A stretch of DNA of 40,645 nt from a virus. Its lineage: Duplodnaviria; Caudoviricetes. Under the pieces are notes generated by a model. It was not told the DNA's origin and searched no databases. It saw only the letters and a list, made by a program, of their open reading frames with translations. Within the stretch, counting starts at the first letter, position 1. Every line of letters starts with the position of its first letter. The translations under genes and the position numbers were made by a program. The stretch is taken from the IMG/VR virus record IMGVR_UViG_3300030207_000688, positions 1-40,645 of that record, one strand, 5' to 3'. Shown in pieces: positions 1 through 40,645 of this stretch.

Positions 1-3000
1 CAGAAGGGTATAGCTGATCCCTTTGGAGGAAATAATGCAGGATTACTCACAGCAGGAGGAAGTCACAACGCTTCTCAAGTCAAAAATGATAATCTTTCGT
101 TAACTAGTGGCACACACTATACAGCTTCTTTATACATTAAAAAAGGTACGTCCACAAAGACTAGACTAGGTATTTACCAAGGTAGTTGGATATTTTGGGC
201 AGAGACAACTTTTGATGCCAGTGGGGTTCCAAGCTCAACAGGTAATTTAAACGCCACAAATATATCTTACGAAAAAATAGGAGATGATGGATGGTATCGA
301 TTTAGCTTCGTAGGCAAAGCGACTGCAACAGCATCTAATCATTCGTTAATATTTTATCCCGACAGAAACGCTACAAACAAAAACACTTACATCTTCGGAG
401 CGCAGCTTGAGGAAACACAATACGAGTCCACTGGAACTGAGCAGATTACTAATGGAGACTTTAGTAATGGGTCTACAAGTTGGGATATTTCAAATAATGC
501 AGGAGGTACTGTTGAGGTTACAAACGGAGCTTTAAGAATTGCTTCGACCGACTCTTCTTCTAATTTTGTAGGAGTTTCTCAAGACATAAATTATGTGGCA
601 GGGAAAAAATACAAAATCACTTTCGATTATGTAGCTAGTGATTTAAACACAGGAAGCGCAGGACTTACTGTCGTGCATCCAGAATCGACAATGGTTTTCA
701 CAACGAGCGGAGCTAAGTCGATTGAATTTACTGCTAGTTCAACAGCAGCCCACAGCACTTTTTTCAAAAGAAGAATGGGTAGCCAAATAAATGACTTTAC
801 TATAGACAATGTAAGCATTTTGGAATACGACCCAGAACTTCAGACCTACGCCCAGACTCCAGTAATATCCAACGATGGCTCAAGCACAACTGCGACTACT
901 CTTGGAGAGTTCAGCGGACTTGAGAATTTGTTGCGTAATTCTGAAGACTTTTCAAGTGTTTGGAACGTAGCTAACGGAACCATTACAGCAAACCAAGGAA
1001 CCGATCCAAACGGAGGAAACGGAGCAGATTTATTTAAACCTACTAGTGACCAACCAAACACTGTAGTTTATCAAACGGCTACAGGAGTCACAGGAGGAAC
1101 TTATGTAACATCGGTTTATGCTAAAGCCTCTGGAAAGAATTTTATAAACATGAGAGGAGTAAATGACGCTACTGGATATGCGTGGTTTAACCTTTCAAAC
1201 GGCACAGTAGGGACAGTCAATAGTTCTATTCCTGCAACTATCGAGTCAGTAGGTAACGACTGGTATCGATGCAGTGTTACCCAAGTCGCTGATAGTACTA
1301 CTGAAACTTTTGTTTTAACAGTCAATGATGCTGACAATTCATTTAATGTAACAGTAAATGGAAATGATGGGGTTCTTCTTTGGGGCGCACAGCTAAACAC
1401 CAACAGTCTCAAGACTTACCAGAAGACTACAGGCACAGCCCTCACTGGCGATGTTAATGTGGTGAATTGGTATAACCAAGGTGGTGGTGAGGATGCTACT
1501 CAAGATACGGCTAATAATCAGCCAAGGATAGTTAAAGGATCTGAGCTTGTGACTTCTGGAGGTAAAGCCGCTCTGGACTTTGATGGTGCAGGAAGCGGAA
1601 ACACGGATCATTTAGACATTCTATTTTTACGCTACAATTCACGTTTCGATATGTTTGCAATGTACGATACGGATGATACACAATTTTCTATATTGCATGA
1701 TACTCAGAACGGAATTTTACTTGCTACAACTCAAGACGGAAGTTCAACCACTTGGAAGAACTCTAACTTTGCTAATGCTGATTCCAAAGCCTACGTGAAT
1801 GGAGCGATATTATCTGCTGATACACGAGATGTGCTACACGATCAAGGAGGCTCAAGAAAGCTAGTTACTTTTGAGAATTGCTATACATCGAGTATAGGAA
1901 GTCTCAACATAGGTTTAGCAGCAGGAGATACGAGTTGGAGTTTCTCAGGAAAGATTTGTGAATTAATCATGTTTCCTAACATGAATCCTTCGCAGAAAAG
2001 ATTTGAAATAGAACAAAATATTATAAGTGCGTATGATTTGAGTCTTGCTCAAGCAAACTTTGAAACTAATGTAAATGGGCTTGGTCCTTCAAATGCTCTT
2101 GGAGCAACAGCGACCATAACTCACGAGACTACTGATCCGCTAACAGGGTCAGGTTCAGCGAAAGTTTCGATAAGTGGGGCTGTCGGAGCAACGAGCTATC
2201 CAAGGTTATACGGAAATAATGCAGGGGTTGATAATTTATTTCTCCCAGTAAATCCAGTTGTCGGAGAGAAATATAAAATTACCATGACCACCAAGTTGAT
2301 AAGTGGAACTGTCCAAATGATAGGAATTGGTTTTGGTGATCAAGGTGGCAATGGTTCTAATGGAGAAGTCTCAGGCGAGGATATTACATTTAGTGGGACT
2401 CAGACTCATGTATTTGAAAAAACACTTACCTCAGTAGCAGGTTCAAATACGGGTAGAATACATATAGCTTTTAACGGAGAACATACAGGAGTATTTCTCA
2501 TCGACTCAATTAAGATCGAGAAGACAGGAGTTCGAGGTTTTGTAACAAAGCTCTACGATCAGACAGGAAACAACTGCCATGCCCTTCAAGCGACTGCTGC
2601 TAATCAGCCTCAGATTGTTAGCGGTGGAGACTTAATCAAGTCAGGGAATCATCCTGCACTTGAATTTACACAAACAAGTCCAAACTATTCTAACCTTGAA
2701 ATACATGGAGTAAATGCAGCTAGAGCCGATTCTTGGTTCGTTACAGACACTTCAAGCACTCAACATATTTACCCATCACAACACGACAATGGAGGCAGAC
2801 ATGGTTGGATTGCTCAAGATGGTGACTCTAATATTCAAGCCCACCTCGGTTACGGAGGAGAACCAGTAAGACTATATACTAACGGAACGCTAATTGGAGG
2901 CTACGACATTACAAGAGATGACGTTCACGCAGCAATTAACGGACGGAAGTTAGTCCATCACCAAGACGGAGACACAACAGATTGGACAATAACTCAATTT

Positions 3001-3150
3001 GGTTGGTACGGAGAAGGCAATGCTGTCAGTTCTCACATCCCTTGGGGTTACGAAGGAAAGATGAGTGAGATGATCTGGTACGACTCAGACCAAAGCTCTA
3101 ACAGAACAGGCATCGAATCCAACATAAACACTCACTATAACATTTACTAA
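1..3150 (+). CDS. C-terminal half of giant multi-domain glycan-binding virion fibre/spike protein (continues in frame from 37685..40645 across the junction)
   Basis: Frame 1 is open from base 1 (QKGIADPFGGNNAG...) to the stop at 3150, so the track's start at 595 is internal. It contains repeated CBM-like modules (NLLxxSEDF...WYR...GAQL; NGDF...DNVS) and LamG/arabinofuranosidase-B-like segments (WYNQ/LYDQ...ANQP.IV). Confidence 0.85.
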   Translation, partial: QKGIADPFGGNNAGLLTAGGSHNASQVKNDNLSLTSGTHYTASLYIKKGTSTKTRLGIYQGSWIFWAETTFDASGVPSSTGNLNATNISYEKIGDDGWYRFSFVGKATATASNHSLIFYPDRNATNKNTYIFGAQLEETQYESTGTEQITNGDFSNGSTSWDISNNAGGTVEVTNGALRIASTDSSSNFVGVSQDINYVAGKKYKITFDYVASDLNTGSAGLTVVHPESTMVFTTSGAKSIEFTASSTAAHSTFFKRRMGSQINDFTIDNVSILEYDPELQTYAQTPVISNDGSSTTATTLGEFSGLENLLRNSEDFSSVWNVANGTITANQGTDPNGGNGADLFKPTSDQPNTVVYQTATGVTGGTYVTSVYAKASGKNFINMRGVNDATGYAWFNLSNGTVGTVNSSIPATIESVGNDWYRCSVTQVADSTTETFVLTVNDADNSFNVTVNGNDGVLLWGAQLNTNSLKTYQKTTGTALTGDVNVVNWYNQGGGEDATQDTANNQPRIVKGSELVTSGGKAALDFDGAGSGNTDHLDILFLRYNSRFDMFAMYDTDDTQFSILHDTQNGILLATTQDGSSTTWKNSNFANADSKAYVNGAILSADTRDVLHDQGGSRKLVTFENCYTSSIGSLNIGLAAGDTSWSFSGKICELIMFPNMNPSQKRFEIEQNIISAYDLSLAQANFETNVNGLGPSNALGATATITHETTDPLTGSGSAKVSISGAVGATSYPRLYGNNAGVDNLFLPVNPVVGEKYKITMTTKLISGTVQMIGIGFGDQGGNGSNGEVSGEDITFSGTQTHVFEKTLTSVAGSNTGRIHIAFNGEHTGVFLIDSIKIEKTGVRGFVTKLYDQTGNNCHALQATAANQPQIVSGGDLIKSGNHPALEFTQTSPNYSNLEIHGVNAARADSWFVTDTSSTQHIYPSQHDNGGRHGWIAQDGDSNIQAHLGYGGEPVRLYTNGTLIGGYDITRDDVHAAINGRKLVHHQDGDTTDWTITQFGWYGEGNAVSSHIPWGYEGKMSEMIWYDSDQSSNRTGIESNINTHYNIY

Positions 3151-3158
3151 ATCATCAC

Positions 3159-3527
3159 ATGGCATATCTAATATTTGACAGCAAAGAAGAAGCACAAGCT
3201 CGAAGCGAACAAGCAGCACAACAAAAGAACACTTCATTCTGGTCTACAGGCAGTGGCACAAAATACTGGTGGGGTTGGTCTGTTGAAGCAGCCGAAGAAG
3301 ATCCTCGTGCATTCATTGAGATACAGAAGAACACTTGGACAGACGAGGAAACAGAAGAGGAACACACTAACATTCCTGATGAAACTCTACTCACTGAAGA
3401 AGAGATAGCGTCTCTTTCGTCTGAGCTTCCAGAAGATTGGGTATTTCCTCCTGATCCTATGGCAGAGCCTACAGAGGACGATAGTGATGATGATGATGAC
3501 GAAGAAGAACCTCCACTTGTAGATTAA
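3159..3527 (+). CDS. Acidic hypothetical protein, probable fibre-associated partner/chaperone
   Basis: 122-aa ORF 8 nt after the fibre stop; YLIFDS..EAQARS and KYWWGW motifs; very acidic C-terminus. Function is inferred from position only. Confidence 0.7.
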   Translation: MAYLIFDSKEEAQARSEQAAQQKNTSFWSTGSGTKYWWGWSVEAAEEDPRAFIEIQKNTWTDEETEEEHTNIPDETLLTEEEIASLSSELPEDWVFPPDPMAEPTEDDSDDDDDEEEPPLVD

Positions 3528-3528
3528 T

Positions 3529-3984
3529 ATGATTGATTACCTTTTAAAGTTTGACTCTAAAAACATGGCGATTGTGTTCGCTGAACAGATGGGATTCACA
3601 ACAACTGAAGATGAAGGAAATGGTATTGAAGTTACCCTTCCGTTATCTCAAAGTGAGAACCACGTTTACACAGTCATTGGCGAGTATTTTGAGGACACTG
3701 GAAAGACCGAAACAATCAGAGATGAAACTGGCATGGAGTGGGAGCAACCAATAACGAAGGGCGATGGTAAGCACTGGGTTCTATTTAGAGACATCAAAGG
3801 AGACATGGATGCCGATCCTGCTGAAGAATTTATAGTATGGCACTCGAACATGACCGAGCGTGTTAGAAAGCGTGACGAGAATGGTCAGTTCATTGCAGAT
3901 GATCCAGACACCCCAGAGGACGAAGCGTGGGAAGAAGTTCCAGTGCCTAGACCTGAGAACGCCCCCGATAGAATATTTTTATAA
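3529..3984 (+). CDS. Acidic hypothetical protein, probable fibre-associated partner
   Basis: 151-aa ORF tightly packed between the previous gene and the portal; carries an RKRDENGQFIADDPDTPEDEAW segment. Confidence 0.7.
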   Translation: MIDYLLKFDSKNMAIVFAEQMGFTTTEDEGNGIEVTLPLSQSENHVYTVIGEYFEDTGKTETIRDETGMEWEQPITKGDGKHWVLFRDIKGDMDADPAEEFIVWHSNMTERVRKRDENGQFIADDPDTPEDEAWEEVPVPRPENAPDRIFL

Positions 3985-3987
3985 TTT

Positions 3988-5550
3988 ATGAATTACGAAA
4001 ACCAAACAGCCGAACAGCTTTATACAAAGCTAGAAGGCAACAGAGACACTTATCTCCAAAGAGGAAGACAGGCTGCCAAACTCACTTTACCTTATGTATT
4101 AACTGAAGAGGGTTTTGGTTCTGCAAGTAGATTGAATACTCCCTTTCAAGGTATAGGAGCTAGAGGAGTTAATAACCTTGCTTCTAAGTTACTGCTTGCA
4201 CTGCTTCCTCCTAACTCACCTTTCTTTCGTTTACAAGTAGATAACCAAAAATTACAAAACGAGGGTACTCCAGAAGAAGTACTCAGTGAAATAGAAGCTG
4301 CTTTAAGAAAGGTAGAGGACAACGTGATGAGTGAGATTGCTTCTGAGAGGTACAGAATAGCAGTACACGAAGCTCTCAAGCAACTCATCGTCACTGGAAA
4401 TGCTTTACTATACATGCCCGAAGAAGGGGGAATGAGAGTGTTTCGTATCGACAGGTTTGTTATTGAGCGTGATCCAATGGGTAACGTTTTATATATAGCA
4501 ACAAAAGAAACTCTTAGCTACGAGGCACTGGATGATGAAATAAAAGAAGTTATCCAACATCCTAATCCTTCGACAAAAGGAGCAATGGACTCAGTAAATC
4601 TTTTCACAGCAATTTGTCGATATGGGGATAAATGGCTTGTCAAGCAGGACATAAACGGAACACTGTTACCTAAAACTGGTGGGATGTTGCCTCTTGACAA
4701 GTCTCCTTATATTCCGCTTCGCTTCTCTAGGATTGATGGAGAAAGCTATGGCAGAGGTTATGTAGAAGAATATCTTGGTGACCTACAGTCGCTTGAGTCA
4801 CTTACAAAAGCTATTGTAGAAGGTAGTGCAGCAGCAGCCAAGGTATTGTTTTTGATAAATCCAAATGGAACAACAAGACCTAAGACACTTAGCGAAAGTC
4901 CTAATGGCGCAATAGTCCAAGGTAATGCAGCAGATGTCTCTACGCTTCAGTTAAACAAGTTCAATGACTTTAGAGTTGCAGCAGAAACAATCAACTCGAT
5001 CAAAGACAGACTTGGACAAAACTTCCTTCTTACAAGCAGTTCTATTCGTAATGCAGAAAGAGTTACAGCAGAAGAAGTTCGCATGATATCTATGGAACTG
5101 GAGTCAGCCCTTGGTGGTTTGTATTCCTTGCTTAGTAATGAACTACAGTTACCTTTGGTAAACAGGCTGATGTCTGTAATGCAAAAGAAAAAAACCATGC
5201 CTAAGTTACCAAAGGATCTTGTAAATCCAGTCATTGTTACAGGTATCGAGGCTCTTGGAAGAGGACATGATCTTCAAAAGCTTGATGCGTTTCTAGCAGG
5301 AGCAGCACAGGTAGTAGGTCCACAAGCAATATCTACTTATGTAAACATAGATGAGTACTTTAAGCGTAGAGCAACAAGTCTTGGTATTAAACTTCCTGGA
5401 CTTATTAAAACTCAAGAAGAGATAGCTCAAGAGCAGCAACAAGCCCAACTCATGCAGATGGCAGAAAAACTTGGACCATCAGGTATTAAAGCTGCTTCCG
5501 ATCAATCACTTGCTGAACAACAACAGCAGGAACAACCAACAACAGAATAA
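3988..5550 (+). CDS. Portal (head-tail connector), T7 gp8-like
   Basis: 520 aa; QGIGARGVNNLASKLLLALLPPNSPFFRL, GESYGRGYVEEYLGDL, AERVTAEEVR and ELESALGGLYSLLS motifs typical of T7 gp8. Confidence 0.97.
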   Translation: MNYENQTAEQLYTKLEGNRDTYLQRGRQAAKLTLPYVLTEEGFGSASRLNTPFQGIGARGVNNLASKLLLALLPPNSPFFRLQVDNQKLQNEGTPEEVLSEIEAALRKVEDNVMSEIASERYRIAVHEALKQLIVTGNALLYMPEEGGMRVFRIDRFVIERDPMGNVLYIATKETLSYEALDDEIKEVIQHPNPSTKGAMDSVNLFTAICRYGDKWLVKQDINGTLLPKTGGMLPLDKSPYIPLRFSRIDGESYGRGYVEEYLGDLQSLESLTKAIVEGSAAAAKVLFLINPNGTTRPKTLSESPNGAIVQGNAADVSTLQLNKFNDFRVAAETINSIKDRLGQNFLLTSSSIRNAERVTAEEVRMISMELESALGGLYSLLSNELQLPLVNRLMSVMQKKKTMPKLPKDLVNPVIVTGIEALGRGHDLQKLDAFLAGAAQVVGPQAISTYVNIDEYFKRRATSLGIKLPGLIKTQEEIAQEQQQAQLMQMAEKLGPSGIKAASDQSLAEQQQQEQPTTE

Positions 5551-5585
5551 AATACTAACCACATTAATGGGAGGAAACCAAAAAC

Positions 5586-6392
5586 ATGTCAGTAGAAAGA
5601 GTCGAAATAAACGAGCCAGTAGAAGGAGAACAGATGTCTCTAGAAGATCAACTAGCTCAACAGGAAGCAGAGAACCCAAACTTAGTTCAACAAGAAGAGC
5701 AGGAACAACCAATACAACAAGAGCCTTCTGGACAAGAGGTAAGTGATGAGCAGGAGCTTATTCTTGGTAAATTCAAATCACAGGAAGATCTTGCGCAAGC
5801 CTACGAAAACCTCGAAAAGAAGATTGGGGAGCAGCAACAGACATCAAAAGAAGAAGGACAACAAGAAGAAGAAGCTCCAGTACAACAAGGTAATGTATCT
5901 AATGCAATCCAAGAAGCCAGTGATGCTTATCTTGAAAAAGGAGAACTAAGTGAAGCAAACTACAAGGCACTAGAAGAAAGCGGAATACCTAGAGATTTTG
6001 TAGATGCTTACGTAAGAGGACAAGAAGCTACTATTGAATCTGAAATGGCAGAGATAAGAAGTACTGTTGGAGGACAAGATAATTACAATCAAATGATAGA
6101 GTGGGCTTCTGCTAATTTACCCGAAGAAGATATAAACAGCTACGACGATATAGTTTCTACTGGTACACCAGAGGCAGCTAAGATGGCTGCAAAGGGCATG
6201 TACGCACGATATATGAGTGAAACTGGAGGAGAGTCCATGAATATCGCAAAGGGAGGCACTTCTGGAGCAGCTATCCAACCCTTTAACAGTAACGCTCAAG
6301 TTGTTGAAGCTATCAATGACAGACGTTACGAAATGGACCCTGCATATCGTGCAGAGGTTGAAAGAAGAATTTCAGTATCAACTAATATATAA
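5586..6392 (+). CDS. Capsid assembly scaffolding protein, T7 gp9-like
   Basis: 268 aa, acidic; LGKFKSQEDLAQAYENLEKK, VGGQDNYNQMIEWA and C-terminal DRRYEMDPAYRAEVERR; lies after the portal. Confidence 0.93.
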   Translation: MSVERVEINEPVEGEQMSLEDQLAQQEAENPNLVQQEEQEQPIQQEPSGQEVSDEQELILGKFKSQEDLAQAYENLEKKIGEQQQTSKEEGQQEEEAPVQQGNVSNAIQEASDAYLEKGELSEANYKALEESGIPRDFVDAYVRGQEATIESEMAEIRSTVGGQDNYNQMIEWASANLPEEDINSYDDIVSTGTPEAAKMAAKGMYARYMSETGGESMNIAKGGTSGAAIQPFNSNAQVVEAINDRRYEMDPAYRAEVERRISVSTNI

Positions 6393-6400
6393 AAAAGAAC

Positions 6401-6583
6401 ATGATAACATATATCCTAGAGAATAAAGCAGAGCTTATTAGCATCGCTACGGCTGTGGTTACTGCTGCTAGTTTGATTTCAGCAATGACACCAAACAAGA
6501 CAGACAACAAGATCACAGGAATAGCTCTTAAACTTATCAACTGGCTTGCTCTTAACGTAGGTAAAGCAAAACCAAAGGAATAA
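6401..6583 (+). CDS. Small membrane protein, holin-like
   Basis: 60 aa with hydrophobic helix (LISIATAVVTAASLISAM), TPNKTDNK turn, second amphipathic helix and basic tail. Confidence 0.6.
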   Translation: MITYILENKAELISIATAVVTAASLISAMTPNKTDNKITGIALKLINWLALNVGKAKPKE

Positions 6584-6585
6584 TT

Positions 6586-6840
6586 ATGATTAAGTTACTT
6601 GTAGGTTTTCTTTTCAACTTTCCGAAGATCTGCGAGTACTTCTTCAAGATTGTTGAAGCTTATGAAAAGGAGGCATATAGTCGCAGTCGTAATCGCAACG
6701 TCGATCTTATTGACGAGTGGTTGCAAGATGATACAGCCACCTCAGAGCAAGATTCCCCATTTTATCTCGAAACTCAAAGCCCATTCGTTCACAAAACCTC
6801 AAAAGGAGACTATCGCAGAGATCCTGAGATACGTGAATGA
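6586..6840 (+). CDS. Putative inner-membrane spanin (Rz-like)
   Basis: 84 aa with a modestly hydrophobic N-terminus followed by a charged helix; overlapped in another frame by a lipoprotein ORF. Confidence 0.45.
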   Translation: MIKLLVGFLFNFPKICEYFFKIVEAYEKEAYSRSRNRNVDLIDEWLQDDTATSEQDSPFYLETQSPFVHKTSKGDYRRDPEIRE

Positions 6841-6862
6841 CCTTGAGCATACTCGACAATAA
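6662..6862 (+). CDS. Lipoprotein, putative outer-membrane spanin (Rz1-like)
   Basis: ATG at 6662 gives MKRRHIVAVVIATSILLTSG-C: basic n-region, hydrophobic h-region and lipobox Cys, then a Pro-containing segment. Overlaps 6586..6840 in the +1 frame. Confidence 0.65.
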   Translation: MKRRHIVAVVIATSILLTSGCKMIQPPQSKIPHFISKLKAHSFTKPQKETIAEILRYVNDLEHTRQ

Positions 6863-7049
6863 AATTTCAACACACAAAAAAGAACACAAATAAACCAAAT
6901 AGCGGTTTGTTTCGAGTGCAGCCCCTTGCGAGGGATAACTAATATCAAAGAACAATCTGTATAGGTCTTTTAGTTTCTTGGAGTGCGTTGTTTATAACAG
7001 AAAATAAAACAACAAACACAAAAACAAAAAAGAAAGGTACATATAAATT

Positions 7050-8054
7050 ATGTCAGACGCACTAAGCCCAAGTAGATTGGGACAAGCAAATAAAACTGGC
7101 TCTACTGATGCTTTGTTTCTCAAAGTATTTGCCAACGAGATTCTCGCAACATTCGAGAAGACTCAGATAATGAAACCACTGCACACTATCAGAACCATAA
7201 GTTCTGGTAAGTCAGCGACATTTCCAACGATAGGCCAGGCTTCTGCTCTATACCATTCTCCTGGTGAGAACATTATGTCAAAGGCTTCTAGTGGAACTAC
7301 AAGTAAGTACAACACAAACTTCAACATGAACGAAGTTGTCATTAACATTGACAAGATGTTAGTGAGTTCAACATTCATTCCGAACATAGACGAGTTGAAA
7401 AACCACTTTGATGTGAGAGGACAGTTCTCGAAAGAATTGGGAATTGCTCTTGCTCAGAGATTTGACAAGGCAGTATTGAAGACTCTTGCAGCAGGTGCAG
7501 CAGGAACAGGTAAATCAGGACAGCCAAATGGTATTGCTATTACAGGTCAGACTACTAATACAGCAGCAGGACTTGTAGCAGCTTTAACATCTGTCGCTCA
7601 GAAACTTGATGAGAACGACGTACCAGATGATGGCACTCGTTTTGCTATCCTTACTCCTGCTCAGTACTACACTCTTGTAGGTAATGACAACATCGCTATC
7701 AACAGAGATTTCGGTGGAACAGGTAACGTGTCATCAGGTTCATTAACTCAGGTTGCAGGACTTAACATCTTCAAGTCAAACAACTTGACTTCTATCCTTG
7801 TTGCAGATGCTTCACAGGATCAGGATGATGACAACGCTGTCAACGATCCATTCGGTTCTGGAAACGGATACAACGCAGCACTTAACACTAAAGACTTCCT
7901 TGCAGGACACCCAAGTGGTGTAGGTACTGTCAAGCTTCTTGACCTTGCTACTGAGTCCGATTATTCGGTAGCTCACCAAGGAACACTCTTTGTGGCAAAA
8001 TATGCGATGGGACACAACGTGCTCCGTCCTGCTGCATGTGTTAGTGTTACTTAA
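7050..8054 (+). CDS. Major capsid protein, T7 gp10-like
   Basis: 334 aa; ALFLKVFANEILATF, RTISSGKSATFP, DVRGQFSKELGIALAQRFD, KLDENDVP and KYAMGHNVLRP motifs. Confidence 0.97.
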   Translation: MSDALSPSRLGQANKTGSTDALFLKVFANEILATFEKTQIMKPLHTIRTISSGKSATFPTIGQASALYHSPGENIMSKASSGTTSKYNTNFNMNEVVINIDKMLVSSTFIPNIDELKNHFDVRGQFSKELGIALAQRFDKAVLKTLAAGAAGTGKSGQPNGIAITGQTTNTAAGLVAALTSVAQKLDENDVPDDGTRFAILTPAQYYTLVGNDNIAINRDFGGTGNVSSGSLTQVAGLNIFKSNNLTSILVADASQDQDDDNAVNDPFGSGNGYNAALNTKDFLAGHPSGVGTVKLLDLATESDYSVAHQGTLFVAKYAMGHNVLRPAACVSVT

Positions 8055-8072
8055 TTAACATAAACAACTCAC

Positions 8073-8123
8073 AGAAAGTTTGGGTGGGGGATTATTAAGT
8101 TAGTCCCCTGCCCTCTTTCTTTT
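8073..8123 (+). terminator. Intrinsic terminator downstream of capsid gene (T7 Tphi position)
   Basis: 13-bp stem GGGTGGGGGATTA (8082-8094) / TAGTCCCCTGCCC (8101-8113) with G-U pairs and a 6-nt loop, followed by TCTTTCTTTT. Confidence 0.75.
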
Positions 8124-8153
8124 AACCTTTATTACAAAAACAACAGAATTTTT

Positions 8154-8750
8154 ATGGCACTATCTACACAACTACAAGCTGTCAACACTATGCTAGGCTA
8201 CATCGGAGAAGCTCCTGTAAACAGTATAAGTAATACAGCAGAACTTCCTGTATCGGCTGCAAACGCTGTAAGCATCCTAGATGAAACTTCTAAGGAGGTA
8301 CAAAGCAACGGGTGGCACTTTAATACAGAAAGAGAAGTGACGTTGAGTCCTAGTGCAGCAGACGGAAAGATAACTCTTGCAGCAGACATTTTACAAGTAG
8401 ACCACGAAGGTACTGATAATATTGATTTAGTACAGCGAGGGACTTCCCTTTATGATCGTAAAGAAAAAACAGATGTCTTTACAAACGATATAAAAGTTAC
8501 TGTAGTTAAAGAATTACCTTGGGATAGCCTACCAGAACAGGCAAGAAGATATATTACTTTAAGAGCTACAAGATATTTACAGTCTCGTATTGTTGGTTCT
8601 AGGGAGTTAGAAGCTCTTATCCTTAGAGATGAATTTGCAGCAAAAGCAAACCTTGAAACATCAGACAACAGGAACGCAGACAGAACAATTTTTGACAACT
8701 ATGATACTTACACAAGAGTAGGTATAAACAGAACATCATCCTTATTTTAA
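8154..8750 (+). CDS. Tail tubular protein A, T7 gp11-like
   Basis: 198 aa; LQAVNTMLGYIGEAPVNS, VQSNGWHFNTE and LPEQARRYITLRA motifs. Confidence 0.95.
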   Translation: MALSTQLQAVNTMLGYIGEAPVNSISNTAELPVSAANAVSILDETSKEVQSNGWHFNTEREVTLSPSAADGKITLAADILQVDHEGTDNIDLVQRGTSLYDRKEKTDVFTNDIKVTVVKELPWDSLPEQARRYITLRATRYLQSRIVGSRELEALILRDEFAAKANLETSDNRNADRTIFDNYDTYTRVGINRTSSLF

Positions 8751-8753
8751 TAG

Positions 8754-11255
8754 ATGCCTTTAATAAATACTTCATTAGCCAACCTTGTCCAAGGAGTTAG
8801 TCAACAACCAGACACTCTTCGTTTTGATGGACAATGTGAGGAGCAGATAAACGCTTTGTCTTCTGTTTCTGATGGCTTAAAGAAGCGACCAAATACTCGT
8901 TACCTTACAAACTTAATAAGTTCTGCTATAGCTGATGGAGCTTTTGTTCATTTTATTAACAGAGATAAGAACGAGAAGTATGTACTAATTATAAATAACA
9001 ACGTAGCACAAGTATTTAACATACTAAACTTTGCTTCTGTAACTACGACAGGATCGACAACTTATTCAAGTAGTGACTATCTTTATGTCCCATCAGGAAC
9101 TAAACCAAAAGATGTTCTTAAAGCTTTAACAGTCGGAGATACTACATTTATTCTTAACACAAGTGTAGACGTAGACAGAACATCCACAAAGAGTGCTTCT
9201 CACACATCTTCAGCAGCAACTAACAAAGCTCTTGTCTTCATTAAACAAGGAGATTTTAAAAGTCGTTACAACATAAAAATCAAACATGGAAGTAATACAA
9301 TAAAAGCTTCTTATGGATCAGGTGACGCAGCAGGATCAGGAACAGGGCAAGGAGTAAATTCTCAAGCAGGACTTATAGCTAAAAAGTTAAGGGACGCATT
9401 AAACACTTCTTTAGGGGAAGTTACAGGACATGGATTTACTTTAGGAGATGTAGAAGGAATAGGAACAGGAGCAGGAGAAACAATAGTTGCGGATGATTAT
9501 GATACTGGAGGAACGCCCTCTCGCTATCTTTATCCTCTCTTTGAAATATCAAGAGCAGACGGAACAGCTTTTGAAATAACTGTATCAGATTCTAAGTCTG
9601 GAACAGCACTTGGAGTAGCTTACAAAGAAGTAGGATCTATAACAGATCTACCAACAGTAGCTCCAAATGGTTTTAAAATTAAAGTTAGGGGAGACGCAGA
9701 AGCAGGAGAAGATGATTACTTTGTTAAGTTTGTAACCAACGACGGCTCTACAACTGGTGTAAGCGACGGAGGTTGGGTAGAAGATATAGGATTTGACGAG
9801 TACACGCAGTTACTTAATACAACTCTTCCTCATAAATTAGTAAACTCGTCTGCAAACACTTTTGCTTTGTCGGCTTGTACTTGGACCACTCGACAAGTAG
9901 GCGAAGACGAAACTAATCCTTTTCCTTCTTTCTTTAACGGCACTGTAACAACAGGGGACCGAAAGATATCTGACATATTCTTTTTTAAGAACAGGCTAGG
10001 CTTTCTATCAGAAGGAAGTGTTATAATGTCAGAAGCAGGAGAATACTTTAACTTCTTTAGAACTACAGTAAGATCTCTTTTGGACTCTGATCCTATTGAT
10101 GTCAACGTAGCTAGTAAACGAGTTACAAAGCTTTCATCTGCTGTAGCATTTCAAGAAAACCTTATACTTTTTGGAGAGCGAGGACAGTTTGTACTTCGAG
10201 GGGGAGATTTGTTAACACCTAAAACTGTATCGATAAGTCCCATTACTAACTACGATAATGACACAAGCACTCCTCCACTTGAGCTAGGTAGTTATTTATA
10301 CTTCCCATTTAATCGAGGAAGCTTTACAGGTATTCGAGAGTTTACTGTAAACACAAGTACAGACAACTATGATTCTATAGAGATAACATCTCATGTTCCC
10401 CAATACATCCCTTCAAGCGTACTTGACATGGCAGGATCTACTGCTGAAAACTTAATATGTGTAGTAAGTTCTTCGGACGCTAAATCTATTTATACTTATA
10501 AGTACTATTGGGAAGGAAACCAAAAAGTATTATCTAGTTGGAGTAAGTTTACATTTCCTTTCGACATTCGAGGAATCGAGTTTGTAGATAGTGATCTTTA
10601 TATTGTTGCAGTTAAGAATGGCAAAACCGAGCTTCTTAAAATGCCAATGGAAGAAAAACTTGTAGACGATAATACAACTTTCAATACTTATCTCGACTTG
10701 AGACAATCAGCTACAGTAAGTAACGGAACTATAAATCTTTCCTATACTCCAGAGGCTTCAGACGTAATACAAGTTTATACTAGAGCGTCTGGAAGTACTG
10801 AGGCAGGAGCGTTAATACCTTCGACAGTTAATGGATCTACTGTAACTGTAAGTACTGACTACAACAGCACCCCTGTTTGGGTAGGTATAAAGTACACTAT
10901 GAGTTATACTTTTAGTGAGCAGTTGTTCAAACAGAGAGCAAATAGAAGTACAAGCCCATCAGGTTATCAAAGACATTTCCTTAAAGGTGCTACAATTTTC
11001 TTTGACGATACAGCATCATTTAAAGTTGAAGTTACACCAAAAGCAAGACAGACTTATACAAACACCTTTACTAGTAACATTGTTGGATCAACTACCATAG
11101 GAACACTACCCATCGAGTCTGGGTCATTTTCTTTTCCAATCATGTCAGCAGTAAAAGACACTAAGATAAAACTAATAAACGAGTCAGCCTTACCTGGAAA
11201 CTTTCAGTCAGCAGAATTTGAATCATTTATACACTCAAGAAGTAAGCGTGTTTGA
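8754..11255 (+). CDS. Tail tubular protein B (nozzle), T7 gp12-like
   Basis: 833 aa; NLVQGVSQQPD, GLKKRP, NPFPSF, FFKNRLGFLS, FNFFRTTV..LLDSDPIDV and ITSHVPQYIP motifs. Confidence 0.95.
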   Translation: MPLINTSLANLVQGVSQQPDTLRFDGQCEEQINALSSVSDGLKKRPNTRYLTNLISSAIADGAFVHFINRDKNEKYVLIINNNVAQVFNILNFASVTTTGSTTYSSSDYLYVPSGTKPKDVLKALTVGDTTFILNTSVDVDRTSTKSASHTSSAATNKALVFIKQGDFKSRYNIKIKHGSNTIKASYGSGDAAGSGTGQGVNSQAGLIAKKLRDALNTSLGEVTGHGFTLGDVEGIGTGAGETIVADDYDTGGTPSRYLYPLFEISRADGTAFEITVSDSKSGTALGVAYKEVGSITDLPTVAPNGFKIKVRGDAEAGEDDYFVKFVTNDGSTTGVSDGGWVEDIGFDEYTQLLNTTLPHKLVNSSANTFALSACTWTTRQVGEDETNPFPSFFNGTVTTGDRKISDIFFFKNRLGFLSEGSVIMSEAGEYFNFFRTTVRSLLDSDPIDVNVASKRVTKLSSAVAFQENLILFGERGQFVLRGGDLLTPKTVSISPITNYDNDTSTPPLELGSYLYFPFNRGSFTGIREFTVNTSTDNYDSIEITSHVPQYIPSSVLDMAGSTAENLICVVSSSDAKSIYTYKYYWEGNQKVLSSWSKFTFPFDIRGIEFVDSDLYIVAVKNGKTELLKMPMEEKLVDDNTTFNTYLDLRQSATVSNGTINLSYTPEASDVIQVYTRASGSTEAGALIPSTVNGSTVTVSTDYNSTPVWVGIKYTMSYTFSEQLFKQRANRSTSPSGYQRHFLKGATIFFDDTASFKVEVTPKARQTYTNTFTSNIVGSTTIGTLPIESGSFSFPIMSAVKDTKIKLINESALPGNFQSAEFESFIHSRSKRV

Positions 11256-11751
11256 TCGAGTAATAGTTAGGTACGATAAGATAGATGTAATAGACGCTCA
11301 TCCCGATCATGCTGATTACCTATCAGATAAACTTAGAGAAATAGATGTCATTGAGTGTATGGCTTTTGGAAGGAAACCAAAAGAAGCTCTTATGTTAGCT
11401 TTTGAACATGACATGGCAACTCTGACTGTTGTAGATAAAAACAATACTCCCCTAGCTATGTTTGGTGTAGGAGAAGATGAAGAGATGCCTTATATCTGGA
11501 TGCTTGGAACAAAAGAGTTTCCAAAGGTAGCTCGAAGAGATCTCGTAAAACACTCAAAGACATGGATACGAGAGTTACTTAAAATCACAGGGGGAGCAGC
11601 AGGAAACCTTGTGCATTGTTATAATAGACCTGCTGTGCGTTGGCTTGATTGGTTGGGAGCCGACTTTACCCATCAACTTACAATCAAAGGCGAACCGTTT
11701 TATCAATTTATTTTAATCAACAACGAAGTTATAGACGAATATTATGTGTAG
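11248..11751 (+). CDS. Internal virion protein A-like (T7 gp13 position; GNAT-like fold)
   Basis: Probable GTG start at 11248 overlapping the gp12 stop; LREIDVIEC, AMFGV, IWMLGT and NLVHCYNRPAVRWLDWLGA motifs; synteny. Confidence 0.75.
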   Translation: MFDRVIVRYDKIDVIDAHPDHADYLSDKLREIDVIECMAFGRKPKEALMLAFEHDMATLTVVDKNNTPLAMFGVGEDEEMPYIWMLGTKEFPKVARRDLVKHSKTWIRELLKITGGAAGNLVHCYNRPAVRWLDWLGADFTHQLTIKGEPFYQFILINNEVIDEYYV

Positions 11752-12274
11752 TCCACTAATTGCATCCTCAATCATTGGAGCAGCAAGTACCATCTCTTCG
11801 ATACAAGGACAAAGGTATCAAGCAGATGCTCAAGCAGAAGCTCAAAGTATTGCATCAAGACAAGAGCGAGAACGTTATCTTGCTGAAGTTTCTGCAATGC
11901 GGATGCAACAGCAACAAGAAGGAATTGCTAGATCTCAGAAAAAAGATGAAGCAGCTAGAAGAGCTATGGAGGCTAGAGCTACTGCAACTGTATCAGCAGG
12001 AGAAGCAGGTATAAGTGGACTTAGTGTAGATGCACTGCTTGGAGATTTATCAAGACAACAAGCAGAGTATGAGTTTTCAGTAGACCAACAGGCAAGATTA
12101 ACTGATGTCAACAGGCAGCTTGCTTTAAAAGAGTCAGGACTAGGATTTAGTAGAAATATGCTTCGTATTAACAGACCAATAGAACAACCAGATTACTTAG
12201 GTTCCGCAGTTCAAGGATTACAGACAGGATTGAGTAGCTTCAGTGTAATCAACAAATCAGGATTATTTGGATAA
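11744..12274 (+). CDS. Internal virion protein B, T7 gp14-like
   Basis: 176 aa; MCSPL start, Ala/Gln-rich helix, AGEAGISGLSVDALL motif; synteny. Confidence 0.85.
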   Translation: MCSPLIASSIIGAASTISSIQGQRYQADAQAEAQSIASRQERERYLAEVSAMRMQQQQEGIARSQKKDEAARRAMEARATATVSAGEAGISGLSVDALLGDLSRQQAEYEFSVDQQARLTDVNRQLALKESGLGFSRNMLRINRPIEQPDYLGSAVQGLQTGLSSFSVINKSGLFG

Positions 12275-14787
12275 TGGCACAAAAAAATAGAAAACAAGTT
12301 AACTTAGATGCTCTTGGAAAAGTAGCAGCTAACCCTTTGATAGCTCCAGTAGGAGGTACAGCACAGACTGTAATTCCTCCAGTACCAACTGAAAACTCAG
12401 CACAAAGAATAACAAAAGCTTTAAATCAGCTTCCTAACCTGTTGGGTCAGACTGCAAACATCAACATGGATTTAGGAAGAGAAGCAGCAGAGGAGCTAAC
12501 AGCAGAGGAGATTAACGAAATTATTGAAGGTAAGATACCTGCTCCAGACGGAGGAATAATCGGTAAACTTGGATTTGAAAAAGCTTTTGAAGAAACCTTT
12601 GCAAAAAGATACGCAGACACTACAGGCATAGAAAGGTATTCATCTTTAGAAAATAGCTTACAAACTGATTTAGATGAATTTGTAAAAAGAGGAGCTTCGT
12701 TAGGCACTGTAACAACACATGTTAATCAAGAAGTTAAAAAGCTACAAGAAGAGCTTATGTCTAACTTTGAAGATGGCAATCATGGTCGCAAGGTTATGAA
12801 CCTAATTACAGGTGAACTTTCTTCAAGAATAATAGCAGGAGCAACAAAAGGCTATGAGAAGAAAAGATTAGCTTACATGCGTTCTGTTAAATCTGAGTCA
12901 GTAAGAAACAAGTTTACTGAAGTATTAGATAAAAACATTACTCTAAAAGATTATATTGCAAACGCTGATAAAGAACTTAAACAAGCAGGGTTTTCTAACG
13001 AAGAAATAAACTCTTCTTTGCGTACAGCAGCAGTCGATGGACTTGAAGTTTTAAAAGATAGCGGAAGGCTTAAACAAGCGTTTGCTCTTCACGAAGACTT
13101 AGAAGGACTTAATATAAACAATCGTCTTTTCTTTGGTAGCCTTTCAGATAGAAAAGCTCTTGCTCAAATAGGTGCTGATTTAGTTAGAGCAGATAAAAGT
13201 CAAAGTTCAGCAGAAAGCCTAAGCGAGCCTATTAGAGCATTTACAGGTTTATCAGACAACGCATACAGAAGTTTACACTCTTACGATGTAGCATCAAAAG
13301 ATGAACTTAATCGAATAGAAGTAGACTTGGAAAATGATTTTAAAGATATGTATGAAGTCTTACAACCTATGCTTGGGGAAGAAATAGGAGATGCTTGGGC
13401 TAAAGATTTATTAGAAAAATTAAAACCGATAAGAGGAATGAAGAGCGAGTCTGCCCCTCTTATGGATAGAGCTTTACAAAATCTTGTTAGAGGATTGGAC
13501 ATAGAAGGGAATAAGTTAGGTACTGGAGAACCTTCAGACAGATCAGAGACAATATATAGAATTAGTTATTCTAATGTAATGAAGAATCTACAAGAGTTTA
13601 GAAACGCCAGTAGGTTTGAAACTCTTGAAGGAATAACTGATGATGACCTAACTGACATAGCTTTAGCTGCTCAATTATTTGCAGAAGAAAACTTACAAGC
13701 TTCACCTAAAACATGGTGGCGAAGTACTGAGTGGGGTGAAAGTGGAAACATAATGCCCAAACAAGTTAGAGAAGCTTTTGATAAAGCAAAAGAAATTAAC
13801 TGGCTTTTAATTAACAGAGTTGAAGGAAACTTAATTGATGAAGGTGCTAGGTTATTCAAGAAAAATTTAGATACAACAATAAGAAGTGAAATAGCAAAAA
13901 CAAACGCTAATGAAACTGCAAAAGCAACTTTAAAAGAACAACAGGTTGCTATGGAAGTTCTTTTTAAAGAAGAGCTTGATTCCAAACTAAGAAAAGCAGC
14001 TAGGATTCTTAATCAACCAAATGAGGCAGGGCTAGTTTTATCTCAAGAAGAGAAAATTAATTCTATTAAAGAAATAACTCAGGATTTAATTAATACAGAA
14101 CAAGAAAACTTTAAGAGTGTTTTAAAACAGCAAAGAGAATTTAAGAAAGACAAAGATGCCAAAGCAAGAGAAGATGTAGGATTAGATATTAACCCTGATG
14201 AAGTTTTAACAGGAAGCAGCGTAATAGACAGAACTTTTATAGATGAACCTAATTTCCCTAAATACGAATCACTAAGTTTTGATAACAAGCTAGAAGATTC
14301 TCTCAAATACTCAAAACTTCTTAGAGATCCAAACGCTACTCAAGAAGAGCTAGAAGAAACTAAGGCTAGTTTTATGGGTAATGTTAACGTTGATATTAAA
14401 AATGCACGAGCAGGGATATCAAGTTCAGACACAAAAGCATTAGCTTATATTTTAAGGATACATGGATACCCTAAATTTGATGCTAAGTTTGTTGCTAAAG
14501 ATTTAGAAAAAGCAGAGCAATCGTGGGCAGAAATAAGACTGTTTAAAGATTTAAGTGAAATAGAAGATTGGCAAGAAAGATTTCAAGACGTTATAAACAC
14601 TTCTTTAAAAAGAAACAACTTAGAAGTAGAAGAGCTTGTTAAAAGGAACGTAACAGAAGAAATACAACCCGAACAAAGTAAGAGGTTTAAAGAAGACTTT
14701 GAACTAATGCTAGAGCTTGGAATATATGACCAAGAAATACTAAACGATTTCTTAGAAATACAGAAGTCATACTTTTACCAAAGATAA
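12274..14787 (+). CDS. Internal virion (ejectosome) protein, T7 gp15 position
   Basis: 837-aa helical ORF between the gp14-like and gp16-like genes; assigned by size and synteny. Confidence 0.7.
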   Translation: MAQKNRKQVNLDALGKVAANPLIAPVGGTAQTVIPPVPTENSAQRITKALNQLPNLLGQTANINMDLGREAAEELTAEEINEIIEGKIPAPDGGIIGKLGFEKAFEETFAKRYADTTGIERYSSLENSLQTDLDEFVKRGASLGTVTTHVNQEVKKLQEELMSNFEDGNHGRKVMNLITGELSSRIIAGATKGYEKKRLAYMRSVKSESVRNKFTEVLDKNITLKDYIANADKELKQAGFSNEEINSSLRTAAVDGLEVLKDSGRLKQAFALHEDLEGLNINNRLFFGSLSDRKALAQIGADLVRADKSQSSAESLSEPIRAFTGLSDNAYRSLHSYDVASKDELNRIEVDLENDFKDMYEVLQPMLGEEIGDAWAKDLLEKLKPIRGMKSESAPLMDRALQNLVRGLDIEGNKLGTGEPSDRSETIYRISYSNVMKNLQEFRNASRFETLEGITDDDLTDIALAAQLFAEENLQASPKTWWRSTEWGESGNIMPKQVREAFDKAKEINWLLINRVEGNLIDEGARLFKKNLDTTIRSEIAKTNANETAKATLKEQQVAMEVLFKEELDSKLRKAARILNQPNEAGLVLSQEEKINSIKEITQDLINTEQENFKSVLKQQREFKKDKDAKAREDVGLDINPDEVLTGSSVIDRTFIDEPNFPKYESLSFDNKLEDSLKYSKLLRDPNATQEELEETKASFMGNVNVDIKNARAGISSSDTKALAYILRIHGYPKFDAKFVAKDLEKAEQSWAEIRLFKDLSEIEDWQERFQDVINTSLKRNNLEVEELVKRNVTEEIQPEQSKRFKEDFELMLELGIYDQEILNDFLEIQKSYFYQR

Positions 14788-14809
14788 AACATTTTAATTT
14801 TATTACTTT

Positions 14810-17800
14810 ATGGCAGAAACAGAACTCGAAGATTCTCCAAATGTTATAGGAGAAGACCCCGAAAAAGATCCTACAATAAAAATTCCTACAGAACAAATAG
14901 TACCTAGTGAAGAGGATAGAATACTAGTGAAGGCGATGCAGTTTGATGAAAACTCTAAGGATGAAGAACTGCTTGATAGAGAAACTAGTGATGATTATAA
15001 AGCTTGGGGTGCAGGGGCTTTTGTTGAACTTACTACAGGATTTATTGGATCTGGAGCGCAAGCAGCAGCAGTCCTAAAAAACTTAAAGACTACAAAAGAC
15101 GTGCTAGGAGTTGCAAAGGTAGGAGGACCAGCAGGATTTTTTGCATCAGCAGTAGGACAAGGAGTAATACAAGCAGGTATATGGGGACTTGCAAACACTT
15201 TAGGACAAACCACAAGAATTAATCTAGCTGAAAACGAAAAGTTTTCTAAAGGAGAACTGTTTGCTTCTTCGGTGTTTGGAGGACTTGGTGGTCCTGCAAG
15301 TAAGTTGGGAATAAAGATATCTCAGGTAACAGAAACAATCGGAGGAAAAGCTGTAGATGGTGTAATAAAAGTATCTGGAGAAACTTTAGCTAATAAAGGA
15401 TTTTTTAAAGGAGCTATAAAAACAGCAAGGATTACTGGTAAAGGTGGAAGTATAATTATAGGAGGAAGCAGTTTTGCTGTGGCTGAGAATGCCTTTACTC
15501 AAGAGTTAGAACTGCTTCTTAATGATAGAGAAAACAGAGATGTTAATGAGTTACTTTTATCAGGTGTTCTTGGAGGAGGAGCAAACGTAGTTGCCAAAGG
15601 AGGACTTAAAGCATTAGATGTAGGTAAGGTAAAATTTAAAGAACAGTTAGTTAAAACAGCAGTAGGCAGAAGACTACAAAGAAGATCTATAATTAAATCA
15701 AAAACTAGATTAACTAAAGAAATTGCTGATATAGAAAAAGTTATAAAAAGAGCAGAGAAAGTAGATGCAGATAAAGATAAAACTATTATTGATTTCATTG
15801 CTGCAAGAAAGGTTGAAATTAGAGAAAAGAAAGAAGCTATAACTATTCTTGAAGATTACGCAGTAGAGTTAGATAAACTATCTGTAAAAAAGGGAGACAA
15901 GATAGAAGAAGTAGCTAAAGGGAAAAAACCTAAAACTGATAAAAAAGAAACTCTAAAACTAACATCAGAAGTAAGCGAGGACATCGACACTCAGATAGAC
16001 GAACTTAAAATAATTAAAGATACAGAGGGAGATTTTGAAACTCAAATAAAAAAACAAGCTCCTATTGTTTCAAAAGGAAAACAAATAAAGAGAGAACTAG
16101 AAGCAGAGTATGATGATATCTTAACAAACCTCATAGCAGCTAGAAAAGGTAAAGTAGACGTAGAATTAAGTAGTAAAGAACTTGCTCAAAAAGCTCTAAA
16201 AAATGTGGAAAGAAGACTTAGAGTAAATGGAGAATTTTTAGATCAGTTAGACAAAGCTTGGGGAGAAACAGGACTAGCATCACAACGAAGAAACGAAGGT
16301 AGGATACCAGAAGTAGAAGGTATATCTGAAAGAGCAAAGTTAGAACGTGCTGCACTAGAAGCTTCAAGAGATGCCTACACAGAGTTACTTGAACATGGAA
16401 GTAAGTTTGAAGATCTTACTAGTTTGTTTGAAGGTTCAAAAGGAAGGAAACCTGTAAATGCTGCAAAAGAAACAAAAGCAAGCATCGAAAGATTAAAGAA
16501 CAAGATTAAAGAACTTAGAAAACAAGAAGGCAAAGAACTAGGTTTAAACAAATCTGTAGACACCGAAGAAACACTAGCACTTAAAAAACGAGTAAAGGAA
16601 CTAGAAGCTTCAACTGTTGAAACAGACTTTGATAAAGTTAAGAAAGAAATGGATGATCTTCTTGGTATTCCTTTAGAAGATTACAACAATTTATCAAAGA
16701 CAGAAAAGAGTGAGTTCTTATTTAAAAGAGCAGCAGAGCTAGATATTACCAAAGCTCAGTTAAACAAAGCTAAATCAAAGATAAATGTAAAAGCAAAGGG
16801 ATTAGCAAAAGAACTCAAGAATCTTGAAACACTTAGAAGTAACGCTGACTTTTATGAAAAGATTTCTAGAGCAGCAGAGTTTGACACAAAAGCGTCCTTC
16901 TCTTTCTTTGAAAGATTTAAAAGCGCAGCAAGGTACTATCATCAAAACAGAAAGTTTAACATGATTAACCAAATTCGATCTACTGCTCCTGGTATATTGT
17001 CTGGGTCTTTTTCTCTTGCACATAGAGGAACTTCAAGAGCTATCGCAAGAGTAATGGATAGAATTACACCTGCTCATAAGTCTTTAAAAGAAGCAGGAAT
17101 AGAACTAGATAAACCTTCTTTAAAACAAACTGCTCAGATAATCTTTAATGACTTACTTTCTACAACAAAAGCTATAGGATTTCTTACTAGAAAAGACCAC
17201 GAGTTTAGAAAAAAAGGACATGGGTATTTAAAATCTTCTACACAAAGTCTTAAACAAATGGCTTCTGAAACAGCAGGAGGCGTAGAAAGATCAGGATATA
17301 AAGATGTGTTTAACCTTCGTGCAGGAGAAAAGAGTATTGCAAAACAAATAGCAGAAGAAGGAAACAAAGCTGCTAGAACCTTAGAAGCAAAGAATAGTTT
17401 AAGAAAACAACTTAGTAATCTTACTATATCAGGAGCTAAAGGAACTAAGAATGCTTACGATCTAATAAGCTCACTTGGATTAAGAGGTTTAAACTTTGCA
17501 GATGATACTACTTTTAGAGCTTTGTGGAGACAGGCTTCTGAACAAGATGCAGGAGCAAGGGCTATAATGAAATACCCTGATGATTTAAAACAGCAAAGAA
17601 AATATAAAAATCAACTCCTTGAAGAAGAGTACTGGACGCTAGGCGAAAGCGGAATAAAGCAAGCTAAGATTACAGAACAAAACATTGGGTTATTAAATGG
17701 CGTTAGAGAAGACATGTTCTGGGCAAGTCTAGATGAAGGGTTTGATGATTTGTACCTTCCTACTGTAGAACACATTTTAAAAGGTTATGATAAATGGAAG

Positions 17801-19303
17801 AAAAAAGATACTCCTCTTACCTTTTTTGTTGAAAGTCTTGTAGACAATAGAATGCCCTTTGCTCAGATGGGACTTAGAAGTATATCACTTGGTCTAAAAT
17901 ATGATCCAATAACAAGAGTACTAGGAAAGAAAGTAATTGGAGGCGCAATAGATAAAGCTACTAAAAGAAATTATTTTAATCCTTTTAATGGTCCAATGAA
18001 TAAATTAGGCGATGAAATAAAGGACATAAACAGAAAAATTAACTCAGGAAAATATACTAAAGCAGAACAAAGTAAGTTCAACGCAGCCCTAGAAGAAAAG
18101 AGAAATAGACTTTCTTTGTTAGCTGCTAGAAGAAGTCAATACAACATTGATGAATATTCAAGAATAATTACAGGAGCTACACTAGCAGGTGCAGGTTATG
18201 CAGCAGCAGAATTAGGATTATTTACAGGTGATCTTAATGAGTTAACTCAAAAGCATATTGAAGAACTCGAAGATCTTGGAATGAATCCTTATTCTATAAT
18301 GACAGACAAAGGTAACATTTATCTTAGAAGTTTTGCTCCTGCTATTGATACTTTTGCAGCAGGGGCTACTCAGTACCAACTGTTAAGAATGAAGCAGAAC
18401 AAAGAGTTAAAAGAAAATGACAGGACTTGGACTAAACACGTTTTGAGTACTTTAAAGTCTTCTTATGAAGCACGTTTAATGGAAAACCCTTACAACGTTA
18501 CTGGAAGAGATTTAAGAAAAGTACTTGCTGATGATCCTGATTTAGACTTTTGGGCAAAAGTAGCAGGAGGTTCTATTCCTTTTCCTGCTGAAGCTAGGAA
18601 TTTAGTTAAGATAATGAATGGCGAAAAATACATTAAAGACCTTAAAGGTGGAACTTTCTTTGAACGAGTAATGTATAATTCTATTGGGTTTAGTCCTGCT
18701 GAATATAAATTTGATATCTTTGGAGAGCCTATGATAAATAGAAATACTACTGGATCTATTTTAGCTAGGTACTTACCAATGCTTCCTGTTCTTGAAGAAG
18801 AAAAAACACAGTTTCAAAAACTAGGAGCAACGGACCCACATTCAATTATTCCAAGAGACTTTCTTCCAAAAGACAATGTGTACGAAGGGTTTAAAGCTAG
18901 AGATTTTGTAAATGATGAAGGTGATTCATTAAGAACAGAGTTTGCTAGAAGACTGAGAAATACAGGAATTAAAAAAGAAGTAGAAGAGTATATTAGACAA
19001 AACAAAGATTTAAAACAGCAACTAAGAGCTAAAGACGCAGAATTTCCAGAAGTTAAAGGGTTAGAACTTCTTAGGGGAGTTGCAGGTATCATAAGAGAAA
19101 AGAATAATGAAGTTAAAAAGAGTTTTGAGCAAGACGCACAAACCGAAGAAGGTAGGCTAAGATTAAATGTATATATAGGAAGAGCAAAAGAAGAAGGAGG
19201 AGAACCCCCTAGATTCGGAAACATGCTTAAAGAATACTTAGATCTAAAAAATACAGATAACCCTAAAAGGTTCTACGGAGACTCAATTATTTGGCAAGAT
19301 TAA
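14810..19303 (+). CDS. Large internal virion (ejectosome) protein, T7 gp16 position
   Basis: 1497 aa; Gly/Ala-rich hydrophobic N-terminal region and long Lys/Glu coiled-coil; lies before the gp17-like gene. Confidence 0.72.
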   Translation: MAETELEDSPNVIGEDPEKDPTIKIPTEQIVPSEEDRILVKAMQFDENSKDEELLDRETSDDYKAWGAGAFVELTTGFIGSGAQAAAVLKNLKTTKDVLGVAKVGGPAGFFASAVGQGVIQAGIWGLANTLGQTTRINLAENEKFSKGELFASSVFGGLGGPASKLGIKISQVTETIGGKAVDGVIKVSGETLANKGFFKGAIKTARITGKGGSIIIGGSSFAVAENAFTQELELLLNDRENRDVNELLLSGVLGGGANVVAKGGLKALDVGKVKFKEQLVKTAVGRRLQRRSIIKSKTRLTKEIADIEKVIKRAEKVDADKDKTIIDFIAARKVEIREKKEAITILEDYAVELDKLSVKKGDKIEEVAKGKKPKTDKKETLKLTSEVSEDIDTQIDELKIIKDTEGDFETQIKKQAPIVSKGKQIKRELEAEYDDILTNLIAARKGKVDVELSSKELAQKALKNVERRLRVNGEFLDQLDKAWGETGLASQRRNEGRIPEVEGISERAKLERAALEASRDAYTELLEHGSKFEDLTSLFEGSKGRKPVNAAKETKASIERLKNKIKELRKQEGKELGLNKSVDTEETLALKKRVKELEASTVETDFDKVKKEMDDLLGIPLEDYNNLSKTEKSEFLFKRAAELDITKAQLNKAKSKINVKAKGLAKELKNLETLRSNADFYEKISRAAEFDTKASFSFFERFKSAARYYHQNRKFNMINQIRSTAPGILSGSFSLAHRGTSRAIARVMDRITPAHKSLKEAGIELDKPSLKQTAQIIFNDLLSTTKAIGFLTRKDHEFRKKGHGYLKSSTQSLKQMASETAGGVERSGYKDVFNLRAGEKSIAKQIAEEGNKAARTLEAKNSLRKQLSNLTISGAKGTKNAYDLISSLGLRGLNFADDTTFRALWRQASEQDAGARAIMKYPDDLKQQRKYKNQLLEEEYWTLGESGIKQAKITEQNIGLLNGVREDMFWASLDEGFDDLYLPTVEHILKGYDKWKKKDTPLTFFVESLVDNRMPFAQMGLRSISLGLKYDPITRVLGKKVIGGAIDKATKRNYFNPFNGPMNKLGDEIKDINRKINSGKYTKAEQSKFNAALEEKRNRLSLLAARRSQYNIDEYSRIITGATLAGAGYAAAELGLFTGDLNELTQKHIEELEDLGMNPYSIMTDKGNIYLRSFAPAIDTFAAGATQYQLLRMKQNKELKENDRTWTKHVLSTLKSSYEARLMENPYNVTGRDLRKVLADDPDLDFWAKVAGGSIPFPAEARNLVKIMNGEKYIKDLKGGTFFERVMYNSIGFSPAEYKFDIFGEPMINRNTTGSILARYLPMLPVLEEEKTQFQKLGATDPHSIIPRDFLPKDNVYEGFKARDFVNDEGDSLRTEFARRLRNTGIKKEVEEYIRQNKDLKQQLRAKDAEFPEVKGLELLRGVAGIIREKNNEVKKSFEQDAQTEEGRLRLNVYIGRAKEEGGEPPRFGNMLKEYLDLKNTDNPKRFYGDSIIWQD

Positions 19304-19339
19304 AAAATAACAAACAATACAAACCAACAAACAAAATTT

Positions 19340-19894
19340 ATGGCGAATTCATACATTGAATACACAACAGCAGGTACAGGGACCAACGGATTGGGACAAC
19401 AAACATTTAGCTACGCTGATATAGATGTTCTAAACGCTAACGACATTAAAGTCTTTGGACAAAAAAGTACAGATGGCTCAAAAGGAGAACTTACAGTCTA
19501 CGCAAGAGACGCATCAGCAAAAACTGTAACACTAACACAAACTCCTTCTGCTTGGGCTTCTACTTACATAGAAAAAATTAGAGTGTACCGACAGACAACT
19601 TCAAATGCACTTGTGGACTTTGTTGATGGCGCACGCTTGACCGAGAGTGACCTCGACACCGCTTATAAGCAAGGACTGTTTGTTGCACAAGAAGTATCAG
19701 AAGATGCAGCAGGAATTGGAACTACGAGTACCAACAACCTGTCACTGAGTGGAACTACAACTGCTGCTCAGTTAAAAATCAGTAATGGAAGCGCACCTTC
19801 TACTCCTACAGGTGGAGGTATTCTTTACGTAGAATCAGGAGCTTTAAAGTATAAAGGATCTAGTGGAACTGTTACAACTTTAGGAAACGCTTAA
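19340..19894 (+). CDS. Short tail fibre/adaptor with T7 gp17 N-terminal anchoring domain
   Basis: 184 aa; IRVYRQT...LVDFVDGARLTESDLDTAYKQGLFVAQE is the gp17 N-terminal signature, followed by only ~65 aa. Confidence 0.85.
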   Translation: MANSYIEYTTAGTGTNGLGQQTFSYADIDVLNANDIKVFGQKSTDGSKGELTVYARDASAKTVTLTQTPSAWASTYIEKIRVYRQTTSNALVDFVDGARLTESDLDTAYKQGLFVAQEVSEDAAGIGTTSTNNLSLSGTTTAAQLKISNGSAPSTPTGGGILYVESGALKYKGSSGTVTTLGNA

Positions 19895-19908
19895 TTATCC
19901 CCACGTAC

Positions 19909-20070
19909 ATGAACAATCAATTCACGACTCCGACTGTTGGAGTTTTAGGACTTCTCGCCAACATAACACTTAACGACGTAAACGAGATATTAGCGATACT
20001 AGTAGGTGCAGCTACTCTTGTTTACATGGTGCTAAAAATAATATCAGAATTACGTAAAAAGAATAAATAA
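19909..20070 (+). CDS. Holin, T7 gp17.5 position
   Basis: Manually translated 53 aa: MNNQFTTPTVGVLGLLANITLNDVNEILAILVGAATLVYMVLKIISELRKKNK. Hydrophobic helices and basic C-tail; lies between gp17 and the small terminase. Confidence 0.75.
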   Translation: MNNQFTTPTVGVLGLLANITLNDVNEILAILVGAATLVYMVLKIISELRKKNK

Positions 20071-20074
20071 CTAT

Positions 20075-20314
20075 ATGGATATCAGTAACATGACTACTGA
20101 GGAAAAAGATGATTTTCTCAAGAACATTACAGTTGACTGGATGATAAATCAGGTGCAATCAGGAGAAGCTACACCTTCCCTAATCAACTGCATCAGACAA
20201 TATCTAAAAGACAATGGTGTTCATTCCTCAATCAAGCACGACAACCAAATGCAAGACCTTGTAAGTATTCTTCCATTCAAAGAAGATGACGAAGAAGAAG
20301 TCGCAAATGGTTAA
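20075..20314 (+). CDS. Terminase small subunit, T7 gp18-like
   Basis: 79 aa; QSGEATPSLINCIRQYLKDNGV and LPF motifs; directly before TerL. Confidence 0.85.
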   Translation: MDISNMTTEEKDDFLKNITVDWMINQVQSGEATPSLINCIRQYLKDNGVHSSIKHDNQMQDLVSILPFKEDDEEEVANG

Positions 20315-20338
20315 AGTTATTATATATTATATGTAAAA

Positions 20339-22021
20339 ATGTCTTCTCAAGAATCTATTCCAGAAGAACTAAAAGACTTCAGGAATTTCTTATATCTCAC
20401 TTGGAAGCATCTTAATCTACCAGACCCCACTGACATACAATATGAAATGGCTGACTGGATGCAGAACGGCTCAAAAAGAGCAGTTATCCAAGGCTTTCGA
20501 GGTGTAGGTAAGTCCTGGATATGTTCAGCTTACGTTGTTCATCAACTACTTCTAGACCCTTCAAAAAACATTCTTGTCTGCTCTGCAAGTAAAACAAGAG
20601 CGGATGACTTTAGTACCTTTACTCTAAGGCTCATCCACGAAATGCCAATACTTAAACCCCTTATCCCTTCAGCAGCACAAAGATTTTCAAAGATAAGTTT
20701 TGATGTTGGTCTTGCTCCTGCGAGTCATGCACCGAGCGTAAAGTCGTTGGGCATATCCTCCCAACTTACAGGTAGCAGGGCTGACATCATTGTTGCGGAT
20801 GACGTTGAAGTTCCCAACAATTCGGCTACACAGGGCATGAGAGACAAATTGGGTGAGCAGGTAAAGGAGTTTGAATCAATACTCAAACCTGACAAGGACT
20901 CCAAAATAGTATTCTTAGGAACTCCGCAGTGTGAAGACTCCCTCTACAATAAACTACTTGAGAGAGACTACACTGCGAGTATCTGGACTTGCAAATATAT
21001 AACTCCCGAAAAGAATGAGAAAACATACTATGGGAGAGTAAGTCCACTTTGCGTGTCGAAAGAAAAAGAAGGTAAGTCTACTGAACCACTTAGGTTTAGT
21101 GAACTGGACTTAACGGAAAGAGAAGTAAGTTACGGCAAGGCAGGTTTTGCAATGCAATTTATGTTGGATAGCAGACTGTCTGATCTTGATCGCTATCCGT
21201 TAAAAGTAAACGACTTACTGGTAATGGACATCGATGATGAGGTTGCTCCAGAAAAAGTAGTATGGGCGCAAAGTCCAGAACTCATCTGGGGAGGCGATGT
21301 CCCTAACGTTGGTTTTACTGGTGACAGATTCTACAGACCAATGAAGCAAGTTGGAGACATGATCGAATACACAGGATCAGTAATGTCTATTGACCCATCA
21401 GGAAGAGGTCGTGATGAAACTTCTTGGGCTATTGTAAAAATGCTCAATGGTTATCTCTACGTTCCCGACGCAGGTGGGATGCAAGGTGGTTATGGTGAAG
21501 ACGTTCTAAAAGTTCTCGCCATGAAAGCCAAGAAGCACAAGGTCAATTATATTATTGTCGAAAGTAACTTTGGTGACGGCATGTTTAGTGAACTGTTTAA
21601 ACCTTTTCTTGGTAAGATACACCCCTGTACCATCGAGGAAGTTCGACACAGTATCCAAAAAGAAAAGAGGATCATAGACACACTAGAACCAGTGCTGAGT
21701 CAGCACAAGCTTGTAGTTTCTCCTGATGTAATTAGAAATGACTTTAGCTCGGCTCAGAATTACCCACTGGAAACACAGCTAAAGTATCAGCTTATCTATC
21801 AGCTTTCTAGGCTTACTAGAGACAGAGGAGCAATCACTCACGATGACAGACTTGATGCTCTTGCTATCGCTGTTGCTTATTGGGCAGAACAAATGTCCCA
21901 AGATGCAGAGAAAAAGATAGAAGACAGGAAGGAAGAGCTAATGGATGAGGAGCTAAGAAAAATGGCAGATAATTACTTTGGTAATAAACGTCATCACAGA
22001 AATAGTCCTAATTGGCTTTAG
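20339..22021 (+). CDS. Terminase large subunit, T7 gp19-like
   Basis: 560 aa; Walker A QGFRGVGKSW, LTGSRADIIVADDVE, nuclease IDPSGRGRDE, ESNFGDGMF and HDDRLDALA. Confidence 0.97.
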   Translation: MSSQESIPEELKDFRNFLYLTWKHLNLPDPTDIQYEMADWMQNGSKRAVIQGFRGVGKSWICSAYVVHQLLLDPSKNILVCSASKTRADDFSTFTLRLIHEMPILKPLIPSAAQRFSKISFDVGLAPASHAPSVKSLGISSQLTGSRADIIVADDVEVPNNSATQGMRDKLGEQVKEFESILKPDKDSKIVFLGTPQCEDSLYNKLLERDYTASIWTCKYITPEKNEKTYYGRVSPLCVSKEKEGKSTEPLRFSELDLTEREVSYGKAGFAMQFMLDSRLSDLDRYPLKVNDLLVMDIDDEVAPEKVVWAQSPELIWGGDVPNVGFTGDRFYRPMKQVGDMIEYTGSVMSIDPSGRGRDETSWAIVKMLNGYLYVPDAGGMQGGYGEDVLKVLAMKAKKHKVNYIIVESNFGDGMFSELFKPFLGKIHPCTIEEVRHSIQKEKRIIDTLEPVLSQHKLVVSPDVIRNDFSSAQNYPLETQLKYQLIYQLSRLTRDRGAITHDDRLDALAIAVAYWAEQMSQDAEKKIEDRKEELMDEELRKMADNYFGNKRHHRNSPNWL

Positions 22022-22098
22022 GATTGATGAGGTGGTCTTAGAATTACTTCTAGCTCACATGACACTATTTTTTAACAACGACGATTTTTAAAGGAAAT

Positions 22099-22809
22099 AT
22101 GAAGGATATTAAAGAAGACCTATTTAAAGCACAGGAACATATTAGCAACGCAATAGAACATCTTAACGAACTTGAGAAATTAAAGGAACAACCAAAAGCT
22201 ATCCCCTTTCCCACAAATAGCATACCAAGAGAAGAGCTTAATGTTGGCATTTGTGTTGGACACAGCAGAAAAGGAGATACTGGTGCAGTTAGCTGCGGAG
22301 GCATCAACGAATGGACCTATAACAAAAAAGTTGCTGAGTACCTCAAAAGCGACTTACAGGAGTACGGAATTGCTTCGTTTATTGTAGATGACTACGGAGG
22401 AACCTACGGCTCTTATGTGTCTTCGATGAACTGGCTCGCAAAACACTTAAAGGAACAAAAAGCTTCCGTAGCTCTTGAGCTTCACTTTAACGCTGCTGCA
22501 AGCGACAAAGCAAACGGAATGGAAATGCTACACTGGCACACCTCAAGAATAGGACTCAGTCTTGCCGAGTACGTCCTACAGGGATGTAAGAAATACTTTC
22601 CCCTAGTAAAAAATAGAGGAGTCAAAGGTATAGGAAAGGGATCACGAGGAGCAACCTTTCTTAGACTTCCTACAGTGCCTTGCATTATCACAGAACCCTT
22701 CTTTGGTACAAACTGGCAGGATTGGATAATGTTCGCAGACCAAGAAGCAACTCTAAGCCAAGCCATAGCTCTTGGCGTTAAACAATGGGCAGATGAGCAT
22801 ATCCTATAA
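22099..22809 (+). CDS. N-acetylmuramoyl-L-alanine amidase (Amidase_3-type endolysin)
   Basis: Zn/catalytic motifs ICVGH...GA...E, ELHFNA and IITEPFF; ~47-aa N-terminal helical extension. Confidence 0.88.
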   Translation: MKDIKEDLFKAQEHISNAIEHLNELEKLKEQPKAIPFPTNSIPREELNVGICVGHSRKGDTGAVSCGGINEWTYNKKVAEYLKSDLQEYGIASFIVDDYGGTYGSYVSSMNWLAKHLKEQKASVALELHFNAAASDKANGMEMLHWHTSRIGLSLAEYVLQGCKKYFPLVKNRGVKGIGKGSRGATFLRLPTVPCIITEPFFGTNWQDWIMFADQEATLSQAIALGVKQWADEHIL

Positions 22810-23095
22810 ACCACGCCAAATCACCATAGGTGGGCATAAGTACAAAGTCGTTTATCAGAAAAACCTAGAAGACTTCGGAAACGTCGATATAGACAAAAAA
22901 ATCATTACCCTCAGAGATAACCTTAAACCACAGGAAACACTCGATACGCTGCTTCACGAAGCCTTTCACGCTTGTCTAGCACTCTCTGGACTTAGCTACC
23001 TCATCGATGACGAGAACAAAGAAGAAGCCCTCGTGAGAGCGTTCGATAGCATAATGCTCCCTGTTATCAAAAGAGAAATAAAGAAAACCCTATAA
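22793..23095 (+). CDS. Small HEXXH zincin-like protein (ImmA/IrrE-like fold)
   Basis: Probable ATG at 22793 (100 aa); FGNVDIDKKIITL...DTLLHEAFHA...EEALV. Confidence 0.75.
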   Translation: MSISYKPRQITIGGHKYKVVYQKNLEDFGNVDIDKKIITLRDNLKPQETLDTLLHEAFHACLALSGLSYLIDDENKEEALVRAFDSIMLPVIKREIKKTL

Positions 23096-23108
23096 ATATA
23101 GGCTAAAT

Positions 23109-23131
23109 AATTTACGACTGTATATAATAAA
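23109..23131 (+). promoter_or_regulatory. Phage RNAP promoter (T7 phiOR position)
   Basis: AATTTACGACTGTATATAATAAA is identical to 36423-36445 and shares TACGACT and TATA in register with the T7 promoter TAATACGACTCACTATA. Confidence 0.75.
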
Positions 23132-23256
23132 GGGGGGATATAGGGGGGTTTTCCAAAAAATCCATTACTTATATAGTAATTAGTAATCATAATTGTAATA
23201 TAAGTAGATTAGGAATAAGTTGCAGAAGCAGTATTATAGAACAGTTATAGAGTATA

Positions 23257-23345
23257 ACTTTAAGTAATACTTTAAGTAACCTGTATAAAGGTGTTACTTA
23301 ACAACAGGTTAAATGTGGGAATCTCATTAGTTAGGCTTTAAGTAA
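23257..23345. repeat. Short direct repeats (A)CTTTAAGTAA x3 in the probable genome-end region
   Basis: Copies at 23257-23267, 23269-23279 and 23336-23345. Confidence 0.6.
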
Positions 23346-23772
23346 GCTCTAGGTGGACTGCTTCTGGAACCATCCCACTGATTAGTTTTGGTAAAAAAAT
23401 GTGAAGGGGTATACGTTACAAGACGAGCGACTCCAGGACCCCATAGCCCTGCCCCATCTTTTAAAATGTGTGGTAAATGTCGCCTTTTTGTCATTAAATA
23501 TAGGGGGAGTCTATATTTGCAGCGAATACAGCCACTTAACGCAAGATGTTTGATCTTGTGAGCTTGGTTTTTGTTTGTTGCTTGTGTTGTTTTCTTTTGG
23601 CTATGTGTTTGTTTGTTGTCCTGTGTTTTTGTTCTTGCTTGTATTCACATTGTAAATACTCAAATCTTTTTCAATTATTTATCTTGATATACTCTTTTGA
23701 TGTGCTACTTGTAACCACTGCAAACGTTTTGCAATAACTAAAAAAAACTAACCATTATTAAAAACTACTAAT

Positions 23773-24054
23773 ATGTTGCCTAAACATCTTGAAAACAGAG
23801 AAGTAATAATCCTTGATGACATAACCGAAGCTTACAGGGAGTATTATAATCACGTGGAAGAAGAATTCCTTGAAGCTAACGAAGACTTGAGACTCGAACA
23901 AATCGGATACAATAAAAAACAAATTGATGAGTTATCAGAAGAAGAACTGAGGTATGAAGAATGGGAGTTGAGGAATGAAAGATTTCTTAACAACTGTATC
24001 AAGTCCGAAAAGATAGTAAGAACTCAATTTGGATTATTATTAATAACTAATTAA
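23773..24054 (+). CDS. Early acidic hypothetical protein
   Basis: 93-aa Glu-rich ORF with an A-rich leader; first early gene. Confidence 0.7.
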   Translation: MLPKHLENREVIILDDITEAYREYYNHVEEEFLEANEDLRLEQIGYNKKQIDELSEEELRYEEWELRNERFLNNCIKSEKIVRTQFGLLLITN

Positions 24055-24071
24055 TTCTTTTTAAATTCTTT

Positions 24072-24099
24072 TTGACAATTATTTTAATCTTTTCATATT
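24072..24099 (+). promoter_or_regulatory. Host sigma70-like early promoter
   Basis: TTGACA (24072-24077), 16-nt spacer, CATATT (24094-24099), AT-rich upstream sequence. Confidence 0.55.
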
Positions 24100-24106
24100 A
24101 CATTAA

Positions 24107-24187
24107 ATGATATTCTTATTATCAATGATAACTCTTTTTTCGTTGTTCTGCGTTGTTGTCGGAATCATCGAAAAATTCACTAAATAA
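24107..24187 (+). CDS. Putative 26-aa single-pass membrane peptide, possibly leaderless
   Basis: Manual translation MIFLLSMITLFSLFCVVVGIIEKFTK; ATG lies 8 nt after the -10 box. Confidence 0.45.
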   Translation: MIFLLSMITLFSLFCVVVGIIEKFTK

Positions 24188-24217
24188 TAAACTAACCAAA
24201 AAAAAAAACTAACCATT

Positions 24218-24523
24218 ATGGAAACTACCACTATTAACACGCCAAAAGTTCACAATATGACTTCATCAAATGGGAATAAGATTGCTAATCAATTTGTAAT
24301 CGAATTGGGAATTGATGAGGAAATATTCCAAAGTTATAAAACAATAATTGCTCATAAAAAAGGTGCAGAGATAACTTTGGATTCTGATTATTGGGACTAT
24401 TCAAGAACCACTTCAAAATATAGAAACTCTTTTCTTGATATGACAACGCAAGAGATAAAGCAAGGAATCAAAAGTGGCTCTATTAAGCTTGAAAAATTAA
24501 ATGGTGCTAATCATTACGCTTAG
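24218..24523 (+). CDS. Conserved phage early protein of unknown function
   Basis: 101 aa; the NQFVI...FQSYKTIIA...YWDYSRTTSKYRNSFL pattern resembles a recurrent phage hypothetical family (from memory, not searched). Confidence 0.8.
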   Translation: METTTINTPKVHNMTSSNGNKIANQFVIELGIDEEIFQSYKTIIAHKKGAEITLDSDYWDYSRTTSKYRNSFLDMTTQEIKQGIKSGSIKLEKLNGANHYA

Positions 24524-24533
24524 TAAATAGAAG

Positions 24534-24590
24534 ACAGCCTATCAGGTTTAATTACTTGATGGGCTGTATTCAGTTTATTAATAAAACTGA
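24534..24590 (+). other. Intergenic tandem RNA hairpins (processing site or terminator)
   Basis: 14-bp stem ACAGCCTATCAGGT/ACTTGATGGGCTGT (2 G-U) with loop TTAATT, then a 7-bp stem TCAGTTT/AAACTGA. Confidence 0.6.
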
Positions 24591-24628
24591 GATAAAAAAA
24601 TAATATTAACAAACTACCAAAAAAATAA

Positions 24629-24976
24629 ATGGCAAAAATACTAAATAAAATTGCAAAAGTAATTCATACAAGCGAATCCCTTAAAGAGTTAGATGGGGAC
24701 TTTGAAAATTGGCATTATCAATTAGATGATAACGAAGAATACATGTTATCAAAAGGGGAATTTGGATGGCTTCAACACGTTACTAATTCCTACTCGATAG
24801 CCTCACACATTTGGGATAATTCATATTGTGACGATGATAATAATCTAATTTATAAAGTTGATTTGTTTGGAATGTCCGAAGCTCTAAAAGCTGATGGCAT
24901 GGCTCCAAAGGCTGTAATGCTAGATGATGAAACAGCATTGCAAGCAATATTCTTTTATTCCTCTTATCTTGATTAA
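24629..24976 (+). CDS. Early acidic hypothetical protein
   Basis: 115-aa ORF with an AACTACCA-containing leader. Confidence 0.75.
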   Translation: MAKILNKIAKVIHTSESLKELDGDFENWHYQLDDNEEYMLSKGEFGWLQHVTNSYSIASHIWDNSYCDDDNNLIYKVDLFGMSEALKADGMAPKAVMLDDETALQAIFFYSSYLD

Positions 24977-24984
24977 AAACAATT

Positions 24985-25314
24985 ATGAAAACAAAACCAA
25001 TATTATTAAACCAAACGCAAAAAGTAGGAAGCAACTCTAGAATTTGCTTATGGAATAGAAAACTAAATGATGCAGGGTTTCAAAGTGGAACCCCAATAAA
25101 AATAGAAGCCATTAATGGCGTTATAAAAATAACAAGAGATCCAAACGCTAAGCGCAAGGTATCAAAAGTTATTAATCATGGAAATGAATTACCAGTCATT
25201 GACCTTAAAAATACTAAAGCATTGCCACTTGCTGAGATGTTCTCACAAGGTGACAAAGTTAGTGTTAACATTGCAAGCGATCTTATTGAGATCAAAAGAA
25301 GGGAGGAGGCTTAA
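24985..25314 (+). CDS. SymE/AbrB-like swapped-hairpin protein
   Basis: 109 aa; ICLWNRKLNDAGFQSGTPIKIEAINGVIKIT matches the SymE-like L..AGF..G..(I/V).(I/V)....G.I pattern; second similar repeat FSQGDKVSVNIASDLIEI. Confidence 0.55.
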   Translation: MKTKPILLNQTQKVGSNSRICLWNRKLNDAGFQSGTPIKIEAINGVIKITRDPNAKRKVSKVINHGNELPVIDLKNTKALPLAEMFSQGDKVSVNIASDLIEIKRREEA

Positions 25315-25316
25315 TA

Positions 25317-25508
25317 ATGAGAGATCCAAAAGACGATGATTTAGTTCATATTTTAGACCTTAAAGAAGAAAAGGTTTTAGCTGTAAATAATTTAGAGCTT
25401 TGTTGTTTTGTGAATGAGGAAATATTTAGTGAAGAAAAGCGATTTATTTTAGTTCCAAACGCTCATGTAGCAGAACAAGTAATGAGAGGGGAGGAAGTAA
25501 AGGTATGA
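25317..25508 (+). CDS. Early hypothetical protein
   Basis: 63 aa, tightly packed in the operon, with GGGAGGAGG upstream. Confidence 0.65.
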   Translation: MRDPKDDDLVHILDLKEEKVLAVNNLELCCFVNEEIFSEEKRFILVPNAHVAEQVMRGEEVKV

Positions 25509-25726
25509 CAAAAGAAGTTATCGAATTGCAAGAGTTAGCAGATTATTTCTCTGACTGGTTAAGAGACATTGAGCATTCTATTGATTACGATATTTTTGAT
25601 GCGGTGATGGCTAGTCTTATTAAAGATCTATGTGAGAGGGGAAAGATAAAGTCGTATGGATGGAATGAAAAAGACGGATTAACTTTTGAGATGAAAGAGG
25701 ACTATAAAGATGTACTCAATTATTGA
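25505..25726 (+). CDS. Early hypothetical protein
   Basis: 73 aa acidic ORF; ATGA overlap with the previous stop. Confidence 0.7.
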   Translation: MTKEVIELQELADYFSDWLRDIEHSIDYDIFDAVMASLIKDLCERGKIKSYGWNEKDGLTFEMKEDYKDVLNY

Positions 25727-25901
25727 AAACGTGGAGCAACAGACTTCCACCTTATTTAATGCAAACTGGAGGGGCAATGTAAATTGCCTCTCTTTTTGTG
25801 CCGAAAATTTAGGCTATAAAATTTTTAAAATCTATAATGAAAGAGGGGAGTACGCTTCTAAACATTGCAAGCGAGGTTCATTATTAATGGAGAAGATATA
25901 A
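25710..25901 (+). CDS. Early hypothetical protein
   Basis: 63 aa overlapping the previous gene; fills the operon gap. Confidence 0.55.
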   Translation: MYSIIENVEQQTSTLFNANWRGNVNCLSFCAENLGYKIFKIYNERGEYASKHCKRGSLLMEKI

Positions 25902-25914
25902 ACTAAAATTATTT

Positions 25915-26256
25915 ATGAAAACTGAAGTAAAGAAAAAAAGAAAACGACCAAGGCTTGAAAATTACCAAGAAGTAGTTAGTAAGGTTCTTGATTCCATTGC
26001 AAGACACTCAGGTTATAGTTCTGAGCGTATTAGAAACAACAGCGACCATTTAACAGTCGGTTGGAGGCATTTGGCTATGTACGTCCTACAAATACATTAT
26101 GATTGGACTTTGAGAGGCATTGCAGAAGTCTTCGATCAGACAGCACAAAATGTTTATACTGCTAATAATGCTTTTGAAGCAAAGTTAAATGACGAGGAGA
26201 AGCAGCATGAATATTCACCAATACTCAGAAAAGTAATTGAGGACTTAGAGTTATGA
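25915..26256 (+). CDS. DnaA C-terminal (domain IV)-like helix-turn-helix protein
   Basis: RHLAMYVLQIHYDWTLRGIAEVFDQTAQNVYTANNAFEAKL parallels the DnaA domain IV pattern RQIAMYL......SL..IG..F..RDHTTV.HA. Confidence 0.7.
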   Translation: MKTEVKKKRKRPRLENYQEVVSKVLDSIARHSGYSSERIRNNSDHLTVGWRHLAMYVLQIHYDWTLRGIAEVFDQTAQNVYTANNAFEAKLNDEEKQHEYSPILRKVIEDLEL

Positions 26257-26339
26257 TAATGTTTGCTGCTGTTGCAGTATCCTGGTTATTACTTATTATT
26301 CTTATACTAAGATTTTTTAAAGTAAATGATTGGGAATAA
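26253..26339 (+). CDS. Putative 28-aa single-pass membrane peptide
   Basis: Manual translation MIMFAAVAVSWLLLIILILRFFKVNDWE; ATGA overlap with the previous stop suggests translational coupling. Confidence 0.55.
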   Translation: MIMFAAVAVSWLLLIILILRFFKVNDWE

Positions 26340-26343
26340 TGGG

Positions 26344-26371
26344 TTGACTTAAATAAAAACTACATCACATT
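26344..26371 (+). promoter_or_regulatory. Host sigma70-like promoter for the putative sRNA
   Basis: TTGACT (26344-26349), 16-nt spacer, CACATT (26366-26371); same geometry as the promoter at 24072. Confidence 0.5.
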
Positions 26372-26380
26372 AATATTATT

Positions 26381-26453
26381 GGAGATCAAATTGGGATTTT
26401 TTCGGCAAGTTTATTTGGTAGTTTTCTTGTTGCCCTTTTTGATCTCTTTTTTT
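26381..26453 (+). ncRNA. Putative self-terminating small regulatory RNA
   Basis: Stems GAGATCAAA/TTTGATCTC, GGG/CCC and CGGCAAG/CTTGTTG enclose a 16-nt loop TTTATTTGGTAGTTTT. It is followed by a run of 7 T and preceded by a promoter. Confidence 0.55.
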
Positions 26454-26459
26454 GTCTAT

Positions 26460-26490
26460 TTGACAAGGTTACTATTGTAATATTTATTAT
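26460..26490 (+). promoter_or_regulatory. Possible host promoter for the integrase/RNAP operon
   Basis: Perfect TTGACA at 26460-26465; the best -10 (TATTAT, 26485-26490) has a suboptimal 19-nt spacing. Confidence 0.35.
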
Positions 26491-26552
26491 TAATATATAT
26501 TTATTACCAAAACTAACTACCAACTATTGAAGAGAAAGGAACTACCAAAGCA

Positions 26553-27587
26553 ATGGCTACAAGAAAAAACGGCACTAAATTTCTCGCTGATTTCATGGTC
26601 AAAAATGAACGTTACAGAAAGCAGTTTGATTCTGAGATTGAGGCAAAAGAATATGAAACGAACGTAAGAGCAAAGTTACATAGGGGCGAAAGAGTTGATA
26701 AGGATGATAAACGACTGGAGCCAATAACACTTTCACAAATGTTTACTAAGGTTGTATTAAACGTATGGCAGGGAAAAGCAAATGAGCCTACAGCGTTGCA
26801 GCATATCTCTATGATAGAAAGGTTTTTTGGTGCAAAGAAGTTAGCTCATACGATTGATATAAATGACTTTGATAGATTTAAGTTACATTGCAAGGAACTA
26901 GGAAATTCACCTGCAACAATTCGATTAAAGTTTGCAACGATTTCTAAGGCTTTTGGTTTTGCTTTTTCGAGAGGGTGGATTCCAAAAAAACCTTTGATGC
27001 CTGAGTTGGATAAAGTTAACAACCAGAGGGAAGCTTTTTTTAGTGATGAAGAAGAGGCAGATATATTGGAATACCTAGAGGAGATAGGTGAGGATTACTT
27101 TGCAGATTTTTTCATGTGGCAGATAGATACAGGGATGCGTCCAAGTGAGGCAAGAAGGGTTCACGCAAGTCAGGTATATTCTGATCCGCAACTAGGATAC
27201 GTTGTAGATTTAAAGGAAACAAAGAACAACGAGCCAAGAAAGATTCCTTTGACTAGACGAGCTAACATTGCATTTCGTAATCATTACAAAAAAGGAAAGA
27301 TGTGGGAGCATTGGACAAAGGAAAGAATCAGGACTGTTTGGGACAAGGTAAAAAGATCCCTTGGAAGAGAGAAAGATAGGGATTTTATTTTTTATCTTTG
27401 CAGACACACATGTGGCTCCAGACTTGTACAAAGGACAGGAAACATAGCACTGACAAAGAAGTGGTTAGGGCATAAAAGAATCGAGCAAACTCTAAGATAT
27501 GCACACCTCAACTCTAACAGTTTACTAAGCGGATTAAAAGCACTAGAATATGGTGCATTGTGTGGTGACAAAAAAGGATTATGTTAG
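26553..27587 (+). CDS. int: Tyrosine recombinase / integrase
   Basis: 344 aa; TGMRPSE (R), TKNN (K), YLCRH (HxxR with His replaced by Tyr), WLGH and TLRYAHL (catalytic Y); N-terminal arm-binding-like RYRKQF segment. Confidence 0.92.
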   Translation: MATRKNGTKFLADFMVKNERYRKQFDSEIEAKEYETNVRAKLHRGERVDKDDKRLEPITLSQMFTKVVLNVWQGKANEPTALQHISMIERFFGAKKLAHTIDINDFDRFKLHCKELGNSPATIRLKFATISKAFGFAFSRGWIPKKPLMPELDKVNNQREAFFSDEEEADILEYLEEIGEDYFADFFMWQIDTGMRPSEARRVHASQVYSDPQLGYVVDLKETKNNEPRKIPLTRRANIAFRNHYKKGKMWEHWTKERIRTVWDKVKRSLGREKDRDFIFYLCRHTCGSRLVQRTGNIALTKKWLGHKRIEQTLRYAHLNSNSLLSGLKALEYGALCGDKKGLC

Positions 27588-30010
27588 AGCAAGAAGATCT
27601 TAACCAAGAAATGTCTGAAATAGGACAGGGCAGATACAATGCACAAATTGAAAGTGCAAGAAAGTATGACCAGAACGCCCGTACAAAATCAGGACAAAAA
27701 CTTATGAGAGAACTTTTGCCTGAGTTCTATGAAAGAATAAGAGAGATGTTAAGACCAAAGGCAGGTAGACCAACGAGGTGGCTTACCGACTTGAAAGAGT
27801 ATGATCCAAAGAAGACTGCATTTATAACACTCAAGACAGTTCTTAACTGTATTCCTTACAAAAAGACAATGGCATCTATGAGTTATACTGTAGGTGCAGC
27901 TATTGAGAATGAAATAAGATGTATATTTTTGGTACGTACTAATGACAGAGGTGAAGGCATAATAAAAGGAGCAAAGCAAAGAGCAACTTCATCACAAGTT
28001 CCGCACATAAAACGCTCCATGAAGCATGAGAAAAACAAAAGAGGCATAGAAGATTTTGAGCCTTGGTCTAAAAGAGATCGACTGTCCTGTGGTATTGCAT
28101 TAATTGAAATATTAAGATCAAGTACTGCTTTGATCGAGTATGTGTATTTAAAAGATAAAGGAAGAAAAACACCTACGAGATTTGTAACTGCAACGCCTAC
28201 GACATTAAAGTGGATCGAAGATTTTAATAATCACAGGTCATTGCTTGAGCCTTTTTGGTTACCAATGGTTGAGCCTCCAGAGGATTGGACAAGCATTTGG
28301 GAAGGTGGATATAAAATTGAAGGTACTACACTTCCAAAGCTTACTTTTATCAAAACACCAGATGCAAAGTTTCTTCGTGAGCTTAACCCAAAAGATTTAA
28401 AAGTACCTTTTGAAGCTGCAAATCTTATACAAAGAACACCTTGGGAGATAAACGAGCGAGTACTTGATGTGGTCCTTTGGGCTTGGGATAATAATGTGCC
28501 TGTAGGTTCTACTATTGTTAGTCAGGAAGATGAACCTTTACCTCCTTTTCCTGTAGATGGAGATGAAAACAAAGATGTAAAGAGGCAATGGGCTGCAATG
28601 GCATCAGGAGTTTACAAAAGAAATACTTCAACGAGATCTAAGCGTGTTCTTTGTGGTACTGTTATAAAGTTAGCCGAAAAGTTTAAAGGCATGAGGTTTT
28701 GGACACCAGTGAATGCGTGTTTTCGTGGAAGACTTTATTCAATACCATCTTTTTTGAACATACAAGGAACAGATTTATCAAGAGGACTGCTGCAATTTGA
28801 ACGAAGTGAACGTGTACGAAATAAAAAAGAAGCAAGGTGGCTTGCAATACATGGAGCTAACTGTTGGGGCTACGACAAAGTTTCATTAGATGATCGTGAG
28901 CAATGGGCTTATGACAACGCTGAAATGATTACACGTATTGCAGAAGATCCAACTAGAAATACAGAGTGGATGGACGCAGATGGTAATGGCTGTTTTCAGT
29001 TCCTTGCTTTTTGTTTTGAGTGGGCTGATTTTTTACGTGATGGAAAACTTAAAACAAAACTTCCATGTTCGATGGACGCAACCAACAATGGGCTTCAAAT
29101 ATTATCAATACTGACTCGTTGTGATTATGGTTGTGTTGCTACAAATGTTATCCCTACCACAAAACCTGCTGACATTTATGATGTTGTCAGAGTACGTGTG
29201 GAAAGTTATTTGGCTGAAGATGCAAAGCAGGGACATCCTTTTGCACAAGCGTGGCTTGACTATGGATTAAACAGATCCATGACGAAAAAAAGTGTCATGT
29301 GCTACTCGTATGGATTGACCATGTATTCTAACAGGCAGTATATAACTGATTGGTTTGAAGAAAAAATACACGCTGACAGTTGTCCTTCTCCTTTTGATTT
29401 ATCTGAGTATTACAAAGCTATTCATTATCTTGCTGAAAAGGTTTGGCAAGGTGTTGAAGAAATCCTGGATCTTCCAAAACAATGTATGCACTGGTTCCAA
29501 GAGGTTTGCAATATTGTTACGAGAGAGGAGCGACATTTAACATGGAAAACTCCTTCTGGTTTTATTGTAAAGCAGGATTACAAAAAACTTAAAGATAGGA
29601 AGGTAAGTACATTCATCACTGGTGAAGCAGTTCATGTTAATTTTAAGGAGGACACAGATAAGATTTCACCGAAGGCAATGCGTAATGGTGTATCTGCTAA
29701 TACAGTTCATGCCCTAGATGCTGCTTTATTACACAATGTCGTAGTGAATGCAGCCAAGGAAGACAAGCATGGAAAAGCTATTTATGATTTTGCAATGATC
29801 CATGACAGCTTTGGGACTCACTGCAAAAACTCAGATAAATTAGCAAAGATAATTCGTGAACAAGCTGTCGAGATGTTTACACCTGATCTTCTAAGGGATT
29901 GGCTTGACCAGATTAAAAAACAAAACCCTGACTTAAATTTTCCTGATCCTCCTGAGTATGGACAAGCTGAGATATCACTCATCAAGGACAGTAAGTATTT
30001 CTTTTCCTAA
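27581..30010 (+). CDS. Single-subunit DNA-directed RNA polymerase, T7 gp1-like
   Basis: 809 aa; FRGRLY, motif A SMDATNNGLQ, motif B RSMTKKSVMCYSYG, motif C IHDSFGTH and the C-terminal YFFS. Confidence 0.97.
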   Translation: MLEQEDLNQEMSEIGQGRYNAQIESARKYDQNARTKSGQKLMRELLPEFYERIREMLRPKAGRPTRWLTDLKEYDPKKTAFITLKTVLNCIPYKKTMASMSYTVGAAIENEIRCIFLVRTNDRGEGIIKGAKQRATSSQVPHIKRSMKHEKNKRGIEDFEPWSKRDRLSCGIALIEILRSSTALIEYVYLKDKGRKTPTRFVTATPTTLKWIEDFNNHRSLLEPFWLPMVEPPEDWTSIWEGGYKIEGTTLPKLTFIKTPDAKFLRELNPKDLKVPFEAANLIQRTPWEINERVLDVVLWAWDNNVPVGSTIVSQEDEPLPPFPVDGDENKDVKRQWAAMASGVYKRNTSTRSKRVLCGTVIKLAEKFKGMRFWTPVNACFRGRLYSIPSFLNIQGTDLSRGLLQFERSERVRNKKEARWLAIHGANCWGYDKVSLDDREQWAYDNAEMITRIAEDPTRNTEWMDADGNGCFQFLAFCFEWADFLRDGKLKTKLPCSMDATNNGLQILSILTRCDYGCVATNVIPTTKPADIYDVVRVRVESYLAEDAKQGHPFAQAWLDYGLNRSMTKKSVMCYSYGLTMYSNRQYITDWFEEKIHADSCPSPFDLSEYYKAIHYLAEKVWQGVEEILDLPKQCMHWFQEVCNIVTREERHLTWKTPSGFIVKQDYKKLKDRKVSTFITGEAVHVNFKEDTDKISPKAMRNGVSANTVHALDAALLHNVVVNAAKEDKHGKAIYDFAMIHDSFGTHCKNSDKLAKIIREQAVEMFTPDLLRDWLDQIKKQNPDLNFPDPPEYGQAEISLIKDSKYFFS

Positions 30011-30063
30011 TATTTGAAAAGGAAGTTTAAAAAAATAAATAACCAAAGGTATAAAAACATAAA

Positions 30064-30672
30064 ATGAAAAGTATAAAACTAACTACCCCGATAGGTAAAG
30101 CTATCTATCCTAAATTCCAACCCGACTACTTTTTTGATAAGAAAGGTGTCTACAGTTGTAAGTTGCATGTGTCTAAGGAAGACTTTGAATCTTTTTCAAA
30201 GCAAGTAGATGAACATGTGGAAAAAGCCTACGAAGCTGAATCTGAAAAACAAGGCAAAAAGATAAAGCGTTCAGCGCATACTCCTTTGTTAATTACAGAG
30301 GAAGGTGACTACGAAATTAGAACAAAGCAACCTGCAAAGGTTGAAACATCAAAAGGTGAAATAGAATTTACTGTGGCACTTTATGATAGTAAGGGGCAGA
30401 AGCTTTCTCCTGACACAAATGTAGGTAGTGGTTCTCTTGTCCGTTGTAATGTTGAACTGTCAACTTGGTATGTAACTTCACAAGGGTTTGGTTACACACT
30501 GCGATTAAGAGCAGCACAGATCATAGAACTTGTTGAGTATAGTGGAGGTAAAAAAGATGAGGGCTTTGGAGCAGTTGATGGTGGTTACATTGCTGAAGAA
30601 GAATATAACGAAGAAAAGAATGAAGAAAGCAAAGAAGCTAGTCAAGCATCGACAGCAGAAGTTCCGTTCTAA
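30064..30672 (+). CDS. Single-stranded DNA-binding protein, T7 gp2.5-like
   Basis: 202 aa; TTPIGKAIYP, VGSGS, GYTLRLRAAQIIELVEY; acidic tail ending in F. Confidence 0.92.
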   Translation: MKSIKLTTPIGKAIYPKFQPDYFFDKKGVYSCKLHVSKEDFESFSKQVDEHVEKAYEAESEKQGKKIKRSAHTPLLITEEGDYEIRTKQPAKVETSKGEIEFTVALYDSKGQKLSPDTNVGSGSLVRCNVELSTWYVTSQGFGYTLRLRAAQIIELVEYSGGKKDEGFGAVDGGYIAEEEYNEEKNEESKEASQASTAEVPF

Positions 30673-31012
30673 GTTTGAAAGAGACACAGCCCTCTCCCTG
30701 CAAAGGGAGGGGGTTAACTTTGAATATGAGACACTGAGGATAAAGTACAAAAGACTTTCTGTTTATACGCCTGACTTTATTTTTCCTAATGGAGTTATCA
30801 TAGAAGCAAAGGGTTACTTTAAACCTTCAGATAGAACAAAGCATATTTTGATAAAACAACAGACTGCCCATGACATACGTTTTCTTTTTCAGAATGCTTA
30901 TAACACACTCACAAAGAACAGTAACACTACCTACGCTGACTGGTGTGATCGATATGGTTTTTTGTGGTGTCATAAAAGGATACCTACAGAATGGACGATA
31001 ACAGTTTCATAG
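30620..31012 (+). CDS. Endonuclease I (Holliday junction resolvase), T7 gp3-like
   Basis: Probable ATG at 30620; FRSKFE, YTPDFIFPNGVIIEAKGYF, DRTKH and TTYADWC motifs. Confidence 0.93.
   Translation: MKKAKKLVKHRQQKFRSKFERDTALSLQREGVNFEYETLRIKYKRLSVYTPDFIFPNGVIIEAKGYFKPSDRTKHILIKQQTAHDIRFLFQNAYNTLTKNSNTTYADWCDRYGFLWCHKRIPTEWTITVS
30688..30715 (+). other. GC-rich 12-bp hairpin with GCAA (GNRA) tetraloop just after the SSB stop
   Basis: AGCCCTCTCCCT-GCAA-AGGGAGGGGGTT. Confidence 0.6.
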
Positions 31013-32610
31013 AAACTTGTTTACCATGCCCAAAGTGTGGAAGCAGTGATGCCCTTGCTATGAATGCAGATGGGAGTACGAAGTGTTTTAGTTGCGATAC
31101 TTTTGATCCTAGAGATAACCGAGAAACAACATCAACTACTGAATATAATAAAAAACCAATGACTAAAAAAACTACTGACAACTTTTTAAAGGGAGAAGCA
31201 AAGGCTATAGCTCCAAGAGGATTGCATTTAGAAACTTGTAAAAAATACAAGTACCACATCGGAGTAAATGATTTTGGCAAGACTGTTCACATAGCAAACT
31301 ACTACGACAAAGATTATAAGCTCATTGGACAAAAGCATAGAGATGCTGAGAAGAACTTTAACGTTGAGGGAAGGATTAGTGATTACTTTTTTGGACAGCA
31401 GCTTTGGAAAACTGGAGGAGCAGACAAGCTTCTTATTTGTGAAGGGGAAATAGACACCCTTACAGCAAGTCAGCTTCAAAATAATAAGTACCCTGTAGTT
31501 GGCATAGGTTCGGCAACCTCTGCTAAAAGTTTATTTAAAAAGAACCTCCAGTGGCTTAACACATTCAACAAAATCTATTTAATGTTTGATGAGGATGACG
31601 CAGGAAGGAAGGCTGTTGAGGAAGCAGTAAAGATACTACCTCCTGGTAAAGCTTATGTAGCAAGGTTGAATGCAAAAGATCCTAATGAACTGCTACTTAA
31701 AGGTAGAGGAGATGAAGTTGTTAAGGCATTTTGGGAAGCAGAAAAATGGAGTCCCTGTTCTATAATTGATGGAAGCACTTTGTTTGATAAGCTTACTGAA
31801 GTAAGACCAAACGATTCTATTCCTTATCCCTTTTCCAATTTAAATAATAAAACGAGAGGTCTACGCAAGTCAGAAATAACAACCTTTTGTGCAGGGAGTG
31901 GTATAGGGAAAAGCCAAGTGTGTAGACAGATTGCACATCACATTATCACGACCACTGAAAGTAAAGTTGGTTACATTGCACTTGAAGAGTCAGTCGAAAG
32001 GTCAGCAGAAGGAATACTTGGAATAGAACTAAAAGAACTGCTGCATCTGAATCCAGTCACAGTTGATGCTAAATATAAAAAAGGTTTTGAGGCAACTCTA
32101 GGAACACAAAGGTTACTTTTCTACGACCATTGGGGAAGCCTAGATCCTGATAGAATTATTGCTGATGTTCGCTATATGGCACAGGCAATGGACGTTGAGT
32201 ACGTTGTGTTAGATCATATTAGTTTGGTCGTAAGTGGACTTAGTGACAGCGAATTAGGATCGGAACGCAAAGCCCTCGATGTTATTATGACTAGGCTTCG
32301 TGCGCTTGTGGAAGAAACAGGAATTGCTTTAATACTTGTTAGTCATCTTAAAAGACCAGAAGGCAACAGAGGACATGAGGAAGGTGTTACTGTTAGTCTT
32401 TCACATCTCAGGGGATCGGCTTCGCTTGCGCAACTATCAGACATGGTTATTGGGCTTGAACGCAGTCAGCAAGATCCAGAAGAACAGCATGTCACAACTC
32501 TTAGAATTTTAAAGAATAGGTTCAGTGGGGAGACAGGGATAGCAGGACACATTCACTACGACACAAACACTGGAATACTAACAGATGCAGACACAGCAAA
32601 CCCTTTTTAA
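30991..32610 (+). CDS. DNA primase/helicase, T7 gp4-like
   Basis: Zn finger CPKC...CFSC, TOPRIM ICEGEIDTL / FDEDDAG, Walker A AGSGIGKS, LDHIS, LRGSASLAQLSD and KNRFSGETG. Confidence 0.97.
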   Translation: MDDNSFIETCLPCPKCGSSDALAMNADGSTKCFSCDTFDPRDNRETTSTTEYNKKPMTKKTTDNFLKGEAKAIAPRGLHLETCKKYKYHIGVNDFGKTVHIANYYDKDYKLIGQKHRDAEKNFNVEGRISDYFFGQQLWKTGGADKLLICEGEIDTLTASQLQNNKYPVVGIGSATSAKSLFKKNLQWLNTFNKIYLMFDEDDAGRKAVEEAVKILPPGKAYVARLNAKDPNELLLKGRGDEVVKAFWEAEKWSPCSIIDGSTLFDKLTEVRPNDSIPYPFSNLNNKTRGLRKSEITTFCAGSGIGKSQVCRQIAHHIITTTESKVGYIALEESVERSAEGILGIELKELLHLNPVTVDAKYKKGFEATLGTQRLLFYDHWGSLDPDRIIADVRYMAQAMDVEYVVLDHISLVVSGLSDSELGSERKALDVIMTRLRALVEETGIALILVSHLKRPEGNRGHEEGVTVSLSHLRGSASLAQLSDMVIGLERSQQDPEEQHVTTLRILKNRFSGETGIAGHIHYDTNTGILTDADTANPF

Positions 32611-33484
32611 CAACGATGTGGATACTTCCAAAACAACTATTAACCACCTTTCGCTCTGCTCTGGATATGAAGGCATCGGACTCGGACTTAGAAGGATCTT
32701 CCCGAATGTTCGAGAGATATGTATGGTGGAGAGGGAAGCTTTCAACATCGGCAACTTGGTTCACAAGATGCAAGAGGGAAAACTGGATCAAGCACCTATT
32801 TGGTCTGATCTTAGAACGTTCCCTTTTAGAAAGTTTCGTGGATTGGTGGACATCCTCAGTGGAGGCTTCCCCTGTCAACCCTTTAGCCATAATTCAAAGC
32901 GCAAGTCAGACAGAGATGAACGACACTTGTACCCCTTCATCGAAAATGGAATTAGAGAATGTAGACCTTCCCTTGTTTTCTTGGAAAACGTCGAGGGCAT
33001 CATCACCACAAAAACAAGTGAGGGAGAACCTGTTCTCAGACATGTCCTTAGAAGCTTGGAATCGATGGACTACATCTGTGAGGCAGGAATATTCTCAGCG
33101 AGTGAAATTGGAGCATCCCACCACCGAAGAAGAGTATTCATTCTTTCCTACGCCAGACGTAGCACAGGCACAAAAGGTATCAAACAGACCAAACTACGGA
33201 CAACTAGGACTAGCAAACCATCCTCATGTTCATGGCTCTTTTGTTCAGAGGGAGAAATCCAAGAAGGACAGAAAGGGGGAAGAAAAACTTTTCCATCCGC
33301 ACCACGAAGCCCTCAAAAGAAATGGGAAAGACTACGGACTCTTGAACGCAGATTGGGTAGAGCAAATGATGGGACTTCCAACAGGGTGGACAGACTTCGG
33401 ACACTTGGGGCAGGAGTTGTCCCACAAACAGCAGAGCGAGCCTTTAGAATCCTCTCAAAAAAATTAACAGAAAGAATAAAATAA
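32585..33484 (+). CDS. C5-cytosine DNA methyltransferase, alpha polypeptide (motifs I-VIII and X)
   Basis: Motif I SLCSGYEG, IV GGFPCQPFS, VI FLENVEG, VIII HHRRRVF and X RLRTLGAGVVPQ; no motif IX in this frame. Confidence 0.9.
   Translation: MQTQQTLFNNDVDTSKTTINHLSLCSGYEGIGLGLRRIFPNVREICMVEREAFNIGNLVHKMQEGKLDQAPIWSDLRTFPFRKFRGLVDILSGGFPCQPFSHNSKRKSDRDERHLYPFIENGIRECRPSLVFLENVEGIITTKTSEGEPVLRHVLRSLESMDYICEAGIFSASEIGASHHRRRVFILSYARRSTGTKGIKQTKLRTTRTSKPSSCSWLFCSEGEIQEGQKGGRKTFPSAPRSPQKKWERLRTLERRLGRANDGTSNRVDRLRTLGAGVVPQTAERAFRILSKKLTERIK
32616..33467 (+). CDS. Nested +1-frame ORF: methyltransferase beta polypeptide (TRD-like segment and motif IX)
   Basis: 283 stop-free codons entirely inside the alpha gene; ATG 5 nt after the helicase stop; contains FPTP and LNADWVEQMMGLPTGWTD (motif IX-like). 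Confidence 0.75.
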   Translation: MWILPKQLLTTFRSALDMKASDSDLEGSSRMFERYVWWRGKLSTSATWFTRCKRENWIKHLFGLILERSLLESFVDWWTSSVEASPVNPLAIIQSASQTEMNDTCTPSSKMELENVDLPLFSWKTSRASSPQKQVRENLFSDMSLEAWNRWTTSVRQEYSQRVKLEHPTTEEEYSFFPTPDVAQAQKVSNRPNYGQLGLANHPHVHGSFVQREKSKKDRKGEEKLFHPHHEALKRNGKDYGLLNADWVEQMMGLPTGWTDFGHLGQELSHKQQSEPLESSQKN

Positions 33485-33485
33485 G

Positions 33486-35333
33486 ATGGAATACAAATAC
33501 AACCTAGTCATTGCTGACATAGAAACAAACGCTATAGAAAACTTTACCACTCTTGATTGTCCTATCAAGTTTCATTGTATCTCAATACTTGATGTGAAGA
33601 CTCTTGAAATGCACGAGTTCAACACACTCAAGGACAACATTGAAGATGGGATAAAGATGCTAGAACAATCTAAGTATGTTTGTGGGCATAACTTCATTGG
33701 TTTTGACGGACCCTGTATAGAAAAAGTTTATGGTCTTAAATTAAATAAAATCGTGGACACAATGCTCATGTCTAAACTTTTTTGTAGGGACATTGCTATC
33801 ACTGATAGAAGAAGAGAAAACTTTCCAACAGCCCTTGTAGGTAAACATAGCTTGAAGGCTTGGGGTTGGAGACTTGGAAACTTCAAGGGAGATCATGGCG
33901 AAAAAGAAGACGCTTGGGAACACTGCACACCAGAGATGCAGCAGTACTGTTCACAGGATGTAAAAGTTACTTATGATTTATATAAAGAACTTATTCAGTA
34001 CAGTGTGTCTTCAAAGTCACTGGAACTGGAGCATGATTTTGCAAGACTGATAAGAGTACAGGAGCTTAATGGTTTTCCTTTTGATGTAGAGAAAGCAGAG
34101 GAGCTTGCAAAAGAACTTTCTGTAAGAAGAGCAAAACTGGAGCAGGAGATGCAAGAGGTATTCCCTCCAAAGGTTGAGGAGATGAAGAGCGTGACTGGAT
34201 GGAAGGTAGAGGTAGAAGGAATAGAGTATACTGGTAAGACCAAGGTTGCACTTAGAATGCAACTAAAGAAGGCAGGACTGAAGCAGAACATATCTGACCT
34301 TGCAGAAAAGATGGGAAACAAAGTAAGGACAACTCCCTTTAATCCTGGATCTAGAGATCAGATAGCAGAGAGACTGATGGAACAGGGGTGGGTTCCAAAA
34401 GCTTATGAAGGAAAACGACCAGAGATAAATGAAACAGTACTGAAACAAATAAACACTAACGAGTCACTAAAACTACTTGAATATCTTTTGGTTCAAAAAA
34501 GACTTGGCATGTTAGCTGAAGGTAAGAACTCTTGGCTTGGATGTGTCACAAAGAAAGGAAGGATACATAGCACTATCCACACAGCAGGTACTATCTCAGG
34601 AAGGTGTAGTTCGAGTAATCCTAACCTACAGCAAATTCCTGCGGTTCGTTCTGAGTATGGCAAGGAGTGCAGGGAACTTTTTAAAGCACCAAAAGGAAAA
34701 GTACTTTGTGGTAGCGATGCATCATCTTTGGAGCTTCGTGCGCTTTCTCATTTCTTGTATCAGTTTGATAGTGGTAAGTTTGCTAGAGAAATACTTGAAG
34801 GTGACATCCATCAGGTTAACGCAGATATCCTTGGAATAGATAGAGACAAAGCTAAAACCTTCATCTACAGCCTTATATACGGAGCTTCAAATCAAAGACT
34901 TGGCGAAGCAGTTGGTAAAGGAATGAAGGAAGGTAAGCGACTTAGAGATACCTTTATGGCAAAGATGCCCGCCTTTAAAAAATTACTAAGTGCTGTTGAA
35001 AGATCGGCAGAAGCTAACGGACATCTTACTGGTGTTGATGGTAGAAAGATCGAAGTCAGATCGAAGCATAGTTTACTTAACTTTCTTTTACAGAGTTGTG
35101 GTGCTGTCATAATGAAACAAGCGTTGGTTGAGTTTGCTAAACTTGCAAAGCATCCCTATGAAATGCATGCGAACGTACATGACGAAGTTCAGTTCTCCTG
35201 TCTTGAAGAACACGCACATGACTTGGGAGCTACTTTTGTAGCAGCGATGACTCAAGCAGGTAAAGTTTTAGATATCAAATGCCCTCTCGATGGTGACTAC
35301 AAAATCGGCAACAACTGGGCAGAAACGCATTAA
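33486..35333 (+). CDS. DNA polymerase family A, T7 gp5-like
   Basis: Exo motifs ADIETN, GHNFIGFD and YCSQDV; polymerase motifs DASSLELR, RDKAKTFIYSLIYG (Tyr at the T7 Y526 position) and VHDEVQ. Confidence 0.97.
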   Translation: MEYKYNLVIADIETNAIENFTTLDCPIKFHCISILDVKTLEMHEFNTLKDNIEDGIKMLEQSKYVCGHNFIGFDGPCIEKVYGLKLNKIVDTMLMSKLFCRDIAITDRRRENFPTALVGKHSLKAWGWRLGNFKGDHGEKEDAWEHCTPEMQQYCSQDVKVTYDLYKELIQYSVSSKSLELEHDFARLIRVQELNGFPFDVEKAEELAKELSVRRAKLEQEMQEVFPPKVEEMKSVTGWKVEVEGIEYTGKTKVALRMQLKKAGLKQNISDLAEKMGNKVRTTPFNPGSRDQIAERLMEQGWVPKAYEGKRPEINETVLKQINTNESLKLLEYLLVQKRLGMLAEGKNSWLGCVTKKGRIHSTIHTAGTISGRCSSSNPNLQQIPAVRSEYGKECRELFKAPKGKVLCGSDASSLELRALSHFLYQFDSGKFAREILEGDIHQVNADILGIDRDKAKTFIYSLIYGASNQRLGEAVGKGMKEGKRLRDTFMAKMPAFKKLLSAVERSAEANGHLTGVDGRKIEVRSKHSLLNFLLQSCGAVIMKQALVEFAKLAKHPYEMHANVHDEVQFSCLEEHAHDLGATFVAAMTQAGKVLDIKCPLDGDYKIGNNWAETH

Positions 35334-35338
35334 TAATT

Positions 35339-36073
35339 ATGAACAAAAGAATAGCAGCAATAGATGGAGATATGGTCGTGTACCGAGCAGGGTTTGCTTC
35401 GGAGCAGGAGATAAAATGGGAAGATGATATCTGGACACTTCACAGTTCTGAGGCAGACATGAAAGTAATTGTACAAGACATGGTTGATTACTCAGTGGAT
35501 CAAACAAAAGCAGACGATTATGTCATGGTGTTTTCGGATGCTCGCAACTTCCGCTACAACGTTTTCCCTGAGTACAAAGCAAACAGGAAGAACAAAAGAA
35601 AACCTCTAGGCATTGCTTCGATAACTCAATGGGCTTTTGAAAATCACAACGGAATACGAAAAAACAATCTGGAAGCAGACGATGTGATAGGTATCCTTTG
35701 CTGCTCCAATGACAACTATGTTGCAGTCAGTGGTGACAAAGATTTTGGTACACTCAACTGCGAGTGGTTTAATTTCCTTACAGCAGAGACAAGTTACACG
35801 ACAGAAGAGGAAGCAGATTATAATCACCTTGCACAAACCCTATCAGGAGATACAGTAGATGGTTTTTCTGGAGCCAAGGGTATTGGAAGTGTGACAGCAA
35901 ACAAACTATTAGATAAGCATGGAGCCACTTGGCAGACAGTAGTTGATGCTTATGAATCAAAAGGACAGACAGAAGAAGATGCTTTGATGAATGCAAGGTT
36001 GTCTTACATCCTGAGAAATCCAAACGAATACAACGAAAAAGAAGGAGAAATTAGACTATGGATGCCAAAGTAA
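35339..36073 (+). CDS. 5'-3' exonuclease, T7 gp6-like
   Basis: IDGDMVVY, YKANRK, LEADDVIGI, SGDKD and GDTVDGFSGAKGIG motifs. Confidence 0.94.
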   Translation: MNKRIAAIDGDMVVYRAGFASEQEIKWEDDIWTLHSSEADMKVIVQDMVDYSVDQTKADDYVMVFSDARNFRYNVFPEYKANRKNKRKPLGIASITQWAFENHNGIRKNNLEADDVIGILCCSNDNYVAVSGDKDFGTLNCEWFNFLTAETSYTTEEEADYNHLAQTLSGDTVDGFSGAKGIGSVTANKLLDKHGATWQTVVDAYESKGQTEEDALMNARLSYILRNPNEYNEKEGEIRLWMPK

Positions 36074-36423
36074 TTGAAAGAAAACCACTGCCTGATAGCG
36101 GAGGAAGAACTGAGTTTGAAACAGGATCAGTAAGAGATTCTATGGAAGGGAAAGGTTGTCCAAACCAACTGCCCATAGCAGCGTTAAAGGCAGCAAGTCG
36201 TAGGTTCGAATTAGGCAGTTACAAGTATGGTGAACGCAATTGGGAGAAGGGTCAGTGTTTCAGTAGATATATCGATGCAATTTACCGACATCTCTGGGGT
36301 TTCATGGAAGGGTGTGAAGAAGAGGATCATCTTAGTGCAGTTATCTGGAATGCCATGTGTTTGTATCAAACTGATGAATGGATAAAGGAAGGTAAGTTAC
36401 CCAAGGAATTAAGGGATATTTGA
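36058..36423 (+). CDS. dATP/dGTP diphosphohydrolase domain protein (DUF5664-like)
   Basis: FETGSVRD..EGKG, GSYKYGERNWEKG, YIDAIYRHL and EDHLSAVIWNAMCL motifs. Confidence 0.82.
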   Translation: MDAKVIERKPLPDSGGRTEFETGSVRDSMEGKGCPNQLPIAALKAASRRFELGSYKYGERNWEKGQCFSRYIDAIYRHLWGFMEGCEEEDHLSAVIWNAMCLYQTDEWIKEGKLPKELRDI

Positions 36424-36445
36424 ATTTACGACTGTATATAATAAA
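36423..36445 (+). promoter_or_regulatory. Phage RNAP late promoter (T7 phi6.5 position)
   Basis: Exact copy of the 23-mer at 23109-23131; intergenic, at the boundary between replication and late genes. Confidence 0.78.
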
Positions 36446-36463
36446 ACTTTACTTTTTATATAC

Positions 36464-36727
36464 ATGGCAAAAAGGAAAAGAATCAAGCTTACTAGCAAAC
36501 ATAAAGACCCAAAAGGGGGACTAAATGCAGCAGGAAGACGAGCAGCAAAACGCCAAGGGAGTAATCTTAAACCTCCAGTTTCATCAAAGCAAGCTAAAAG
36601 AAGCCCAAAGGCTGCTGCAAGAAGAAGATCTTTTTGTGCTAGAATGGGCGGAGTTAAGGGACCAATGAAAGATAAGAAGGGAAGACCAACTAGAAAAGCT
36701 TTAGCCCTGAGAAAATGGGACTGCTAA
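36464..36727 (+). CDS. Small highly basic phage protein (DUF6321-like)
   Basis: 87 aa; KDPKGGLNAAGR...NLKPP...RRRSFCARMGG...ALRKWDC pattern. Confidence 0.8.
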   Translation: MAKRKRIKLTSKHKDPKGGLNAAGRRAAKRQGSNLKPPVSSKQAKRSPKAAARRRSFCARMGGVKGPMKDKKGRPTRKALALRKWDC

Positions 36728-36736
36728 ATAAAACAA

Positions 36737-36913
36737 ATGAGTTTATACGAAAACATTCACGCTAAACGCAAACGCATCAAAAGAGGAAGCGGAGAAAAAA
36801 TGAGAAAAGTAGGATCAAAAGGCGCACCAACAGCTAAGAATTTTAAAGAAGCTGCTAAGACTGCTAAGAAAAAAAAGGGTCGTAGTAAGCTGAAAATAAA
36901 GAAGGGATATTGA
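36737..36913 (+). CDS. Small highly basic phage protein
   Basis: Manual translation (58 aa): MSLYENIHAKRKRIKRGSGEKMRKVGSKGAPTAKNFKEAAKTAKKKKGRSKLKIKKGY; fills the gap in the operon. Confidence 0.8.
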   Translation: MSLYENIHAKRKRIKRGSGEKMRKVGSKGAPTAKNFKEAAKTAKKKKGRSKLKIKKGY

Positions 36914-36920
36914 CCAAAAG

Positions 36921-37109
36921 ATGGATAAGCCTTTTCCTTTAGTATCGAGCGATCTTGTAGAAACTTTGGATGATATTTTTCCTCCAAAAGAATTTGGACC
37001 GACAGACGAACTGAGGGATATGGATTATTACTTTGGTCAAAGAAATATCATTAACTATCTTCGAGCTAAACTAGCAGAACAAAACGAAAACATATTAAAT
37101 AACGAGTAA
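36921..37109 (+). CDS. Conserved small protein of T7-like phages (gene 6.5 position)
   Basis: 62 aa; LVETLDDIFP...YYFGQRNIINYL pattern; synteny. Confidence 0.75.
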   Translation: MDKPFPLVSSDLVETLDDIFPPKEFGPTDELRDMDYYFGQRNIINYLRAKLAEQNENILNNE

Positions 37110-37115
37110 CACAAC

Positions 37116-37322
37116 ATGTGCCTATCAAGACCTAAAATGCCTCAACCTCAAGCACCTCCCTCGCCTCCTCCACCTCCTACCGAAATGGCAGAAGAAGTCA
37201 TTAACAAAGCGGATAAAGACAGAAGGATGAAAAAGAGAAGAGGCACAAGCGATCTTACTATTCGTAGAAACACATCAATTTCAACCCCAAAATCAGGTAC
37301 AGGGTCTAATGTGCCTTACTAA
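37116..37322 (+). CDS. Virion protein, T7 gp6.7/7.3-like
   Basis: 68 aa; MCLSRPK start, Pro-rich linker, basic RGTSDLTI segment. Confidence 0.7.
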   Translation: MCLSRPKMPQPQAPPSPPPPPTEMAEEVINKADKDRRMKKRRGTSDLTIRRNTSISTPKSGTGSNVPY

Positions 37323-37351
37323 TTTTTAACTACAGGAAAAATAAAACAGAC

Positions 37352-37678
37352 ATGGACGTAACTAATATAAACATTGCAAGTTCTGGTGCTTTGGATGGCA
37401 ACGGCAACGGAGTACTTAACGCAACAACCACTCCAAAGATTAGCCCACTAAAGGGGGGAACTTATTGTTTTCTGGCTTCTGGAGCTATTCCTGCTTCTGG
37501 CTGCACTCTAACTTTGCAACACAAAGTTGGAGCAAACTATATCGATATTGGAGATGACGCAGTACTCACTGGACCAGGAGGTTGTGTGTTTACTACATCT
37601 CAATCCGATATCCAGTTAGTAATTGCAGGAAACAACGCAACAGCAAACAGCATCGACGTAGTAATCGCACCAGTATAA
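37352..37678 (+). CDS. Small beta-rich virion protein, candidate spike base
   Basis: 108 aa, Gly/Ala/Thr-rich with a beta-strand pattern, 6 nt upstream of the giant fibre gene. Confidence 0.6.
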   Translation: MDVTNINIASSGALDGNGNGVLNATTTPKISPLKGGTYCFLASGAIPASGCTLTLQHKVGANYIDIGDDAVLTGPGGCVFTTSQSDIQLVIAGNNATANSIDVVIAPV

Positions 37679-37684
37679 GCAGTA

Positions 37685-40645
37685 ATGGCTAGACGCATCA
37701 TAGCAACCAAAGACAACACGATAACCTCGCAAGGCACTGAGCCTCTTTCGAGAGAAGTAGCAAGACCTATTTTTGGAGAATCAGTTCTAGCCATTGATTA
37801 TAACTTTGCTGAGAAGGACTATCTCGATGACGATATCACTTTCAGCAGGTCAAGTGGTGCTACACAGCGCAACAAAGAGGGTAAGGTGGCTTTTGCTCCA
37901 CACAACCTGTTGATTCATTCTGAAGCTTTCGATCAGTGGGGCAACGCAGCAGTAGCAACTGCAAACACTCACCCAAACCCCATTGATGGTTTGATTACGG
38001 CTGACACAGTTGGCTCTAATGGTGGCGTTAAGCATAGAACTATTAGTGTTACACTCCCCCAAGCTGACACTTACATATTTTCAATTTATTTAAAACGCAA
38101 AACAGGCACGGGAATTATTCGTATAGGTGACTTTACAGATGGTACTAACGAGGTAGCGGTTACTGATGAGTGGCAAAGATTCTCAAGGACTGCAACTTTA
38201 GCAGCAGGAGCGCATACATTCACACTGCGAATTGATACCACTGATGACGAAGTCTACGCATGGGGCGCACAAGTCGAGCGTAGACTTGACGGAGGAACAA
38301 CTCCAACTGACTACAACAAAACCTCTGGAGCAGTCTATCAAGCACCTCGCTTCGACTACGACAAAGACGGAAATAGCAAGGGGCTTTTAATTGAAGAGGG
38401 GAGGACGAATTTATTTAAATATACCGATTTATCTAACTCTTCGTCAGACGGATGGGATTGGCTAATTTCGGGATCAGGCACAACGATTGCAAATGCAACA
38501 ACTGACCCAACAGGCGGAAACAATGCCGTTAAAATTATTGCAAACACAAATAATACGTTAAAGCTGTTTAGTGTAAATTCAGTCCCGACTGTTTCTTCGG
38601 GAACAACAGTCACAGCTTCTCTGTACGTTAAAAACGCAGGAGGACGATACGTTGTCTTTTATCTTAATGACAGCGGTAGTAGAATGTTGCGAGTTGATCT
38701 TCAAACAGGACAGATTACTAGTAATTCGGCTGACTCAGGAACTATAGAAGCTCTCGCAAATGACTGGTATCGAATTTCTTTTACAAGAACTTTAGATGCT
38801 AACTTAGGAAGCGTTTTCATTAGCCCCTCTTTAAATGGTCAAGATGTTTCTTTTGCAGGAGATGGATCAAACGGAATATTTGTCTGGGGCGCACAATTTG
38901 AGCAGGGTTCCTTCCCAACATCGCTCATACCAACCTACGGAGCTACTGCAAGTCGTTCGGGAGATGTAGCTAAAGTAGACAGTCTTGCGTTCAGTCGATT
39001 CTATAAACAAGGAACAGGGGGAGCTTGGCTTGTTGATTCTACTGAATTAGCTGAAGATAGAACCACTCCATCAAGTCCATTTCTAGTATACGAAAGTAAT
39101 GGTTCTAAATTGAGGGTAGGTCCAAAAATTGGTGGAGGAGCTACCAACACAATCGCTGCCTATTATCAAGATGGTGGTGACATGATTTATAGTGCAGGAT
39201 CGTCTTTAGGAACTGTCACCAAAGGCGTTAAGTCTAAGCTAGGTATTACCTTCCAAACAAACGACGGAGCATTTACTCGTGATGGGAAGAACCCAAACGT
39301 TGACACAAGCATCGCAAATATTTATTCACCGACTGTACTGAGACTTGGGGGCAATGGATCAGGCACTACAGTCTTTTGTGGTCACATCGCTAGACTTCGT
39401 TATTACAATAAAAGAATTTCAAACAACAAACTAAAGAAGGAAACAGATACACCTTTCTTATTAAACAAATACCCAAGAGCCAAAGCAGCACACTCTTTAA
39501 GGGCTTTAATGGATGACTCAGCTAACTCTCCAGTTACCAGGATCAGAAGAGAATACGATAGCTACGAGGCAGATTATACGGCTGCTCAAGTAAGTAATGG
39601 AGACTTGGAAAAGGACTTTAGGAGTACCGACCAAACCACATTGCCACTCGATGTAAGTGTCGAAGCTGATGAAATGATCGTGGGTGGAGACTTTACGGAA
39701 AAGGTAACCAACGGAGGATTTGATTCAGATAGCGGTTGGACAAAAGGATCTGGAGCGACCATTGGATCTGGAGTTGCTACGATTGCAGTAACAGGCGGTG
39801 GCTACACCTACATTAAGCAGAACCTTACTTACGTAGCAGGAAGAAAATATACAGTCATAGCTACAGTTAATGGAACTTCTAGTAAGCAGGTACGTATTTT
39901 AGATCACGGATCGAACCAAGGAGGATTACAGGACACTCAAACATTAACTACTTTAAATGGAAGCGATCAAACATTAACATTTAATTGGACAGCAAACAGC
40001 AACTCAGACTCTATCCAGTTTGACAGAGTGGGTACAGGCGATTGGTCTTTTACAGTAGACAACGTATCCGTAGTCGAGGGGAGTTGGAGTTTAGGAACTC
40101 ATTTTAGAGTTGCTGAAGAAGGCAATCGAATTGAAAGGTTTGCAGGAGGGAGTTCCGAAAATTCAGCGTTTACTCAGACCATTCCAATAAAGAAAGGGCG
40201 TACATACAAAGTTGAATATGATGTTACTCACACGAGCGGAAACAACTATACTAATGTCTACATCAATACTGGTAATGGGTATATCACCACGAATCAGTTA
40301 AACGGAAGTGGTCATAGTTCGGATACATTTTTAGCCCTAACGAATGGAAACTTGTTGATGCAATTTTATGGCATTGGTGACTTTCGTGGCTTCTGGGACA
40401 ACGTCTCAGTCAAAGAGGTCAACCCAATAGCAACGGGCTTCTCTACTCGTAAGATCAATTCGAGTTACACTGGAAAGGCAATGCGTTGCAGGAATCAGGG
40501 AAATGTTGAGGTCGAGGTAGGCTTCGACTCTAACAATGAGATAAGCCTGAGTAGTCCTGTTACAAACACTAGCCAAAACCTTCTTGCATACAGTGAGGAC
40601 TTTGGGCAATGGGGCTACCACTCAACATATACACCAACACTTCAG
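37685..40645 (+). CDS. N-terminal half of giant multi-domain glycan-binding virion fibre/spike protein (open to window end; continues at base 1)
   Basis: Manually translated: 987 stop-free codons from ATG 37685 (MARRIIATKDN...). Contains ITFSRSSGAT, APRFDYD..GLLIEEGRTNL, WGAQFEQGSFPTSLIPT, GHIARLRYYNKRIS and AAHSLRAL..TRIRR. Absent from the ORF track because it has no stop inside the window. Confidence 0.9.
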   Translation, partial: MARRIIATKDNTITSQGTEPLSREVARPIFGESVLAIDYNFAEKDYLDDDITFSRSSGATQRNKEGKVAFAPHNLLIHSEAFDQWGNAAVATANTHPNPIDGLITADTVGSNGGVKHRTISVTLPQADTYIFSIYLKRKTGTGIIRIGDFTDGTNEVAVTDEWQRFSRTATLAAGAHTFTLRIDTTDDEVYAWGAQVERRLDGGTTPTDYNKTSGAVYQAPRFDYDKDGNSKGLLIEEGRTNLFKYTDLSNSSSDGWDWLISGSGTTIANATTDPTGGNNAVKIIANTNNTLKLFSVNSVPTVSSGTTVTASLYVKNAGGRYVVFYLNDSGSRMLRVDLQTGQITSNSADSGTIEALANDWYRISFTRTLDANLGSVFISPSLNGQDVSFAGDGSNGIFVWGAQFEQGSFPTSLIPTYGATASRSGDVAKVDSLAFSRFYKQGTGGAWLVDSTELAEDRTTPSSPFLVYESNGSKLRVGPKIGGGATNTIAAYYQDGGDMIYSAGSSLGTVTKGVKSKLGITFQTNDGAFTRDGKNPNVDTSIANIYSPTVLRLGGNGSGTTVFCGHIARLRYYNKRISNNKLKKETDTPFLLNKYPRAKAAHSLRALMDDSANSPVTRIRREYDSYEADYTAAQVSNGDLEKDFRSTDQTTLPLDVSVEADEMIVGGDFTEKVTNGGFDSDSGWTKGSGATIGSGVATIAVTGGGYTYIKQNLTYVAGRKYTVIATVNGTSSKQVRILDHGSNQGGLQDTQTLTTLNGSDQTLTFNWTANSNSDSIQFDRVGTGDWSFTVDNVSVVEGSWSLGTHFRVAEEGNRIERFAGGSSENSAFTQTIPIKKGRTYKVEYDVTHTSGNNYTNVYINTGNGYITTNQLNGSGHSSDTFLALTNGNLLMQFYGIGDFRGFWDNVSVKEVNPIATGFSTRKINSSYTGKAMRCRNQGNVEVEVGFDSNNEISLSSPVTNTSQNLLAYSEDFGQWGYHSTYTPTLQ

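Follow-up and report, generated by a model that had tools for sequence, protein, structure and literature searches.

A predicted small RNA between the early genes and integrase of a T7-like phage carries a loop that covaries with motifs at integrase and early-gene starts

How integrase-bearing T7-like phages stay quiet or choose lysogeny is an open question. In HTVC019P-type pelagiphages (10.1101/410191) and in LUZ100 (PMC10134795), int is described upstream of the RNA polymerase (RNAP) gene, with an attP site containing the 5′ part of a tRNA between the two; the available text of the pelagiphage report states lysogeny control to be unknown and leaves it for future work, that of the LUZ100 report proposes, as a hypothesis, a MarR-like gene directly upstream of int as the switch, and neither available text mentions an RNA of the kind considered here. 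We address this question in an uncultured T7-like phage with an integrase, using a window that comprises its whole 40.6-kb virus record (40,645 nt). Named relatives of this phage are distant (the best named integrase match is LUZ100, at 31.7%) and, unlike in LUZ100-type control, no MarR-like gene was found directly upstream of int. Between the early genes and int lies a promoter-like sequence followed by a long hairpin and a T run, which an earlier note on this DNA had read as an RNA that co-represses several early mRNAs. Based on comparison with related phages, we consider it probable that this promoter–hairpin–U-tract element encodes a ~75-nt RNA that pairs in trans at int and early-gene starts, likely blocking ribosome loading.

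Table 1. Features of the locus and of the outgroup tract (window coordinates unless a locus is named; energies in kcal/mol).
Feature	Position	Strand	Basis
AACTAACCA copy and wobble site before ORF 23773	23746..23771	+	rank 5/43, −7.9
Early ORF, predicted target, no function assigned	23773..24054	+	ORF list, profile scans
Two AACTAACCA copies before ORF 24218	24190..24215	+	pairing with one bulged A inferred
Early ORF, predicted target, phrog_21575 (function unknown)	24218..24523	+	
Predicted target, codons 2–5 of ORF 24218	24222..24230	+	rank 4/43, −8.7
Predicted target before ORF 24629	24611..24621	+	rank 2/43, −10.7
Early ORF, predicted target, no function assigned	24629..24976	+	
DnaA_C-type HTH protein, conserved, not targeted	25915..26256	+	Pfam E 1.6e-4 (below cut-off), atlas 0.94
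28-aa hydrophobic ORF, conserved, stops just 5′ of promoter	26253..26339	+	
Predicted sigma-70-type promoter, TTGACT-16 nt-CACATT (TTGACT 26344, CACATT 26366)	26344..26371	+	conservation
Predicted ~75-nt small RNA	26379..26453	+	5′ end inferred from promoter spacing; fold, conservation
Long hairpin: lower stem, U-rich 5′ bulge, upper stem	26381..26446	+	compensatory changes
Apical loop, predicted seed (16 nt)	26410..26425	+	covaries with start-site motif
U tract, 7 T, intrinsic-terminator-like end	26447..26453	+	T runs 3′ of hairpin in lineages I and II
Second TTGACA, candidate −35 of int promoter	26460..26465	+	no clear −10 in window
Distal predicted target, int leader	26515..26523	+	motif match
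Proximal predicted target, int leader	26540..26549	+	rank 1/43 starts, −11.3
Tyrosine integrase, predicted main target	26553..27587	+	
int/RNAP junction without attP-like site, ~256 nt missing	27560..27587	+	arithmetic versus L150
T7-like RNA polymerase ORF, start not targeted	27581..30010	+	family by sequence and gene order, not profile scan
Outgroup tract, examples	L141:288-360, L213:684-770, L211:2453-2530, L140:1-55, other loci		

The coordinates that the earlier note had given for promoter, hairpin, T run, loop and motif matches were every one correct on recheck (Table 1). The hairpin has a folding energy of −23.6 kcal/mol (z −4.67), a stability that 0 of 200 shuffles reach, and the minimum-free-energy structure draws a weak 3-bp helix within the loop. 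Relatives were collected by integrase queries, and 83 loci, window included, were examined; those without upstream sequence, very distant matches and two duplicates were left out. The hairpin is conserved among relatives: a long hairpin and then a T run lie ~70–120 nt 5′ of int at 43 of 43 loci with an integrase 53–100% identical, and a long hairpin, in some cases of variant form, occupies the same place at 12 of 12 further loci (integrase 44–49% identical to the window's). The promoter–hairpin–U-tract arrangement upstream of int was found at 0 of 40 outgroup loci (integrase 35–43% identical). The integrase tree joins the 31 carrier rows in one clade (100/98), with one long outgroup branch flagged.

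The 43 loci, three of which are other assemblies of the window's phage, yield 21 distinct hairpins, and their structure is conserved. Double changes occur in 10 of 11 lower-stem pairs, and lower-stem cells are paired in 91% of cases versus 48–65% when slid, for a structure derived from the same sequences. In the upper stem, pairs one to five are canonical throughout the 21 hairpins (best of three registers). The plus strand folds better in all 21, and G-U pairs number 86 on the plus strand versus 2 on the minus strand. A model built on lineages I and II (R1) finds one copy in the window and L232 weakly, and misses lineages III and IV and the outgroup. The promoter-like element of the earlier note stood in part: the promoter at 26344 did not pass a generic promoter scan of the window, but all 35 loci inspected have TTGAC 5′ of the hairpin, and a YAnnnT −10 follows at 16–18 nt in 24/24 loci of lineages I and II and in 1/11 other loci. 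The −35 is retained in L006 despite loss of the upstream ORF, and also where that ORF ends earlier. Support for the predicted promoter thus comes from its conservation.

Several variations surround the element. Relatives of the ORF that stops just 5′ of the promoter encode 28–45 aa, hydrophobic and with an RFF motif, and their 3′ end overlaps or abuts the −35 box; the product could be a membrane exclusion peptide. In L005, L007, L009, L132 and L133, an extra small stem-loop with a G-rich loop sits between the promoter and the main hairpin, which suggests a longer RNA or a second promoter in that sublineage. Between the hairpin and int, L005, L007, L009, L170, L171, L003 and L151 carry a GGTAC-N7-GTACC inverted repeat or variants of it; this operator- or recombinase-site-like repeat lies in the int promoter/leader and is not evident in the window. 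In L227–L230, the predicted RNA upstream of int takes a longer form: its seed is single-stranded, and there is a second U/G-rich loop, the complement of which, AAACGAAC, is found in the int promoter region and in one early leader; in L227, a seed complement lies directly 3′ of the hairpin.

The sites complementary to the loop cluster at translation starts. AACTACCA has five copies on the plus strand of the window (24223, 24612, 26515, 26540 and, in a late gene, 11090) and one on the minus strand, located in the hairpin loop, while the three copies of AACTAACCA all fall within early leaders. We ranked the 43 start codons of the window with a custom script that includes opening energies, not with IntaRNA; early and int starts compared with other starts give p = 0.016, with only 4/10 early/int starts being predicted targets, the other six early starts weak, and the non-early starts 36737 and 37116 ranking third and sixth. 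The predicted antisense sites thus lie at start codons of separate genes, up to 2.7 kb from the RNA. That the loop matches at early and int start windows, which the earlier note had seen to cluster, exceed chance is borne out by two rankings: the hairpin is first of 131 stable window hairpins for early/int start matches (5/10), and the loop is the sole locus among 10,156 sliding windows to reach 4/10 early/int starts. The second-best antisense window against early leaders (3/10) is a T/G-rich tract at 23570–23640, which separates the conserved TGAAGGGG terminus-associated motif from the first early gene. A possible 12-nt loop pairing with several G-U pairs covers 36720–36732, in the start region of ORF 36737 (rank 3/43). 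There is also a 16-nt match between the 3′ stem strand of the hairpin and the int start; that stem strand varies between relatives.

Between lineages, the loop and the start-site motif change together. In lineage I, the loop is UUGGUAGUU, its UUGGUAG going with ACUACCA of the int leader, and the motif is present in 10/10 int leaders; in lineage II, the loop is UUAGGUAGUU and int leaders carry CCUAAC. The loop UUAGGUAG goes with the start-site motif ACCUAA, lineage III combines the loop UUUUGGUU with leaders AACCAAAA, and lineage IV has a single-stranded seed containing both UUGGU and UUAGGU, 5′ of a terminator-like hairpin. Smaller changes are also matched: in L163, loop and int site are each shorter by one deleted base, and a loop insertion in L165 matches the early leader AACTATACC. 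In lineage II, the early-leader form ACTAACCT (7 sense, 0 antisense) fits the constant AGUU half of the loop. By binding energy, own-lineage loops beat the other lineage's loops at 21/21 int leaders, and 15 of the 21 self loop–leader pairs exceed shuffled leaders at p < 0.05, the other six not.

The earlier note's enrichment of the motif at early starts holds over background and switches with lineage. The type-I motif is found in 30/90 early start windows of lineage I versus 1/67 of lineage II, and ACCTA in 4/90 versus 24/67; non-early starts give 1/38 and 0/34, and outgroup early starts carry the same motifs at a background level of 14/146 and 24/146 (10–16%), all of these counts being pseudo-replicated and reducing to about five or six independent seed changes (I, II, III, IV and two indels). 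Fisher p values overstate the evidence because the genomes are related. Genes were called by a simple first-ATG rule, and orthologous early genes switch motif in only 6/8 families, some of them marginal. The sites peak 7–13 nt 5′ of the ATG, with more within the first codons, and their sense:antisense ratios are 42:1 and 45:1 in early regions versus 1:1 and 21:29 downstream. One-mismatch variants are still G-U-pairable in 17/22 cases in carriers versus 1/5 in the outgroup, a wobble signal part of which C-to-T bias can mimic. The apical loop holds the inverted motif copy in 21/21 hairpins. For every seed type, matches are most frequent to leaders of the same lineage (0.45, 0.11, 0.30 and 0.26), and the element ranks first among 121–155 hairpins in 6/7 carrier genomes.

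Lineage II is the weak case: its loops bind lineage I int leaders (−10.6) better than their own proximal sites (−8.6), self pairing averages −10.3 in a wider window, and, by contiguous 8-mers, lineage II leaders match the seeds of I (0.15) and IV (0.20) more than those of II (0.11). L232 has the hairpin and no clear match to its own early leaders in the hairpin ranking or sliding windows. The structured plus-strand RNA anticipated in the earlier note is supported, with a loop that covaries with the start-site motifs of int and several early genes. As the loop changes in step with these motifs, the element is therefore likely a small RNA that would silence several of the phage's own genes together. 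The predicted seed and its set of predicted target sites coevolve across the phage clade, and such coevolution is rare genome-only evidence for an RNA regulon.

Other origins of this pattern have to be weighed against an RNA with its own promoter. The same pairing could arise if the hairpin were the 3′ terminator of a polycistronic early mRNA, with the loop acting from a long or processed RNA. The upstream early genes all read toward the hairpin, which ends in a U tract, the −10 is not clear outside lineages I and II, and the antisense tract of the outgroup (below) directly follows a stop codon, 5′ of a terminator-like hairpin; however, this source is rather unlikely given TTGAC at 35/35 loci, a spaced −10 at 24/24 lineage I/II loci, a −35 retained where a potentially constraining ORF is lost or ends earlier, and a 65–85-nt stem with a 13–18-nt loop, long for a plain terminator. 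Regulation might also be confined to int, in cis on read-through, the early motif being a homogenised translation enhancer shared with the int leader. We judge this decidedly unlikely: although int is the top target, the motif is in all ten lineage I int leaders, the sites lie 90–130 nt 3′ of the loop and outgroup leaders are likewise repetitive and A/C-rich, a U tract and a second −35 stand between the hairpin and the int leader, the constant AGUU half of lineage II fits the early-leader ACTAACCT better than the int form GACCCTAAC, and the L165 insertion matches an early leader.

Alternatively, the motif might be where a phage protein, such as the DnaA_C-type HTH, binds DNA, with an inverted copy in an ordinary terminator and copies that track a drifting specificity; a conserved HTH gene adjoins the element, and the 9-mers bound by DnaA domain IV are non-palindromic. 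Against such a DNA site, the motif copies are 42:1 and 45:1 sense with mostly G-U-compatible variants, they peak 7–13 nt before the ATG, the inverted copy is apical in 21/21 hairpins, and the one-base deletion of L163 is matched in loop and target; we regard it as very improbable. The earlier note's own alternative, in which the loop of a minus-strand transcript presents the motif and so acts as decoy to an RNA-binding protein, is disfavoured to the point of being extremely improbable, because the minus strand folds worse in 21/21, the G-U counts (86 versus 2) favour the plus strand, and promoter and U tract face that way, even though such a loop would display the motif in the target sense and a weak AbrB/SymE-like ORF is present at 24985. 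The view that a U/G-rich terminator loop happens by chance to be complementary to A/C-rich leaders merits almost no credence either: leaders are A/C-rich group-wide and the motif reaches 10–16% of outgroup early starts as background, but the lineage-specific switching, together with first place among 121–155 hairpins in 6/7 genomes, leaves it largely refuted by covariation.

We therefore return to a trans-acting ~75-nt RNA, for which a discrete transcript, pairing in vivo and repression are all predicted. Host RNA polymerase would transcribe it as a discrete RNA, and its open loop would pair over 7–13 nt with unstructured A/C-rich start regions, excluding the 30S subunit. The predicted repressed set consists of int and three early genes (24629, 24218 and 23773). 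The RNA would act as a slowly accumulating brake on these genes, damping them after the first minutes of infection; in a lysogen, it would keep int and the early genes quiet and could also act on incoming phages with the same seed. One 75-nt RNA with defined 7–13-nt targets and natural seed variants allows predictions of which RNA represses which leader.

The int/RNAP junction bears on this role. In 27/33 relatives, a ~195-nt int–RNAP gap contains part of a tRNA-Leu, its 5′ half, with TGACAA-type repeats on either side; this attP-like arrangement corresponds to the one described for pelagiphage attP in the available text of 10.1101/410191. An attP with a tRNA part between int and RNAP is absent from the window: the missing ~256 nt lies between short repeats at a junction shared by the assemblies L147–L149, and the int and RNAP ORFs overlap because the attP-like site was lost. 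Loss of this site with int and the RNA kept is seen in the window and in six of 33 relatives (L006, L009, L132, L133, L165 and L167). Co-repression of an int–RNAP pair, as proposed in the earlier note, is not supported, since the RNAP start reaches −0.5 kcal/mol only and the attP-like site separates the two genes in those 27 relatives. Integration would separate RNAP from int and put it behind a host tRNA promoter, and, because attP lies between int and RNAP, the early genes, the RNA and int would remain together in the prophage.

The attP-like site of L001, L152, L164, L227, L233 and others has a tRNA-Leu(TAG) 5′ half as its core, and variants in the D stem preserve its pairing. Of 32 genome stretches matched by one core variant, 30 are labelled alphaproteobacterial, including nine from SAR116/Puniceispirillales; these matches include 30 complete tRNA-Leu(TAG) genes, and since the tRNA half is conserved and near-matches were not included, they do not identify the host. 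No prophage was found beside the 32 matches or in a search of GTDB genomes with the integrase alignment. Lysogen maintenance or immunity and lytic early shut-off stand at about even odds as the role of the predicted RNA, and they are not mutually exclusive. Retention of the RNA in the attP-less phages argues against a purely lysogenic role and points to a lytic one too.

Known RNA regulators resemble the element in parts. The P1/P7 C4 RNA, as described in the available text of PMC5320573, is a ~77-nt phage RNA that serves immunity and lysogeny through loops pairing close to the ribosome-binding site of phage mRNA, and a few base changes in RNA and target alter its specificity; it has three stem-loops, of which two loops are used, and is cut from a precursor by RNase P. 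The likeness, as far as that text goes, lies in a phage RNA pairing near the ribosome-binding site and in a seed diversification that recalls P1/P7 specificity, whereas the present element has one long hairpin, its own predicted promoter and one seed for several separate start sites, in a T7-like phage. The Rfam C4 model gave no match at E ≤ 5 in the window region or at E ≤ 1 in 11 relatives, and no Rfam family came near threshold for the element in these sequences. The P4 CI RNA is processed from the transcript that it regulates, by premature termination via flanking seqA/seqC (PMC4825925, available text). It shares RNA-based control of early functions and trans pairing to more than one site; the sites here, unlike those flanking ones, as far as described, lie at start codons of separate, distant genes.

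The closest analogue in mechanism is GcvB of enterobacteria, a multi-target sRNA that, in the available text of PMC3879156, silences A/C-rich, translation-enhancing leader elements (ACA enhancers). Like GcvB-type trans sRNAs, the element has a predicted promoter of its own and a predicted intrinsic terminator, both judged from conservation within lineages I and II, a short accessible seed complementary to several translation-initiation regions, and seed–target covariation, weak in lineage II and absent in L232. The likeness is mechanistic, without sequence homology, and whereas GcvB, as described, is a host RNA with host targets, a phage RNA would here act on its own phage's genes from a hairpin loop, with lineage-wise coevolution. 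Sar and OOP are cis-encoded antisense RNAs; the RNA proposed here, by contrast, shares its strand with its several predicted targets, and the predicted pairing spans just 7–13 nt. The available text of PMC12197685 describes P22 Sar and lambda OOP and aQ as phage RNAs that tune lysis/lysogeny via phage mRNA pairing, with a single target each.

A literature search, mostly without subscription papers, returned no report of such an RNA in T7-like phages, and the three of six supplements searched of a catalogue of viral candidate RNAs (PMC10690425) hold no match. BLASTn of the element against named phages gave short weak matches only, and most of the matches listed when viral contigs were scanned with a loop pattern are attributable to chance. 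We thus class the predicted element as a phage antisense RNA of known kind that is new in its multi-gene, coevolving target set.

Protein regulators may act at the same locus. A correction to the earlier note, which recognised no CI/XRE repressor, is that a DnaA_C-type HTH gene conserved in all four lineages (28 family members) adjoins the element and may be a protein regulator. A weak AbrB/SymE-like assignment applies to the early ORF at 24985–25314 (Pfam E 0.019; atlas 0.91 with 13% SymE members). A profile of the outgroup-type MarR (A6, only 5 rows) finds no match in the window's record or in nine carrier records and detects MarR in 2/6 outgroup records. The idea that the RNA replaces MarR was rejected as a general claim: four of the six outgroup records are without both, and MarR-bearing L138 and L141 have an antisense-loop hairpin of their own.

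The outgroup phages carry a second antisense element. Downstream of the last late gene's stop codon, 18/19 rows (duplicates included) carry a G/U-rich tract with a terminator-like hairpin. The tract, present in phages with MarR and in those without it, is complementary to each phage's own ACAC-rich early leaders. Among antisense windows it comes top in L140, L141 and L213 and not in L138, L211 and L218; its hairpin ranks first in L138 and L141. Possibly, this tract provides a late-made antisense shut-off of early genes. A broader reading, which we put forward tentatively and would not yet favour, is a temperate T7-like lineage with one short RNA as its repressor: a target box shared by int and early starts would allow silencing in the prophage and in superinfecting kin, seed variants would define immunity groups, and the outgroup tract would be a second, independent solution. 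If true, antisense silencing of early leaders would be a general rule in this phage group.

A further structured region lies among the early genes themselves: at 24534–24585 of the window and at L006:1115-1170, an intergenic hairpin is followed by a second short inverted repeat, and this hairpin is a possible processing site or terminator.
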